DNA of 64,000 bases from a virus. Lineage: Duplodnaviria; Caudoviricetes. How positions within the stretch are numbered: the stretch's first letter is position 1; each line of letters starts with the position of its first letter. Positions 1-64,000 of the stretch are shown here, one piece after another. Location of the stretch: positions 32,001 through 96,000 of the IMG/VR virus record IMGVR_UViG_3300037312_000330. One strand, given 5' to 3'. Under the pieces are notes generated by a model, which did no database searches, had not been told where the DNA came from, and saw only the letters and a program-made list of their open reading frames with translations. The position numbers were made by a program, and so were the translations under genes.

Positions 1-1
1 T

Positions 2-3000
2 GTGGGCTGTCTCTTGCAGATAGTTGCTGTTACTGAATCCACTGTAGGACAGAAGCTGCGAGTTGTTACCAACCTGCGACTTTGTCACTGTGCCTACAAC
101 ATTCAGGTAATGCGGTGTCGAGAAGCTCTTATAGCTTCGATCAATAACGATCGGCTTGACAGAGATGTTATCCCAGTTGGAATATGAGCCAAGTCCTGTG
201 TTGTTGGTCTTCACACATACAAACGCCCATGTTCCAGTTGCTACAAATGTTGCACTTTGTCCACTTCCGGTTGGAACGGTGTTCGCTGTCAGGTTAAAGT
301 ATGTGTATTCGATACCTCCAGGAGTGAGGCCAATCATAAACTGAACCGCTGTCGCTGTTCCACTAGGTTGTTCGAAGTAAAAACGATAGGTTGTTCCGGG
401 AACAGTTGGAAATCCAAAATTGGCGAGCGACCCTGTCGTTCCATTCGCATTAGTCACTCTCAACTGTCCACTTACAGAAGACAGTGTAGAGTTTGCAACT
501 GAATCGCCAAACCATCCATTAGTGTTCGTATCGAATGTGCCGTTTGTTATCAGCTCGCCGCCGAAAGTTGTGTTGCTGGCGCTTGTAACTTTCTTGAACG
601 ATACATTGTCGATTACCAAGGACAGTGGGCTGTTACCCGTTATGAAACCAATCGTCTGATCTGTGACGTTAACCACAGGTATGTCAATGGAATACGTGCC
701 AACTGCAGACTGTCCGTAACTGATTCCAATTCCAGTGTACGCCTGAAGTTGACCAGCAACCCATGGATATATGAATCCACTTGCCTTTGATACGAGCGTG
801 AAGGTAACACGAATCACATCGCCTACGTTGATAGGAAGTAAGGCTGACTGTTTGAGAGTTCCATTTCCATTGTTAGTTGCTACACCGCCAGAAATTGTCC
901 AAGTTCCATCGTTGATCCAAGTGGACGTCGTATCGAATCCACCATTGGCGCACAGTTCAGTACCTACTTGTGTCATCGCATGTGTTTCAGTCAGCAGTGT
1001 GCGACGTATGTCTCCAAATTGCCAACCTGTTGTATAGTTCTTGTCGATGTAAGCAACTGCAGACAAAGACTTGTTCGATGGATTCGGCAGAATTAGGGAC
1101 AGTGTCTGACCCGCCGCACTGCAAAGTGCCGAAAACAGTTTGCCGCCTGGAACGCCACGACTTACTGCACCCGTTGATCCAGCCACCACTGGATACGCGG
1201 TGTACGTCATGTTCGAATAGTCAGTCAGTACAGTCGTGAAGTCTGCATCGTACGTGCGTACCGAGTAAATACCACCTGTAGATCCAGTGATGCTCAGTCG
1301 CTTGCGATAATCAAAGGCAACCGTCGTTATCGAAGACATGGTGTTCGTAACAACCGTGCCGTCGTGTTTTATCACACTAACACCGTTTCCTAGACCAACA
1401 GCGACGGTAGGAATCTGCAAACCTGTCGACGGATCGGTTGGCGCATCAGTCATCGTGCATAGTGCTATCGCATTGGCGATGTAGTTGCCTCCGATTGCTG
1501 GTATTGTTGTTGTGTTATACAGCCAAGCAAGCAGACTGTTCCGCTGTGCTATGTTTCCACCGTATTGAATCTGATACGAGCTGCCGTGATTAAACGCACG
1601 ATCACCAACGAAATCGATCTGTGTCAAGACCTCGGCCGCAGAACTGCTGGATCCAACGTACACTCTACCTTGAGCAGCAGCTACACACGATTTGTTGAGG
1701 CCTGTGCGTCCCATCATTGAAGTTAAGCCAACAGTGGTTCCGTTTGCAATGAAAGACATCCACATCGGACGTCCAGGCTGCATTAGGTCGTAGATAGTCA
1801 GACGAGTGGCTTCAACAACCAGACCGGCAATTCTGGGAAAGTTCTTGTTGTTCCCACGGAACACTTCCGTAACGCCAGCGTCCGTAGTTTTCTGTTGATA
1901 CGCGCTGGCAGACGAGCCAAACTCCAACTGAGCACCCCAAGCATAGATACCACTGGATCCGTTTCCAGTATATCCAGTAGTAGACGAGAAGGATGTGGTA
2001 TTGGCCGTCGGACCAAAATTGAAAGAACTGGAGAAGATCGGTCCAGAAACTGTCCAGGTGGCTATCAATTTCCACCAACCGTTTCCGGCATTCACCATGA
2101 CGGCAGACGCAATTCCTCGTGTTTCGACCACTGTTCCGGCATTCAAATCTACGATGAATCCTGGAGAATTTGCCGAAGCTGTGTTGAAACCAATGAGAGC
2201 GCGAGTACGCTCGCCAGCTTTCAGATACACGCTAAATGTGTATTGTTGCCCGCCCAGGAAAGTATAGGAGGCGTAGCTGACGGTGTACGCTGCGCCTGCA
2301 GATGTTCCTTCAATCAGTTTGTCAGCAGTCTGCGTGCCGTCCGGGGCAGTAGTAGAATTGGCGGATACAGTAAGACCGAATTGTTTAACCCAGACCGAGT
2401 TGTCGAATTGATCACTGAAGGTCAACAGATTAGTATTCAGACGATAAAATTTGCCGTCTGAGCCATTCTGATAATAGTCTCCAAATCTCGTGTTGAGAGC
2501 AACTACTGGCCGGATTGATATGTTCTTGATCCAGGTGGAAGATCCAACGCCAGCGCCAATGTTCAAGAACATGGAAGAGGCCGATTCTGCTGGAAACACG
2601 AATTCGACAGTGCGATAAGTCGTGCTGGTGACCGCTTCAGCACCAGATCCGCCTGCATATGTGATGTTGATAATGGCGTATCCACCAGTCGATACGCGAA
2701 CCTGTGCCGTAAACTTGTAGAGTTGATTGACAGTTAGATCTGTTGTTAGGGAAGGCGTGGCCCGCGACTGACTCAGATAGATATATGCACCACTACCATT
2801 ATCAATGTATCCAATTCTAATACCACCATCGTCATTGACGACTTTGTTCTGGCCGTATCCTGTCCAATACGAAGAATTGAGCATTCCGGCGGCCACTTGT
2901 TCAGCGCCAAGTGTTGCCCCGTAACACCGAGCCCACATCTCTGGTGTGGTGCTGCGATATGTTACGTATCCACTATACGGACTGGGTAGCCAGTTTCCCA

Positions 3001-3448
3001 TCAACTGCTCTTGCGACCAACTTGCACGATCACACGTTTGGGTCCAAGCTCCACCGTCCGAGTCTTTGCTCGTGTCGTAGACGAAGAATCCATTAACCGC
3101 GTTCGGACTACGATGCAGTGCACCACTGATAGCAGACAGATCCAGTTGCGCAAGAGCACTCCCGCTCTGCGCTTGCTGAATAGCAGTCGCTGTTTTAGTC
3201 TGAACGGCAGTCATAGTAGCCTGTGTCGTCAGATAATCACTGATTCGACTTGCTTGACCTGCCAGATAGTTGGATTGGCGAACAGCCTCAGCAGCGGCAG
3301 CCGCAGCATCCGCATCTGCTATTGCCTTGGCAAGAGAGCGGACCTGTCCATTTTCAGTAGAAACGAGCTGGGAACTCGTTCCGTGCACCATCTGGTTGAA
3401 CGCATTGGCGTCTGTTGTGAATTGTGCAAGGGTATCTGCGAGAGCCAT
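2..3448 (-). CDS. Large tail fibre / receptor-binding protein (partial, runs off left edge; missing from ORF track)
   Basis: Manual translation from ATG 3448 gives MALADTLAQFTTDANAFNQ...FFVYDTSKDSDGGAW. The same frame at the left edge reads ...LLSYSGFSNSNYLQE. Both motifs are typical of phage fibre/LamG proteins. Only the two ends were translated, so the middle is assumed open. Confidence 0.8.
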   Translation of the reverse strand, partial: MALADTLAQFTTDANAFNQMVHGTSSQLVSTENGQVRSLAKAIADADAAAAAAEAVRQSNYLAGQASRISDYLTTQATMTAVQTKTATAIQQAQSGSALAQLDLSAISGALHRSPNAVNGFFVYDTSKDSDGGAWTQTCDRASWSQEQLMGNWLPSPYSGYVTYRSTTPEMWARCYGATLGAEQVAAGMLNSSYWTGYGQNKVVNDDGGIRIGYIDNGSGAYIYLSQSRATPSLTTDLTVNQLYKFTAQVRVSTGGYAIINITYAGGSGAEAVTSTTYRTVEFVFPAESASSMFLNIGAGVGSSTWIKNISIRPVVALNTRFGDYYQNGSDGKFYRLNTNLLTFSDQFDNSVWVKQFGLTVSANSTTAPDGTQTADKLIEGTSAGAAYTVSYASYTFLGGQQYTFSVYLKAGERTRALIGFNTASANSPGFIVDLNAGTVVETRGIASAVMVNAGNGWWKLIATWTVSGPIFSSSFNFGPTANTTSFSSTTGYTGNGSSGIYAWGAQLEFGSSASAYQQKTTDAGVTEVFRGNNKNFPRIAGLVVEATRLTIYDLMQPGRPMWMSFIANGTTVGLTSMMGRTGLNKSCVAAAQGRVYVGSSSSAAEVLTQIDFVGDRAFNHGSSYQIQYGGNIAQRNSLLAWLYNTTTIPAIGGNYIANAIALCTMTDAPTDPSTGLQIPTVAVGLGNGVSVIKHDGTVVTNTMSSITTVAFDYRKRLSITGSTGGIYSVRTYDADFTTVLTDYSNMTYTAYPVVAGSTGAVSRGVPGGKLFSALCSAAGQTLSLILPNPSNKSLSAVAYIDKNYTTGWQFGDIRRTLLTETHAMTQVGTELCANGGFDTTSTWINDGTWTISGGVATNNGNGTLKQSALLPINVGDVIRVTFTLVSKASGFIYPWVAGQLQAYTGIGISYGQSAVGTYSIDIPVVNVTDQTIGFITGNSPLSLVIDNVSFKKVTSASNTTFGGELITNGTFDTNTNGWFGDSVANSTLSSVSGQLRVTNANGTTGSLANFGFPTVPGTTYRFYFEQPSGTATAVQFMIGLTPGGIEYTYFNLTANTVPTGSGQSATFVATGTWAFVCVKTNNTGLGSYSNWDNISVKPIVIDRSYKSFSTPHYLNVVGTVTKSQVGNNSQLLSYSGFSNSNYLQETAH

Positions 3449-3468
3449 GATGGAAGCTTGCCTTAAAG

Positions 3469-5682
3469 TCAGGTAGCCAGTTGATGATACGAGTTGCCGA
3501 AGCTAAACGACTTGGAAGTCGGATCACCTTCTTTATAGGTGATCGAATCCCGCATCACTTGTGGATACGCCCAAATGTATTGTTGTGCGATGCCATACGA
3601 AGCATTCGCCAGTGTGTTCTGGAAAATCCGAACCCAGATCTGTTCGATTGTGTCAGCAGGAAGCGTTGGTGTCGTAGTCGCAAAACCTGCCAGATACTGC
3701 ACCTTGTGAGGTGGGTATCCAAGAGTGTTCAGCGGATATGTCATTGCTGTTGGCAAATCTGTTTGATCATTGTCGATGATCCAGTCGTATGCTTCCGTCT
3801 GGAAGAAGTCGAAGTTCGGCGCCTTATAGTACGCCACCGGGAGGTTCACCTGCTCCATGTATCCGTTACCGATAATCGTCGGCAAGAACGGAAGAACAGA
3901 GAATTGAGCGCTTGGCAGCGAACGTTGAACATACGTGCGGATGCCGCTCACGGCCTTCCCCAACGTGGTTTGCAGGAACGACATCCACTGATCGTATGGT
4001 GTTCCAGTGCTTGCCACTCCTACTGTTCCCATATCCGGAGCTGTCAGACCAGGATAAGCAGCAGCAAACGCCGCTGTGGTAGCCGAGTCATAGAAACAGG
4101 GTTTATTCGTACCTGGATTTGTCCACCACCATGGCTCACCAACCTGCATGTAGATCGGCACACCAGCGATAGATGCATTGACAGCAAACTCCAAGAACAC
4201 GCCTTGTAGATACGACATCGCTGTCGCATTGCCAGGACTCAGAAGATAGGTCGGTGTTGCATACGCAGTTGCACCCAAGTTTCCGTTGTAATCACGTTGG
4301 CACCATGACAAGTTGGCGTTCACGCTGTATTGCTCGAACGACACAGACTGGATGACTGCGAATCCTTTTGACCACGCTTGCTGCAAGAAGCTAGTATGCC
4401 AAGCCTTCGCAGCACTGTTCACCAATCCGTTTGCAGAACCTGGATTGTTGACCACCAGTCGTGCACTTCCGTTGTCCCACGTGCGTTCAGGATAAGTAGA
4501 CACTCCACAGTAGTGGTTGATCCAGTTCCTGTATCCGAGTTGGTAGATGTTGCTGATCACACGTTCTGGGCTCACATCGTACATATCGTCGTACGAGGTG
4601 CACATCGCCAGACTATGTGCATAGATATTGCCCACACCACAATTCACTACAGCGTTTGTGCCGCTCGTGATGTTGTTAGTGATGGACATCCACGCAGTTA
4701 CTGGACCTCCGGCAATCGGATTGGTGCTCGATCCGTTGTAGTTGTTGGTGATGCACGAGATGAAGATGCTGTCCACATCGCCAACGTACATCGTTTGGTC
4801 GGCGTTGAAACCGGCCTTGACGGTGTTGAAGTCGATGCTGATGTGCGACGATCTCGATGCCGGTGCAGTAGCGTAGTTCTTCAGAGCAACGAAATACGTT
4901 ACCGGACTACCGCCAGCATCACGACCCGTTACTGTCATCGTCAGACTGCGAGCTGGATCATTGATAAGCGGAGCTGTATCGCTAACCGCTATATCAAATT
5001 GCCATACCATGTTTCGGTAGTCTTTATTCGTCGAGTATGCAAGACTTACGTGATCTTTTGTGTCTACCGAATTCCAGGTTAAACCGCACAGATCGGATTC
5101 CATGCGTGCCACATAATCCACACGCATTGTGTTGAACGCAGTGGTCAACGCAAAGGACATGGACTGTGGCCCGTTGACTGTGAAGTACTTCGGCGTCATC
5201 CGGCTGATGACCTGCGTACTGAAATCTACTGTCGGAGCATCTGCAACTCCATCCACTGTGCCAAGACCAAGCGCCGTAATGTTGACTGCCGTATGGAGGG
5301 CTTGAGCGTCTGCAAGCTGTACCAGACTTTCATACGTCATCGGACTGCTGATGGAGACCGTTGACTGATTGTTCTGATCTGTCGCTGTAATCTTCAGCGT
5401 GATGTCCACAAACTCATCTGGCACCATGTAGGAGTAGAACGGTCCTGTTTCTCCAGGAAGGTCAACTCCGTCAGCTTGCCATTGGTACGCCAATGTGAGA
5501 GCAGTTCCACCCCACCAACGACCTGCGAACCCGTAGAGCACATTACCCAGACCCGCTAGACCATAGATCTGTGGTGGGTACATGCACACCGGAGGACCGG
5601 GAGGCAAGGGTGGAAACAACAGTGGATGCTTCACCGCTTTCGACGGTTCGATCAGTGGTAGGAGTTTGTGAAGCAGGTTCAT
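3469..5682 (-). CDS. Virion protein, DUF2460/TIGR02217-like ('non-contractile tail sheath'-like, glycoside-hydrolase-like barrel)
   Basis: 737 aa; MQVGEPWWW and FQTEAYDW motifs; lies in tail module. Confidence 0.65.
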   Translation of the reverse strand: MNLLHKLLPLIEPSKAVKHPLLFPPLPPGPPVCMYPPQIYGLAGLGNVLYGFAGRWWGGTALTLAYQWQADGVDLPGETGPFYSYMVPDEFVDITLKITATDQNNQSTVSISSPMTYESLVQLADAQALHTAVNITALGLGTVDGVADAPTVDFSTQVISRMTPKYFTVNGPQSMSFALTTAFNTMRVDYVARMESDLCGLTWNSVDTKDHVSLAYSTNKDYRNMVWQFDIAVSDTAPLINDPARSLTMTVTGRDAGGSPVTYFVALKNYATAPASRSSHISIDFNTVKAGFNADQTMYVGDVDSIFISCITNNYNGSSTNPIAGGPVTAWMSITNNITSGTNAVVNCGVGNIYAHSLAMCTSYDDMYDVSPERVISNIYQLGYRNWINHYCGVSTYPERTWDNGSARLVVNNPGSANGLVNSAAKAWHTSFLQQAWSKGFAVIQSVSFEQYSVNANLSWCQRDYNGNLGATAYATPTYLLSPGNATAMSYLQGVFLEFAVNASIAGVPIYMQVGEPWWWTNPGTNKPCFYDSATTAAFAAAYPGLTAPDMGTVGVASTGTPYDQWMSFLQTTLGKAVSGIRTYVQRSLPSAQFSVLPFLPTIIGNGYMEQVNLPVAYYKAPNFDFFQTEAYDWIIDNDQTDLPTAMTYPLNTLGYPPHKVQYLAGFATTTPTLPADTIEQIWVRIFQNTLANASYGIAQQYIWAYPQVMRDSITYKEGDPTSKSFSFGNSYHQLAT

Positions 5683-5690
5683 GCTGTTCT

Positions 5691-6239
5691 CTAGTTCTCG
5701 ATGAACACACGTTCTCGAGATCGTTGAGTCCGTTTGGAAAGATCACCAGCACGCCATGCTAGGCGAGCCAGTATCGAAATGCGATTTTCTGTCGAGACTG
5801 ATTCTCTACGCGCAGGTTTGGCTGTCTTCATATAGCCATCCGAACCAAGAACCAGAACCCCCACACGCTTTGGAATACGTGCCTTGAGTTCTGGATTGTC
5901 ATGGATCTTGCGCGCCACTTCTTTGGTGAAAGCCAGATACACACGATCTGCATACGGTAGATATTCAGTCCACTTGTTGTCGGTCCGGAAGTCAGCAACA
6001 GAGCTCTTGACCTCGATTAGGACTAAGTCTCCGCCAATCTTGTTGCCAATGACATCAGCTCTGCGACGGCCCCATTTGAGGATGCCGAGTTCTGTTGTCA
6101 TCGAGTAGCCGTACTTGAAGAACATGAAACTCACAGCCTTCTTCAAGGCTTCTGCAGTCTGTGCACGCGGACTGGTGTTCCTACTGTTCTTCAGTTCGGC
6201 AATGGGTCGTTGCTTCTTCTTCCGGAACCGACGTTTCAT
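5691..6239 (-). CDS. MmcB-family PD-(D/E)XK nuclease-like DNA repair protein
   Basis: RRADVIG...LIEVKSSVADFRTDNKWTEYLPYADRVY; ATG 6239 chosen because it abuts the upstream stop. Confidence 0.8.
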   Translation of the reverse strand: MKRRFRKKKQRPIAELKNSRNTSPRAQTAEALKKAVSFMFFKYGYSMTTELGILKWGRRRADVIGNKIGGDLVLIEVKSSVADFRTDNKWTEYLPYADRVYLAFTKEVARKIHDNPELKARIPKRVGVLVLGSDGYMKTAKPARRESVSTENRISILARLAWRAGDLSKRTQRSRERVFIEN

Positions 6240-6240
6240 C

Positions 6241-6648
6241 TTAATGGCCTTCTTCTTCGCAACGTTCACGCGGTCGTTCTACAGTCGGTGCGAGCCTCCC
6301 GGACCAAGCATCTATCAGCTTGTCGGCTACCTTCTGACCGGACCAGATACCCATGAACGCAATGTAGTATCCTAGTTCCACCTTGCCGTCTTGCGAGTGC
6401 ATCACCATATACATGAGAACCCACGAAGCAACGCCGCCGCAGATGAGATTCATCATGCGGGCTACGCTAGCCTTGCCAGTCTCGTCTAGGAACAGATCCG
6501 CAAAGTCAAACTTGTTGTCCTTGTTTCTCTGTATCTGTACGAGCACGTATACGAAGAGAACCATCATGCCGATCAGCAGAAGAGCCGGCAGATCAATGGT
6601 GGTCTTCAACCAGACGAAGAAGATATCAACATATTGTGTGACGTTCAT
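6241..6648 (-). CDS. Putative holin
   Basis: 135 aa, 2-3 hydrophobic segments, charged C-terminus, late module. Confidence 0.55.
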   Translation of the reverse strand: MNVTQYVDIFFVWLKTTIDLPALLLIGMMVLFVYVLVQIQRNKDNKFDFADLFLDETGKASVARMMNLICGGVASWVLMYMVMHSQDGKVELGYYIAFMGIWSGQKVADKLIDAWSGRLAPTVERPRERCEEEGH

Positions 6649-6649
6649 C

Positions 6650-6976
6650 TTATGTCCATTTGTGTGCCAGCCAGCCTGCTGGCGTGTTGATCACTTCTAT
6701 CACTGTGATTGCATTGGCAGCCAAGTTCATGCCGGCGCTTCCTATGAATGTGACCTTGCCGTTCCAATTGACATCGTGCCCACCCACTCCGTCCTGCACA
6801 AACACCAACTTGCCAGTTAGTCCAGTTGGATATCCAGGGATGAAGCCTCCGAATGTGATGCTTGCTATCATCAGCATGTACGTCATCGGTGGCTCACCGT
6901 TCGTGCCAATCACGTATCCATCAGTGAGCGTCGTTACTGCGTTGGCATTCCAGCCCTTGCTACGAATTCCTAGCAT
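6650..6976 (-). CDS. Small tail-fibre-associated protein
   Basis: FVQDGVGGHDVNW motif, shared with ORF 49860-50483. Confidence 0.55.
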   Translation of the reverse strand: MLGIRSKGWNANAVTTLTDGYVIGTNGEPPMTYMLMIASITFGGFIPGYPTGLTGKLVFVQDGVGGHDVNWNGKVTFIGSAGMNLAANAITVIEVINTPAGWLAHKWT

Positions 6977-6986
6977 CTAGTTCTCC

Positions 6987-9872
6987 TTATGGCAGATTAC
7001 GCGCCGCTGTGACAACAGCACGAGCAGACGCAGACACCTGCTGATAGCCAGAGTTCACGTCGTTGCGCGAATTGACAACGAAGTGGACTTTGTCTGTATT
7101 GCCAGTTGTTCCTACTGCCAGACTAAGTGTCATATTGCTAGCCAGAATAGAGCCAACTTCATCAGCTTCGAAGTAGATGATGTTGACAACTCCGGCAACA
7201 TTCTTCAAAGCAGCACGGAAGGACCACTGCTTGCACCCAGACGGATAGTTGACTACTACCTCACCACTCATCAGCCACGCTTCGCCGTTCGGCACAACCA
7301 TGCGGTTCGTGTTGCTCAGAGCCTGACCATCTGTGGTCAGGGCCAGCGTCGCGCCGTTCCCGTAAGTGCCAGTGGCAATCTCGAAGTTGATACCGGGTTT
7401 GCCGCTGACGTTCGTTGTCGAGTTCGGTTTGTAGACTACGTTGCTCTGTGCTGGCGGTGTGAAATTTGTCACCCCTGCCATGTGAACGTACTTGCCGCCA
7501 CTGATTGTCACCGTATCGGAGCCAACCACAGTCACGTGATCAGATCCGTTGTTTACCGTAATTCCGTTAGAACCTTCTACAACTGTGTTCGTAGCACTGA
7601 GCGTTACGTTCGAGCTTCCATTTACGGCACAGTAGCTGTTGTCTGAATAGATGCTCTTGGAGGCTACGATCATTGTGAACGAACCGTAAACTGAACAGAG
7701 CTGAGAGCTGTGTATCAGATTGAACGACGGCGTCGTTGTGCTCGTTGCCCATGTGGGTGTCTTAACCAGAGAACGATCAGAGTTCTCGATAGTGCAGAAC
7801 TGCGGAACCCACGTGGATTGTGAGTCATCTGGAATAATGACGTTCGAGTATCCACCAAGGATGTTGCAATAGGTTGCCGCAACTCGGTTAGTCACACCGC
7901 CAAAGATGGTAGAGTAGTTACCACCACATAGGTTGTACGCACCACCGACCGCAGCACCTGTCTGTCCAGAAGCAGAGTTCTGGAAGCCGATAGTCGTTGC
8001 ACCGAAGCCGCTACGGAAGATCCGGTTGTTATTGGTTGGGGTATCGAAGTAGTTCAGGTACACTGTCGCATCGTTCACTGCGCCGGTTCCACCCGAGTGC
8101 GTATGGCGATAGAACGTTGTAGACAGAGTCGGAATCGAGTCGAACAGGTTAGTGTTCGTCAGCGTTATGCTCTGGCTGTTTCCTCCGGCATTAGTCGAGA
8201 AGATCAGTCCATAACCATTGAGCGTCAGACTGGCAATCGTACTGCTTCCAAGTGCTGTATTCAGTTGCGAGTTGAATGCAGCCATCAACGAGCTGTATGT
8301 CTGTGCAGCAGAACCAAGAATGGCGATGCTGAAACTGATCCCATTGACAGTTCCGGCACAGGTATACGATGTCGTATTGTTCGCAAGACCTGTTGCTGAT
8401 CCAGCAGAAGGACCATCCCGCAGCGGAACCAGAATGAAAGCTGGTGCATCCCACGCTACTGTTGTTCCAGTCAGCGATCCATTCCAGAGCTTGACTCCAC
8501 CACTCGGTGTTGTCGCTAGAGGCGAACTGACCAGAGTAGCAGTTGGGCCTTGCAGCGTCCCTACAGGATCAAACATTGGCACAAAGTTCGGCAGCGAGTT
8601 TGTCCCACCGTTTGCCACGAACTTGAGCGACATATTTCCATTGAACGGAGGCTGATCGTCTACCGTTGCCAGGAAGTCCCATGTGCCAACTCCAGTACGC
8701 ACAATTGCGAACGTGCCTGTTCCAGTCGTGAACGTCAGCATATTAGCTGGAACGATCGTGTTCCCGCCAGCTACCTGGATAGTAGGTGCGCTGTTGATGT
8801 ACCGGAACATGATCATGCCACCAACAGGGAACGTGCTGAATCCTGTATCGTTGACCGTGATCGTTGGTGTCGCGTGTGTCAGTTGGATGTATGCATCATC
8901 ATCCGCATCCAACGTGGTATACGTGCTGGCAGAAATCTGCTTGAAGGTCTTGAACTTCGGAAACGATACACGATCGTGTTCCGCTTGCGTCAGGTGATAC
9001 TGTTCGCTAGTTCCGTTTCCACCCTGAACGCCAGCCAGCGAGCTGTGAGAACCAGTGAAGCTAGATCCGGTAACCGGACCAAGGATCACATATTGATCAC
9101 CAATTGCTGGAAGAGACAGCAGAGTAGTTCCCCACTGGACTGTTCCGTTAGTGATGTTAGATAGTCTGCGGCAGATGCCACGTTGAGAACCGCTAGTGAA
9201 CTGGATCACCAGATCGGCCGCTACACCGTTGTATCCGGTGGCTGTGACTTCAGCAGCCGAAGCACCGCCAGAACTGATACCTGTGAGCGATCCAGAGAAC
9301 CAGACTCTCGGTTTGGCGCTCAACGACCAACGACCGCTGGTATCCGAATACGCAAGGTACGCAGAATTGTAGTCGCCGTCACCGTAGATAACATAGGCGT
9401 TGTTCGTGTCGAACGCCGGCGGAATCAGCAGGTCTACCGTCTGGATGCGCGGAAAGAAATTCCGTGTGGCGCTAGAGCTGAACTGCCAGCTAACCAAAGC
9501 CAGTGTCGAGGCAGTATCCAAGAACAGATCGAAGCGATAATCTGGACCACCTGTGACGCTCGCTTTGGTGATCAGATTTGTCGCTACGCCTACACCCAGA
9601 AGAGTTGCTCCGTTATAGAGAGCTACTTCGCCAAACTGGAACTGAGCGACAGAATTCGCTACGATGGTTGTGACACGCATCGTGTTGGCATCCACAGCGA
9701 CCGGATTGGCCGTCAGTGTACTGCCAGAGTAGACTACGCTGCCTTGGAGTCCAGTCGGGTTAGACGCCAGTGTATAGTTGGAACCAGAGCCGAAATCGAT
9801 TCTGGTCACAACGGACAGCAGTGCGTTCGCAGTGAAATACGAACGACCAGCAGTTGTGAGCTGGAATAGCAT
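6987..9872 (-). CDS. Long tail fibre protein
   Basis: 961 aa; tail-collar-like N-terminus (QLTTAG...FGEVALY); Gly/Ser/Thr-rich GG repeats. Confidence 0.8.
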   Translation of the reverse strand: MLFQLTTAGRSYFTANALLSVVTRIDFGSGSNYTLASNPTGLQGSVVYSGSTLTANPVAVDANTMRVTTIVANSVAQFQFGEVALYNGATLLGVGVATNLITKASVTGGPDYRFDLFLDTASTLALVSWQFSSSATRNFFPRIQTVDLLIPPAFDTNNAYVIYGDGDYNSAYLAYSDTSGRWSLSAKPRVWFSGSLTGISSGGASAAEVTATGYNGVAADLVIQFTSGSQRGICRRLSNITNGTVQWGTTLLSLPAIGDQYVILGPVTGSSFTGSHSSLAGVQGGNGTSEQYHLTQAEHDRVSFPKFKTFKQISASTYTTLDADDDAYIQLTHATPTITVNDTGFSTFPVGGMIMFRYINSAPTIQVAGGNTIVPANMLTFTTGTGTFAIVRTGVGTWDFLATVDDQPPFNGNMSLKFVANGGTNSLPNFVPMFDPVGTLQGPTATLVSSPLATTPSGGVKLWNGSLTGTTVAWDAPAFILVPLRDGPSAGSATGLANNTTSYTCAGTVNGISFSIAILGSAAQTYSSLMAAFNSQLNTALGSSTIASLTLNGYGLIFSTNAGGNSQSITLTNTNLFDSIPTLSTTFYRHTHSGGTGAVNDATVYLNYFDTPTNNNRIFRSGFGATTIGFQNSASGQTGAAVGGAYNLCGGNYSTIFGGVTNRVAATYCNILGGYSNVIIPDDSQSTWVPQFCTIENSDRSLVKTPTWATSTTTPSFNLIHSSQLCSVYGSFTMIVASKSIYSDNSYCAVNGSSNVTLSATNTVVEGSNGITVNNGSDHVTVVGSDTVTISGGKYVHMAGVTNFTPPAQSNVVYKPNSTTNVSGKPGINFEIATGTYGNGATLALTTDGQALSNTNRMVVPNGEAWLMSGEVVVNYPSGCKQWSFRAALKNVAGVVNIIYFEADEVGSILASNMTLSLAVGTTGNTDKVHFVVNSRNDVNSGYQQVSASARAVVTAARNLP

Positions 9873-9880
9873 GTCAGTCC

Positions 9881-11656
9881 TTAGAACGTAGAAGTGCCGA
9901 GCTGAGTTCCTGTCGGATACGCAAACGCAGGGTTGTTGATCAGAGTTGTTACTGGCCTACGCGCGGACACCGCGATGCTCATAGTCCCTGGATCAGGGGT
10001 AGAGTACGGAGAACCCGAGAACGCAAATGTCATGAATATATTGTAACCGCCGACGCCATCGAGTTGTGCCTGGACTGTCAGTGTCAATGTTGCGGACAGC
10101 GTACCATCCACACGACTTGCTTGATAGATCTGGGACTTGGTGGTTGTCAAGTTCGCCAGACCGATAGACGTTCCAGTTCCAAAAGTATTGGAACTGTAGG
10201 TGGTGCCACGGTCAATAACAATCGATCCGATTTGGTTGTATAGAGTCTGCCAAGCAGCGAAGAACGTCGTTTGATTACCAGACGTTGGCGTAATGGTAAT
10301 CATCGCGCCGGCGTTAGCAATACCCTTCCGCGTGTTCTCGTTCGGCTGCTTGAGATTGAAATCGTATTCTATGCTCGATAGCCAAGGGAGAGTGCGACTG
10401 CGCGCACATGAGCTGATAACCGAGGACTCGAGATATGCTACGTTGACCGTGTTTCGCGTGCCATCCAGATTGGTTTCGATGTTGTTATAGATGTTGTCGA
10501 ACTCACGATTCGTCAGATACAGACCAGTCGTGTTCTGGTTGGCAGTATGGACAATCCAGTCACTATCAAGCACCGCACTGATCTGCGTTGTCGTGTAGTT
10601 CTGCAATGTCATCAGCTTGCGAAGACTAGAAGACAGCAGCGTCCAATCGGCGAGAGTAGGGCGATTTGTCAGCGTTGGAATAGCAACCTGATTGATACCC
10701 GCATTTGTCGTACTATACGCACCACTTGGTGTCGACCAAAATCTATTGAAGTCAGCAGCCAGCTTGTTATAGTCGGCCATCGATGCGATCGGGATGTCAG
10801 CAGTTCCGGCTGTGGCTTCGTCTTCCCAGATCGTTACTTCACCAGTCGGCGTATAGGACAACGCTGGAGACCACGTGACGTTTGTCACTCCTGTCTGGCT
10901 CACTACTTTGCGAATATCTCCAGTGGAGAACTTGATCAGATAACGACTGACTGTCTGTGGCAGATTCAGATATACCGATCCTAGGCCAGTGTGCGTGAGC
11001 GTGCTGTTCGTCGCACTAGCTCCGGAATCGGTTGTAAAGCCATCGAAGATCTTCTTATAGCCGATGCATGCCCAAGCATAGTCCGAATCGCGAACCACCA
11101 GAACAGAATCACCGCTGACATTGGATTCGTGAACGATAGCCGCATTTGCTCCGTTCAATTGATTGACCGGAGCACTAAGACTGGTCCACGCTGGGACTTC
11201 CAGCATTGCCATCGGCTGACTGACAGTCACTTGCACGACGGCTGTTGCCTGTGCGAGCTTCAGTCGGCTGTGGATGCGATATCGGTTGCCTGCTTGGTTA
11301 CCTATTGCTCGGATCTTCTGCTGTAGCGTGTCGAACACGCAAATCGCCAGCATCGTATTGGTATCGTCGTAGAGTGAGATTTCACCAAAGTTGAAATCAC
11401 CAATACTGATATCCATTGTCAGCACCACATCCACTGTGTCGGCAATTCCATCGCCGTCGCTGTCGACCAGTGTATAGGTGCTGGGCGTACCCGTGTACAG
11501 AGTCGAGCCCGTCATCGACGCTTGACTACGAGACGGAGCATATCCGAAACCGGAGCCGATGCGGAAACTATTGAATGTGATATACGGACCACCTGGAGCA
11601 GCTACAGAACGTGCAGCCAGTCCAGCATCGGTCCACAGAAAGCCACTGTTGGACAT
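9881..11656 (-). CDS. Tail fibre / baseplate-attached fibre protein
   Basis: N-terminus WTDAG...FNFGEISLYD is paralogous to the neighbouring fibre. Confidence 0.7.
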   Translation of the reverse strand: MSNSGFLWTDAGLAARSVAAPGGPYITFNSFRIGSGFGYAPSRSQASMTGSTLYTGTPSTYTLVDSDGDGIADTVDVVLTMDISIGDFNFGEISLYDDTNTMLAICVFDTLQQKIRAIGNQAGNRYRIHSRLKLAQATAVVQVTVSQPMAMLEVPAWTSLSAPVNQLNGANAAIVHESNVSGDSVLVVRDSDYAWACIGYKKIFDGFTTDSGASATNSTLTHTGLGSVYLNLPQTVSRYLIKFSTGDIRKVVSQTGVTNVTWSPALSYTPTGEVTIWEDEATAGTADIPIASMADYNKLAADFNRFWSTPSGAYSTTNAGINQVAIPTLTNRPTLADWTLLSSSLRKLMTLQNYTTTQISAVLDSDWIVHTANQNTTGLYLTNREFDNIYNNIETNLDGTRNTVNVAYLESSVISSCARSRTLPWLSSIEYDFNLKQPNENTRKGIANAGAMITITPTSGNQTTFFAAWQTLYNQIGSIVIDRGTTYSSNTFGTGTSIGLANLTTTKSQIYQASRVDGTLSATLTLTVQAQLDGVGGYNIFMTFAFSGSPYSTPDPGTMSIAVSARRPVTTLINNPAFAYPTGTQLGTSTF

Positions 11657-11697
11657 AGATTCCTCTTTGTATTGCTATCAAATTAGCGGCTGCCCGC

Positions 11698-12429
11698 TCA
11701 CAGACTGTCGATGTTCATGTCGATGTCAATCAGGGGATACGTGACAACAATTGGGGCGTTCTGTGGATCGTCTACCGTGTGAACGTACAGATTTCCTTCC
11801 ATGGTGATCGATTCCAACACCAGATTAAAGTTGGCTACTGTGTAGAACAGATTCACCAACTTCGTCATCTGTGGGGCGCTGAATTTGAACGGGTCAAATA
11901 CCACACGAACGTGAGTAGTCGGAAACCACGTTCCGCCTCCCCATACTGGCGTTCCTATTCCAGGATCGCCCTCTTCCAGGAATGTACCGTATGTGTTCCA
12001 TGCACCAGCGTCAGCCGAGTTGGACCACAGATTTACAATCGAAACCACACCCTCCACGACGAAACCAAGGAAGTCGACAAAATTCGGTTTGCCTTTCGAG
12101 TACCAGAACAACGCGATGTTGCGGACAATGCGTTGATAGTCTTCACTGGTGATCAGGTCGGTCTGCTGAAAATCGAAACCAAGCTGTTTTGCCTGCTTGA
12201 TCAGGATCTCTTTTTCCGGCAGTTCGAAATCACTAGTGGACAGAAGTTGCCCACTGTTCACCTTGTCGATAGCGTCTGACGTTAGGATCCACAGGAATCG
12301 TAGTTGCGCCAGCCATTGAGTAGGATTATCGACAGCGTTCTCGAAAACCGTGTCGATGATGGTAATCAGATCCTGCCATACTGGCACCTCCGACATATAC
12401 GGAGGCAAGAGTACAGAACGGTCTTTCAT
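11698..12429 (-). CDS. Baseplate wedge protein (P2 gpI / T4 gp7-like)
   Basis: Follows the J-like gene; WYSKGKPNFVDFL. Confidence 0.65.
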   Translation of the reverse strand: MKDRSVLLPPYMSEVPVWQDLITIIDTVFENAVDNPTQWLAQLRFLWILTSDAIDKVNSGQLLSTSDFELPEKEILIKQAKQLGFDFQQTDLITSEDYQRIVRNIALFWYSKGKPNFVDFLGFVVEGVVSIVNLWSNSADAGAWNTYGTFLEEGDPGIGTPVWGGGTWFPTTHVRVVFDPFKFSAPQMTKLVNLFYTVANFNLVLESITMEGNLYVHTVDDPQNAPIVVTYPLIDIDMNIDSL

Positions 12430-12440
12430 GTTGTTTCCAA

Positions 12441-14156
12441 TCAGCTACGCAGATTGCGGTTCGTGTATTGCATCGTCAGATTTGTCGCCACCAGAGTTGG
12501 ATAGTAAGCGGCAATCGTACTTTCTACCGGCACTGGAGGTGCCGGAGTTGTGCTTCCAGTGTCGGTGTACGACAAGAATCCAGTTCCACCCGCATGCAAG
12601 AAACCTAGCGTTGGTCCAGTCTGACGTCCCCACACTCCATACGATGCAGCGTTGGGCACAGCCTGCCACGACAATTGCACTGCGCTGTTCGGTGCTGTGG
12701 TCGTAATCGAAGCCCAATTAGCAGGAGCAGACGAGCCACCAAACGACGATGTGACGTTCACAGAATAGTCGTATGTTCCTACAGGGAGTGTTCCACCGCC
12801 AAGCACTTCGGTCAGTACTGGAGCACCCACGCCCAATGTGGACAGCGCCAGATCAACATTCGGACTAGTAAGCTGTACGAATTCGACGTTCGAATCAGCT
12901 TCTTTGATCGTTGTGATGATGTCCGACAGGTAGATGTCGAGGCCGAGCGAACCTTGACGCAAAGCAAACAGATTGTCCAGTGCCGTTTGAATGTTCGCCT
13001 GTACGTTCGTCAGATTCGAGAACGTCTTGCAACTAACAGTAGCTGTCACTGTCACATTGATGGGACTTGGATCGCTGCGCGAGAATCGAGTGCTATACAT
13101 GGTACTAGCCTCAAACCACGCGAAGAAGTTATCCCAATCTGCCGATGTCCATGTGCTAGATGTCAGAAGCGACACCTTCATCACATTCATCCATGTGAGT
13201 GCATATGGGTTGATCTCACGTTGCGACAGCACACGCGCATCGATCACTCCGGGATATTGAAGTGGGAGTGCCTTGTATTGATTGGCAGTTACGGCAGCAT
13301 CGAACGAGCCGAATAGCGCCGGTGTCACGTTCTTATAAATGATAGGATCTGGTTCGTTTCCGCCGCCAACTGCGCTTACTGTCGGAATACCGTTGATGCT
13401 CGTATTGCCATCCTGAACGATGTTCTGATTGGCAGTTACGATGTTATTGCCGTCCTGGCCAAGAGTTACGACGTATGTGACGGTCACCAGATCGTTAGTA
13501 CCCGGCAGTGAACCGTAGACGTCATTGCCGAACATAAGGATCATCGATCCGTCTGGCAATGTAAACTGTTGTGCTCCCGGTTGGCCCTTCTTAGTCCATA
13601 GACCTTGCGAGATCGCCGGGACCGAGATGTTGTTAATCGTTACCAGGACGTCAGTATCACTTACCGTGAAGTCCTTCTCGGCGCTGACGAAAGCCTGATA
13701 GCTGGTGCCGAGTCCATATACGCTCTTGACCTGCACTTCACCTTGATAAAGTGTGACTTGAGTAGGACTAGTTGTCAAACTGAGAGCACTACGGTTGAAC
13801 CACTTGGTTCCAGCACCTACGAATTGTGTGTACGCAGGAATTACCACAGGACCATTGCTGCTGGTCATGTTGAAGGTCAGAGAGGCTGGGCTCTTCCGGC
13901 TGATTCGCACTCCAGCATAATTCGCGGCAGCGTACAGACTGTCAGCATTCTTGGCGCTGTCAGGGAACGCTTCCTGATACGAACTCTCAATGGCATATTG
14001 AGCATACGCACCAATGGCAGCGACCATCTCGACGTTGGTCTGACCCATCGAGCTAGTGATGCGGTCCTTCCAAGTGCCCGGGAACGCCGCGGCAGCAGCT
14101 TGTAGCTGAGAAACCAGCGAATCGAAGTCCGGCGCGACGTTAGATAGTTGGATCAT
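12441..14156 (-). CDS. Baseplate wedge protein (P2 gpJ / T4 gp6-like) with FN3-like insertion
   Basis: PDFDSL start, AVTANQYKAL motif, position after gp25-like gene. Confidence 0.8.
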   Translation of the reverse strand: MIQLSNVAPDFDSLVSQLQAAAAAFPGTWKDRITSSMGQTNVEMVAAIGAYAQYAIESSYQEAFPDSAKNADSLYAAANYAGVRISRKSPASLTFNMTSSNGPVVIPAYTQFVGAGTKWFNRSALSLTTSPTQVTLYQGEVQVKSVYGLGTSYQAFVSAEKDFTVSDTDVLVTINNISVPAISQGLWTKKGQPGAQQFTLPDGSMILMFGNDVYGSLPGTNDLVTVTYVVTLGQDGNNIVTANQNIVQDGNTSINGIPTVSAVGGGNEPDPIIYKNVTPALFGSFDAAVTANQYKALPLQYPGVIDARVLSQREINPYALTWMNVMKVSLLTSSTWTSADWDNFFAWFEASTMYSTRFSRSDPSPINVTVTATVSCKTFSNLTNVQANIQTALDNLFALRQGSLGLDIYLSDIITTIKEADSNVEFVQLTSPNVDLALSTLGVGAPVLTEVLGGGTLPVGTYDYSVNVTSSFGGSSAPANWASITTTAPNSAVQLSWQAVPNAASYGVWGRQTGPTLGFLHAGGTGFLSYTDTGSTTPAPPVPVESTIAAYYPTLVATNLTMQYTNRNLRS

Positions 14157-14575
14157 GTCGAACTAGCTTTCAAAGAGAACGAGAAGTTACCTTGCTGGTC
14201 AAGGCCGACTATGTTATACCAAATCTGCACTTGGAAAGATGCAGTGTTTAGGTCCGGGTCGACACGAGTGCGGTTCATGTCGATTTCTATGCGCGGCTCC
14301 CATCGTTGGATGGCCTGGATGAACACTACACGGATCTTGTTGGCCGTGATGTAATCTAGAGGCTCGTGAATTAGATTCATGAGTCCAGTGCCGTACTCTG
14401 GCTGTCCTATAGGGCCACGCGCACCAATTGGACACGTGAAGAGATTGTAGAGACTGTTGTTGATTGCCTGAATGTTGGAAACCAAGTCTGGTTTACCATT
14501 TAGGTCCATCAACGTATTGATGTCTAGCCAGACTACATTGGTAATCTGGAACTGTGGTAGAACACTTGTGCTCAT
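14153..14575 (-). CDS. GPW/gp25-family baseplate protein
   Basis: G..PEYGTGL..LIHEP; IQRWEPRI. Confidence 0.9.
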   Translation of the reverse strand: MSTSVLPQFQITNVVWLDINTLMDLNGKPDLVSNIQAINNSLYNLFTCPIGARGPIGQPEYGTGLMNLIHEPLDYITANKIRVVFIQAIQRWEPRIEIDMNRTRVDPDLNTASFQVQIWYNIVGLDQQGNFSFSLKASST

Positions 14576-14578
14576 AGA

Positions 14579-15202
14579 TTATTCCGGTTGTCCAGTTGTA
14601 TCTGGTCCACTTTGAACACCACCATGGACGTGATGTTTCAGACTGATACCGTCCGCAATCACGTCACCGTTGTTGACATTCACTGTGCTGTCATTGATAT
14701 TGATAGTGTTACTAGCAGCATGGATGTTAATCGTTCCATCTCCATCGATCTGGATTGTCGTGCCAGAAACAAACTGCGCCAACATCTTCGGAGTGGCATT
14801 CGGAGTAGTGTCTACAAAGAACAAGTTGCCTTCTGGGTCCTTCCAACCAAATCGTTTGAGATAGTTGGTCAAGAATTCTGCGGGCGTTTGTCCCTTGGTG
14901 AACGGGAATGCTTCGTATAGAGGATAGAGTGGTTTTCCCTGCTGAAAGACCACTACTACCTTGCTTCCAATTGGTGGCACAAGGTGGAATGATCCGTAGG
15001 CATTCGTATTTGGGAACCATCCGTTGATGTTTGGACTGATCCACGGCAGATTGTTCGGATCACCCTCGAACAGTTTCGGAATGCTAACCTTGATGCGTCG
15101 AGCCTGGTCCGGGTCGTCGTTGACTACAACTGTGCCAACCAGACGCACCCCCTTTAGATCGCTGGTTTCATCTGTGTGTTGGATGCCATTGAATGAGGGC
15201 AT
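14579..15202 (-). CDS. Baseplate spike (gpV/gp5-like)
   Basis: OB-fold start (GTVVVNDDPDQARRIKV); C-terminal LKHHVHGGV metal-binding tip. Confidence 0.9.
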   Translation of the reverse strand: MPSFNGIQHTDETSDLKGVRLVGTVVVNDDPDQARRIKVSIPKLFEGDPNNLPWISPNINGWFPNTNAYGSFHLVPPIGSKVVVVFQQGKPLYPLYEAFPFTKGQTPAEFLTNYLKRFGWKDPEGNLFFVDTTPNATPKMLAQFVSGTTIQIDGDGTINIHAASNTININDSTVNVNNGDVIADGISLKHHVHGGVQSGPDTTGQPE

Positions 15203-15203
15203 A

Positions 15204-16328
15204 TTACACCTGTGTACTATCGGATGTGTTGTTCGTTCCCTGACGGAATGCTTCCACCTTCTGATAGAAGTTCATGTTCTCTATGTATACCACTTTGCTA
15301 GTCACCATGTATTTGCCACTAATCGATGTGACTGATGTAGCGCCAGGATGCGACAAATCGCAGGAGACCACATCCATGATGTTTGCGTTCACAATGCGCG
15401 GGGTGACAAACTCTACACCGTAGGTGAACAAGTTGGACAGACGTTCGTTTTGATAGCGAGCTTGTTCATAGTTGTCATGTACGTTCCCAACATCGATTGG
15501 GGCAAACGACACCTTGTTTTGCACCACACCTTGTGCGATCGTAGCACTCATGCTCAAGTAACGACTATTCTTCTTGACTGTTAGATCGCGAACAACATTA
15601 TCCGTTGTGTTCAGAAACGATTGTCGTACTTGCTCGTGTTTGTACCCAGTCGTAGCGTTGTAGAAACCGCTCTTATTCAGCATACTGAAATCAGTGATGA
15701 TCGCCTGCTCACTGGATTCGACATTCGAGAAAGATTGTTGTACACCCAACTTGCTGAAGTCAGATATGTTGAGCACTCGCATCTTCTTGTCGATTGTCAC
15801 TCCCATCTGAATGCAGGAAGTAGCATCTATGTAGCAGTGTCGAACAATGTCACGAGCAAACTCTGCGCGTCGCTTGTTCTGTGGTATCCATATCTGCTGG
15901 TCGTTGGTGGTTATCCCGTCGTATGTCATGTTGCACTGACTGCAGAGGGTTTGCAGCGCAGTGCTGGCAGTGCTGTTCAAGGGTGTGTTGATCGATTCTG
16001 TCCAATAGCGAGGCACATCCAAGTAGCAGTAAAGGATGTAGGTAGTCGTTCCATTGACCATCTGCGACTTATGGGAAAACAGTCTGAACGGATAGATGAT
16101 CTTTTTCTGTTGCACTGACAACGACACTGTGACGGTCGTTCCGTCCTCTAAGATATCGTTGCGAGCAAAGAACTTCGCTACGTCCTGAAAGCGCAGGGTC
16201 ATCATCGGCACATACAACCGCACGGACTCTACTACATGGAAGTAGTCCAGCATATTGTGTTCCAACTGGACTGGCGTACCCCCAATCTGTAGTTGGAAAT
16301 CAAGCCGGTCCTTTACGGAGTAGGACAT
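15204..16328 (-). CDS. Baseplate hub protein (gp27/gpD-like)
   Basis: 374 aa, directly upstream of spike; GKYMVTSK near C-terminus. Confidence 0.65.
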   Translation of the reverse strand: MSYSVKDRLDFQLQIGGTPVQLEHNMLDYFHVVESVRLYVPMMTLRFQDVAKFFARNDILEDGTTVTVSLSVQQKKIIYPFRLFSHKSQMVNGTTTYILYCYLDVPRYWTESINTPLNSTASTALQTLCSQCNMTYDGITTNDQQIWIPQNKRRAEFARDIVRHCYIDATSCIQMGVTIDKKMRVLNISDFSKLGVQQSFSNVESSEQAIITDFSMLNKSGFYNATTGYKHEQVRQSFLNTTDNVVRDLTVKKNSRYLSMSATIAQGVVQNKVSFAPIDVGNVHDNYEQARYQNERLSNLFTYGVEFVTPRIVNANIMDVVSCDLSHPGATSVTSISGKYMVTSKVVYIENMNFYQKVEAFRQGTNNTSDSTQV

Positions 16329-16340
16329 ACAGACCTCAAA

Positions 16341-16685
16341 TCAGATGGTGACCGTAGCGTTGACCACGTTGCTGTCTTGGCTGGTCAGGAAGTTATTGAT
16401 GTCAGCCAACGAAGGAAGATTGAGCACCGTGCCTGGAGCAATCTCAGATATCGGATCGAGAATACCGTTGAACATGCAGAGCACCCACCAATAGCCCTTG
16501 TCACCATAGATGGCGAAAGCCAGACCAAAAGAGTTCGCTGTGTCGCTCTGTGTCACTGTGTATTGCTGTTTGGGCTGGATGCGGAACTTGATATTCTTGT
16601 ACTTGGCCGACAGATAATTGAGACGCCCAGGATCGATGCTGGGCTTCAAATAGGCGGCTCGATTCAGGTCAATGAATGCTGCCAT
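16341..16685 (-). CDS. Baseplate wedge gp53/gpX LysM-like protein
   Basis: LAFAIYGDKGYWWVLCMFNGILDP...GTVLNLP. Confidence 0.75.
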   Translation of the reverse strand: MAAFIDLNRAAYLKPSIDPGRLNYLSAKYKNIKFRIQPKQQYTVTQSDTANSFGLAFAIYGDKGYWWVLCMFNGILDPISEIAPGTVLNLPSLADINNFLTSQDSNVVNATVTI

Positions 16686-16687
16686 GA

Positions 16688-17626
16688 TTATCCAACATTA
16701 CGTAGACTAGAGAATCGTTGTGCGACACTTGATCCTCCGAATCCGGTTTGTCCGGACGACGAAGCACCATCCTGCGCAGCCGGGAACATGCCTTCGATGT
16801 CTCGCTCAGTAGGTGTGTAGAATGTGCGGAACTGAACCACTACTGTCGCACGCTGTGGGTTCTTGTCGGGACCCAGAACAACGTCGAATGTGGGACTGAC
16901 GTCTGTAACCACCACACTCGGGAAATATTGGAACTGTCCAATGTAGAGACTGATGTTGTTCTTGACACTATTGACGATCGCGTTACTGATCGGCTGTGCC
17001 ACAGTGTTCGCCATGTTGCGAACGGTTCCCACAGGGTCGTTCATAACCTGACGTCCAGTATCGATCATTGATCCAGCAGCGTTCAACAGACCACCACCTA
17101 CATCGCCACCGATCTTGGACAGAGTTGGACCAACTTGTGAAATCAACTTGTCCGGGTCAAGACGCGGTCCTGGCGCTTCCAACAGACCACCGCCTTGTGG
17201 GTCCTTAGGCATCATTAGCTTCATGAGATCTTTGATCGGTTTCATGACGTCTGACACACCGCTGTTCTCAGCTTGGAATATCAGAGGCAGACTGAACTGG
17301 ATGTTAGAACCGCCTTGCCATACCTGGATGGTCAGTGCTTGCGTAGTCAAGCTGAGACCAGCGAATCGAGCCATCGCGCCAAGTTTCTCGTTGACCGCAC
17401 TTCCCATGCCTTGAGCATACGGAGCATCGTAATTAGCGTTGATATCGACATTCACCTGATCTGGAAGCCACGCCTCTACCAGAATCCCTTGTTCTTGGCA
17501 GACAATGAACGCTTTGTATGCGAGCTCGCGTATATTCTGCTCGAGATTACCGCTTAGCTGACGTCCAGATTCGGCTAGCGACTGAGACATCGGCTTAGAT
17601 AGAACTTCACCAAATGTACTTGCCAT
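16688..17626 (-). CDS. Tail tube initiator / baseplate protein (gp48/gp54-like)
   Basis: 312 aa; synteny. Confidence 0.5.
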   Translation of the reverse strand: MASTFGEVLSKPMSQSLAESGRQLSGNLEQNIRELAYKAFIVCQEQGILVEAWLPDQVNVDINANYDAPYAQGMGSAVNEKLGAMARFAGLSLTTQALTIQVWQGGSNIQFSLPLIFQAENSGVSDVMKPIKDLMKLMMPKDPQGGGLLEAPGPRLDPDKLISQVGPTLSKIGGDVGGGLLNAAGSMIDTGRQVMNDPVGTVRNMANTVAQPISNAIVNSVKNNISLYIGQFQYFPSVVVTDVSPTFDVVLGPDKNPQRATVVVQFRTFYTPTERDIEGMFPAAQDGASSSGQTGFGGSSVAQRFSSLRNVG

Positions 17627-17633
17627 GATAGAC

Positions 17634-18845
17634 CTACGTGTTGACTACGTATATGCGATTGTCACGACCGCGGATTATAGTCTTATTCAACGAACTGTTG
17701 TCACTTCCGTTGCCTGCAACCAGAGGCGGTTGCTGCGGCTTGGACTGTCTGTCTGGTTTCTCCCACGTAACATCGGGAGCCTGTTCTGCAGACGCAGTCA
17801 CTTGTGGAACGGCTTGCTGAACGGCGACTGGTCCTTTGCTATCAACTCCAGGGCGGTAGCTAGTTTGCGCAACATGGCTGCTCGCAATGCTGCTGCCACC
17901 TGTTGCCGACCCCTGTTCCGGAGTGTGGAGTGCAACTTCAACAGTCTGCGGGTTTGAAATGCCCGATTGATTTGGCTCTGCTTCTTGAGCATAGCTGATG
18001 ATCTTTCCTTCTTGCTTCGCCAGTATCTGTCGCAGTGTTAACGGTTTCGATCTGTTTCCGTGCTCGTAGAAGACATTAGGATTCGCCTTCGCTGCCTTCG
18101 GGAACATCTCAGCACCGATCGCATTCGGGTTTTGTCGGAGTGCTTTGAGGAAACTACTTGCTCCAGAAGGACCCAAGAAGTATCCCATGTAGACTTCGCC
18201 ATACGTGGGCTTTCTGCCTAGGACGCGTTGCAGCGTGGTCGTTATCGAATTGATATACAGACTAGCAACTTCTGCCGACTTCTGCGGATCTTTCCGATCT
18301 GCAGCCGTGTATGGCAGATGATATTGGCGACACAGGTCTGACCACGTTCCCTCTGTGAACTGGAACAAACCAACTGCTGAACTTGTATCAGCGCCTACGT
18401 CACTTCGGAACGATGATTCTGCACCAGCTACAGCGTACAGGAGAGCATAGTCTACCTTCTTCATCGCGGCTGCATTTTTTATTGCAACCCTTGTCGACGC
18501 ATCGGCCCTGGAGGTCTTAACTCGAGTGTTTGAGACATCTCCAACTAAAGGACTCGATGTTGAAGTTACTCCAATTGGGGTAACGCTTTGTTCGCCAGCG
18601 TCACCACCCGCATCCGCTCCAGGTTCTTCCTTCTTTTCACTCTTCAGTTCAGCAAATGCAAAGATAGAAGCAATGGCAGCCAGAATTGGTCCGACCGTCA
18701 TCACAATGTTCACCAAGCCGCTCTCTGATTCATCAGATTTCTGTGCATCAATAAGAGCATGCGCGGCAAACAAACGACTTCGGTGTCGCTCGTGCTTGAA
18801 CATGTCTAGCAGTTGGGAGGCGACTGTATTACGCTTCTCAAACAC
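17634..18845 (-). CDS. Virion-associated lytic transglycosylase (SLT domain)
   Basis: GAESSF...SSAVGLFQFTEGTW; YMGYFLG. Confidence 0.85.
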   Translation of the reverse strand: MFEKRNTVASQLLDMFKHERHRSRLFAAHALIDAQKSDESESGLVNIVMTVGPILAAIASIFAFAELKSEKKEEPGADAGGDAGEQSVTPIGVTSTSSPLVGDVSNTRVKTSRADASTRVAIKNAAAMKKVDYALLYAVAGAESSFRSDVGADTSSAVGLFQFTEGTWSDLCRQYHLPYTAADRKDPQKSAEVASLYINSITTTLQRVLGRKPTYGEVYMGYFLGPSGASSFLKALRQNPNAIGAEMFPKAAKANPNVFYEHGNRSKPLTLRQILAKQEGKIISYAQEAEPNQSGISNPQTVEVALHTPEQGSATGGSSIASSHVAQTSYRPGVDSKGPVAVQQAVPQVTASAEQAPDVTWEKPDRQSKPQQPPLVAGNGSDNSSLNKTIIRGRDNRIYVVNT

Positions 18846-18862
18846 GAATCACCTCCTTTCTG

Positions 18863-21673
18863 TTAGACAATACCTGTGTTAAGGGCCAAGAACAATCCGT
18901 CAGAGTTGTCGAATGTAGGTATCGACGATGCAGATACACGAGTGCCGCCTACAGAGCCACTGCCACCTGTTGTCATATTAGTTGTCGCACCGCTGTCGGT
19001 TCCTACACCAACTCCAGCACCTGGAGGCGGTTCGTAGTTCGCATTGGTCACGGAAGGTGCAGATTGTCTGGCTGCTATGGAACCTTGTTCTGGTGTTCGT
19101 TTTCCACCTTGATCGACTGGCGCATCCGCACTATAGACACCTTGCTTGGCAGAAGCGACAGAAACACCTACAGGCTGTACATGCCACTTCTCATTAGGTA
19201 TTGGACGTGTAAATCCGTACTTCGACAACAGACCTAGCTTATCCAACTCATTGGCTTGCGTGCTGGGGATGTCAACTGCAAGACCGAAGTTGTGCAGAGA
19301 AGATCCCGGTTTGCCAGCCATCCCAGGAGGCTTAGTCCGATACAGCTTTTCTTGCTCTTCCATCGAGCGATACGCAGAGTTGAAGTTCAACTTCTTCCCT
19401 GTGGCATCGTAGTATTCCTGACCCATGCGGACCAGAGCATCCTGCATTTGTGGCTGAACACCGTCTACATCCACTCCCGTGCTCTTCGTGAAGATCTTCC
19501 CCATGTGGTCGCTGATGCTTCCTCCATTGGATCCGTCCTTCTTCTCTGATCCACCAACAGTGCTTCCTGGTATTGCAGCGCCCGCCGCAGAACCCACGGA
19601 TACAGGAACAACCGATGGCGTTGGCGGCACTTCTGTGGACGACACAGAAGGTGCAACTCCTGTTGGATTGACAGAACCTCGTCCAGCACCTGCACTGCTA
19701 GGAGTTATTCCTTGTGGAAGTGGTTTCCCCTTGTCAGGAGATGGAGTGACCTTTCCCCTTGCTTCACGTGGATTGTTTGGACTACCAGCACCCGTTCCCT
19801 TGAGAATCTGCTCAATTTTGTCGTCGTTGGTTTGTCCTCCCATGATATGGGTGGCGAAGTTAGATACAGAGTCTACTCCCTTACCGATCTGATCGCCGTA
19901 GTGTTCGTAGATCTTAGATCCAACGTAGTATCCGGCTGCACCTGCGCCAGCGACTAGACCAGCTTGTCCCAGCATTCCCATTAAAGGACCGACTTTGGTT
20001 ACTAGACCACCTACTTCTTCAAGTAGAGGCTGCACCAGCGAACCAATACCTTTGGATTCTGAGGATTTTTTGCTACGACCACGCAACTCTGCCAACAAGC
20101 GATTGTTGAATCGCTCCATTGAAGCAGAGTGTTTAGTCAACACGTCTACCAAGTCGGCGAGTTCTTCGTTCTTCTTCCCTGCTTCTTTTCGTCTTTCCTT
20201 CTGGGCGTCTTCCATGCGTTCTTCGGCAGCAGCTTCTGCTGCCACTGGATTAGACGTACCAACTTGTTGCGGGGCTACTTCCGGCAGTTCTGGGGCGATT
20301 TCACGGGAGTTAGCGTCGCTGCTTTCCTTTGACTTGAATGCGCCGCTCGCATGACGATCACGATTCTTGGCTGCTGCTATACGTTTTTCGTTCTTCGGCC
20401 TCGGTGGTCCAAACACTTCCGGTGCGGGTGGTCCAACAAACTCGGACTTCTTAGCTCGTTTAGTCGCATTTTTGGAGCTTTTCTGTGCTTTGACAATCGC
20501 TTGTTGTGCAGCAGCTTCTGCATCCGCGTGGTCTTTATTCTCAGTAGGAGAAGTGAGTTTCTTCCCCTTTCTAGCTGTCTTACGCTGCTCCTTGCTCCAA
20601 GTCAATGGGTCATCCGGATCGTACTCGACAGGTGGAATGCCTACTGACTGAGATACAGGCTTCGGTGTTACTTCATGATCCAGAGCAAAGATGGAGGGGT
20701 CCTCATCACCCGGTCTCTGACGCATAATGCGGCGCGCTTGCATGTAGCGATTCACGGACTTGACACCATGCGCAACAGACTTGCCAGCTCCGTACATTTT
20801 GCCAATGCCGCGAGCAACACCGCCAACACCGAAAAGGTCCAGTGTCCCCATCGCAGCACGCGCCATACCTGCTCGCATCTTCTCGTGCGATTCTTTCAGA
20901 TATTCCGACGCTTGTTCCTGAGCCTTCATAATGGACTCAGTCCGTTCGTCCAGTTCCTCGAATTTTTCTTGCAGTTCCTCTGGCAATTTGGCTAGCTGCT
21001 TCTGCACGTCTTCCAACAACTTGCCAACTTGAGCGTTTGCTTCATGATCGTTCTTGCTCAGATCGGAGTGGCCTATCGTCAAGACAAGCTTCTTCTCCAT
21101 TTCTTCGAGTTGCTCAATCTCTTTGCGACTCAAGCCATCTGCATTCTCTTCCTTATGCTGACGCACTGCATACAACTTGCGGATGGCATCATTTCGTAGG
21201 TTCTGGAACTTGTTGTTTTGTTTGACGAAGTCCTTGTTCTCTTGTTCGATCTTCTTCAAGTTGGCCTTAGCTTCGGCCATCATGCGCTTGTATGCGACAC
21301 GTTCCTGTACAGAAACGCCGGGCTTGCTAAGCCCATTCATCGCCTTTGCGATCTTTTCCAGCTCCTGCTTCGGGGCTTTGATCATGCGATACTGCAATGC
21401 TTGTGCAATACCGTCATAGTCGTAAGCATCGAAATCGAAGTCTTCTTCCTTCTTCTTTTTCTTAGAAGGAGTAGCAGGCTTCGATGGAAGAGATGTCTTG
21501 GGTGGAATCGCTGGCTTTGGTTTCGCAGCCACCGGTTTCTTCACAGGAGCTGTCACCTTCCCACCAGCAGATGGAGCAGGTGCCGAAGCAGAAGGTTGTG
21601 AACCCCCTTTCTTCGGCGGCTCGTCGTCATCATCTAGAAAGATGTCGGCATCAGATGGCGGCTTGGTAGCCAT
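18863..21673 (-). CDS. Tape-measure-like protein with C-terminal M15 peptidase
   Basis: Coiled-coil region; SAYRS..EQ, SLHNFGLAVDI, EKWHVQ motifs. Confidence 0.75.
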   Translation of the reverse strand: MATKPPSDADIFLDDDDEPPKKGGSQPSASAPAPSAGGKVTAPVKKPVAAKPKPAIPPKTSLPSKPATPSKKKKKEEDFDFDAYDYDGIAQALQYRMIKAPKQELEKIAKAMNGLSKPGVSVQERVAYKRMMAEAKANLKKIEQENKDFVKQNNKFQNLRNDAIRKLYAVRQHKEENADGLSRKEIEQLEEMEKKLVLTIGHSDLSKNDHEANAQVGKLLEDVQKQLAKLPEELQEKFEELDERTESIMKAQEQASEYLKESHEKMRAGMARAAMGTLDLFGVGGVARGIGKMYGAGKSVAHGVKSVNRYMQARRIMRQRPGDEDPSIFALDHEVTPKPVSQSVGIPPVEYDPDDPLTWSKEQRKTARKGKKLTSPTENKDHADAEAAAQQAIVKAQKSSKNATKRAKKSEFVGPPAPEVFGPPRPKNEKRIAAAKNRDRHASGAFKSKESSDANSREIAPELPEVAPQQVGTSNPVAAEAAAEERMEDAQKERRKEAGKKNEELADLVDVLTKHSASMERFNNRLLAELRGRSKKSSESKGIGSLVQPLLEEVGGLVTKVGPLMGMLGQAGLVAGAGAAGYYVGSKIYEHYGDQIGKGVDSVSNFATHIMGGQTNDDKIEQILKGTGAGSPNNPREARGKVTPSPDKGKPLPQGITPSSAGAGRGSVNPTGVAPSVSSTEVPPTPSVVPVSVGSAAGAAIPGSTVGGSEKKDGSNGGSISDHMGKIFTKSTGVDVDGVQPQMQDALVRMGQEYYDATGKKLNFNSAYRSMEEQEKLYRTKPPGMAGKPGSSLHNFGLAVDIPSTQANELDKLGLLSKYGFTRPIPNEKWHVQPVGVSVASAKQGVYSADAPVDQGGKRTPEQGSIAARQSAPSVTNANYEPPPGAGVGVGTDSGATTNMTTGGSGSVGGTRVSASSIPTFDNSDGLFLALNTGIV

Positions 21674-21680
21674 AGGTTCC

Positions 21681-21830
21681 TCACTGATTCAGGCGCTTCT
21701 TAACGCGATTGTCTACCGCGTTGGATACGTGTATGAACATCCGGAGATCCATGTTCAGATCAAGAAGCTGGTTGTGCTCGCGCAGCACCAGATCTATACG
21801 ATTGAACAGATTGTCTTCCGTGATGTTAGG
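21681..21830 (-). CDS. +1-frame extension of tail chaperone (GT/gp51-like), 48 aa
   Basis: Open +1 frame after CCC-TAA (NITEDNLFNRIDLVLREHNQ...KKRLNQ*); ends at the tape-measure RBS. Confidence 0.6.
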   Translation of the reverse strand, partial: PNITEDNLFNRIDLVLREHNQLLDLNMDLRMFIHVSNAVDNRVKKRLNQ

Positions 21831-23088
21831 GAAGAAACGTGAGCGCGTCTACCGAGAGTTTCACTCGGTGAGACGCGCCACACTCCTTGCATCGCAGAAC
21901 AGTTGCTTCAGACACGCCGTAATTGGTCACAGCTTCGATGTATTTGTCGAGTTCAAAGATCTCGTCACTAGACATCTGCTTGACTATCTCATTGCGTTCC
22001 AGGATAGTGTTACGTCCAGGACCGCGTCTCAGGAACACCGACCTGACTTGCAACCACTCTACCTCTGAGAAGGACTCGTCCGATTCTTCTTCAACAGACG
22101 CAGTGGTCTGATCGTCACCATACTCAGACTGTTCCTGCTGATCGAGGTAATCCTCCTCTTCTTGGAGCTCGGCAAACTCCACGATGTCTCGCATGGTTTC
22201 CACGTGTAGATCATATTTATCGATCAATTCTTGAAATGGGGACAGGTCCAATCCATCGAGATACTCTGTTTTCAGAGTGGTCTCATTGAGAATAGTGCTG
22301 ATGTCCAATGTCTTCGGATCAAGATAGTCTGAATGATCTGTACGCAGAATTGTGCGTCGTATGTGATCCTCATTAGTGCAGCTATACGGGATCAGTTGTG
22401 GGTTTTTGGGGAACGATTGTAACCGATGCCAGTACATAAGGAAATAGAAGTCCTGTGGTGTCAGATCGAATGCCGACACGCCTTCACCCAATGTAGATCC
22501 GATAGCTTCCACCACATATCGGATCTTCTTTTCTTTGGCAGCACGACTGAGTTTCGCTTGATGGATACCCTTCAACTGTGTGATAGTCAGTTGTTTGAAG
22601 TCATAGAACGCGAACTGTGAAGGCAATCCGATTGTTGTGAAATTTGGATCAGTTTCTGCTTGCGTCTTGACGTTAACTGTCTCGGGATCCACACCCTTAC
22701 GTTGACGTTCGAGCTCCAATCGCGTTGGTTTGCGTCGTGTGCTGAACGCGGCTTTTGCGACAGGTGCCTTCTGTTGAGATGCCTGATGTGTCTCGATGCG
22801 AGCACGCATTGGATGCCCAGGAGGTAGTTGATCCAGGATCTTCTGCTCTGGTGTGCGACCTTGCTTCGCTGCTTGTTGTGCTTGACGACTGGCGTTCAGA
22901 CGATCGCGTGCATCCGATTTTGGTACGGGAGCGGTGTCCGAAGATGTTCGTGCGTTTTGGTTGGGAGTCGGATCAGTCTGTCCCGGCCGATTCGCGGGAA
23001 AGGCGTGGTGCTCTTCAGAGACCACTTCGATCTTGTGAGTGGGGCGACCCGGAATTGTCCGAGTGCTGGAAGCGGGTTGGTTAGTCAT
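21826..23088 (-). CDS. Tail/baseplate assembly chaperone (T4 gp26-like)
   Basis: DFYFLMYWHR; YSCTNEDH and RCKECG; sits between tube and tape measure. Confidence 0.7.
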   Translation of the reverse strand: MTNQPASSTRTIPGRPTHKIEVVSEEHHAFPANRPGQTDPTPNQNARTSSDTAPVPKSDARDRLNASRQAQQAAKQGRTPEQKILDQLPPGHPMRARIETHQASQQKAPVAKAAFSTRRKPTRLELERQRKGVDPETVNVKTQAETDPNFTTIGLPSQFAFYDFKQLTITQLKGIHQAKLSRAAKEKKIRYVVEAIGSTLGEGVSAFDLTPQDFYFLMYWHRLQSFPKNPQLIPYSCTNEDHIRRTILRTDHSDYLDPKTLDISTILNETTLKTEYLDGLDLSPFQELIDKYDLHVETMRDIVEFAELQEEEDYLDQQEQSEYGDDQTTASVEEESDESFSEVEWLQVRSVFLRRGPGRNTILERNEIVKQMSSDEIFELDKYIEAVTNYGVSEATVLRCKECGASHRVKLSVDALTFLP

Positions 23089-23124
23089 GTGTGGACCTCA
23101 TTGGGTGTTTGCTACTGCTGATGA

Positions 23125-23898
23125 TTAGCCGAATGACAGATCGACGAAGTTAGACGGAAAGACGTCAGGTAGTGCATTCAGCTTCGGAGGGAAATCCTTG
23201 CCGATTGTACTCATGACCGACGGGATGTCAGTGCTTGCGAACTTGCCGAACTTGATGTTCACCTCGTCCACACTGAACTCGCATCCTGCGACGACTCTTT
23301 CAGATTGAGAACTTCCGAGCTGATACTGGTCTGGCGTCAGGGGCCAAGTGCCGGTGTAATCTAAGCACATCACGGTCATCTTGGCGACGTCAAGAATCCA
23401 GATAGAGATTGTTTTCTTGTAGTCCTTAGGGAAATAGAACAGTCCAGTCTTCGCGTTCAAGACCATCGACTGCCACGAATTTATGTATTGCGCGACGGAA
23501 CCGTTGCTGTCTTCGTAGAACTTGAGTTGCAAGTTACCAACGTTGTACTTCTGTGCGAAGTGGTAGTTCTTACCAGCTCGATAATTCGAGATCTGTTCGA
23601 ACGTGATGAAAGGCAATGTAGCCTCTTCAACATGGAACCAGTCCAGTGCAGTTGAACCGTTAAGGACCGGCATATCGCACCACCAATTGAAGTTCATCAA
23701 TGGGTCTGCGCGACTCTTTGCGGCTGCCAGTGGATCCTTCTGCCCACGCGACGCAATAGCAGAAGCTTGGATGCCAGAGCTTTGTGAACGCGCAGCAGCA
23801 AAAGTGGCCCCCAGATCCGTCGCCTGTTGCGACATCGCTGGGAGCCTAGTGTTTGCCATACTGACGACCGCCGCTCTGGCGTCATCAAATAGCGACAT
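23125..23898 (-). CDS. Tail tube-like protein 2
   Basis: LQLKFYED..., YTGTWPL; paralogous to 23905-24414. Confidence 0.7.
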   Translation of the reverse strand: MSLFDDARAAVVSMANTRLPAMSQQATDLGATFAAARSQSSGIQASAIASRGQKDPLAAAKSRADPLMNFNWWCDMPVLNGSTALDWFHVEEATLPFITFEQISNYRAGKNYHFAQKYNVGNLQLKFYEDSNGSVAQYINSWQSMVLNAKTGLFYFPKDYKKTISIWILDVAKMTVMCLDYTGTWPLTPDQYQLGSSQSERVVAGCEFSVDEVNIKFGKFASTDIPSVMSTIGKDFPPKLNALPDVFPSNFVDLSFG

Positions 23899-23904
23899 GA
23901 CTTA

Positions 23905-24414
23905 TCAACCGTTGTCTTCGTCTACGAAGTCATAACTGAACGTGACGCTTGTGGTCACAACACCAGACGAGCTGGAGTCGATCGCACTGTCGTCCACTGT
24001 TTCAGGCCATGCACCAACGAGTTTGAGACTGGCGATCTCAGACGGAATGTCGTCGTAGAGGACCAGCTCAATGTCAGTGCTGTAGACGTTCTTGTACGTG
24101 CCACTGTTCTGCTGCCAGTCACGAGCCAGTTTCTGCCAACGACGCAGCATATTGCGAGTGCCCATGTCGCGGGTCTCGATCAGTGTCAGTTGGAAGCTAT
24201 GACTGTAGTTAGCACGACCAGCGTAGCGGACTTCAACGCCGTGCAACGCTACTGGAACCTGTTCCAGCATGAAGCCCGGGATGGAAGTGGATTGCGCTTT
24301 GTATGTGAACGTGCGACTGTCACCCGTACCCGGCATAGCCGAGATAATCACATCCCAGTTATATGTGGCCAAGGGGTCCACAAGAGAACGCACGTCTTGA
24401 AGGGAGGTACGCAT
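23905..24414 (-). CDS. Major tail tube protein (gp19-like)
   Basis: YAGRANYSHSFQLTLIE; LVGAWPETV; FSYD. Confidence 0.85.
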   Translation of the reverse strand: MRTSLQDVRSLVDPLATYNWDVIISAMPGTGDSRTFTYKAQSTSIPGFMLEQVPVALHGVEVRYAGRANYSHSFQLTLIETRDMGTRNMLRRWQKLARDWQQNSGTYKNVYSTDIELVLYDDIPSEIASLKLVGAWPETVDDSAIDSSSSGVVTTSVTFSYDFVDEDNG

Positions 24415-24425
24415 GTTTCTAACTC

Positions 24426-25031
24426 CTAGTTAGTGTACTTCCGACGATTCACTCGTTCTGGAAGCATCTGAAGATTGCGACGATGCGCAGTTCTTTCAGG
24501 GGGCCACCCCTTGAGAAATGCTGCGTAGATACTTGTCCTATGATCCATGTGCCATTCCATCCCACGAAGCCTGAATGGATCTATCTCGTCTCTATGTTCA
24601 CGATAAATATCGTTTGAGAGACGACGTACCAACTTTGAATAGGCTTTCCATTCTTCTTCAGGGAAGTCTGCTTTGACATACTCTTCCCTTAGTTTCCCGC
24701 GAGTGTTGTAACGGATAGTCTTGCAACCAGCTTCTTTGACCCATTTGTATATCGTAGGCCAAGATGCAGTAACTCCGTATTCGTGCATCCGTTTTGGAAC
24801 AATGCCCTTCTCATAAAGTTCAATCGCACGTTGCTTCTCTGAGTCAGAGCGCCAGCTGAATTTCGGGACAAGTTCCTTCTGACCTAACGCTCTATTCAAA
24901 TAACCGCGACCGACACCTGTTGTCCTGCACGCCTCGGTTTTGGTTCTACCACTTGCAACCATTTCAACTGCTCTCTTTACTTGAGAAGTTGAAGGAGGTT
25001 CATATTGATTGTTACCGAGCTTTGTAGACAT
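24426..25031 (-). mobile_element. Free-standing HTH-HNH homing endonuclease between sheath and tube genes
   Basis: Two HTH-like repeats, then WHMDH...NLQML...NRRK. Confidence 0.75.
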
Positions 25032-25090
25032 CAGTTGTAGGTCTGAAGTGGGTCAACGAGAGAGCGGACGTCTTGGAGAGATGTACGCAT
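25031..25090 (-). pseudogene. Orphan 5' end of tail tube gene (19 codons, MRTSLQDVRSLVDPLQTYN*)
   Basis: 18/19 aa identical to the tube N-terminus; has RBS; its TGA overlaps the HNH ATG. Confidence 0.85.
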
Positions 25091-25114
25091 GAATTACTCC
25101 TGTGTTCTGTCAGG

Positions 25115-25134
25115 TGATGAGGCCGAAGCCTCAT
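25115..25134 (-). other. UUCG hairpin after sheath stop
   Basis: GATGAGGC-TTCG-GCCTCATC; no U-tract. Confidence 0.55.
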
Positions 25135-25137
25135 CTA

Positions 25138-27063
25138 TTAACCCAGAGCAGAGATGTTGATTTCCTTGAAGGAAACACCCGCCTTTGTGATGACGATGTC
25201 AACTCCGATCTCGTGTACAGCAATCACCGGAGTGATGAATATCGTAACAGTCAGGATACCAAGATTGTACTTAGAGTCCGGGTTGTTCGTGCTGTCACAC
25301 ACCACCTGGAAGTCCAGCAGACCACGGGCATCCTTCCAGTATTGCAGATAGGATGTGAGGCTCGTCACGATCTGACGACGAAGGAAATCGTCGTTAGGTT
25401 CGTGAATGCTGTACATCAGGTAGTTCTTGACGCCAGTCTTGATGACGTTAATCATCCGACGGACGTTGACCCACGACAGAGCTGACTGCTTGGATTGCAG
25501 CGTCACCTGTTCGAAGACCGCAGTACCTGCACCCACGAATGTGCGCAGATAGTTGACCTGTGCTTGGAACAGTTGCGTGCGTTGCGAATCGTTGTAGTTC
25601 TGGCGGAGTGACAGAACATCAACCTGACCACGATTCAGACCAGCCGGAGCATATTGAGGACCACCCACACGATCGGTGCGCGCATACACAGCCGCTACCT
25701 TGCCTGACGGCGGAATGTAGATCTGTTTGTTGTTATACGTGTCCAGAACGAAAACGTCAGAGCTGTAGATCGCAGCGTAGCTAGTGTTCGCATTGAGCAC
25801 CAACTGACGATACGTGATCGCATCCTGTGTCAACTGCATCGTGGACGGCATGTCCAGAATTGCAATCGCGTCGCCACGCGACTGTGCAACCGTGTACATC
25901 GTCTGCTGCACAGTTACGTTAGTGTAACCAGCATTGATGAAGATGTTAGCACCGACTGTCTGCGGATCCGAGAAGTAGTTCGTCCACGCGTTGGCAATCT
26001 GACTGTTTGTCGGTGTAGTGCCCGAAGTGCCGCCTGCCATCGACGTGATTCCCACTGCCTTGACAACCGGAACAGAACCCAGATTCGGCACGTAGGTTGC
26101 ACAACCGATGTAGGACGAGAACGCGTTCAACTGTTGGTGAGCTTCCAACTGACGACCGCTCGTATCGGTATAGTCAGTAAGCGTCAGTGTCCAGGTTTCC
26201 TGTGGAGTTCCGGTACTCAGGTTGTAGTCATAGACTTCCAGCGTGAATGTCGGATCGGGTGCCGGCAGATTACCTGCGTTCGTGATTGGGAGCTGTGTGC
26301 TGTCTGGAGTAAGAGCTCCAGTGTCGATGAACGATGTGGTTCCAGCACCAACCGTTGTGATCAGAGCTTCGGATCCAGACGTGCGACCAAACACTTTGTA
26401 GCCACGAGCATCCGCAACAGCAGACCAAGTGACCGTCACTTGGTTTGTCGATCCACTAGCGATCGTGACCGTAGCTGCTGTAGAAGCCAGAGTGTCACCA
26501 ATAGCAGACACGGCAGCTATCTTGTAGCTAAAGGTCGCAGCCGCCAATGTACCGCCGGTGTTCTGGCTGGTGGCAGTCGGAGCAGCCGGTTGCGAGAAGT
26601 TCTGGCTGCGCACCTTCAGTGCAATCTGGTTGGCCCAAGAACCAGGACCAGACTTCGGGTAGAACATCAACATCGGACTGGCACCCGTAGTGTACGTAGT
26701 CCAATTGATGTTTGTAGGATCCGCGATACCACCAGAAATGGCTTGGAATGTTGTCACTCCAGCCACGTCCTTCAAGAGGATCGCACTGTAGGCTGCATCG
26801 GTGTTCAGTGCACGGAGACACCACAGCGAATTGCCTTCATCGAAGAAGTCCTTGGCACAATAATGGCCGAAGGAAACCTGAGCGTTGCGTTCACCGTATT
26901 CGGCAACGAAGTCGCCCCAAGTAGTCACGTTGAAAAGGCCGGGACGTCCTTTAGACGACACGAAGACCATCGCGCCCACCGCCGTACTTGCGCTGACGAG
27001 AGACTGACTGAGGTCAATCTCGCGAAAGCGAACTCCGGCGCTTTGTTGCGTGAGAGCTGGCAT
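25138..27063 (-). CDS. Tail sheath protein
   Basis: SAGVRFREIDLS; YAPAGLNRG; WVNVRR. Confidence 0.95.
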   Translation of the reverse strand: MPALTQQSAGVRFREIDLSQSLVSASTAVGAMVFVSSKGRPGLFNVTTWGDFVAEYGERNAQVSFGHYCAKDFFDEGNSLWCLRALNTDAAYSAILLKDVAGVTTFQAISGGIADPTNINWTTYTTGASPMLMFYPKSGPGSWANQIALKVRSQNFSQPAAPTATSQNTGGTLAAATFSYKIAAVSAIGDTLASTAATVTIASGSTNQVTVTWSAVADARGYKVFGRTSGSEALITTVGAGTTSFIDTGALTPDSTQLPITNAGNLPAPDPTFTLEVYDYNLSTGTPQETWTLTLTDYTDTSGRQLEAHQQLNAFSSYIGCATYVPNLGSVPVVKAVGITSMAGGTSGTTPTNSQIANAWTNYFSDPQTVGANIFINAGYTNVTVQQTMYTVAQSRGDAIAILDMPSTMQLTQDAITYRQLVLNANTSYAAIYSSDVFVLDTYNNKQIYIPPSGKVAAVYARTDRVGGPQYAPAGLNRGQVDVLSLRQNYNDSQRTQLFQAQVNYLRTFVGAGTAVFEQVTLQSKQSALSWVNVRRMINVIKTGVKNYLMYSIHEPNDDFLRRQIVTSLTSYLQYWKDARGLLDFQVVCDSTNNPDSKYNLGILTVTIFITPVIAVHEIGVDIVITKAGVSFKEINISALG

Positions 27064-27117
27064 TAGATTCTCCTGTGAGAGGGATTCACATCAAATTAGC
27101 GTGTGATCTTCGCTGTA

Positions 27118-27363
27118 TTAGGTAGTAGTCTCACCGGAAACTTCAGGTCCAGTGTCTTCTGTCTTGCCGTCAGGCAGAACCAACACTGTCAGAAAGCTAC
27201 TGAGGTAGGACTTTTCCTTATCTGGATTAATCATCGATCCAGCAGGCGGAGTTACGCGAGCGCCCGGTTGAATGTTGATAGAGTCACGCGTGCCATTGGC
27301 CAGGATCATCTCGACCTCGCGCATGTGACCGGAGTTGTTGACAAACTTGGTGGTAGTACCCAT
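27118..27363 (-). CDS. Hypothetical virion-module protein
   Basis: 81 aa, RBS, co-oriented. Confidence 0.6.
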   Translation of the reverse strand: MGTTTKFVNNSGHMREVEMILANGTRDSINIQPGARVTPPAGSMINPDKEKSYLSSFLTVLVLPDGKTEDTGPEVSGETTT

Positions 27364-27378
27364 TTGGTTCTCCTGCGA

Positions 27379-27756
27379 TTAGACCTGAATGACACGAACC
27401 TGAACACTGGATGTGTTATTGTTCGCGATGGTCAAGGCAGCAATCTGTGTGCTGAGCATAAACACATTGCTGATGTCAAACGACACGGCGGTCAAGTTGG
27501 CAGCGTTAGCCGGATCTCCAAACTTGATTGTGACGTTAACTGGACCTCCCGTGGCACGCAGAATAGTCATGCTGTTTTCTGCCAATGGTGAGAGGGATAT
27601 GCTGCTTGTTGGTTGAATCGTGGTGCTTACGTCAGAGATGGCGTTGTTGGGGCTCTGGTTATTGGTTGTTGTTAGGAGTATCCCGCGCCGAATCGCATTG
27701 TCTGCAGCAAAGACTTCCAACTGACACAGCAATGCTCGGTTCGAAAGACTTGGCAT
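27379..27756 (-). CDS. Hypothetical virion-module protein
   Basis: 125 aa, beta-rich, co-oriented. Confidence 0.6.
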   Translation of the reverse strand: MPSLSNRALLCQLEVFAADNAIRRGILLTTTNNQSPNNAISDVSTTIQPTSSISLSPLAENSMTILRATGGPVNVTIKFGDPANAANLTAVSFDISNVFMLSTQIAALTIANNNTSSVQVRVIQV

Positions 27757-27771
27757 CTGTGGTCCTCTGTG

Positions 27772-28482
27772 TTAGGGCTTGGTGACGATATCGTCAGCAG
27801 AAGCCGCAATACCTTCAACATCAGGCCATTTGTTTTCGAAGACGAACACTTGGACAGCTTCATCATTGTCTTGATTCAGAGCCTTGATTGCGCCTTCCAC
27901 ATCCAACTCTGTGACCGCTTGCGAAGTACTGAGATCATCGCTCATATACCCGTTCACAGTCATGTTGGCAGTCATCATGTATTCTTTGACCTCGGTCAGA
28001 CCACCTTCCCGTGGTGGCACCGACAACTGCTTGTCCAGCTTCACGTCAATGTCGATAGGACCCACTCCGTAGTTGACCGTGAACTTCATTCCACTAGCTG
28101 TAGCAGAAGTGATAAGCCATTTCTTGGACAAGAGCCGCAAGGTTCGCATGTCCTGTACGTATATCTCTACCTCGAATGTGGTAGTGACTGGGATCAAGCT
28201 CAACTTGTAGGTCAGCGTGTTATCATGACTGGCCTGTCCATGCAGACCACGACGCGCTAGCGTGTTTGGCTTGTAGGACGTTTCATTGAGCGCGAATCCT
28301 GAGGTTCTTGCCCGAGCGAATGGATACATGTCTTTCGTATCCGTTCTCTTAAGCCTATTCGCCACGACCGCCTTGACGTCCGGACCGTTGTAAAAGAGCA
28401 GTGGCACTCCGAAGACTTTGTAGAAGCGCTTCGAAAGTCCTGTGTTGATGTAGTCCTCAATCGGACTTAGGCTGTTATCCAC
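27772..28482 (-). CDS. Neck / tail-terminator-like protein
   Basis: 236 aa, GTG start with AGGAG; between MCP block and sheath. Confidence 0.5.
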   Translation of the reverse strand: MDNSLSPIEDYINTGLSKRFYKVFGVPLLFYNGPDVKAVVANRLKRTDTKDMYPFARARTSGFALNETSYKPNTLARRGLHGQASHDNTLTYKLSLIPVTTTFEVEIYVQDMRTLRLLSKKWLITSATASGMKFTVNYGVGPIDIDVKLDKQLSVPPREGGLTEVKEYMMTANMTVNGYMSDDLSTSQAVTELDVEGAIKALNQDNDEAVQVFVFENKWPDVEGIAASADDIVTKP

Positions 28483-28593
28483 TTAGTCTCCTTTGGAGGG
28501 CCGAAACAACGACGGGACTCCAACCGCCTCCGAAAAGGCGTTTGCGAGTCCCGTGTTGATGAAGTCCTCGATAGGATTCAGCGAATTGTCCAT
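28483..28593 (-). pseudogene. Duplicated 5' fragment of the neck gene (36 codons) containing a terminator-like hairpin
   Basis: MDNSLNPIEDFINTGL vs MDNSLSPIEDYINTGL; nested stems GGGACTC/GAGTCCC and CGCCT/AGGCG. Confidence 0.75.
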
Positions 28594-28670
28594 CTTGGTG
28601 TAGCCCTGTGCACAATCGCCCCCACGATCCGGACGTTGACACCCGGTGTGCATGGAGGCGTTTGCAGGTC

Positions 28671-29804
28671 TTACTTCTTCGACGCGGTCTTCGCGGACTG
28701 AGTCCGTGTCGTTGCAGTCTTTGTCGCTCCAGCCTTCACAGGCTTCTTGGCGGTGCCCGCAACGAGGGCGGAAGTCGTAGCAGTCAGACGATCGAGAGCA
28801 GCCAAGTTGGTGACTGTACGCTTGAAAGAAGCTTTGGCTGGAGAGACCTTTGCCTTAGCTTGCGCCTTGGTCTTGCTCTCTTCCTTGTCGTCTTTCTTGG
28901 CGAAAGGATTATCGCTATCGTCACCATCTTCGTCGGCTTCGGGCTCGTCGTCACCTTCCTCGTCGCTCGAGGCGGTTTCGTCGTCAGCTTCGTCGCCACC
29001 ATCAAAGGTGTCAGCGTCATCGTCGTCACCGTCGCTGTCTTCGTCAGAAGCAGCAGTAGTGAAGTCACCATCGGACAGATCTTCGAGATCGGAGAAATCG
29101 TCCTCGTCGAGATCCATCAGATCGTCTTGGTCGGTGTCCAGATCAGATTCGCCATCGCCTGGAGACGGGTCACCGTCAATAGCGTCAGCAGTTTCCGAGG
29201 GGCCAGACACGTCCGGACCCGAACGATCGATGTGTTCGGTTTCCGGAGCTTCAGAATCGTCCTTCTGGGTATTGATGTCCAGAGCTGGATCCAGAATACT
29301 GTCGACAGTGGACGCTTCGGTCATCTCATTCAGAGTGTCCATAAAAGCGTCGGTGTCGGGGTTGGCTTTAACCTTCTTCTTGGCCGTTGTCTTGGTTTTG
29401 GAGGCCTTCACAGGCTTTCCGTTGCCCTTGGCTGCAAGTGCAGCCTTGCGCTTCGCATGTATGTCCTGCAGGAACGTTGCCATGCGTTGACCGGCGGTTT
29501 CAGGTTTCTTCACCTTGGTAGCGGTGTTCGCTACCGCAGCCTTCTTGGTTCCTGCTTTCGCAGCAGTCTTCTTGGTTGGCTTGGCAGCCGCAGCAGCAGC
29601 CGCTTCCTTGCGTGCCTTGACTTCAGCCTTGAGGGCAGTCAGTGCATTAGCTTGGAGCTTGTCCAGAGAAGCTACTGTGCGAGCAAAATCCTTCGACTTC
29701 ATCGCCGCGTCGTACATGCGAGCAGCAGTCTTGAATTTGCCCTTTGAAGAAGCTTGAACGGAGGCCAGCAGGAGGTCGAGAGCGATGGAATATTTCATGG
29801 TCAT
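28671..29804 (-). CDS. Lys/Ala-rich and Asp-rich head-module protein
   Basis: 377 aa with bipartite charge; directly downstream of MCP. Confidence 0.75.
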   Translation of the reverse strand: MTMKYSIALDLLLASVQASSKGKFKTAARMYDAAMKSKDFARTVASLDKLQANALTALKAEVKARKEAAAAAAAKPTKKTAAKAGTKKAAVANTATKVKKPETAGQRMATFLQDIHAKRKAALAAKGNGKPVKASKTKTTAKKKVKANPDTDAFMDTLNEMTEASTVDSILDPALDINTQKDDSEAPETEHIDRSGPDVSGPSETADAIDGDPSPGDGESDLDTDQDDLMDLDEDDFSDLEDLSDGDFTTAASDEDSDGDDDDADTFDGGDEADDETASSDEEGDDEPEADEDGDDSDNPFAKKDDKEESKTKAQAKAKVSPAKASFKRTVTNLAALDRLTATTSALVAGTAKKPVKAGATKTATTRTQSAKTASKK

Positions 29805-29835
29805 GGGAGCACTCCTTAGGGTTCCGTGTTGAACG

Positions 29836-29864
29836 AAAAAGTGGGTGACTACGTGTCACCCACT
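29836..29864 (-). terminator. Rho-independent terminator after MCP
   Basis: AGTGGGTGAC-loop-GTCACCCACT followed by TTTT. Confidence 0.8.
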
Positions 29865-29874
29865 AGACCGATCA

Positions 29875-30930
29875 TTACGAACGGATGCCCTTGGCGATCG
29901 AACGGCTGTTCGCGATCACCAGCGAGTACGATTCCCACATCCACCAGCCCTTACCAGCAATCTTCTCGGTAGCTCCGGTCAGGACTTCGGTCTCGATGCC
30001 ACCACGGTCGGTGTATTGACCATGTGTAACCGGATCAGAGATCGCGTAGAACTCGCCTTGGTTCATCACGCGGTGTTCCGGGTGACGATAGGCATCGCTG
30101 GTGATGGACATACCGTACAGGACAGCCAGTTCACCAGTCATGATCAGCTCGTGGCGAGCCACGGGTTCGATCGCTTGGATGAACGTGGAATCACCCACGA
30201 TGTCGATGTACATGTCGCTGGCCATCAGCAGTTGCGGAACCGGCAGGTCCCAACGGCCGACGTTGTTGCGAACTTCCATCAGGGTCAGCGGAGTCAGAGT
30301 ACCGCTGATTACGGTCAGGTCGTTGTCGACGCCAACCAGCGAATCAGCAGCCTTCTTCCACAGGCGGTCTTCCGCCACCATGATGGCTTCCAGCGCTTCC
30401 GCGTACTTCTCGTCGAGCACGTCCGACACAGAAGTGTTGATTTCACGCTGTTCCACGAATGGCTTCGCGTCGATGATCACTTCCGGGGGCATGAACAGCT
30501 TGTCGCGGATGATCTGGTGCTGCGTCAGAGTTGGCGACGTAGCGTATGTAGCCACGACGTCCTTCAGACGCATTTTCACCGTCGGGAATTGACCCGGAAC
30601 CAGATCTTGGCGAGCAAGATACTTACGGCTGAAGCCACGGCGGTTGGCGGTCTGATAAAGATCCTTCGCCATCACTTCGCCGAGTTCCTGGTGCACTTGC
30701 TTGCTATTAAACATAGCACGCACCAGCTCACGGTTACGCTGAGCACGCTCCATGCGAGCGGCAGTCGTCACTTCTCCATTGGCGGTAGCTGCCAGGAGCT
30801 TAAGCTGCTGCTGGAATGCATCGCGTTTGGAACTGGCGTTGATTTCACCGTTGCTGCCGACGAGGCGCTCGGACGAACCGGGAGCCTTGTAGTCAGAAGC
30901 AAGAACGGGGGTCTTGGCCTTGGTCGTCAT
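29875..30930 (-). CDS. Major capsid protein (HK97-like)
   Basis: 351 aa; strong RBS and codon bias; GSNGEINASSKRD motif recalled from Y3/RSL1-like jumbo phage MCPs. Confidence 0.8.
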   Translation of the reverse strand: MTTKAKTPVLASDYKAPGSSERLVGSNGEINASSKRDAFQQQLKLLAATANGEVTTAARMERAQRNRELVRAMFNSKQVHQELGEVMAKDLYQTANRRGFSRKYLARQDLVPGQFPTVKMRLKDVVATYATSPTLTQHQIIRDKLFMPPEVIIDAKPFVEQREINTSVSDVLDEKYAEALEAIMVAEDRLWKKAADSLVGVDNDLTVISGTLTPLTLMEVRNNVGRWDLPVPQLLMASDMYIDIVGDSTFIQAIEPVARHELIMTGELAVLYGMSITSDAYRHPEHRVMNQGEFYAISDPVTHGQYTDRGGIETEVLTGATEKIAGKGWWMWESYSLVIANSRSIAKGIRS

Positions 30931-30967
30931 TGATTACTCCTGTGAGATGTTATGGGCTAGCTTCTGA

Positions 30968-31636
30968 TTACAGGAGCAGGAGGCCCAGATAGGGATTGGT
31001 GGTATTCGGCGCGCTCACAATCGTGCAAGCGACGGTGGCACCGGAACCGCCTTGGGTCAGTTGACCGTTGGCGCCGGTTTTCACCGCGTTGGCCGATGTC
31101 GTCCAATCCTTGGTCGAATCGTATTCCGTGGTGTACACGACACCCTTCTGGAACACGCCGACTTGACCGATGGAAGTACCAGCAGCACCACCTGGATACA
31201 CGTCGCCCATAATGGCGCGAGCTTCAACAGCAGTCGGGTTGTACTTGTAGATGAAGCGGATCGTGTTGCCTTGATAGGCAGCGTTCATCGTCACGGTAGA
31301 ACCGGAGATGGTGTAATCCGTGGTCACCACCAGAACAGCGCTCGTGGTCACGTTGTAGACCAGAAGAGTGCTAGCGTTGGGAGTACGCGACAGGCTGATT
31401 ACGTTGCTCGAAGGTTGCACGAATTCTTGCACCTTCGGGAAGCTGGACAGCGCGATTTGCTGGCTGACAGCGAGACCCAGGAAATTCTCGCCAGACGAGC
31501 CGGCGGACGGGCCAACACCGAAGACACCACCAGAGGTGGAACCAACGAGAGCTTGACCTTCAGCCGCGATCGTAGCGCTCGCCAGGATCGGCAGCTCGGT
31601 AGAGAGGGCTGGACGGCCGTTGGGGAAGTAAAGCAT
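30968..31636 (-). CDS. Capsid decoration/stabilising protein
   Basis: 222 aa, G/S/T-rich, immediately upstream of MCP. Confidence 0.6.
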   Translation of the reverse strand: MLYFPNGRPALSTELPILASATIAAEGQALVGSTSGGVFGVGPSAGSSGENFLGLAVSQQIALSSFPKVQEFVQPSSNVISLSRTPNASTLLVYNVTTSAVLVVTTDYTISGSTVTMNAAYQGNTIRFIYKYNPTAVEARAIMGDVYPGGAAGTSIGQVGVFQKGVVYTTEYDSTKDWTTSANAVKTGANGQLTQGGSGATVACTIVSAPNTTNPYLGLLLL

Positions 31637-31648
31637 GAATGCTCCTTA

Positions 31649-33226
31649 TTACGAAGAGAAGGTTTTGTCACCCAGCAGACGAGCCAGTTCCGGTGTCTTA
31701 TAGTGGGTGGCGGTCACTTGGTTATCATCAGACTGGACGTGCTGAACGGCGGTAGCGACAGTCGCCACTACTTCGTTGTCATCATCTTCGTCATCTTCAC
31801 CCGCGTCGTCCATGTCTTCTGTCGCTGCTTCTGCCTTCTTGAAAGGCAGATACTTCGTCAGATTCACGGCCTCGGCGAGACCATTGCGCGCCTCAACGGG
31901 CTTCGCAGCCAGCTCACGTGCGATGGTAAGCACCTCACGCGCGTCGGCGACTCCATGTGCGGCAAACACACGGTCAACGAGCTTTTCGGCGCTACCGGAC
32001 TTGAGTCCAGCAGCAACGAGTTCGCTAACCAGAGCGGCCTTCACAGGACTTGTACGGTTGCGCCAGAAGTTCTGGGCCCAACCGGCAACCGCGATGTCCA
32101 TAGCTTGGCCGAAATCTTTCGCCATGCTATCCAGACCAGCGGTCACTTGATTCGATTTCTCCGCCACACCGGCTTCGACGAGCTTCGCAATTTCCGGAGC
32201 CAGACGCACCTTGACGGTCGCAGCTTGAAAATTGTAGGCACGCATCGCTTCCTTCAGGCCAAGCGTCTCGATCGAGTGCTTAACAGCCAGTTGGAAGTGT
32301 TTCTGATGCATCAGCTCGGCGTTATCACCAGCGAGTTCAGGAGTAAGCGTGGCAACAATACGATTGCCAACCGCGATGTTCATCGCACTGCCCAGATAGA
32401 CGAAAGCAATTGCGGGCGCTGTGGGTTCCGTGGCCATCTTGGCGTCAGGACCATCACGCTCGGTTTCGACATCCGACAGATCGACCTCGATATCGAGGCC
32501 ACCGTCCTGGGTCTTCTGTTCGACGGTGTTCTTTCGGCTTTGGGCCTGCGGATCTGGATCCGGATTATTGTCACCAGCCATGCCCTGATCTTCCAGAGCC
32601 GGAGTGCCGTTCGGGTCGTCCCCGCCAGCAGCCGTTGTCTTGGTGGCAGCCGTATCCATATCATCGTCGTCGAACAGCTCGTCACCCGAGTCATCTTCGA
32701 CTACATCGTCGTCATCGTCGTCGATGTCCACAAGATCCATGTCATCCACATCGGTAATGGGATCCATGTCGTTATCGGGCATCTCGTCGGCGTCTGCCTT
32801 CTCGGTAGAGGCTTCGGCCTTCAGCTTGTAGTTCATTTCATGACCACAAGCTGTGCAGTTGAGCTGGGATACAGCAGACAGCACGGCACCAGCGGTGATG
32901 TTGTGAGTGGCACAAGAACCGCAAGTAACGAGCGCAAGTTTGTCGTCTGCTGGGAGGTCGAGTTTGGTGCTCGCTTCAGCCTTCGCCTGAGTCTTCGAGC
33001 TACCGCAGGACATGCAGTGATATTGCAGTCCAGCGGCCGCTACGGCCTGGAACTCGTGACCGCAGTCCGTGCAAGCATGTTGAGTGTACTTGAACTTGGA
33101 CAGGACGGCGCTCGTGTTCGGGGCATCGATCAGGTTAGGATCACGAGTAGCAAACACGAACATTCCACCAGCGGTCTTGGCTGTTTCAGCGATTTTCGCA
33201 GCCTTCTTCGAGGGGGTTTTATTCAT
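31649..33226 (-). CDS. Scaffold / prohead core-like protein with four CxxC motifs
   Basis: CTDC, CMSC, CGSC, CTAC; acidic linker; helical C-terminus. Confidence 0.55.
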   Translation of the reverse strand: MNKTPSKKAAKIAETAKTAGGMFVFATRDPNLIDAPNTSAVLSKFKYTQHACTDCGHEFQAVAAAGLQYHCMSCGSSKTQAKAEASTKLDLPADDKLALVTCGSCATHNITAGAVLSAVSQLNCTACGHEMNYKLKAEASTEKADADEMPDNDMDPITDVDDMDLVDIDDDDDDVVEDDSGDELFDDDDMDTAATKTTAAGGDDPNGTPALEDQGMAGDNNPDPDPQAQSRKNTVEQKTQDGGLDIEVDLSDVETERDGPDAKMATEPTAPAIAFVYLGSAMNIAVGNRIVATLTPELAGDNAELMHQKHFQLAVKHSIETLGLKEAMRAYNFQAATVKVRLAPEIAKLVEAGVAEKSNQVTAGLDSMAKDFGQAMDIAVAGWAQNFWRNRTSPVKAALVSELVAAGLKSGSAEKLVDRVFAAHGVADAREVLTIARELAAKPVEARNGLAEAVNLTKYLPFKKAEAATEDMDDAGEDDEDDDNEVVATVATAVQHVQSDDNQVTATHYKTPELARLLGDKTFSS

Positions 33227-33356
33227 GCACGCTCCTTAAGGAAATCAGGCAAGCATGGTTGCTACCCGACACACTCAAAGTAGCATCTTCAGGAATGGGT
33301 CCAAAACGTCATCCGGACAGTTTGGATGTTGTAGGGATTTTGTGGAAATCAGTTAA

Positions 33357-33364
33357 TGTAAATA
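33357..33364 (+). promoter_or_regulatory. TGTAAATA candidate phage promoter
   Basis: Recurs at 36668, 46573, 48236 and 50587, upstream of + strand units; resembles T4 late TATAAATA. Confidence 0.45.
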
Positions 33365-33415
33365 ATAGGGTGCGCGGGAAATTAATCCAAGTGCATCGAA
33401 TCCACAGAGGATATT

Positions 33416-34402
33416 ATGGAACAACAAAAGACTGATATCGCAGCGGCGTCCGAGATGGTGTCGAATCCAGATTTCGAACAATCCACAAAGGAGTGGAAAT
33501 CTGGAGACATCATCAAGGGATGGAATGGCGACCCGCAAACATTGAATCCGGAAATCGCAACAGCTCTGGAAGAACTTCAGTTCCAAATCCACATGGAGAA
33601 AGTAGCACGCAGTCGTAAGGAACACGTTGACTTCGTCAAGCGATACATGGGTGCCGAATACGAACCAAAGTTTGTTGATGTGCGGTCCGACAAGACATAC
33701 TACGCAGTGTTCTATCGGAACAAGAAAACGGCGCACGTTGCGGTCCCTCCGATTAACATGCGTGGTCAGGTCGAACACTTGACTGCTGGTCGCATTTACG
33801 AGTGTTCTGGATACGATGTGAGAATGCTGGAACGTGTGCTGGCCTCGAAGAAGATCGAGGTGCTGAATGTGACTCCGGCGACCGACAAATACCAAATCGA
33901 GTTTGTGGAAATCATCAACAAGTGGCTGAAGCCGTGGTTGCCCGGTGAAGTAGATCGTACTCCGAAACAGCGAACGAATGCTTTTGCCAAATATCGCGGC
34001 ACGGAAGATATCCCACCAGTGAAGGAGGAACGTGAAGACGGTCAGTGGGTGAATGAAGATCTCGTGGTGCACGGAACGGAGACAGGACGAGTTTCTTCGA
34101 CTGAAGAAACACCGTCAAACCGTCCAACGCTTGGTGAGGCCCAGCCAGAGCTGGTTGATAAGATGTGGGAACCGATCTACACAAAGGAAGATGCTGAGTT
34201 CCAGAAGTTCGTGCAGTCGAACATGGAACAGATCAACGAAACATTGACAATCCAAGCAGTGTCGATGGATGGTGTAGAGGTAACTGAGTTGGAAGTTGAA
34301 GACGTGGAATTCAAAATGGCGGATAACGATCCGGTGAACGACACGCCTGACGATGGAACCGAGCCAAACAGTGACTACACCGATCAGGTGGACAAGGAGT
34401 AA
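33416..34402 (+). CDS. Hypothetical protein, acidic C-terminus
   Basis: 328 aa; first gene of divergent block; RBS GAGGA. Confidence 0.8.
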   Translation: MEQQKTDIAAASEMVSNPDFEQSTKEWKSGDIIKGWNGDPQTLNPEIATALEELQFQIHMEKVARSRKEHVDFVKRYMGAEYEPKFVDVRSDKTYYAVFYRNKKTAHVAVPPINMRGQVEHLTAGRIYECSGYDVRMLERVLASKKIEVLNVTPATDKYQIEFVEIINKWLKPWLPGEVDRTPKQRTNAFAKYRGTEDIPPVKEEREDGQWVNEDLVVHGTETGRVSSTEETPSNRPTLGEAQPELVDKMWEPIYTKEDAEFQKFVQSNMEQINETLTIQAVSMDGVEVTELEVEDVEFKMADNDPVNDTPDDGTEPNSDYTDQVDKE

Positions 34403-34404
34403 TC

Positions 34405-34617
34405 ATGATGTTTCGAACAGTTTATCGCCTGTATGTGATGCACAAAAATGGTGCCTTGTTTCTGTATGAACAAGCACCAAACTTTCCAGACAGAGAGAAG
34501 GCAGAAGAAATGGGGAAGCGAATGAACGAAGCGCGTCGCGCAGGAAAAGCCACAGACAACGATGACGTGATTGTGCTTCCTCACGTGCTGGCTGCTGGAC
34601 TGAGGGTGGGTCAATGA
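34405..34617 (+). CDS. Hypothetical protein
   Basis: 70 aa, RBS. Confidence 0.6.
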   Translation: MMFRTVYRLYVMHKNGALFLYEQAPNFPDREKAEEMGKRMNEARRAGKATDNDDVIVLPHVLAAGLRVGQ

Positions 34618-34919
34618 TAGTAGCGGCCGCGATCAAGTTCGCTGGTCGCGAGGGTCACGAACTAATCTGCTTCGTGCCGCGACCTGGAAGACATCACGAT
34701 GTGTTGCATTCGATGTGGCATCAGTTTGCTGATGGTAAATCGGACAGGACTCACGAAAGCTATGCGAAGGAAGTTCAGGGATTCTTGACAGATGACGGCA
34801 GATTTCTGAACAGACGAGAGGCTTTCATTCATGTCAAAGAATGCGGTCAACGGATGATTCGATCGACTGATCCCAAGCACTATCAAGGTGATGAGCTTTA
34901 CTCGGAGGACTTGTGGTGA
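34614..34919 (+). CDS. Conserved phage hypothetical protein
   Basis: IVAAAIK...QGFLTDDGRFLNRREA...LYSEDLW. Confidence 0.75.
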   Translation: MIVAAAIKFAGREGHELICFVPRPGRHHDVLHSMWHQFADGKSDRTHESYAKEVQGFLTDDGRFLNRREAFIHVKECGQRMIRSTDPKHYQGDELYSEDLW

Positions 34920-35110
34920 AGTGGAAACTGCCAACAGGATTTCCGAGCACTGACAAGATGATTGCTGCGATTCTTATGGCGATCGTGATGCGTGTCCTGT
35001 TGGTGGGAACTGGATGGGGACGTATTGCGTCCTTTATCGGTGTAGGATTGATATGGGCCTTCTGGCCTGAAGAGGGTCGGGACAGTAAGCCGCCCGATGA
35101 CTTTGTTTAA
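34913..35110 (+). CDS. Small membrane protein
   Basis: Two hydrophobic segments. Confidence 0.5.
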   Translation: MVKWKLPTGFPSTDKMIAAILMAIVMRVLLVGTGWGRIASFIGVGLIWAFWPEEGRDSKPPDDFV

Positions 35111-35124
35111 CCAAGGAGAATGAA

Positions 35125-35706
35125 ATGAAGAAGCTTCTTATCGCGGTTGCACTGGCGATCACTTCGTTGGCAGCATCTGCACAAGCAACGACGGTAAACG
35201 ATGCTAGGTATCTGGATCTGTCCAAGTTGACTGACCAGCAGAAGGCCGATCTGATGGCCAAGGCGGCTGAGATGCAGAATCAGCAGGCATCAGGTATTTC
35301 GGAACAAGCCCGAAATGAGATAAGCAAGTGGAGTGAACTCGGTGTTGGAATGGGTCATGCTGCTGTCGCTGCTGCAAAGGAAGTGGGAATGGCCGCAAAC
35401 GAGTTCGTCTCAACTCCGCTGGGAAAGGTGACGATGGGCGTCGTGGTCTACAAGGTGATCGGCAAAGATGTTCTTAAACTGGCCGTTGGACTAAGCATCA
35501 TGGTGTTCATGTTCACAGTTGCTGTCGTGATGCTGTTCCGCAAGAAAGGAGATGTTACCTACGAGAACATCCCAGTAATGAACGGATGGTGGGTGAAGCG
35601 ACGCGTGAAGAACTACAGTCCTGATAGTGATGTGATGATCGAGCACTTCATGGTGGCAGCAATCGCTACTATCATCGGTTTGATCGCCATTTGCAACTCA
35701 TTCTGA
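35125..35706 (+). CDS. Exported/membrane protein
   Basis: Signal peptide MKKLLIAVALAITSLAASAQA plus two TM segments. Confidence 0.75.
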   Translation: MKKLLIAVALAITSLAASAQATTVNDARYLDLSKLTDQQKADLMAKAAEMQNQQASGISEQARNEISKWSELGVGMGHAAVAAAKEVGMAANEFVSTPLGKVTMGVVVYKVIGKDVLKLAVGLSIMVFMFTVAVVMLFRKKGDVTYENIPVMNGWWVKRRVKNYSPDSDVMIEHFMVAAIATIIGLIAICNSF

Positions 35707-35730
35707 TGCCGTAAACTAAAGGAGTCACGT

Positions 35731-36219
35731 ATGACATACGAATGCCACAAACTGGACACGCAGAAGCAAGTGTTCTTCTACGAACAGGAATTCTATGTGC
35801 TGAGCAACTTTAGCTCGTTCAAAGTGTTCCACAAGGGGTGGATGTTTCAGACAAGCGAACACGCCTATCATTGGGAGAAGTTCGTTGAGAATCCACAAAT
35901 CCAACATCGCATCTGGGGTGCGCCGTCTGCACACGAAGCGTTCCAGATCGCGCAGCAAGAACGAACCAAACGTCGTCCGGATTGGGATCTAGTGAAATAC
36001 AGTATCATGAAGGACATCCTTGTTTCCAAATGCCTCCAGCATTCCTATGTGCGGAAGAAGCTCCTGGAGACAGGCGATCGCGAACTGATCGAGGATAGCT
36101 GGCGAGACGATGTTTGGGGATGGGGTCCGAACAAGGATGGTCAGAACCTCTTGGGGAAGCTGTGGATGGAGATCCGCGAGCAACTAAAGTCAACAGGCAA
36201 TCTCACGGTGGCGATCTAA
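35731..36219 (+). CDS. NADAR (YbiA/DUF1768) family protein
   Basis: LSNFS; SEHAYHWEKF; LLETGDRELIEDS..D..WG.G...GQNLLGKLWMEIR. Confidence 0.92.
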   Translation: MTYECHKLDTQKQVFFYEQEFYVLSNFSSFKVFHKGWMFQTSEHAYHWEKFVENPQIQHRIWGAPSAHEAFQIAQQERTKRRPDWDLVKYSIMKDILVSKCLQHSYVRKKLLETGDRELIEDSWRDDVWGWGPNKDGQNLLGKLWMEIREQLKSTGNLTVAI

Positions 36220-36223
36220 GGAG

Positions 36224-36448
36224 ATGAAAATGTCAGGAACGCTTTGGTTTATCTTGGGAGCTTGTGTGGTAGGGACGGCGGTGATCAGTCTGTACGGCAT
36301 GTACAAGAACTCCGAGGCGTTCCTGCGAGGATACAAGGACTATTTGGCATCAAACTACACGAATCCGTACACGGAGGGAACGCAGGAGCATGTGGACTGG
36401 ATCGAGGGTCAGTGTGCTGCGTTTACGGAAGCGAGCCCCTGGAGGTGA
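36224..36448 (+). CDS. Small membrane-anchored protein
   Basis: N-terminal TM segment. Confidence 0.55.
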   Translation: MKMSGTLWFILGACVVGTAVISLYGMYKNSEAFLRGYKDYLASNYTNPYTEGTQEHVDWIEGQCAAFTEASPWR

Positions 36449-36515
36449 ACGCGAATTGGGGGACCAATACTGTAGAGTATGGTGTATAGGGTCGTATAGT
36501 ATGGTGTATGTAGGG

Positions 36516-36727
36516 TCACCTTATCATACATATAGGGAGCAGTAGTGTGTGGGAGAAGGGGGAGGGTCGTATGTTGAACAGGTGGGTTGAACGGGTGATA
36601 GGTGCTGAAAGTACATAGTACAACTAAGCACTTTTCACCTTATCAACATATAAGGTGAAATGGAAACTGTAAATAGTGCGTAGTTAGGCTAAGTAAGCAC
36701 TTTTCACCTTATCAACATATAAGGTGA
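36516..36727. repeat. Two identical 34-bp direct repeats with internal palindrome, plus one degenerate copy
   Basis: TAAGCACTTTTCACCTTATCAACATATAAGGTGA at 36625-36658 and 36694-36727; TCACCTTAT-N6-ATAAGGTGA; partial copy at 36516-36538. Confidence 0.95.
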
Positions 36728-36754
36728 CAGCAGGAGCAGCAGTAGGACAACAAC

Positions 36755-38062
36755 ATGGGCGATACGAAAAACGACATCAAGCTAATAGACAGGTCCAGGG
36801 TATTCGTAGACGGAGGACGGTTCGGAACCAAGCTCTTCAAGAGAGGAGACGCGAGTGTCAAGATAGCAGAAAAAGATGCTAGGCAGGTACGCAAGGTAAT
36901 GCGGGCAGCCCTAGGGAACACGAGAGACGTAGAATCCAAAGAGCTACGGGTCAAGGTGATCGCCAAAGCTCCAATGTGGCTCGTACTGCGGCAAGACAGC
37001 AGGAACAAGAAGAACTGGTATCTGAACGTAGACGGGAATCCGGCCAAGTACATCCTTGGGGACAACATCTACGGTCTAGCGAATGCAGAGAAACAGATCA
37101 AATACATCTTCAGGCGCTGCATCAAAAGCGTTCAGAAGGTAGCTGGAATGGAGATGCCGTCCAGTGTGCTGCAAGACGTGGAAGACGGGAACATCTACCT
37201 GAACTCGCTAGAGTTTGCCTGCTACAGCAATCCGTTGAGAGTCGATCCAAAGAAGATCACAGGGGCGTGGCGATATATGTTCCGGCGGGGGCACATCGTT
37301 GGCGAGGACGGTAAGACACACACGCTGGAAGAGATACTTGGCGTCAAGACAAGGACCGAGTACGAGAACAGCTTCTACTGCTGGTTGCTTGCTCCAAAAC
37401 CACGGCCGAAAGCAGAAGAAGGGGAGACAGCGAGGAAGTATCCGGATGTGAAACACATAATGTTCCTTGCCTACGACAAGATCGAAGAATTGCAGTCAGG
37501 ATGGAAAGACAAGAGCAAAAACGCCATTGGTGAAGACGGTGAGGACTACATCACCGATGACAAGCACATAAAGAACGTTGCGCGCATCCAGAAGGATGAA
37601 GCACTGAACGACATCCAGAACCGAATCCGATACGACATCGGATTCACGAACGCTTGGTTCGTGCACAAGGGGCTGACCACTCTTGCCAAACTGGCGAAGC
37701 ATGTGCACAAAGAGTTCGACGGCAAGTGGCCTCTGTTCGTGCAGCACTACGTCCACATGATCTTCGAGCGTGCGTGCCTTGGCGAGATGTGGACCTTCGA
37801 TTGGCGAGAAGTGCGGGACGCGAAGCGAGCGGGGTTGAACAGAGTTCCTGGCTTGAATCCGCAGGTGCCAACGGCCGCCTACATGGTGATGGCTGAGGCG
37901 CGTGTGGAACGGACGAAGCTCACGATGGATGGCATCGACGACAAGCTAAGCGGCAATCCACGGTACTGGCAGGAGATCGCCAAGGCTGCTCCTCTGCTGT
38001 CGTCAGAAGAAGCCGAATCGCTCGGCATTGACATCAGTCGTACACGAGAGATTTCAGGATGA
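36755..38062 (+). CDS. Rolling-circle replication initiator, Ff gpII/X (Phage_CRI/Rep_trans)-like
   Basis: Collinear motifs vs f1 gpII: LIDRS, VDGNPAKYILGDNIYG, NSLEFA, FLAYDK (Tyr240), IRYDIG. Confidence 0.7.
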   Translation: MGDTKNDIKLIDRSRVFVDGGRFGTKLFKRGDASVKIAEKDARQVRKVMRAALGNTRDVESKELRVKVIAKAPMWLVLRQDSRNKKNWYLNVDGNPAKYILGDNIYGLANAEKQIKYIFRRCIKSVQKVAGMEMPSSVLQDVEDGNIYLNSLEFACYSNPLRVDPKKITGAWRYMFRRGHIVGEDGKTHTLEEILGVKTRTEYENSFYCWLLAPKPRPKAEEGETARKYPDVKHIMFLAYDKIEELQSGWKDKSKNAIGEDGEDYITDDKHIKNVARIQKDEALNDIQNRIRYDIGFTNAWFVHKGLTTLAKLAKHVHKEFDGKWPLFVQHYVHMIFERACLGEMWTFDWREVRDAKRAGLNRVPGLNPQVPTAAYMVMAEARVERTKLTMDGIDDKLSGNPRYWQEIAKAAPLLSSEEAESLGIDISRTREISG

Positions 38063-38640
38063 AGGTACTGCCTGTTTCTGTAAAAGGTGGGCGCGTGTCG
38101 GGGGTCAGTGTGATGATGGAACGGGAATATCCGTTCTCGCTACCTCGCGTGTTTGCCATGCGTGAGAACATCGACTTCAAGAAGGAGAAGAAGCGTGGAC
38201 AGAACTTGACGTATCGCATCCACTTCTCAAGGCCACACTTTGAACCGAACCTAACAATGGACGGCGAGACTGCCGTTCCAACGAACGGCACGTGCGAAAT
38301 GCAGATTGTGTTCGGTGCTGGTGCCTTGAAGTCAGGCCAAGAGTTCACCGATAAGCTGGTTGGCAGGAAGACTGAAAAGCTTCTGACCAAGCTCTTGAAG
38401 TTTACAGAAGAGAACTCAGAAGATCTGGCTGCCTACATGACGTTCGGTCAACCGATGGAAAGCAAGCCACGAGCCTTGGTAAGCTTGATTGCCAAAGAGC
38501 GCAACGAACATTGGGCCAAGAACCTTAGAAAACAGCACAAGGAAAACAAAGAACGTGTGCGGAACATGATGAAAGAGCTTCGTGCTGACATCGCGAAGGC
38601 GCAGAAGATGCAGGCAACTAAACCGAAGGAGACAACGTGA
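38059..38640 (+). CDS. Hypothetical protein
   Basis: 193 aa; basic coiled-coil tail. Confidence 0.7.
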   Translation: MKVLPVSVKGGRVSGVSVMMEREYPFSLPRVFAMRENIDFKKEKKRGQNLTYRIHFSRPHFEPNLTMDGETAVPTNGTCEMQIVFGAGALKSGQEFTDKLVGRKTEKLLTKLLKFTEENSEDLAAYMTFGQPMESKPRALVSLIAKERNEHWAKNLRKQHKENKERVRNMMKELRADIAKAQKMQATKPKETT

Positions 38641-39065
38641 ACACCATCCATCCGGCACCAACAAACGAAGAGCTCGGAGTTGCCGTCCGTGAAGCCTACG
38701 AGATTGCGCTGAGATCTGGCGTCTTCGCCGTCCACTACAACCTGTTTGAGATCCACAACAAAGTGCTGGAGCATCGTGCGAAGGTCGTTCCGCCCATGCC
38801 GCCCAACACAGAGCTTGCAGACAGGCTGACCGTCATCGCAGAATTCTCACGTGCCACTTGCTCCCACTTCGCAACCGCTGGCCCTGCTCCGTACGTTGTC
38901 TACGACTATCACTTCGGCGGACGGGAGCTCGGCAAAGGAAATACAGGTCCAGAGGCATGGGCCGATGCAGCTCGCAATGTGAGGAATGGACTGCGTGCAC
39001 AGCAGAACGCACAGACGGTGTTTGTGACGGGTGTCACTACTGATAAGGAGACCAAAGATGCTTAG
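38637..39065 (+). CDS. Hypothetical protein
   Basis: 142 aa; overlapping start/stop. Confidence 0.65.
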   Translation: MNTIHPAPTNEELGVAVREAYEIALRSGVFAVHYNLFEIHNKVLEHRAKVVPPMPPNTELADRLTVIAEFSRATCSHFATAGPAPYVVYDYHFGGRELGKGNTGPEAWADAARNVRNGLRAQQNAQTVFVTGVTTDKETKDA

Positions 39066-39540
39066 TAAAAATCCAGATCCAAATCCGGATACTGTTTCGA
39101 TTGCCGATCTGCGTGCCGAGAATCTGAAGCTGCGTCTGATGTTGGCGCTCGCCTCGTGCGGTGCCACTCTGTACGGAGACGATGGTGAGATGTCGGATTG
39201 CAGTGTCAGTCCGTTCATCGACTTCAAACGTGACCCAGCCGACACCATCCAAGCCAAACTCATCACTCGCGCACAGAACAGAATGCACGACGAGTCCATG
39301 ATGAATAGTGCTCCGAGTGACAAGGTGGTGATCGACTATACGAACTATCATGGGGTACGTAGCTTTCGTCACGTGCAGATCGTACGCGTGTATTACGGAT
39401 CGACCGAGTATCATCCGGAGAAACAATGGCTGATGGAAGCCAAAGACCTAAACAAGAATGAGATGCGTACCTTCGCCATCAAGGACATCCATATGTGGCG
39501 TGGTCCTATAAATGATCTTCTCAGCTTCTTCACGCTATGA
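39058..39540 (+). CDS. Protein with C-terminal WYL-like domain
   Basis: IDYTNYHG..SFR...YYGSTEYHPEKQWLMEAKDL.K...RTFAIKDI. Confidence 0.7.
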   Translation: MLSKNPDPNPDTVSIADLRAENLKLRLMLALASCGATLYGDDGEMSDCSVSPFIDFKRDPADTIQAKLITRAQNRMHDESMMNSAPSDKVVIDYTNYHGVRSFRHVQIVRVYYGSTEYHPEKQWLMEAKDLNKNEMRTFAIKDIHMWRGPINDLLSFFTL

Positions 39541-39776
39541 ATTTTAAACGTGACTGGCCAGGATATCTCCTCTGTATCACGATCGGTGTCGTGATCGGCA
39601 AGGGATTGCCAGAAGTGCTCGAAGCGCGAGCAGCCGAAACACAACCTGTGCGTCTGTTAAACGTTCCATTCACCTACTTCTTCTGCCACAACGGTGAATA
39701 CACGATGGAGCGTGGTCACGCCATGTGGCCTGTCCCAACTTCTGACGGAAAGCCAATGTCATGCCCTTTGACGTAG
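39537..39776 (+). CDS. Small membrane-anchored protein
   Basis: N-terminal TM segment. Confidence 0.55.
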   Translation: MNFKRDWPGYLLCITIGVVIGKGLPEVLEARAAETQPVRLLNVPFTYFFCHNGEYTMERGHAMWPVPTSDGKPMSCPLT

Positions 39777-40177
39777 ACAAACTGCTGGACCACCTATACT
39801 CCGCAACCGAAGACAATCGACGCGCCATCAACATCCTGCTTGGTGGAAGTTTGCTGGTTGCGCAACAAACTGGCGAACGCGAAGCGGTCAACGAGCTCCT
39901 TAGTAAATTCGATCCGGCAAAGACGCTGGACTTCTTGTCGATGGGCGTACTTATGGGGACGTTCGCCCACAAGATGCACTATCCAGCGTGGGAGCAGTGT
40001 CGGCAACGTATTGCCAGCGTGGTCACAGAGCGACGCGGTCCCGAAGACGCAGCACGACTGCTGCTCGGTTTCGTCAAACCATTTGCCGTGCAGAAGGTGT
40101 CTTCAGATCAGGAAACACTGGACAAGATGCTTGGTATCCATCCGACTCTGATTCGCCACGTTGGGCAAGAATGGTAA
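39761..40177 (+). CDS. Hypothetical protein
   Basis: 138 aa, in operon. Confidence 0.65.
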   Translation: MPFDVDKLLDHLYSATEDNRRAINILLGGSLLVAQQTGEREAVNELLSKFDPAKTLDFLSMGVLMGTFAHKMHYPAWEQCRQRIASVVTERRGPEDAARLLLGFVKPFAVQKVSSDQETLDKMLGIHPTLIRHVGQEW

Positions 40178-40187
40178 ACAAGGAACA

Positions 40188-40472
40188 ATGATGAGCATCT
40201 GCATACATGAGAAGTTGGAACACGAATGCATGTCTTGCAACATGCCTTCTCTCGTTCTTTTCGAGAACATCTATCGACGCAACAAACATCGGCAACGTCT
40301 TGGGCAGTTCTTCGTCAATATGTTCTTCAAGGACGGCGAATCTGTTCCGGGCCTGTTCATGGAAATCAACGAAGGCAAAGCACGTGAGATGATCCGACAG
40401 TGGCTACACGATCATCAGTACATCTATCAACTGCCTCCTGTCCGCAACGACATCTACAAGGACTTCCTATGA
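40188..40472 (+). CDS. Hypothetical protein
   Basis: QRLGQFFVN motif; RBS AAGGAA. Confidence 0.65.
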   Translation: MMSICIHEKLEHECMSCNMPSLVLFENIYRRNKHRQRLGQFFVNMFFKDGESVPGLFMEINEGKAREMIRQWLHDHQYIYQLPPVRNDIYKDFL

Positions 40473-40738
40473 GTATGATGCATTCTGTCATCAACCAACT
40501 CTCTGCGGATCTGCTGCGCTTGGAACAGTTCCTAGAGGAGCACGGCAACTATCAAGGTGGTGGTCTCAAGACTGAATGCGTCTATATCGGCACCGAGAAA
40601 TACGGCACGTTCGAGATGAACTACCATGACATCATTCGTCATCTCGAAAGCAAACGCGATCGACTGCGTGCCGAACTGGAGAAAGTAAATGTCTTCGGAA
40701 TCAAACCAACTCAACCAAAAGACGATCCCCAAACTTAA
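40469..40738 (+). CDS. Hypothetical protein
   Basis: Start refined to overlap upstream stop. Confidence 0.55.
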   Translation: MSMMHSVINQLSADLLRLEQFLEEHGNYQGGGLKTECVYIGTEKYGTFEMNYHDIIRHLESKRDRLRAELEKVNVFGIKPTQPKDDPQT

Positions 40739-41306
40739 AGCCAGTATCGAAGTAGGACACGTAGTCAAGTTCCACATCAAGGTGTTTCAGAACAAGAACT
40801 ACGTCCCTTACTACGACGAGTACAAAGGCCATCAGTTCGAGGTCGTGGCCTTCCACTACGAGCGTGAAGATTGCACTTCTTGCGATGGTACTGGAACCAT
40901 CAGTGGCGTGGGTTGCACTGACTGTCTTGGGACAGGAGTTGACTACATGAGTGCGCAAGCATTCCAAGACATAGAAGACGCGCACGTAGAACTCAGATGT
41001 TTGACCGGAGACGTTAAGGTGAAAGGTCACGTCCACTACGATGAGATCCAACACGTTCCGGTGGAATCGTGCGACATGAATGCATTCGATGTCGTTAAAT
41101 ACATCGGGGCCATCCCAATGTCAATCGAAACCAAAGAAGGTGAGCCTCCCAGACAACCAACTGATGCAGAGATCAGACGCTGGCTCGACCAGTCGGCGGT
41201 GATTATCAACGGCAAGCGTCCGAAGGCCAAAGACACTGTCGAATTTCCGATAACGGAGCTTATCTTCTTCCCGAAGAGTGCCAAGAAACGGACCACGGTA
41301 ATCTAA
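40689..41306 (+). CDS. Protein with DnaJ-type Zn-finger insert and S4-like C-terminus
   Basis: CTSCDGTG / CTDCLGTG; TDAEIRRWLDQSAVIING. Confidence 0.55.
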   Translation: MSSESNQLNQKTIPKLKASIEVGHVVKFHIKVFQNKNYVPYYDEYKGHQFEVVAFHYEREDCTSCDGTGTISGVGCTDCLGTGVDYMSAQAFQDIEDAHVELRCLTGDVKVKGHVHYDEIQHVPVESCDMNAFDVVKYIGAIPMSIETKEGEPPRQPTDAEIRRWLDQSAVIINGKRPKAKDTVEFPITELIFFPKSAKKRTTVI

Positions 41307-41311
41307 CACCA

Positions 41312-41605
41312 ATGCGATACCCAATCCAGGACGATGCTGTCAAGAAGCTAGACGACTTCGCGATGCCGCTCTATCAACTTAAACGGATCGTCGATACTCT
41401 GATCGAGAAGCATGGGGAGGATGTCATGCTTGCTTGCGACGGTGGTCACAACAACGTGCAATTCGAACTCTATCACGTAATCTCGCCAGAAGAGATTAAC
41501 AAGCTAATCAGTGACAGACGAAAGAAAGGGGTGCCAGACGTACACACCGAAGCGCCTAAGCCGAGGAAAGAAAAGCTCAAGAAACCCAAGCTCAAGACCT
41601 GTTAA
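41312..41605 (+). CDS. Hypothetical protein
   Basis: 97 aa. Confidence 0.6.
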   Translation: MRYPIQDDAVKKLDDFAMPLYQLKRIVDTLIEKHGEDVMLACDGGHNNVQFELYHVISPEEINKLISDRRKKGVPDVHTEAPKPRKEKLKKPKLKTC

Positions 41606-41630
41606 TCAACCCTGAAAGCGAGAACCTGAA

Positions 41631-42311
41631 ATGAAGAACCATCTACCCTTTACCTCCATCGCCATGCTGCGTGCCAGCAGTGCCATCCAAGACCGCGTCA
41701 CGCGCGTCGAGAACAACCTGAAGAAGATCGAGCCGAACTGGCAATCAGAGTGGCTGTTCCCCGCCATCGTAGTCGGACTGAGCAATGGCTTCGATGATGT
41801 GAGCTGGGTGCTGGACAACGAAGACGTGCTGGCACCCGTCGAGGATGCTTACCATTTCGGCATGGGCATTAACATCGACGCCGAGTTGCTGTACAAGACG
41901 GTGACTTCGGAGGATCTCAACCTCAAGAACACTCCGAACAGTCGCTCGGAGATCGAAGCCTCTCTTGCCAAGATGCAGAAAATATTGACCCCGATGCTGC
42001 ATGTAGTCATCGACTGGCGAAAGGGCCTGCATCCGTACACCGTCAACGCAGAGATCAGCGCAGATACCAACACTGTGGAAGACATTCCTGCGACTAGCAG
42101 CCATCGACTCGATCCGGTTGCATCGCTTACCAGTGAGCTTGTGAAATTGGAAACGGCCGACATCATGGCTGTCCTCACTGCGATCAATTCCGCTCGTGGT
42201 GGTCTGCTGAAGGGTGCGAGTTACTCTGAGCTGCAGACGTTCCTGCAGTCAATGACTGGCAACACCAATCTGCATGTCAGTGAATTCGTAGAATCGGATA
42301 GCGCCGCCTAA
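41631..42311 (+). CDS. Hypothetical protein
   Basis: 226 aa; followed by UUCG hairpin. Confidence 0.7.
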   Translation: MKNHLPFTSIAMLRASSAIQDRVTRVENNLKKIEPNWQSEWLFPAIVVGLSNGFDDVSWVLDNEDVLAPVEDAYHFGMGINIDAELLYKTVTSEDLNLKNTPNSRSEIEASLAKMQKILTPMLHVVIDWRKGLHPYTVNAEISADTNTVEDIPATSSHRLDPVASLTSELVKLETADIMAVLTAINSARGGLLKGASYSELQTFLQSMTGNTNLHVSEFVESDSAA

Positions 42312-42361
42312 TCTTCACACACAGGGCTTCGGCCCCTTCCTTTATCCAATCAAGATCAATC

Positions 42362-43447
42362 ATGCACACCACTCTCGAACTGCTGAAGCAAACCAAAGCC
42401 TGTGTTCCGGGTTACACCCGGATGATCTCGTTCTTCACAACCGATGCGGGGTTCAAGAAGATGCCTATTCCACTGTGGGCTATTGGCCTGATTGGTGAGT
42501 GGGATGATGTCGAGTGGGCAACCGATAACGCTCTGATCATTGATCCAGTGGCTTTCGAAGTATTGCGACAGTATACCTTCCTGTCGGTGTTTAAAGACAT
42601 GTTTTGGGAACGCTACACAGACAACCACGACGGAAGATCGAAGAACCCTATCATCAACCAAATGGTGGAAGACAGTATCAAGGCACGCTCGAACGAAGAT
42701 GTTCAATCAGTTCTGGACAAGTACCGCAAGTATCACTTTGAGGACCGCATGTGGACACAGATGCTTGAGAACGCTGTCTGGTATTGTCCACACGAGTACA
42801 TCAAGTTCGTGTACCAGAACATGGGAAATACGATCCACTACGCACATCGCCAGCGTTATCGTCGACGGAGAGTGGACTTCAAGGACGCATACTACTATCC
42901 GTATGTGAAGGGCGAATCGAAAGCCTACAATTTTGCGCGTCTATGCTGTGGCGGACGTGATCCGTATCCAGTGATGCTGGAACTGATGGCTCACACCAAG
43001 CTGGGATCTAAGAAAGGATTCCAGTTGACTTCTATCCAAGAAGGCGGCGCTACGAAGTACGCAGCCACTCTTCACTTCTCCGCACCACGTCAGATTTTCC
43101 ATGCATATCATTTGTTGATGGGTGGTGAGCTTAAAATCAACGAGATCACAAATGTAAATGCTACGGCAAATGCGATTGCCCAAGCTGTTGGATCCATCGG
43201 TACTCTTGAGAGTCTTGATGAAGACTCCATTAACAATCTGGTCAAACAAGCGAATCCTACAGATAACGAAGGACTCGCTGCAGCCGCAAAGCTGGATGGA
43301 GAGATGTTAGCGACGGCGTCCGACGATGAAGATAAGAAACCCACGTCCACACTTCGGAAGGCAGTTTCGATTCGCCGTAGAATTGCACTCACCGAAGATA
43401 CCGACGACACCGACGATACCGCAGAGACGGTTGAAGACGAAATGTGA
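42362..43447 (+). CDS. Hypothetical protein
   Basis: 361 aa. Confidence 0.8.
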   Translation: MHTTLELLKQTKACVPGYTRMISFFTTDAGFKKMPIPLWAIGLIGEWDDVEWATDNALIIDPVAFEVLRQYTFLSVFKDMFWERYTDNHDGRSKNPIINQMVEDSIKARSNEDVQSVLDKYRKYHFEDRMWTQMLENAVWYCPHEYIKFVYQNMGNTIHYAHRQRYRRRRVDFKDAYYYPYVKGESKAYNFARLCCGGRDPYPVMLELMAHTKLGSKKGFQLTSIQEGGATKYAATLHFSAPRQIFHAYHLLMGGELKINEITNVNATANAIAQAVGSIGTLESLDEDSINNLVKQANPTDNEGLAAAAKLDGEMLATASDDEDKKPTSTLRKAVSIRRRIALTEDTDDTDDTAETVEDEM

Positions 43448-44556
43448 TGCTTAGTTCGCATGCTGTTCTGAACCCATCGTGGGAGCATTTGTTTGCTCCT
43501 GTTCTTGAACGGAAGGACCCAAGGCTAATGAATTGGGTCCATGCTGTGGCCTATCGCTACATCAAGGAGAACCTTGCCGATCTGTGCTACCGTGTGCTAG
43601 TTGAGACATCAACAGTTGAATACGATGAGATAGAACTAGACACCCCATTTGGTTGGGGACCAAAGATAAAGTTGGCGGGAAAGTCGCACTTCAAGATATC
43701 TGGCTGGATCTACCCGCGTAGAGACCGTGACATGATGCGGCCATCTCTATCAGGCGATCCCTATGTCATCAGTTCTCAAGTCACATTCGACAATCATCGC
43801 CATCAGGTGGGCACTCTCGGATGGTTGCGTTCTAACGCCACCTATCTACAAGAACAACGATTCGAACACAGGATAGACATCGAGTATATTCCTCCAAACG
43901 ACGCCGAGGTTCCCTCCGTAGGACAGGACATCTTGATCTTCGCAGCGCACGAGCAATTGATCGATCTTAAAGACTGGCTACTGAACGGGGCGCGCGTACC
44001 TCTAACAGCAACTAAGCTGCCTCTTAAAGAGGCACTACGTCTTGCCAAGGAATGGCACGAACGCGAAGACAAGAAGAGGCAGAAAGCCGCGCTCAAGAAA
44101 CAACCCAGAGGCGAACGTATTTTGATGGGCAGACTGACGGTCAACCCAGGATTCGGATGTCCACCAGGAACGTACGAACTATTCTGGCTCAAGGACAAGG
44201 TGGCTCTGGAATACGAGACAGTACTCCAACATCATTGCGTGTGGAGTTATTGGCCGGAAGTAGAAAACAGAAAATCTGTGATCCTTCACTTGCGCAATGT
44301 TGATCCCGAGAAGCCTAACGATCGATGGACCATAGATCTGAGGACAATGACGTTAACAGGAGGTTCACCGATCATCCGAGTTGCCCAAATGCGCGGTGTC
44401 GTCAATGCACCATGTCATCCAGACCTATCTACAGGGTTTGGCAACTTGTTTCTTAGCACTCGTTCTAGTTTGTTCCGCATTAGCCAAGCCGAACAGGACC
44501 GTATTGTCGAACAGATCGTGGAGCATTTCGAACACCACCAGAGGAGTAAGATATGA
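43444..44556 (+). CDS. PcfJ-like domain protein
   Basis: ALEYETVLQHHCVWSY...ILHLR...WTIDL...VAQMRGVVN. Confidence 0.65.
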   Translation: MMLSSHAVLNPSWEHLFAPVLERKDPRLMNWVHAVAYRYIKENLADLCYRVLVETSTVEYDEIELDTPFGWGPKIKLAGKSHFKISGWIYPRRDRDMMRPSLSGDPYVISSQVTFDNHRHQVGTLGWLRSNATYLQEQRFEHRIDIEYIPPNDAEVPSVGQDILIFAAHEQLIDLKDWLLNGARVPLTATKLPLKEALRLAKEWHEREDKKRQKAALKKQPRGERILMGRLTVNPGFGCPPGTYELFWLKDKVALEYETVLQHHCVWSYWPEVENRKSVILHLRNVDPEKPNDRWTIDLRTMTLTGGSPIIRVAQMRGVVNAPCHPDLSTGFGNLFLSTRSSLFRISQAEQDRIVEQIVEHFEHHQRSKI

Positions 44557-45530
44557 GATTCTCTGACATACCAACTATCTTCCTGTCGTATGCAGAGGAC
44601 AATGCAGACGACAACTATCAGCTACTTCTGCAGCAGAACCCGAATGCACAACGAGTGCATGGTGTTAAGGGATTCGACTCCGCGCACAGAGCTGCTAGTG
44701 TGAAGGCTCGTGAGATAAAGAACACGCCGTACTTCATCACTGTCGACGGCGACAATGAGACATTCCCGGAGTTCTGGCGGCTACACACGCAAGACATTCC
44801 ATTCCACAAACTTGGCTTCCCGGTCAAGGATGGTGAGATGCCGAATCGCTTTGTTCTCAGTTGGAACGCCTACAATCCGATGACCGGTCTCTACTACGGC
44901 AACGGTGGTCTCAAATTGTGGACACACTCGTTCATCGACCAGATGACGACGCACGAGCAAACCAACGGCAAAATTGTGGACTTCTGCTGGGATCCGACTT
45001 ACGTTCAGCTCACACGTATCTACGGATACACCAGACCATACGGATCGGAGCGTCAGGCATTCACGGCCGGCTTCCGAGAAGGTGTGAAGATGCCTCTGGT
45101 GCAAGGCAAACCACTGGATTCCGCGTATGAGATTAGCCAGAGGGCGTATCCTCTGAATCTACAACGCCTTATTACGTGGTGCTCGGTAGGCAAGCACATG
45201 GAATACGGTGATGCTTCCGTATCCGGTGCATTGTTTGGTTTGTGGTCTGTTCATGTAGAGAAGAGCGTTCCGTTCGAAGACGTGTCGGACCTTGATCGTA
45301 TTAGAGAATACTACGAAGTCTGGAAAGCCGATTTCAACCGCGACGAAGAAGATTCACAGTATCCAACAGACATTGAGATGCGTCGAGAGATCCTTGCCAA
45401 GACAGGCATCGACATCCCAATGTTCGGCCCCAAACAGTCCGCATACATAATTCAAAGAACTCTCCCAATAAACAACGCAGCACCATTCGAAAAAGAGACA
45501 TGGCCGACACCACTAGAAGCGAAGTTCTAA
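44553..45530 (+). CDS. GT-A-like glycosyltransferase-family protein
   Basis: FLSYAE; RVHGVKGFDSAH; TVDGDN (DxD); GLYYGNGGLKLW. Confidence 0.65.
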   Translation: MRFSDIPTIFLSYAEDNADDNYQLLLQQNPNAQRVHGVKGFDSAHRAASVKAREIKNTPYFITVDGDNETFPEFWRLHTQDIPFHKLGFPVKDGEMPNRFVLSWNAYNPMTGLYYGNGGLKLWTHSFIDQMTTHEQTNGKIVDFCWDPTYVQLTRIYGYTRPYGSERQAFTAGFREGVKMPLVQGKPLDSAYEISQRAYPLNLQRLITWCSVGKHMEYGDASVSGALFGLWSVHVEKSVPFEDVSDLDRIREYYEVWKADFNRDEEDSQYPTDIEMRREILAKTGIDIPMFGPKQSAYIIQRTLPINNAAPFEKETWPTPLEAKF

Positions 45531-46669
45531 TCATCACCAACGGCTCCGGCCTTAGCAAGAGTGCCAATGTCAAAGCATGGAAAGATTGGGCGTCCGATCT
45601 TCCCACCAAGGTTGTTAGCGGCGGACTAGAAGATGTGGCCCCATTTGAGGGGTTCACGCACGCTTGGATTGCAGACGCCAACTACTTGCCCTTCGCTTCC
45701 GCATTTAGATCAGAGATGCGGAAGCAGATCCCCGTAACTGCAGAATACGCAGTGTTCTCAGTGACAAAGCCACTGGCTGCTCGACATTTCTACGACGAGA
45801 AGTGGACCACGGACCAGGACAAGCACGACAAATTCGGCGGCATCCGCTACTTGAACACAAAGGGACTTGCATCTGTATACCAGACAGACCAGACGTTCAT
45901 GGGGCGTGAGATCAGCTTTGTGAGCTATCAGGCTTCGCGATTGGGCTTTCCTTATTGTGTGTTCCAGTTGGCTTCTAACGAGCCCAAGATCATCGTCGAT
46001 GAGAACTTCGTAACTGTCCAGCACGTATATCACGGTGCCCATAAGATGGCATTCCCGGAGTTCAATATCCTGGACAGCCACAAGGAACTCGCATCTAGGT
46101 CTGACACCGACATCTTCGTTGTGTTCGACGCCGACTTCCAGTTGGACACTGAGCTCCTGAACGACGAGTTCAAACCTTGGGAGCTTGATTCGGTGCACGT
46201 TTGGTATGCACGCAATCCTGTGAACGGCCTGGAATATGGACACGGCGGTCCCAAGGCGTTCAATCGCAACGCTTTCACCAAGCTGGATGATAGAACTGTT
46301 GACGTCACCACAAATGCGAGTAGCTCCAGACTAACTGTCCACAGACAGTGCGTTGGTGTGCACGCCTTTAACTGGAGTCCCATGTCCACTTGGAGAACAG
46401 CGTTCCGGGAGGCTGCGAAGCTGTCTATGGGGATAAACACGATCGTCGATGCCGATCAATACAAGGAAGCCTTCTTCCGCCTCGATACATGGTGCAAGGT
46501 GGCGAAACCAGACGTTGACTACGGAGACCTATGCACCGATGGAGCGACCTGTGGTCGCAAGTGGGTTGAACGTGTAAATAATAGGGCAGACGTCCTAAAG
46601 ATCAACGACTTCGCTTGGCTGGAGGACGAGTTCCAAAAACGACACGGACCAGAATCAGAAAGAGGGTAA
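45500..46669 (+). CDS. Paralogous GT-A-like protein with extra N-terminal domain
   Basis: VFDADF (DxD); NPVNGLEYGHGGPK; TWRTAFREAAKL. Confidence 0.65.
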   Translation: MADTTRSEVLIITNGSGLSKSANVKAWKDWASDLPTKVVSGGLEDVAPFEGFTHAWIADANYLPFASAFRSEMRKQIPVTAEYAVFSVTKPLAARHFYDEKWTTDQDKHDKFGGIRYLNTKGLASVYQTDQTFMGREISFVSYQASRLGFPYCVFQLASNEPKIIVDENFVTVQHVYHGAHKMAFPEFNILDSHKELASRSDTDIFVVFDADFQLDTELLNDEFKPWELDSVHVWYARNPVNGLEYGHGGPKAFNRNAFTKLDDRTVDVTTNASSSRLTVHRQCVGVHAFNWSPMSTWRTAFREAAKLSMGINTIVDADQYKEAFFRLDTWCKVAKPDVDYGDLCTDGATCGRKWVERVNNRADVLKINDFAWLEDEFQKRHGPESERG

Positions 46670-46670
46670 A

Positions 46671-47153
46671 ATGGGCGTAAGAAAGTATCTCGATATCCCG
46701 AGAATCTATTTGGACATGGACGGCCCCTTGGCCGATTTCGATCGTGCGATCATAGAGACCGGCACTCCAGGCAACGTGCTCAAACTCCAGCCTGGAGTTT
46801 TCCGCAATCTGAAAGTTGTTCCAGGTGCCAAGTCGGCAGTTGCGAGACTGCGTGCGCTTGCTGTTGACGTCTGGATCATGACAAAGAGTCCAGACGGTTC
46901 GACGCTCGCTGCCAGTGAAAAACAAGCATGGCAACAAGAACATTTTCCGGAACTTCGTGATCACATCATTATCACACCTGATAAAGGATGTGTAGGTCGA
47001 GAATGTGACTTTCTTGTAGACGATCATCCAGAGTGGGCCAACGCCAGGAATTTCCCTGGAACTGTGATCAAGTTCATTCCGGTCTACGACACGGATGGGG
47101 AGAGTTCCAACAACTGGAACGAAATTGTAGAACGTTTAAGAGCAATATTTTGA
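46671..47153 (+). CDS. 5'(3')-deoxyribonucleotidase (NT5C, HAD)
   Basis: IYLDMDGPLADF; EKQAW; FLVDD. Confidence 0.85.
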   Translation: MGVRKYLDIPRIYLDMDGPLADFDRAIIETGTPGNVLKLQPGVFRNLKVVPGAKSAVARLRALAVDVWIMTKSPDGSTLAASEKQAWQQEHFPELRDHIIITPDKGCVGRECDFLVDDHPEWANARNFPGTVIKFIPVYDTDGESSNNWNEIVERLRAIF

Positions 47154-47170
47154 CCAAACTGGAGAACGAA

Positions 47171-47413
47171 ATGTTTGAACTCGGAAGAACATACAGGGAC
47201 CTCATCACTGGCTTCACTGGAGTGGCAACCGGTCATGTCCGTTACATCAGCGGATGCAACCAAGTGCTGCTTCAGCCGCCTGTGGACAAGGAAGGCAAGC
47301 TGCGTGAACCGCAGTGGTTTGACGAACAACGTCTGGAAGTCAAGGGCACCAAAGCTATCGTTCTTGACAATAGTGAAACTCCAGGATTCGACGCACCCGC
47401 GCCGAAACGATAA
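47171..47413 (+). CDS. Conserved phage hypothetical protein
   Basis: LGRTYRDLITGFTGVATG...SGCNQV...WFDEQRL. Confidence 0.75.
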   Translation: MFELGRTYRDLITGFTGVATGHVRYISGCNQVLLQPPVDKEGKLREPQWFDEQRLEVKGTKAIVLDNSETPGFDAPAPKR

Positions 47414-47450
47414 CTTTTATCCAACTGTCTTTACCCGAGGAGAGCAGAGC

Positions 47451-47819
47451 ATGGCAAAGAAGCAGAAGCAGAAAGAACAAGTTCTTCGCGAGATCAAGCT
47501 GACTGATGCTACCAAGGTCGTGATCAGTAGCTTCCTAATCAAAGGTGACGATGATGGGGATACGCTGTACATCAACGTGCGCAAGTTCTACAAGAAGAAG
47601 TCCGACAACGAATGGAAGCCGGACAAGCAAGGCATCGTGCTGCCACACGCCAAGAGCAAAAGGGTGATCAAGGCCATGATCGAGACCTACCAGAATGCCA
47701 AGGAAGAGGCCGTGCCGCTACCTCCGAAGGAAGACAAGCCGAAGGGCAAAAAGGGGAATACATATAAGATGGACGGCTCTGGTCGGAAAGTTCCTATCGA
47801 TAACGAAGATGATGAGTAA
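47451..47819 (+). CDS. PC4/p15-like ssDNA-binding protein
   Basis: YINVRKFYKK...WKPDKQGIVLP. Confidence 0.75.
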   Translation: MAKKQKQKEQVLREIKLTDATKVVISSFLIKGDDDGDTLYINVRKFYKKKSDNEWKPDKQGIVLPHAKSKRVIKAMIETYQNAKEEAVPLPPKEDKPKGKKGNTYKMDGSGRKVPIDNEDDE

Positions 47820-48018
47820 GCCGACCAAGGATATGTACCTCAAACGTGCCCAAATGTGCTACCTGCAAATAGAGCACCATGAACGGCGCTCTATGAGTCT
47901 CTCTGGAAATCCTCTCTCGCGTGAAAGCACTACCTATCGCTTCCTCGGTAGGAGCATGTGGTTCAACATGATGGCATGGGCCGGTTTCCCAATGCGGCTT
48001 GAGAAAGTCGAACTATGA
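47809..48018 (+). CDS. Hypothetical protein
   Basis: Overlaps upstream stop. Confidence 0.45.
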   Translation: MMSKPTKDMYLKRAQMCYLQIEHHERRSMSLSGNPLSRESTTYRFLGRSMWFNMMAWAGFPMRLEKVEL

Positions 48019-48314
48019 ACAGCAGACTCCTCGCGGAAATGGCGCGTCGTGGTGAGGTATTCATCTCATTAGAGATGAGCGAAGAAGACGTTCTTGCTCG
48101 TATGAGAGACGCATACAACCTGACATGTGCTGGGAAAGCTACTACCTCAATTCCGGGGAACAATTCTGCTCTGTGGTGCTATCGATGTGGCGAAGGGACC
48201 GTAGCCGGAATGTGTCGTCAGGAGATCAAACGTCCTGTAAATAGTCAGGCCAACATCACCAACCATTCTGAAGGAAATCATGGCAAAAACTGCGAAAGAA
48301 AAGAAGGGCGCTAA
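48015..48314 (+). CDS. Hypothetical protein
   Basis: 99 aa; CYRC motif. Confidence 0.45.
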   Translation: MNSRLLAEMARRGEVFISLEMSEEDVLARMRDAYNLTCAGKATTSIPGNNSALWCYRCGEGTVAGMCRQEIKRPVNSQANITNHSEGNHGKNCERKEGR

Positions 48315-48963
48315 GCCCGAGAAAAAGAAAGACGGCGAAAAGAAGCTGTCTCCACTGGAAAAGGCCCGTCTGGCTAAGAAGGCTGGCAAGGGTGGAAAGA
48401 AGCCTGCGAAAAAGAAGAACGCACCTCCGGTGTTCAAGGCCCCTGACGAATTCAAGCCGTTCTTCTTCCGTGCTGCTGTCAAGATCGCCAAAGATGGTTT
48501 CATCCAAGACGTCAAGATGGTCCGCATCAAAGGCAGTCTCACCAACGAGAATGCCAAGACAGTCGACATGTCCGAGTGGGATCCGGTTACCTTCAACCGT
48601 TTCTGCACGCGATACGGCACTGGAACGTTTGCTACCAACATCGCGAAGCGTCTGCCTCCCGGTCAGATGGTCAAGTTCGCAGGTCGCGTGTCCATCAAGT
48701 CCACGACTGGTGGCCTGAACGTAAGCCTCAAGGAATTCAAGCTTGTGGACACAACCACCAAGAAGGCCAAGGAAATTGGTCCGAAGAGTTCCAAGGAACT
48801 GGCTTCTGTGTATCGTCTGGCACGCAAGCCCGCGAAGTTCCTGCCCGCCGCTTTCGTCAATGTGAAGCCCTTCCCGTCCGGTGCCGAACTCAAGGCGATG
48901 GCAAAGGAAAAGGACAGCGAGTCCGAAGTCAAGATCAAGAGCAAGAAGAAATCCAAGAAGTAA
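48280..48963 (+). CDS. Lysine-rich putative DNA-binding protein
   Basis: Very basic termini; strong codon bias; TGTAAATA upstream. Confidence 0.7.
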   Translation: MAKTAKEKKGAKPEKKKDGEKKLSPLEKARLAKKAGKGGKKPAKKKNAPPVFKAPDEFKPFFFRAAVKIAKDGFIQDVKMVRIKGSLTNENAKTVDMSEWDPVTFNRFCTRYGTGTFATNIAKRLPPGQMVKFAGRVSIKSTTGGLNVSLKEFKLVDTTTKKAKEIGPKSSKELASVYRLARKPAKFLPAAFVNVKPFPSGAELKAMAKEKDSESEVKIKSKKKSKK

Positions 48964-48973
48964 TCGGACCACA

Positions 48974-49002
48974 AACCGGGACGCTATGTCCCGGTTCTCT
49001 TT
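48974..49002 (+). terminator. Terminator-like hairpin
   Basis: AACCGGGAC/GTCCCGGTT followed by CTCTTT. Confidence 0.6.
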
Positions 49003-49020
49003 CCTACAGGTACTTGAATC

Positions 49021-49818
49021 ATGTCGCTCAAGCTGCCAGAAGAATACGTGCTAGCGCGAGAGATCTACAATATGATCGCTTGCGTACCAATCGGTCAGAA
49101 GATCAGTCGCAACGAGATCAACATGCGACTGAGAGCACAAAGCAATGACAAGAAGATAGGGATCATCAGCAAGGTACTTCGCAGTATGTTGCTTCTTGAC
49201 CAGATCCAGAAGCGAATGCACCGCGAGTCGTGCCAAGTGGTCTTTTGGGCAACAGCTAGTTCCACAGAACGTGGGGAGCAGATCTTTATTCGCGATGGTG
49301 AAGAGCAGCCCACCAACTATCTGGTGGATCCACCGCCACCTAAGCCTGCACCTACTCCAGCACCTTTACCTGTTCCACCTAAGGTCGTTCCACCGCCAGA
49401 ACCGGAATCATTGCTGACGCAGGTCAAGGCATTCTTGAACAAACGCGAAACGGGCTGCACATTGCGCGTCCTATTGCACCATTTCCCACTGCGTAAGCAG
49501 GAAGTAATCGATCTAGTTCACACACTGTGGCAGGATGGTGAATTGGGAATGGACAGCACTTCAAGCCGTTCAAACGTGTACTTGTGGCTTCCTCACGTAA
49601 AGACAAGCTACGTCAATGACGTACTGCTTGATACATCCAAAGAGGATGAAACTGAAAAGGAAGAAGACACAAGTGACGACGAGGAGTTCTACATGATGCG
49701 AGACTTGAAGTCGAAACGTAATCGCGTTCTGTTGCGACCGACTGGAGACACTATCGTGCTAACGGTTGAAGAGATTGAATGGATAAAGAAACTGAAGAAA
49801 CCGTATGTGACGCTCTAG
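49021..49818 (+). CDS. Hypothetical protein, possibly two winged-helix domains with Pro-rich linker
   Basis: 265 aa; PPPPKPAPTPAP linker. Confidence 0.6.
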   Translation: MSLKLPEEYVLAREIYNMIACVPIGQKISRNEINMRLRAQSNDKKIGIISKVLRSMLLLDQIQKRMHRESCQVVFWATASSTERGEQIFIRDGEEQPTNYLVDPPPPKPAPTPAPLPVPPKVVPPPEPESLLTQVKAFLNKRETGCTLRVLLHHFPLRKQEVIDLVHTLWQDGELGMDSTSSRSNVYLWLPHVKTSYVNDVLLDTSKEDETEKEEDTSDDEEFYMMRDLKSKRNRVLLRPTGDTIVLTVEEIEWIKKLKKPYVTL

Positions 49819-49826
49819 CAAATGAA

Positions 49827-49848
49827 AACGGGACCCTAAGGTCCCGTT
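49827..49848. terminator. Hairpin between convergent genes
   Basis: AACGGGACC/GGTCCCGTT. Confidence 0.65.
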
Positions 49849-49859
49849 GTAATGCCTGA

Positions 49860-50483
49860 TTAGGCAGCGTGGAAGGCCAGCGCTCCACCAATCTGTAGCC
49901 ACTTGCCAGCCGCAGTGTAGATGAACATCGTTGCGCCAACTTGGTTCGCTGTTCCAGCACCGTTAGCACCGGCCAGCGAGAAGTTAGAACCCCAAGTGAT
50001 TGTCCGACTGCCGGTTCCGTCCTGTGTGAACGTGAACACAAGGATCTTACCAACTGCGGCCTTCGTCGGATTCGCCACAGTGATGTTGCCGGTCAACGTT
50101 CCCACCGAGATGTGCGTCACAGCGTCACTAGCCGCTGGGGTGATCGTCGCCGCATACGCGATCGGAGTGCTGGACGGAGGAGCCAGACGACCACCAGCCG
50201 AGTTGTCAGAAATCGGCACCACGGCGTCGTCTTGAGCGATGACGAATCCGCCAGCACTCTTGACAGTGACGCGGAACGTGCTGTTGCCAGCACGGACGTA
50301 GCAATCGACTTGACCGTCGGAGTCCAGAGCGATAGCATTGCCTGTCAGTTGCTGCGTACCAGCAGCGTCAGCGTACAGACGCACCTTGTTGTTGGAACCT
50401 GTTTCCGTGATGTAGGCGGTTCCGACAGCAGGAGCGCCATTCACGGTAAAGCGACGTGTCAGTCGCAGAACTGGATAGCCCAT
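49860..50483 (-). CDS. Isolated virion-like (fibre/decoration) protein
   Basis: LYADAAG..LDSDG N-terminal domain; FTQDGTGSRTITW motif. Confidence 0.65.
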   Translation of the reverse strand: MGYPVLRLTRRFTVNGAPAVGTAYITETGSNNKVRLYADAAGTQQLTGNAIALDSDGQVDCYVRAGNSTFRVTVKSAGGFVIAQDDAVVPISDNSAGGRLAPPSSTPIAYAATITPAASDAVTHISVGTLTGNITVANPTKAAVGKILVFTFTQDGTGSRTITWGSNFSLAGANGAGTANQVGATMFIYTAAGKWLQIGGALAFHAA

Positions 50484-50759
50484 TGTGTGTTTTCCTATAG
50501 GATGGTTGATAAAGCAAGAGCGACTTGCATAATCAAACTAGCATGTGCCAGTATGAGAATAAATGGAACAAGGAACACCAACGAACTGTAAATAGGCAGC
50601 ACAACCAACGTCAAATAATGCAGCCGGAATCCGGATATCTCCGGATTTCCATTGGGGCACCTACGAAACAATGCATCCTAGTCTGTAGATATCTGGTTGA
50701 TAACCAGTGCAGTGCGATGAACAGAGTTCGTCAATCCTAAGATCTACAATAGGCGTAAC

Positions 50760-51216
50760 GATGCAACCGAAAGGCGTATAAACCACGGGTAAGCGTGAAC
50801 TTACTCGTGAGGGTGAATCGCGTCAAATTCGGCGAAAGACAAACACTGGACGAGTGCCACCGCAGCCGCGTACCACTATGACTCCTTTATGTCCAACGCC
50901 GAGCCAAACACAGTGACAGGTGACTAATCATCACTATCCACCGTACTGCACGGTGGTATCGCCTTGAAAGCGTTTTGTCATGTGGAGGTGTAGAGACTTG
51001 ACGGCGCGCTCCTAAATCAGCACTCACCTCCTGGATTAGATCCCAGGAACTCCAAGCGACATTCGATCTGTGTGGCGCATAGCCTCGTACGATCGGTTTC
51101 TCTTGGGTTAAAAAGGTGTGGCATTTATCGCTATATGCTGACATGGAGAAGACAAAGTCCAACGGTGGCTATACACATCACCTCCGGGTGCATGATGCTA
51201 CCGAGCTTCCTTAGCG
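50760..51216 (+). ncRNA. Group I intron-like ribozyme in intergenic DNA (ends approximate)
   Basis: P AAATTCGGCGAA (50825), Q AACGCCGAGCC (50895), R GGTGTAGAGACTT (50987), S GAAGACAAAGTCC (51148); P2-P9 helices can be formed. Confidence 0.8.
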
Positions 51217-51267
51217 TAAACAACCATCGCCGGTCTGACCGGCATATCTTCGAAAAGGAAATAAATC

Positions 51268-51957
51268 ATGCCGAGCAGCAAAGAAGAGAAGCCGAATCCC
51301 ACTCGGGAGCTGGCCCTGTCCCGTATCGCAGTGGTAGTCAGCAAGTACAAGATCATCAAACTCTCCGTGCTTATTCAGGACGTCGTGAAGCACACGTTCG
51401 GCGATACCGCGAACAAGGATTCTGAGAAGGCAGATCGCGCCCACAAGCTGATTGCTGGTCTGATCAACTCGCTTGTGGAAGACGGCACTGTCGGACAGTT
51501 CAACTTCTCGCGCACGTTGAAGCACGATGGTTCTGACCGCCCGAGCACTATCACAGAGACGATCATCGTAGAAGGTGGTTTCAGTCTCAACGGATATGTC
51601 CCGGAAACGCCTGTAGTTGTCGATTCCGACACGCAAGAGCACAATGAAGAAGGCGATGATGACGACGGAGAGCTGTTCTCTTCGATCGACGAAGATGACT
51701 TTCTCGAAATCCTCGAGAAGCGCACAAGTGGTTTTGCAATCATCAATTACAAGGGAAATAACTCCGAACGAGAGCTCTATGTCAAGAGCACCCCTAACGA
51801 GGCGCTCGGAAAGTATCTGAACCTGATTGGAGAGGACGGCAACTCGCCGGATGTCTTCGCTCTGGTTCCGGTAGAACTCGAGATCAAGTCTATGCTTGGC
51901 AAGCCTGTGGAAGTCAAGGAAACCGAAGGTGATGTGCCGGAAGTCGCCGCAGGGTGA
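51268..51957 (+). CDS. Hypothetical acidic protein
   Basis: 229 aa, RBS AAGGAA. Confidence 0.8.
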   Translation: MPSSKEEKPNPTRELALSRIAVVVSKYKIIKLSVLIQDVVKHTFGDTANKDSEKADRAHKLIAGLINSLVEDGTVGQFNFSRTLKHDGSDRPSTITETIIVEGGFSLNGYVPETPVVVDSDTQEHNEEGDDDDGELFSSIDEDDFLEILEKRTSGFAIINYKGNNSERELYVKSTPNEALGKYLNLIGEDGNSPDVFALVPVELEIKSMLGKPVEVKETEGDVPEVAAG

Positions 51958-52249
51958 GGAACTGGACGACGCACTGAACTCTCCGATCGTCAAACAGCAT
52001 CCGTTCAGCCACACAGTTAGTAGCGACATCACGTTTTGCTACGATCTGTCAGCAGCACCGAAGAAACAGAAGATGATGCTTTTGACGGTCTATGGGGTTG
52101 CAGTAGAAGGCTTTCTCACGGGCAATCCAGAACGAGACAAGGACATCATGGCGTGGTATCCACTGCCTGACCGTGACAAAGAACTAGAAGAACAACTCAA
52201 GAAAGAAGGCAAGCTGCCGTGGACAAAACTAGCTATGACCTCGCGCTAG
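51932..52249 (+). CDS. Hypothetical protein
   Basis: Phage-type AWYPLP motif; start uncertain. Confidence 0.55.
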   Translation: MCRKSPQGEELDDALNSPIVKQHPFSHTVSSDITFCYDLSAAPKKQKMMLLTVYGVAVEGFLTGNPERDKDIMAWYPLPDRDKELEEQLKKEGKLPWTKLAMTSR

Positions 52250-52842
52250 ACATGGACGAGACAATGTGCTCATTCGTGAGCGCAGTTATCGAAAAGATGC
52301 GTCCGCACTTTCCAGACAAGCAATTGAAGTTGCCTGCGTATGGAAAATACACTCGTTGGTTCAAGGACTACTTCCCTGGACAGGACAGGGAAGTGCTTGC
52401 GAAACATGTCTTCAACGATGATTTCTATCTTGGATTGCGGCCAATTCTCAACGGATTTGACGGTCATACCATCGAGAAGCTGAGTCGCGCATGTTGGGAA
52501 AGATTTGATCGCATCAAGGTACTTACCTTCAGAGACGGCATGATGCAGAATCCAAAGGAAGTCACCCAGGAGTGGTTGAAACGAAACGGATTTGTGGACA
52601 GCGAACGCGTAGACGTCCACGTGCTAAAGGGGTCAGAGTCCAAGCTGTCATATGTCAAACGCAGCACAGTGTTTGTAGATGACAGTCTCACGGTAGCTGA
52701 CGAAGTAACGGCAAGCAAGGAACATCACATGATCCTTGTTAGTCACCCATGGAACGACGGTTACGCTCGTAAAGCAAATTGCACGATTACTCCAGTGCGT
52801 CGCATGATTGAACGGATCGGTGCAGCACGCGACATGTTGTAA
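52219..52842 (+). CDS. HAD-superfamily nucleotidase (NT5C-like)
   Basis: LALDMDETM; VFVDDS; HPWN. Confidence 0.75.
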   Translation: MDKTSYDLALDMDETMCSFVSAVIEKMRPHFPDKQLKLPAYGKYTRWFKDYFPGQDREVLAKHVFNDDFYLGLRPILNGFDGHTIEKLSRACWERFDRIKVLTFRDGMMQNPKEVTQEWLKRNGFVDSERVDVHVLKGSESKLSYVKRSTVFVDDSLTVADEVTASKEHHMILVSHPWNDGYARKANCTITPVRRMIERIGAARDML

Positions 52843-52882
52843 AGTAAGGTTACGTTCATCATCCTAATCTGAAAGGAAAATC

Positions 52883-53659
52883 ATGGGAAAGCTGTTTGAA
52901 CTTCTGGCCGCAGAAAAGACGCTGTCTGCTGCTGCGGATAAATTGATCACCGAAACGAAGGCCAAGTTCCAGAAGGCCGACACCTACTTCAAGGGTCACA
53001 TCAAGACTCTGAAGATGCTGGAAAGCAAGCCGGAGAATGAGGCCATTGAGAACGCGGCCCGCGACGAGAAGACTATTAGCACGAACGTGGTCGATACGCT
53101 CCAGTACACACTGGATCATTGGGCTAAAGCGGAAGACTGCATCTTCCAGAAGAACTGCACCAACCAGACCGCTACTGCTGACCTTGAGTACCGTGGCACC
53201 TGCATCAGGACCGGCGTTCCAGTCGATGAACTTATGGGTCTTGAGAACCGCCTGAAGGATCTGCGCGGTATGATTCAAGAAATGCCTACCCTGGACGCAT
53301 CCAAAGACTGGGAGCCGGATAGCACTCGCGGTGCCGGATACTGGAAAGCGAAGAACCAGGAAGTCACAACCAAGACCGAGAAGCAGATGACCCCGGTCGT
53401 GCTGTACGCAGCCACCGACAAACATCCGGCGCAAGTCAAGGAAGTATCGAAGGATGTAGTGATCGGATCGTTCACGCAACTGTTCTTCTCAGGTGCTGGC
53501 ACAACCGTTGGCAAGTCAGAAGCTATCAAGGCTATCGACGACATGATCGTCGAATGCCGCAAGGCACGAAATCGCGCGAACACGGTCGAGACCGTGAACG
53601 CAAACATCGGGTCCACAATCGTGAGCCTGATCATGCAAGAGATTGTTCGTGTAGCCTAA
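52883..53659 (+). CDS. Conserved phage protein, DUF7873-like (family recalled from memory)
   Basis: KLFELLAAEK; GVPVDELMGLE; MPTLD; ATDKHPAQV; FSGA; KARNRAN; strong codon bias. Confidence 0.7.
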   Translation: MGKLFELLAAEKTLSAAADKLITETKAKFQKADTYFKGHIKTLKMLESKPENEAIENAARDEKTISTNVVDTLQYTLDHWAKAEDCIFQKNCTNQTATADLEYRGTCIRTGVPVDELMGLENRLKDLRGMIQEMPTLDASKDWEPDSTRGAGYWKAKNQEVTTKTEKQMTPVVLYAATDKHPAQVKEVSKDVVIGSFTQLFFSGAGTTVGKSEAIKAIDDMIVECRKARNRANTVETVNANIGSTIVSLIMQEIVRVA

Positions 53660-53669
53660 ATTGCTACAC

Positions 53670-53866
53670 GATGTGAAGGTTTGGCAACCGTTGTCGTTGT
53701 AATCTAGGGGCGATTGATGGTTCGAATCCATCCCCTCGCGCTGAGCGCATTCATTCAGAGTGCATTGAGCGCGAGGGTGGCAGAACTTGGATATTGCGCC
53801 AGCCGCGAAGCTGGGCCCCGACAGAGTTAACGTCATCATCATCGTTACGCCAAACATCATTCACAT
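53670..53866 (+). ncRNA. Circularly permuted tRNA-like RNA 1 (class II-like; YrlA-like topology)
   Basis: T-arm 53716-53732 precedes D-arm 53780+; acceptor CCCTCGC/GCGAGGG closed by a hairpin; 5' and 3' ends pair. Confidence 0.75.
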
Positions 53867-53876
53867 GAGGTTCGCA

Positions 53877-54065
53877 AGTCTGTAGTCCTTGGCGATGATC
53901 CGGCCGTCATACATAGTTGGCCGGAACTATACAACTCGAGACGCTGGTTCGATTCCAGCCCCGCGATCCAAAGCGCATTCCAAAGAGTGTTCTTTGGTCG
54001 CGGGTAGCTTAGCGGTAGAGCGTGAGTCTATACATCATCTTCATCCAAACCACGCCAGTGTAGAC
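53877..54065 (+). ncRNA. Circularly permuted tRNA-like RNA 2 (encoded CCA; YrlA-like topology)
   Basis: T-arm 53943-53959, CCCGCGA-T-CCA, linker, TCGCGGG, D-arm; anticodon stem TGAGT/ACTCG. Confidence 0.75.
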
Positions 54066-54224
54066 ACGCAGCTTGTGATGTGACTTGACAGTCCGGAGTT
54101 CGGTGCCGATATTTGGGTATAAATTTCTGCACCGATCTCTCTCTTAATTGCATTTCAGACAGTGCCATTAAGAGAGATCTATTACGGTCGTTAGTTTGAT
54201 AGCCCAACGCCAACAGGAAATAAT

Positions 54225-54518
54225 ATGAAAGTAGATCCGCTGTTCGATCGTGCCTTGGTTCGCGAAATCGAACCCTCCACAGTTTCCGCTGGTGGAATCA
54301 TGCTCCTCGACACCGCGAACAGCGGATGCTCGCAGGGGGAAGTCGTTGCGGTTGGCCCGGGCCGACGCACAAAGGATGGTAGCTACGTTGGGATGGCTGT
54401 CCAAGTTGGCGACATCGTCCTGTACAAACCAACGGCCGGTGACATCGTCACGTTCAACGGCGAAGAGCTTCTGATGATGAGCGAAGGTGAAATGCTGGCT
54501 CGCCTTTGTAAGGAATAA
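54225..54518 (+). CDS. groES: Co-chaperonin GroES
   Basis: PLFDRALV; SAGGIML; GEVVAVGPG; VQVGDIVLY. Confidence 0.95.
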   Translation: MKVDPLFDRALVREIEPSTVSAGGIMLLDTANSGCSQGEVVAVGPGRRTKDGSYVGMAVQVGDIVLYKPTAGDIVTFNGEELLMMSEGEMLARLCKE

Positions 54519-54525
54519 GAACAAC

Positions 54526-54602
54526 GGGTCGTTAGCTCAGATGGTTAGAGCAGGCGACTCATAATCGCTTGGTCGCTGGTTCGAATCCAGCACGACCTAC
54601 CA
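54526..54602 (+). tRNA. tRNA-Ile2(CAT) (lysidine type; Met not excluded)
   Basis: Cloverleaf; arms match E. coli ileX; CCA. Confidence 0.85.
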
Positions 54603-54607
54603 AACAC

Positions 54608-54683
54608 GACAGATTCATCTAGAGGTCTAGGATATCGCCCTTTCACGGCGAGTACACGGGTTCGAATCCCGTATCTGTCTCCA
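54608..54683 (+). tRNA. tRNA-Glu(TTC)
   Basis: Cloverleaf, CCA. Confidence 0.9.
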
Positions 54684-54686
54684 GTA

Positions 54687-55055
54687 TGTCACTTGAGTGA
54701 GGGGTAAAGCCAAACCCTTGGACTACCGTCGTTATGGCCGACGGAATAGCTGCTCTTCGGAATCCCGCAAGGAGCCTTTGCAAGTGACAGTAATCGACGT
54801 TGCGTCGAAATGCTGATCCGCGTCAGCCATTAAAACCCGTAGCAGCGGATATCGGGAACAAACGACAAAGTCAATCCTTGCAGGCTGAGAACGAGACTCA
54901 GTGCCCGCGTGAGAACCGGTGGGTGTTATCGGACACCCCAACGATAGTGACAGAGAGCTCCCGATGGACGGCCATTTAGCCGGACTCTGGGGTGTTAGCG
55001 GATGTTGTTTAGACATTTCTGCTTCTATCGTTAGAGCGTAGCGTGACAAGGATTG
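54687..55055 (+). ncRNA. Unclassified structured RNA(s) between tRNAs
   Basis: Closing stems TGTCACTTG/CAAGTGACA and CAATCCTTG/CAAGGATTG with inner hairpins. Confidence 0.45.
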
Positions 55056-55067
55056 CCCAAATTAAAT

Positions 55068-55144
55068 CGGGGTGTAGCTCAGTCCGGTAGAGTTCATGCT
55101 TTGGGAGCATGCTGTCGCAGGTTCGAATCCTGTCGCCCCGACCA
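55068..55144 (+). tRNA. tRNA-Pro(TGG)
   Basis: Cloverleaf, CCA. Confidence 0.92.
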
Positions 55145-55161
55145 TCACAACAGGAGATAGT

Positions 55162-55611
55162 ATGGCTATACGTAGGATCTTAGCAGGCAACGAAGACAAG
55201 ACGTTGTACGAGCGCCTCGGTGGCGTCTTTGCTATCGCTGCTGTGGTAAACGACTTCAGCGATGCTATCTTGAAGAATCCTGTAGTTGGAACCAAATCAA
55301 AGAACGAAGCACTTCGCAAATGGTCGAACGATCAACTGGACAGACTCCCAGGACTAAAGTGGATGCGCACTTTGTGGGTGTGTGACGCTACAGGTGGTCC
55401 TTATGAATATCATGCGACAGTTCCAGGATCAAACAAGATGGATCTGAGTGCTGCGCACAGAAAGTTCCACATTACAAGCGAAGAATTTGATGCTGTCGCT
55501 GACGTACTGTCCAAGACACTTGACAAGTTCAAAGTGCCAAAGAAAGAGAAAGATGAAGTGCTAGCTGCGTTCGCGGCACACAAGAAGGAAGTGACTGGTT
55601 CTGCTTCCTGA
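55162..55611 (+). CDS. Group I truncated (2/2) haemoglobin
   Basis: TLYERLGG..AI.AVV..F; TGGPYEY; AAHRKFHITSEEFDAV (proximal His). Confidence 0.9.
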   Translation: MAIRRILAGNEDKTLYERLGGVFAIAAVVNDFSDAILKNPVVGTKSKNEALRKWSNDQLDRLPGLKWMRTLWVCDATGGPYEYHATVPGSNKMDLSAAHRKFHITSEEFDAVADVLSKTLDKFKVPKKEKDEVLAAFAAHKKEVTGSAS

Positions 55612-55733
55612 CAACGCTTCAGTGCGTAGTGCTTCGGTACAGGTCAAGTCAGTGGTGTCGATGAGAAATCGGACCGCAAGTGTCAGCCGTTCGAATCGGT
55701 CTTCGCATTTCTCTTCATACAAAGGAGTTTCCA

Positions 55734-56078
55734 ATGTCTCTAGCAACTGCATTCGCAAATCTCAAATCTCACGTGGAAGCAATGTTCACCGATCTGAAGA
55801 ACGGTGTCCAGCTTCAAGAACAGCACCTGCACGATCTGGTTTCGCATGTCGAAACTGTGGGAGAACACATCGCACAAGGTGGTCGCACTCTGATCACTGT
55901 GGACTTCGGTAATATCGCTGTCGCGGATGCCGAGGCCGCTCTCGAGAAGATCATGGCAGAATTTTCCTCGGCAAAGATCTCCAGCATCGTGCAAGAAGCC
56001 GAGACTGCAGTACAGTCTGCTGTTTCCAGCGAACCTGCTGCGGTACCCGCCGCTCCAGCAACGACAGCAGCACAATGA
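55734..56078 (+). CDS. Hypothetical helical protein
   Basis: RBS AAGGAG; 114 aa. Confidence 0.7.
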   Translation: MSLATAFANLKSHVEAMFTDLKNGVQLQEQHLHDLVSHVETVGEHIAQGGRTLITVDFGNIAVADAEAALEKIMAEFSSAKISSIVQEAETAVQSAVSSEPAAVPAAPATTAAQ

Positions 56079-56086
56079 GATAGAAT

Positions 56087-56162
56087 GGGTCCTTAACTCA
56101 GTTGGTAGAGTGCCTCCCTTACAAGGAGGATGTCGGCGGTTCGAACCCGTCAGGACCTACCA
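56087..56162 (+). tRNA. tRNA-Val(TAC)
   Basis: Cloverleaf, CCA. Confidence 0.92.
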
Positions 56163-56170
56163 CCGTTCAC

Positions 56171-56246
56171 GGGCTTGTAGCTCAGTTGGGAGAGCATCTG
56201 GTTTGCAACCAGAGGGTCGCAGGTTCGATCCCTGTCAGGTCCACCA
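56171..56246 (+). tRNA. tRNA-Ala(TGC)
   Basis: Cloverleaf, G3-U70, CCA. Confidence 0.92.
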
Positions 56247-56388
56247 AGATCGAGACGAGGATCTGTGTAAGATTCGTTAATACGGGCACGGCACTTGCCT
56301 GGCGATCCTTGAGTCCACTGATAGCGTGGATGCATGGGACGTAACTTCTGCAGAGGATGTGCCGGATGAGGGCCCTCATCCGTATGCC

Positions 56389-56463
56389 ACGGGTGTCATC
56401 GAGCGGTTCAGATACCAGACTTTGACTCTGGGTACGTGGGTTCGAATCCCACCGCCCGTGCCA
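56389..56463 (+). tRNA. tRNA-Gln(TTG)
   Basis: Cloverleaf, G73, CCA. Confidence 0.88.
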
Positions 56464-56479
56464 TACGAATGAAGGTCTA

Positions 56480-56570
56480 GGAGAGTTGGCAGAGTTGGTT
56501 ATTGCAACGGATTGCTAATCCGTCATCGGTGAGAACCGATGCGCTGGTTCGAATCCAGCACTCTCCGCCA
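56480..56570 (+). tRNA. tRNA-Ser(GCT)
   Basis: Class II cloverleaf, CCA. Confidence 0.93.
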
Positions 56571-56575
56571 ATGTT

Positions 56576-56663
56576 GGAAGTGTGGCCGAGCGGTTTAAGG
56601 CAGTGGTCTTGAAAACCACCGATCCTCCAGGGTCCGTGAGTTCGAATCTCACCGCTTCCGCCA
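56576..56663 (+). tRNA. tRNA-Ser(TGA)
   Basis: Class II cloverleaf, CCA. Confidence 0.93.
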
Positions 56664-56676
56664 GCAGCTTCTACTC

Positions 56677-56706
56677 TTGACGATCGATCGTGGTGCGTCA
56701 TGTAAT
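56677..56706 (+). promoter_or_regulatory. Possible sigma70 promoter inside tRNA cluster
   Basis: TTGACG-N18-TGTAAT. Confidence 0.35.
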
Positions 56707-56935
56707 ACGTTCTTAAACAATTCGATTACAAGCGCGGATAGCGGTAGGGTGAAACACAGTACGTCTGGGCGTGAATCCCGGCCCTACTTGCACCGCCACT
56801 ATACAGGTCACTCACTTGACCTAGCGAACGTGCCTCTCACTGTCACGTTCTTTACCTACAGAGGGCTAAACCTGTCTAGACGGGATGTGACGAATGAGGG
56901 GACGCTCTCATTCGTATGTGGTATGACATACGAAT

Positions 56936-57010
56936 GCGGGTGTAGTTCAATGGTAGAACATCATCCTTCCAAGTTGAGGACGATGGGTTCGATTCCCACC
57001 ACCCGCTCCA
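56936..57010 (+). tRNA. tRNA-Gly(TCC)
   Basis: Cloverleaf, CCA. Confidence 0.9.
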
Positions 57011-57116
57011 ATCAAGTTCTCAGACGACCAAACAGAGACAGGCAACGGTGTCTCTAAATGGGCCAGTGGTGGCGCACCGTAAAACGCTAGTCTGAGAACA
57101 CCGACGACCAATATCA

Positions 57117-57192
57117 GGGTTCATAGCTCAATTGACAGAGCACTGGTCTCCAAAACCAGAGGTTCTAGGTTTGACTCCTAGTGGGCCCGCCA
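57117..57192 (+). tRNA. tRNA-Trp(CCA) with A19-U56 elbow
   Basis: Cloverleaf; D-loop AATTGACA, T-loop TTTGACT. Confidence 0.85.
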
Positions 57193-57335
57193 CTGAACAA
57201 TCGAGATCGCCGTGAGGCGTCACTAGGTCACGCGCTTGGCCTGCTCTTCGTACTTCCCTCTCCATCCAGGTTCCAAGGAGAGCGAACATAGGATGCTTGC
57301 TGGATAGTGATCATTGAGTGATGCGCAACATTTCC

Positions 57336-57418
57336 GCTGGGTTGGCAGAGCGGTCGAATGCACCTGCCTTGTAAGCAGGTATACCACATCGCAGGTTCGA
57401 ATCCTGTGCCCAGCACCA
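57336..57418 (+). tRNA. tRNA-Thr(TGT) with class II-like D-arm and long variable region
   Basis: 83 nt; anticodon loop CTTGTAA; CCA. Confidence 0.8.
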
Positions 57419-57423
57419 AACAA

Positions 57424-57500
57424 GTGTCCGTAGCTCAGTTGGATAGAGCTGCGTCCTTCTAAGACGCATGTCAGGGGTTCGAGTCCCTTCGGACACGCCA
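57424..57500 (+). tRNA. tRNA-Arg(TCT)
   Basis: Cloverleaf, CCA. Confidence 0.93.
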
Positions 57501-57532
57501 TAGTTCATCAACGGTAACAATAAGGAAGAGAC

Positions 57533-57898
57533 ATGCTGGCAACTGTGAAAGTGAGCTACTCAACGAGTGGCAAGACGAGTGGAAGTGAGGGTGAAGTCTA
57601 CGGTGTCGTCGACATTCGTTGCACTACTTCAATTGGACACATCGTGTCGCGGGCACGCAGCCTGGAAACTGGCGACTGTATGTTTGCGCAACTGCCAGAT
57701 GCTGTGACGAAGGTCATTGGAGCTGGCACTGTTCTTGTCAACGACTCGCTGCATCCGCTTCCGCGCAACAAGAGCGAGATGTTGATCCACGAATACAAGC
57801 GCACGTACGACCGCAAGAATCGGGAGCATGTGTCGGTAACGGTTGGCATCTATCAGCTTTCGGTTCCTCGCATCGATCCGTGTATCCCGAAGCTGTAA
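57533..57898 (+). CDS. Hypothetical protein
   Basis: 121 aa, RBS AAGGAAG. Confidence 0.65.
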   Translation: MLATVKVSYSTSGKTSGSEGEVYGVVDIRCTTSIGHIVSRARSLETGDCMFAQLPDAVTKVIGAGTVLVNDSLHPLPRNKSEMLIHEYKRTYDRKNREHVSVTVGIYQLSVPRIDPCIPKL

Positions 57899-57915
57899 AG
57901 TACAGCACAAGTTAC

Positions 57916-58132
57916 GGAACCGCTTACTACAGTGGTGAAGTAGTTGAAATGCTCGCTGTCATGAACAGCAAACGACGTCACAGGATTTGGTTGCCGCCTT
58001 CGTGCTCGCGACCTACGTGCAGTGCTCGATATCGGGCCTTGATCTTCATGGTCAGCATAGATGCCGAGTCCAAAGTAACCTAGGTGAAACGGACACGCCG
58101 GAGCGAGTGGTTCGAATCCACAAAGTTCCTCC
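57916..58132 (+). ncRNA. tRNA/tmRNA-like element with ~150-nt internal insert
   Basis: GGAAC/GTTCC ends; D-like arm; T-loop GTGG-TTCGAAT-CCAC. Confidence 0.4.
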
Positions 58133-58243
58133 TTTGCTCGTGTCAGATCAAGATGACGATCTTGTTACTGGCGAGATGACCTCGCGGAATAGACGTGATA
58201 GCCAACCGAGTTGGTGACTTCCGGGAAAGACCGGACCAAACAT

Positions 58244-58347
58244 GGACCATTAGCGCAGTTGGTTAGCGCACGAACATGAAACGAGAGTACAGACCCTGCA
58301 AGCATCCTTTCAAGGGGTCACGGGTTCGAGTCCCGTATGGTCCGCCA
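58244..58347 (+). ncRNA. tRNA-Asp-like body lacking a normal anticodon arm (104 nt)
   Basis: Perfect acceptor, D and T arms with GCCA end; anticodon arm replaced by unrelated sequence. Confidence 0.7.
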
Positions 58348-58355
58348 GTTGTTGT

Positions 58356-58431
58356 TCCGTGGTAGCTCAGTAGGTAGAGCAAAGCACTGTTAATGCTTGG
58401 GTCGCTGGTTCGAGACCAGCCCACGGAGCCA
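58356..58431 (+). tRNA. tRNA-Asn(GTT)
   Basis: Cloverleaf, G73, CCA. Confidence 0.92.
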
Positions 58432-58458
58432 TACTCAGTAAGCGCATTCGAGGTTTGT

Positions 58459-59091
58459 ATGGACTTCAGTGTGGAGACAGCAACTGGAAAGAGGACGATC
58501 AGTATCGTTCTTCCAGACAGGCCGTATGGAGTTTTGGTGTCAGGTGGCTTGGATAGCTCGGTGCTACTATCGCTAATCCTGATGACTCGTGCCAAAGAGA
58601 ACAGCACAGTTCCATTCACTGCCTTTAACATAAAGCGTGGTGTAGGAACAGAGCTTTTCTCTGAGAAGATGATGTGGTGGACAAGTGTCTACTTCAAGCA
58701 GGAATTCCCATTCCAACATTTGGAACTTCCTCCAGATACTCCACATTACGACTGTCTACGCATTCCTGGTGTATCACTTTTGAACGGTGGAAAAGTAGCC
58801 TGTCTGTTCTCAGCCGATACTTCTAACCCTCCAGGGTTTGTCCATCATCAAGCTCCAGAACGAACCCCTGTTGAGAAGCAGTTCAGCTTCCCACGGTGGC
58901 GTCTTCCGTTTCTGCACTGTGACAAGAGCCACATCGTACAATTGATGTACGACTTGAGACTCACGTTTATAGAACATCTGTCGCACACTTGCTTTGCGCA
59001 GAACATCTATAGATGTGGCAAGTGTTTCCAGTGCATGGAACGTGCGTGGGCATACAGCACTACTGGAAACTTGGACAGCGGAATACATTGA
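58459..59091 (+). CDS. QueC-like N-type ATP pyrophosphatase
   Basis: VLVSGGLDSS PP-loop; SHTC...CGKCFQC Zn motif. Confidence 0.8.
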   Translation: MDFSVETATGKRTISIVLPDRPYGVLVSGGLDSSVLLSLILMTRAKENSTVPFTAFNIKRGVGTELFSEKMMWWTSVYFKQEFPFQHLELPPDTPHYDCLRIPGVSLLNGGKVACLFSADTSNPPGFVHHQAPERTPVEKQFSFPRWRLPFLHCDKSHIVQLMYDLRLTFIEHLSHTCFAQNIYRCGKCFQCMERAWAYSTTGNLDSGIH

Positions 59092-59101
59092 ACACACACA
59101 C

Positions 59102-59280
59102 AGAGCCCTCACTGGAGCGGCCTGCATCTGAACCGGAGCATATGCCACTGCGGCGAATCGGCTCCAACGTCTCTGAAATACGATAGTGCCTACGGCAGCT
59201 TCCTAGTCACTCCCTCGTGTGTATAGATCCCGGAACAGGGTGGGGCGGAGTAGGATACAGGCCAATCCAGTGAGGGCTTT
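59102..59280 (+). ncRNA. Unclassified ~180-nt structured RNA
   Basis: 15-bp terminal stem AGAGCCCTCACTGGA/TCCAGTGAGGGCTTT with branched interior. Confidence 0.5.
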
Positions 59281-59307
59281 GACGCATCTAAATCTAAATC
59301 TGAAATA

Positions 59308-60618
59308 ATGACGCTCAACGATCTTACTAGCAACGCACACTTTGTGGCGCTAGCCGGGCTTGGTGCTGTCGCAGCCGCTGGCTGGCGTCAAGTCCGCTCC
59401 TTCTTTTCCTACATCTACGGCTTCCTCGTAGTCGAAGTCACTGTAGACAGTGGCATCAACTATCTCACTGTGCGGTATTTGAGATCAGGTCCGTGGTATA
59501 TCGTCCCAACCGGGAAGTATTGGATAGCCATCCTACGATTACCACACCAGGAACTGCGCATGAACGTAAACGTGCCGTTCAAGGTTCCTGACACTCACTT
59601 CACTTGCATACGTGGCAAGGACATCCTGTTTGTTAGGGCTAACCAGCACACGCCATTGCGAATCACCACATTCCGATGGACAAACGTGGAGCGCATCTTA
59701 CAGGAAGCCATCCTACTTAACAGACAGCGTGAGATAGATGCCCAGAAGGCTAGTTCCAACTCACGCTTCATGGTACATGAAGTAGTTGGCAGGGACAAGT
59801 CACTGTCTGTAGAAAGCTTGAGGGAAACCCTAGGCGGGGAACCTCCGGTTTCTCGTAATAGTCAGGACGGTAGCTCCTCCAATGACATGCCTTGGGTGTT
59901 CATGGACCTGGATCGTAGCTTCATGTACGACCAGAAGGAATACACGGAAACACCGGAATCCTACGCTGACGGCACTGCGTTCCTGCCAGACGATGCACGT
60001 TCCCTGTTGGAAGAAACTGAAAAGTGGTTCAAGAATCGGGAGTGGTTCAAGCAACGTGCCATCCCACACCGACGCGGCATCCTGCTGCATGGTCCTGGTG
60101 GGACGGGTAAGTCAACCCTTGCCTTGATCCTGGCCCGACGCTTAGCTATCCCAATTTACCGATTCCACCTGAACACGCTTTCGGACACTGAGTTCATGGA
60201 TAGGGTGAACAATCTGGACAACCCATGCACCGTCCTGTTCGAGGATTTCGATCGAGTGTTCGACGGTCGCACTAGTGTCAAGAATCAGCACCTGTCCTTC
60301 GATACCGTCATCAATGCGATGAGCGGGGTGAAAACTTTAGAAGGAATCGTGTGGATCATCACTACAAATAATGTAGCAGCCATCGATCCTGCAGTTGGAA
60401 TCCACGTAGAAGGCACTGGCATGTCCAGCAGACCGGGTCGCATCGACCGAGTTCTCTACATGGGATCGTTGCCAGAACTACAGCGCCACCTTTTGATCGA
60501 GCGCACTTTGGGTGACTGGCCCGATTTGGTCCAAAGCGCCAAAGTGGAAACCGACAACTTTACCATCGTCCAGACACAGGAGTACTGTGTGCAACAAGCT
60601 CTCCGGCGGATCCACTAG
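59308..60618 (+). CDS. BCS1-like membrane-anchored AAA+ ATPase
   Basis: N-terminal TM; GILLHGPGGTGKS; LFEDFD; TTN; RPGRID. Confidence 0.85.
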   Translation: MTLNDLTSNAHFVALAGLGAVAAAGWRQVRSFFSYIYGFLVVEVTVDSGINYLTVRYLRSGPWYIVPTGKYWIAILRLPHQELRMNVNVPFKVPDTHFTCIRGKDILFVRANQHTPLRITTFRWTNVERILQEAILLNRQREIDAQKASSNSRFMVHEVVGRDKSLSVESLRETLGGEPPVSRNSQDGSSSNDMPWVFMDLDRSFMYDQKEYTETPESYADGTAFLPDDARSLLEETEKWFKNREWFKQRAIPHRRGILLHGPGGTGKSTLALILARRLAIPIYRFHLNTLSDTEFMDRVNNLDNPCTVLFEDFDRVFDGRTSVKNQHLSFDTVINAMSGVKTLEGIVWIITTNNVAAIDPAVGIHVEGTGMSSRPGRIDRVLYMGSLPELQRHLLIERTLGDWPDLVQSAKVETDNFTIVQTQEYCVQQALRRIH

Positions 60619-60664
60619 CCACAGGGGTTCGCGAACAATCTGCTCATCCCTCCTCGGGGACTTC

Positions 60665-60699
60665 GCCCGTGCTGTCCATGTGATGGCACGGGCTTTTTT
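60665..60699 (+). terminator. Rho-independent terminator
   Basis: GCCCGTGC/GCACGGGC followed by TTTTTT. Confidence 0.85.
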
Positions 60700-60776
60700 A
60701 CGTCCAAAACAGAGCCCTCTTGTGGGACGCCCTACGAGGTCCGCGGAGGCGATTTTGGACCCCTACCGTGGGAGTG

Positions 60777-60826
60777 AAATCTGCTTAATTTTTAAGCGAT
60801 ATGTTGCCTATTTTTTAAGCAGATTT
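60777..60826. repeat. 12-bp inverted repeat in AT-rich patch
   Basis: AAATCTGCTTAA ... TTAAGCAGATTT. Confidence 0.85.
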
Positions 60827-60828
60827 CC

Positions 60829-60857
60829 TTGCTCCGAAAACCCCTCCATGGTACAAT
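60829..60857 (+). promoter_or_regulatory. Sigma70-type early promoter
   Basis: TTGCTC-N17-TACAAT with TG extension. Confidence 0.7.
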
Positions 60858-60976
60858 GGGGCAACGGCGGGGCATACTCTGAAACCCACCCGGCCAACCG
60901 GCCTGCCGTTAACGCCCCAGCACACACCATGCGCTGGAAAACTTTGAGCAATCTTCCAACGTGCAAGGAGCACACC

Positions 60977-61297
60977 ATGTCCAAGAAGCAAGAAGTCGCC
61001 ACTTCCGAAGCCGCCGCGAACACCAAGATCGTGAAGCGCACCAAGAACCTGATGAAGCTCGACGTCTCGCGCGTGAAGGTCGCCGGCGAGCTGCGCAAGA
61101 TCCGCTTCGTCGCCAAGAACAAGCACGGTGGCGTCGTCATCGCACGCACGCGCGGTCTGCCCCCGATGCGTATCCGTTGCGTGATGCTCAGGCATCGTGA
61201 CGAGTTCTGGGTCACCATCCGCGGCAACGAAGGCGCAGCCATCGCCACCACGCCGGACAAGGCGTTCGCTCGCGGTGTCAAGGCGTTCTGGTCCTGA
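60977..61297 (+). CDS. Basic early protein
   Basis: RBS AAGGAG; high GC3. Confidence 0.75.
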   Translation: MSKKQEVATSEAAANTKIVKRTKNLMKLDVSRVKVAGELRKIRFVAKNKHGGVVIARTRGLPPMRIRCVMLRHRDEFWVTIRGNEGAAIATTPDKAFARGVKAFWS

Positions 61298-61299
61298 GC

Positions 61300-61497
61300 A
61301 TGGACGGTCAACAACTTGCCGCGATCCACGAACGGTTCGTGGATCTGATCAAGCACCTGCCGCCCGCGTTCCAGGACACTGCACGGCAGAAGTTCCTGAC
61401 CTTGGTCGATCACTTGAACCCAAGTTCGGAAAACTTGGTGGAACTCTTCGAGCTGATCGGCCTCGTGCACTTTGCCGGTCGTACACAGGATCGGTGA
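61300..61497 (+). CDS. Small early protein
   Basis: 65 aa; high GC3. Confidence 0.6.
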   Translation: MDGQQLAAIHERFVDLIKHLPPAFQDTARQKFLTLVDHLNPSSENLVELFELIGLVHFAGRTQDR

Positions 61498-61578
61498 CTC
61501 GGCATCTCGCAAGCGTCGCGTGCGGCGTTTGCAGATACCATGTCGGTATCGTTTCCAATTTCAACGAAAGGGTACATC

Positions 61579-61761
61579 ATGAAGAACCACTTCACTCTGT
61601 CCATCGTGGTTGCCGTCGCTGTGCTGTTCGTCGCCGCGTGCGCGCAGCATGTCGCTCCTGTCAACACGTCGTCCACCGCTGTCAACGGCGCGGCACCGTC
61701 CCTGAAGTGGGATGGCAAGTCCCCCAACCTGGATCCGTCCTGCCAAGGGTTCGGTTGCTGA
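61579..61761 (+). CDS. Small lipoprotein
   Basis: Signal peptide with lipobox VAA-C; C-terminal CQGFGC. Confidence 0.7.
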   Translation: MKNHFTLSIVVAVAVLFVAACAQHVAPVNTSSTAVNGAAPSLKWDGKSPNLDPSCQGFGC

Positions 61762-61886
61762 GATACAGCACTGGATGACTCGACATCCAGCAAGGTTATT
61801 CTGGGAGTAACCTTGCGGATGCAATGTCGCATCAACGCCACGTTCCGCGCACTTTGCGCATCTTGTCAAACTTGAAAGGAAACATC

Positions 61887-62519
61887 ATGGCTGCTGCCAA
61901 GAAAACCGCTGCGAAGAAGACCACTGCTCGTCCGTCCCCCAAGAAAGCCAGCAAGAAGGTCCCTGCCAAGAAGCCGACAGCCAAGAAGACTTCGAAGAAG
62001 TCCGGCGAAGCCGAAGACAGAGACGAAGAAGAGCTCGAGTGGATGGAGGTCAAGAAGTCCGCCAAGAAAGCTGGCAAGAAGTTCGCAAAGCTGGACCTGA
62101 ACCCGATCAAGATCGCCGCCAAAGTGGTCGGTAAGGGCAAGAAGGCGCACAAGGTCAAGGCCAAGAAGCTGAGTGCGTCGCAGGTGCTGAACCATGTCGT
62201 GGAACAGTGCGAGTTGCCGCGCAAGGATGTGCGTCTGGTTCTCGAGACGCTCGCCAACACGATCAAGGCTGCAATCATGCCCGGCGCAGTCGGCGGTGCC
62301 GTGATCCCCGGAGTCGGCGCCATCGTCCGCAAGGAAATCCCGGCCAAGAAGCTGCCCGCCATCGCTCGTGGCACCGTGGTCGAGAAGCGCAACCCGCGCA
62401 CCGGCGAAGTGACGAAAGTCAAGCATCCGGGACGCAAGGCCTCGGTCAAGCCCGCCAGCTCCAAGGCGCGTGCCGTGCTCCTGTCGTCCACGCGTCGCGC
62501 CGTCTTCGGTACCGTGTGA
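61887..62519 (+). CDS. HU/IHF-like DNA-binding protein with histone-H1-like N-terminal tail
   Basis: AAKKTAAKK repeats; LPRKDV..VLE; IPGVG; RNPRTGE. Confidence 0.8.
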   Translation: MAAAKKTAAKKTTARPSPKKASKKVPAKKPTAKKTSKKSGEAEDRDEEELEWMEVKKSAKKAGKKFAKLDLNPIKIAAKVVGKGKKAHKVKAKKLSASQVLNHVVEQCELPRKDVRLVLETLANTIKAAIMPGAVGGAVIPGVGAIVRKEIPAKKLPAIARGTVVEKRNPRTGEVTKVKHPGRKASVKPASSKARAVLLSSTRRAVFGTV

Positions 62520-62644
62520 TGCATCGCGTCCAAGCCAACATCAATGGTCAGTGGCGGACTTACGTATGCGAGTCCCTCGCTGACCTCGAATCCCTGCAAG
62601 CTGTCTTCGCCAAGCAGGGCATCGAGTACAGGTACGTCTGGTAG
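62519..62644 (+). CDS. Small early protein
   Basis: TGATG coupling; 41 aa. Confidence 0.5.
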   Translation: MHRVQANINGQWRTYVCESLADLESLQAVFAKQGIEYRYVW

Positions 62645-62716
62645 TCGTCTGGCCCCTCTTGGGGCCGATGGCACATGAGGACTCATTTCCTCACCAATAA
62701 CCATCCGGAGGCAACC

Positions 62717-62953
62717 ATGCCCGCAGCGCAGAAAGTCACCCCCATCAAGGGGTCCTCTTCCAAGGCCAAGTCCGCCGTCAAGCACGACGAGAATCGCATC
62801 GTCGTGATGAAGCACGTGAAGTCCACCAAAGGGACGCACGTTTACGCGGCCGACGAAGATACCGCAGACGTCGTCTGCACGACGGTGTACCTGAAGAAAG
62901 ATGCCTTGCCGGAAGATCCGCCCAGGGTGATCCAACTGACGGTGTCATTCTAA
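62717..62953 (+). CDS. Small basic early protein
   Basis: RBS GGAGG; KSTKGTHVY...VYLKK. Confidence 0.7.
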   Translation: MPAAQKVTPIKGSSSKAKSAVKHDENRIVVMKHVKSTKGTHVYAADEDTADVVCTTVYLKKDALPEDPPRVIQLTVSF

Positions 62954-62954
62954 C

Positions 62955-63218
62955 ATGCTGTTTGAACAACAACCGATCACTGCCACAGCGTTCGAGGACC
63001 AAGTCATTGCGCTGTTCGGCTTCGACCACTTGGTGATGTCCAAGACGTCTGAGGATCCGCGCACGTTTCCCGGTGACAAGCGGATTCCGCTCCGCCTGTA
63101 TTACGTGAAGACGTCTACCGGCAATGAACACGTTGCCACGTGGAACGGTAAGACGCGTCGCGGCTGGGTGTTCGACACCGCCGACGGCATCCTCGACAGC
63201 ATCAGCACGCTCGTCTGA
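62955..63218 (+). CDS. Early hypothetical protein
   Basis: 87 aa; high GC3. Confidence 0.65.
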   Translation: MLFEQQPITATAFEDQVIALFGFDHLVMSKTSEDPRTFPGDKRIPLRLYYVKTSTGNEHVATWNGKTRRGWVFDTADGILDSISTLV

Positions 63219-63276
63219 ATGCCCATGGCAGACCGGAGCCGCAATCCGGGTGATTGAACGAAGCTAAGGAACTAAC

Positions 63277-63600
63277 GTGAAGACCAATGTCAAGAAGATG
63301 GTGAATGCGCACGTGGAGTGGCCCGGCGGCGATGTGATCTACGTCGAATCCGTGACCGTACGCCACACCGGATACGATGTGGTGATGCGCAATTCCCTAA
63401 TCTCGCTGGAAAGCGAACTCAAGGGGGAGGGCATGCGCACGTTCGGCAGGATCGTGCAGACTGTCCGCGTCATGGGAATCTCGGACTTCACGCACAACGG
63501 CGCCTCGCTCTTCTACGAGGCGATTGAGCGTGAGCGCTTGAAGTCCGAACGCGCTGCCATTCAATCCGGCCGTGCGGTGCAAGGTGCATGGTTGCGCTGA
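63277..63600 (+). CDS. Early hypothetical protein
   Basis: GTG start with AAGGAA. Confidence 0.6.
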   Translation: MKTNVKKMVNAHVEWPGGDVIYVESVTVRHTGYDVVMRNSLISLESELKGEGMRTFGRIVQTVRVMGISDFTHNGASLFYEAIERERLKSERAAIQSGRAVQGAWLR

Positions 63601-63763
63601 ATGGTTACGCTGACGATTGATCGGTACGCGAAGCCAAGTTGCCCATGGACTTCACCATCGGCACGCAACCTGTCGAACAGCGCAAGAAGCGCCGCTGATC
63701 TACAGAGGCTATCGTCCAAGTGCCTCCACCAAAACTTGGCGCGTAAAGAAGGAGAAACGTGAA

Positions 63764-64000
63764 ATGGAAACTCTGAACACCCTGTTCATCCCGGCTATGC
63801 TGGAAAATGTCGAGCATGGTGCTGTCGTCGGTCACCTCATCGTTCCCGAAGGAATGGTCAAACGTGAGACCTACGAAGTCGCTGCATGGTTCCGTGACCA
63901 TGCGCTGATTCCTGGAACGTACGAGGTCCGGTACGAACGGTACGACGGTTATCCGTATCACTATCTGCGTACTGAAGTGCCGTCGCGTATCAAGGCCGCA
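63764..64000 (+). CDS. Early hypothetical protein (partial, runs off right edge)
   Basis: AGGAG RBS; METLNTLFIPAMLENV... open to window end. Confidence 0.6.
   Translation, partial: METLNTLFIPAMLENVEHGAVVGHLIVPEGMVKRETYEVAAWFRDHALIPGTYEVRYERYDGYPYHYLRTEVPSRIKAA

What the first reader, a model, noticed from the sequence alone, without database searches (positions are those of the whole stretch)
53877..54065. Permuted RNA 2: opened in the anticodon loop, with duplicated loop sequence and masked CCA
Seen: CCCGCGA-T-CCA (53960-53970) pairs with TGG-TCGCGGG (53995-54004), so the encoded CCA is sequestered as in two-piece tmRNA precursors. The anticodon stem is TGAGT (54023)/ACTCG (53934). The 7-mer CTATACA occurs on both sides of the break (53927-53933 and 54028-54034), exactly where an anticodon loop would lie. 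Inference: excising the linker would give a two-piece tRNA; cleavage and ligation at the repeat could yield a circular or reconstituted tRNA. Permuted tRNA genes are established in red algae and archaea; I do not know of any in phages.
Basis: partly seen in the sequence, partly recalled or inferred. Interest (0 to 1): 0.75.

Follow-up and report, generated by a model that had tools for sequence, protein, structure and literature searches.

The report
Phage tRNA-mimic RNA, permuted order
This stretch of a jumbo phage encodes a folded RNA whose tip is a complete tRNA body written in rearranged order. It is one of a pair found after the same unknown gene in phages of very different bacteria, so it is a conserved tRNA mimic rather than a broken or re-joinable tRNA gene.

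Summary
Every base-level observation is correct. The T arm, the 7-bp acceptor stem, U73-CCA paired to UGG, the D arm, the ACTCG/TGAGT closing stem and the two CTATACA copies all lie at the stated coordinates.

The element is real and conserved. A covariance model finds it (42-92 bits) directly downstream of a DUF7873 gene, and a strict pattern scan finds it in 38 of 41 phage loci. These include Ralstonia phiRSL1, Klebsiella FBKp24, and Rhizobium, Vibrio, Arthrobacter, Gordonia, Rhodococcus and Pseudanabaena phages. All 21 base pairs show compensatory changes.

The reading as a permuted tRNA to be re-joined at a duplicated anticodon loop is not supported:
- The 7-mer repeat is private to this phage.
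- The flanks continue into a long outer stem.
- No ligase or splicing endonuclease gene was found in the genome.

The architecture is that of YrlA-type bacterial Y RNAs. It fails the YrlA membership tests: no Ro60 gene, no Ro-binding motif, and a score below the Rfam cutoff. The cap hairpin resembles the intervening hairpin of betaproteobacterial two-piece tmRNA genes.

N73-CCA directly after the acceptor strand is conserved in 23 of 50 distinct caps.

I found no description of this RNA family. Other notes of this scan flagged the same locus.

The parts
53861..54083 (+). Whole predicted RNA 2: a long imperfect outer stem carrying the tRNA-like head. The ends are not mapped.
   Evidence: RNAfold MFE -84.4 kcal/mol, z -3.1; the 5' flank pairs with the 3' flank. 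Outer stems are predicted in nearly all homologues.
53934..54027 (+). Permuted tRNA-like core: closing stem, variable region, T arm, capped acceptor stem, D arm.
   Evidence: R1 91.8 bits. Covariation in all 4 helices. Rfam YrlA-like alignment.
53934..53938 (+). Closing stem, 3' strand equivalent (ACTCG). It pairs with 54023-54027.
   Evidence: Helix 1 has 5 of 5 pairs with double changes.
53943..53959 (+). T arm (GCTGG TTCGATT CCAGC).
   Evidence: 100% paired in 22 homologues.
53960..53966 (+). Acceptor 3' strand (CCCGCGA).
   Evidence: The 7-bp helix is 100% paired, with all 7 pairs covarying.
53967..53997 (+). 31-nt cap: discriminator U73, CCA (53968-53970), inner hairpin GCAUUC-CAAA-GAGUG, and UGG (53995-53997) masking the CCA. 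Predicted RNase P cut between 53997 and 53998.
   Evidence: beta_tmRNA model positions 86-150, 39.8 bits. Same design in Rhodocyclales tmRNA genes and in Klebsiella phage FBKp24. The cleavage itself is inferred.
53998..54004 (+). Acceptor 5' strand (TCGCGGG).
54005..54022 (+). U8 A9, D arm (GCTT AGCGGTA GAGC) and G26. The tertiary-contact residues U8, A14, G18 G19 and G15/C48 are present.
   Evidence: D helix 91% paired, with 4 of 4 pairs covarying.
54023..54027 (+). Closing stem, 5' strand equivalent (TGAGT).
53927..53933 (+). CTATACA, copy 1, on the 5' side of the closing stem.
   Evidence: The repeat is specific to this phage.
54028..54034 (+). CTATACA, copy 2, on the 3' side of the closing stem.
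53899..53925 (+). Side hairpin (CCGGCC / 13-nt loop / GGCCGG) just 5' of the head. Equivalent hairpins occur in phiRSL1, L007 and FBKp24.
53692..53823 (+). Partner RNA 1: a second permuted tRNA-like module with a similar cap and no CCA.
   Evidence: R1 29.6 bits.
52883..53659 (+). DUF7873 gene, the conserved upstream neighbour of the RNA pair.
   Evidence: Pfam PF25283, E 2e-66. Synteny in 38 of 41 loci.

Best explanation
Window 53861-54083 (+) encodes a structured non-coding RNA of about 220 nt. Its tip (53934-54027) is a complete tRNA elbow and acceptor domain written in permuted order: closing stem, variable region, T arm, a 7-bp acceptor stem capped by a hairpin, D arm, then back to the closing stem. 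There is no anticodon arm; a long imperfect stem formed by the flanks takes its place. This is the architecture of YrlA-type bacterial Y RNAs, which are tRNA mimics.

The RNA is the second of a tandem pair that follows a DUF7873 gene. The gene-plus-RNA unit is conserved in phages of Proteobacteria, Actinobacteria and Cyanobacteria.

Most likely mechanism (inferred):
1. The pair is transcribed with or just after DUF7873.
2. In members with CCA, such as this one, host RNase P cuts at the 5' side of the acceptor 5' strand (53997/53998).
3. The rest of the cap is trimmed back to U73-CCA (53970). This leaves a nicked, two-piece tRNA-like head held together by its helices.
4. The head engages proteins that recognise the tRNA elbow and acceptor end, possibly as an RNP with DUF7873. 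It does not decode codons.
For: Structure:
- R1 hits of 42-92 bits in 22 distinct metagenomic loci.
- 43-81 bits in isolates: phiRSL1, FBKp24, Mimi, TM30, D520, Pam2, Phendrix, Keelan and NiceHouse.
- All 21 pairs covary; covariation score 0.92 against 0.25 for shuffles.

Synteny:
- 38 of 41 DUF7873 loci carry at least one module and 21 carry two.
- The own genome holds modules only at this locus.

YrlA-like architecture:
- The YrlA model aligns closing stem, T arm, capped acceptor and D arm at E 4e-4 here.
- It is the steady best non-tRNA hit in isolates, at 32-38 bits.

Processing:
- The acceptor stem is 7 bp in every homologue.
- N73-CCA opens 23 of 50 distinct caps, where about 0.8 is expected, including 7-13-nt unpaired caps.
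- M. smegmatis YrlA, which has a 7-bp stem, is cut by RNase P in vivo and in vitro and gains CCA (PMC4201824).
- Real two-piece tmRNA genes have the same masked-end hairpin.

Outer stems are predicted in nearly all homologues.
Against: - No expression or end-mapping data exist: no RNA run was listed for this phage or for phiRSL1.
- About half of the caps lack CCA, and some clades have 5-9-nt caps that may never be cut. Processing is therefore not a family-wide property.
- Here, pairing of nucleotide -1 with the CCA could hinder RNase P.
- The link to DUF7873 rests on synteny only. Its good AlphaFold model (pLDDT 88.5) matches no known fold.
- Outer-stem z-scores against shuffles are modest.
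Confidence: 0.6

Rival explanations
1. It is a closed tRNA mimic that is never cut. The cap stays intact, as in Salmonella YrlA, and the CCA is read as part of a loop or helix by a binding partner.
For: - The CCA is base-paired here and in several clades.
- Salmonella YrlA and D. radiodurans Yrn1 are not cut (PMC4201824).
- Clades with 5-9-nt caps lacking CCA keep the same fold.
Against: - CCA is kept at exactly the tRNA position even in short unpaired caps.
- All stems are 7 bp, which is the RNase P determinant named in PMC4201824.
- Two-piece tmRNA precursors of the same design are processed.
Confidence: 0.2
2. It is a true YrlA orthologue that works with the host's Ro60 (Rsr) protein as a Y RNA.
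For: - The architecture matches, and YrlA is the best Rfam resemblance.
- Rhizobium phage TM30 carries a TROVE gene about 6 kb from its DUF7873.
Against: - No TROVE gene in this phage or in 9 other complete or near-complete relatives.
- The GNCGAAN0-1G motif occurs in 2 of 33 loci, with 1 expected.
- Scores of 29-38 bits lie far under the gathering score of 69.
- The conserved neighbour is DUF7873, not rsr.
Confidence: 0.1
3. It is a degenerate or novel two-piece (permuted) tmRNA that rescues ribosomes.
For: - beta_tmRNA model positions 86-150 match at E 8e-11.
- The cap matches the Rhodocyclales tmRNA intervening hairpin.
- Relatives encode tmRNAs, two of them permuted.
Against: - A canonical D stem replaces the tmRNA D-loop.
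- Position 3:70 is G-C, not G-U.
- ARAGORN finds no tmRNA or tag, and the Rfam match stops at the acceptor stem.
- No conserved reading frame or pseudoknot was seen.
- There are two copies per locus.
- L013, L027 and L032 carry a separate tmRNA as well as the modules.
- The phage has no SmpB.
Confidence: 0.05
4. One reading: a permuted tRNA gene whose ends are cut within the two CTATACA copies and ligated. This would give a circle or a normal-order tRNA with a 7-nt anticodon loop.
For: - The 7-mer abuts both strands of the closing stem exactly (about 0.001 by shuffling).
- The loop would carry U33.
Against: - The repeat is absent from 22 of 25 homologues, including the closest.
- The L026 repeat would give a 16-nt loop.
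- Position 37 would be C.
- No RtcB, Rnl2, Rnl1 or EndA hit (the Rnl1 search is uninformative because its control also found nothing).
- There is no bulge-helix-bulge motif.
- The flanks form stems.
Confidence: 0.03
5. It is debris from a tandem tRNA duplication and deletion, with no function.
For: A duplicated loop sequence at both breakpoints is what a duplication-plus-deletion origin would leave.
Against: Compensatory changes in every helix and conserved synteny persist down to about 28% protein identity and across three host phyla.
Confidence: 0.02

Closest known systems
YrlA-type bacterial Y RNAs (Rfam RF02553; Chen et al. 2014, PMC4201824), especially M. smegmatis YrlA
   Same: - Same order of elements: closing stem, T arm, acceptor-like stem closed by a loop, D arm, all set on a long stem.
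- M. smegmatis YrlA has a 7-bp acceptor stem, is cut by RNase P and ends in CCA as two pieces.
- It comes with a second Y RNA (YrlB) from one precursor.
- It is also found in some phages.
   Different: - No Ro60/TROVE gene in 10 of 11 genomes.
- No GNCGAAN0-1G motif.
- Below the Rfam cutoff.
- The conserved neighbour is DUF7873.
- CCA is often encoded rather than added.
- The caps can be long hairpins.
Two-piece tmRNA from permuted genes (betaproteobacterial type, Rfam RF01850)
   Same: - The acceptor piece lies before the 5' acceptor strand.
- The 3' end is masked by pairing.
- The cap design is nearly the same, CC(A/C)AAG-GCAUUC-N4-GAGUG-UUUGG.
   Different: - It has a true D stem.
- There is no tag frame, resume codon or pseudoknots.
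- There is no G3:U70.
- Two copies occur per locus, and they coexist with real tmRNA genes in relatives.
Permuted tRNA genes of Cyanidioschyzon merolae and split or permuted archaeal tRNAs
   Same: The 3' half is encoded upstream of the 5' half on one transcript, and a linker joins the acceptor ends.
   Different: - Those yield decoding tRNAs through a bulge-helix-bulge cut and ligation.
- Here there is no anticodon loop, no such motif and no endonuclease or ligase gene, and the flanks form a rod.

Membership tests
YrlA (RF02553) | tRNA-like domain in the order closing stem, T arm, acceptor-like stem-loop, D arm | tested here: met
   cmscan alignment; covariation in 4 helices.
YrlA (RF02553) | Score at or above the Rfam gathering score (69 bits) | tested here: not met
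   29.3 bits here, 32-38 bits in isolates, and no hit at gathering in 17 loci.
YrlA (RF02553) | Encoded within about 4 kb of, and on the same strand as, a Ro60/TROVE gene | tested here: not met
   No TROVE gene in the own genome. It is absent from 9 of the 10 other genomes searched.
YrlA (RF02553) | GNCGAAN0-1G Ro-binding motif near the 5' end | tested here: not met
   Absent here. Found in 2 of 33 homologues, with 1 expected.
Two-piece tmRNA | Permuted order with a masked, encoded 3' CC(A) | tested here: met
Two-piece tmRNA | Tag reading frame with a resume codon, and pseudoknots | tested here: not met
   ARAGORN finds none. The Rfam match covers model positions 86-150 only. RF00023 gives nothing above cutoff in the genome.
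Two-piece tmRNA | tRNA-like domain without a D stem, and G3:U70 for alanylation | tested here: not met
   A 4-bp D stem that covaries. Position 3:70 is G-C. Real tmRNA genes continue with TACTGGTTTCGACAGGG.
Permuted tRNA gene (decoding tRNA after re-joining) | 3' half upstream of the 5' half, with matching acceptor strands | tested here: met
Permuted tRNA gene (decoding tRNA after re-joining) | Conserved anticodon stem plus a 7-nt loop that can be reconstituted at the junction | tested here: not met
   The stem is conserved. The flanking repeat is present only here, and the joined loop would carry C37.
Permuted tRNA gene (decoding tRNA after re-joining) | Junction-processing machinery (bulge-helix-bulge motif and endonuclease, RNA ligase) | tested here: not met
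   No EndA, RtcB or Rnl2 in the phage. The Rnl1 search is uninformative. Host enzymes were not testable.
Permuted tRNA gene (decoding tRNA after re-joining) | Circular or re-joined RNA product | not testable with these tools
   No RNA runs were listed.

The most novel reading that the evidence does not exclude
DUF7873 and the two RNAs form a phage ribonucleoprotein. In it, nicked, CCA-ended tRNA mimics (one tRNA-Leu-like, one class I-like) act on the host tRNA machinery. They could be decoys for defence toxins that attack tRNA acceptor ends, or aminoacylated adaptors used outside normal decoding. This would be a Ro-independent, phage-specific counterpart of Y RNA particles. The cap hairpin it shares with betaproteobacterial two-piece tmRNA would point to a common processing signal or to gene exchange between the two.
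Probability: 0.2. Interest if true: 0.85.

Novelty: new variant of a known kind. Interest (0 to 1): 0.62.

Why it matters
A strongly covarying, unannotated pair of RNAs sits in a 400-500-nt 'empty' gap of many sequenced phages. Several are culturable models: phiRSL1, Klebsiella jumbo phages and SEA-PHAGES actinophages.

It extends tRNA mimicry of the YrlA kind to phages that lack Ro60. It gives DUF7873 a testable RNA context.

It offers a natural series, running from closed 5-nt caps to CCA-bearing masked caps, for asking when a tRNA mimic is opened by RNase P.

It also explains at least one probable mis-annotation: the 'tRNA-Sup-TTA' in FBKp24.

Tried and rejected
- ARAGORN and Rfam at gathering score call nothing here.
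- blastn against phage records found nothing for the RNA region.
- The DUF7873 model gave no informative match. Foldseek against PDB had no hit at E <= 0.001. VIA-align wide gave only generic helical bundles, Z <= 9.6. AFDB clusters gave only uncharacterised relatives. PHROGs gave none.
- Literature searches for DUF7873 and for permuted tRNA in bacteriophages found no description. A 2026 preprint on three tRNA-mimic families, judged from its abstract and outline, concerns other RNAs.
- No sigma-70-like promoter or intrinsic terminator lies between the DUF7873 stop codon and the RNAs.
- No RNA sequencing run could be listed for this phage or for phiRSL1.
- The degenerate genome-wide pattern scan mostly hit ordinary tRNAs. 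Only the Rhodocyclales tmRNA genes were informative.
- A reading frame in the 3' arm (for example ASVDTQLVM*) was considered as a tmRNA tag. It was dropped because it is unconserved and atypical.
- ORF 53889-54083 (64 aa, TTG start) overlaps the RNA. It was dismissed because the region evolves by compensatory base-pair changes.

Full report
**Observation.**
- T arm at 53943-53959.
- Acceptor 3' strand CCCGCGA at 53960-53966, then U at 53967 and CCA at 53968-53970.
- UGG at 53995-53997 and acceptor 5' strand TCGCGGG at 53998-54004.
- A canonical D arm at 54005-54022.
- TGAGT at 54023-54027, pairing ACTCG at 53934-53938.
- CTATACA on both outer sides of that stem (53927-53933 and 54028-54034).

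RNAfold pairs CCAAAG with CUUUGG, so the CCA is masked. It also pairs the 5' flank with the 3' flank in a long outer stem (MFE -84.4 kcal/mol, z -3.1). The residues that build a tRNA elbow are all present: U8, A14, G18 G19, G15/C48, G53-C61, T54 Psi55 C56 and A58. ARAGORN and Rfam at gathering score call nothing here.

**Context.** The window is part of a 248,884-bp phage record judged complete, from a rhizosphere metagenome. It is related to Ralstonia phage phiRSL1. The element lies 275 nt after a 258-aa gene that is a full-length DUF7873 (PF25283, E 2e-66). It follows a first, similar module at 53692-53823 and lies just upstream of a GroES gene and a 13-tRNA array.

**Conservation.** DUF7873 homologues were fetched from 32 viral contigs (29-54% identity) and from isolate phages.
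- A strict pattern scan looked for a T arm, then a 7-nt strand, then its perfect complement within 100 nt, then a D arm. It finds at least one module within 1 kb downstream of the gene in 38 of 41 loci, and two modules in 21.
- Covariance model R1 was built from 11 copies. It scores 22 distinct metagenomic copies at 42-92 bits.
- R1 also scores isolate copies:

| Phage | Score (bits) |
|---|---|
| Ralstonia phiRSL1 | 81 |
| Klebsiella FBKp24 | 63 |
| Arthrobacter Mimi | 60 and 52 |
| Rhizobium TM30 | 52 |
| Vibrio D520 | 58 |
| Gordonia Phendrix | 54 and 49 |
| Rhodococcus NiceHouse | 49 |
| Gordonia Keelan | 48 |
| Pseudanabaena Pam2 | 43 |

- In every annotated record examined (phiRSL1, FBKp24, Mimi, TM30), the RNAs lie in an unannotated 400-500-nt gap. 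In the five further isolate records the R1 hits also fall in unannotated DNA or under small hypothetical ORFs downstream of the gene. FBKp24 carries a 'tRNA-Sup-TTA' call that borrows the module's T arm and is probably spurious.
- On the 22-sequence alignment, 92.6% of cells are paired and all 21 pairs show changes on both sides. The covariation score is 0.92, against 0.25 for shuffles (0 of 500 reach it) and 0.18 or less when partners are slid.
- That alignment was fitted to the model, which favours pairing. The independent anchor-based extraction shows the same compensatory stems.
- The own genome holds modules only at this locus.

**What it is not: a re-joinable permuted tRNA.** The repeat that suggested a split anticodon loop is absent from 22 of 25 homologues. 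It is missing even from the closest ones, L001 and phiRSL1. The one other 7-mer repeat (L026) would give a 16-nt loop. The joined loop here would read C-U-A-U-A-C-A, with a pyrimidine at position 37. With the head replaced by a tetraloop, the flanks fold onto each other in nearly all homologues. In the L027-L031 clade the second stem visibly covaries. The phage has no RtcB, Rnl2-type ligase, splicing endonuclease or CCA-adding enzyme. The Rnl1 search was uninformative because its control also found nothing.

**What it is not: a tmRNA.** ARAGORN finds no tag. The Rfam beta_tmRNA match covers only the T arm, acceptor stem and cap (model positions 86-150). The D stem is canonical and covaries. 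Position 3:70 is G-C. Relatives L013, L027 and L032 carry a separate tmRNA in addition to the modules. No SmpB is encoded.

**What it resembles.** The Rfam YrlA model aligns closing stem, T arm, capped acceptor and D arm here (29.3 bits, E 4e-4). It is the steady sub-threshold hit in isolates (32-38 bits against a gathering score of 69).

Chen et al. 2014 (PMC4201824) define YrlA by three features: this tRNA-like domain, a GNCGAAN0-1G motif, and a position within 4 kb of rsr on the same strand. They also show that M. smegmatis YrlA, the one with a 7-bp stem, is cut by RNase P in vitro and in vivo and carries CCA on its 5' half.

The two other defining features fail here. No TROVE gene occurs in this phage or in 9 of 10 other complete or near-complete genomes that carry the system. 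The motif occurs in 2 of 33 loci, with 1 expected. So the RNA works like a YrlA in architecture but is not a member of that family.

**Cap and CCA.** N73-CCA directly follows the acceptor 3' strand in 23 of 50 distinct caps, where about 0.8 is expected. This includes short unpaired caps such as CCCACAAACACAC and the 7-nt caps of Gordonia phage Phendrix. Masking by UGG is seen here and in L005/L006, L014, FBKp24 and Vibrio D520, but not generally.

The inner hairpin GCAUUC-N4-GAGUG, flanked by CCAAAG/CUUUGG, recurs in RNA 1 and in FBKp24. The same design occurs in genuine Rhodocyclales two-piece tmRNA genes: Thauera, Ferribacterium, Azonexus and Dechloromonas. This explains the beta_tmRNA hit.

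**Mechanism.**

Shown:
- A conserved four-helix tRNA-like head on a rod.
- A 7-bp acceptor stem in all copies.
- Frequent encoded CCA.
- Tight synteny with DUF7873.

Inferred:
- Transcription with or just after DUF7873. No promoter-like or terminator-like site lies between them.
- RNase P cleavage at 53997/53998 and trimming to CCA at 53970, giving a nicked two-piece head.
- Action as a tRNA mimic, possibly bound by DUF7873.

DUF7873 folds confidently (pLDDT 88.5) into a helical bundle with long beta hairpins. It matches no solved or named fold. No RNA data could be found to test expression or ends.

**Novelty and verdict.** I found no paper or Rfam family describing these RNAs or DUF7873. The kind is known: a tRNA mimic with a permuted tRNA-like domain, sometimes opened into two pieces. 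The Ro-independent, DUF7873-linked, paired and often CCA-encoding phage version appears to be new. Other first-stage notes of this scan flagged the same locus. I tested their DUF7873 link and the shared cap hairpin and confirm both.

Noticed in passing
window 53692-53823: Partner RNA 1 has the same permuted design plus an extra hairpin (CCAGC/GCTGG) before the closing stem GGGGC/GCCCC. In relatives its D arm best matches phage tRNA-Leu genes (15-17 of 21). A73 is kept in most copies, and several isolates carry ACCA.
   Followed up: partly
L059 (Thauera), L061 (Ferribacterium), L067 (Azonexus), L077 (Dechloromonas) versus window 53967-53997: The intervening hairpin of real betaproteobacterial two-piece tmRNA genes has nearly the same sequence design as the phage cap (CCCAAG-GGCAUUC-N4-GAGUG-UUUGG). 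This could reflect a shared processing signal or gene exchange.
   Followed up: partly
L027:7505-7839, L032:7184-7510, L013:6505-6895: ARAGORN calls permuted (two-piece) tmRNA genes on two phage contigs and a standard tmRNA (Rfam 114 bits) on a third. All lie 2-3 kb from the DUF7873 locus.
   Followed up: no
about 50-100 nt 5' of the module 2 core in 13 of 33 loci; window 53847-53853 (CATCGTT): A short (U/C)AUCG(U/C) motif recurs between the two modules, and sometimes 3' of them, across distant phage lineages. It is a candidate protein-binding or processing site.
   Followed up: partly
L039 2518-2597 (MW394391.1 46041-46120): The 'tRNA-Sup-TTA' annotated in Klebsiella phage FBKp24 uses the side hairpin as an anticodon arm and borrows the T arm of module 2. 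It is probably a mis-call of the permuted RNA.
   Followed up: partly
window 58244-58344; L003 5566-5689 (= L038 3066-3189, phiRSL1): The Rfam tRNA model hits 101-nt and 124-nt stretches (45 and 41 bits) that ARAGORN does not call. These may be tRNA-like genes with a large insertion.
   Followed up: no
L042/L043 (Rhizobium phage RHph_TM30, record 140589-141332): This is the only examined phage carrying the system that also encodes a TROVE/Ro60-like protein (529-aa frame). It lies about 6 kb downstream of its DUF7873.
   Followed up: no
window 54131-54188: A long near-perfect hairpin (GATCTCTCTCTTAAT...ATTAAGAGAGATC) lies between RNA 2 and the GroES gene, with sigma-70-like hexamers at 54085-54113 and 54196-54224.
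   Followed up: no
window 55096-55611 and 58393-59091: Within the tRNA array lie a bacterial-like globin (PF01152, E 9e-9) and a protein with a QueC-like C-terminus.
   Followed up: no
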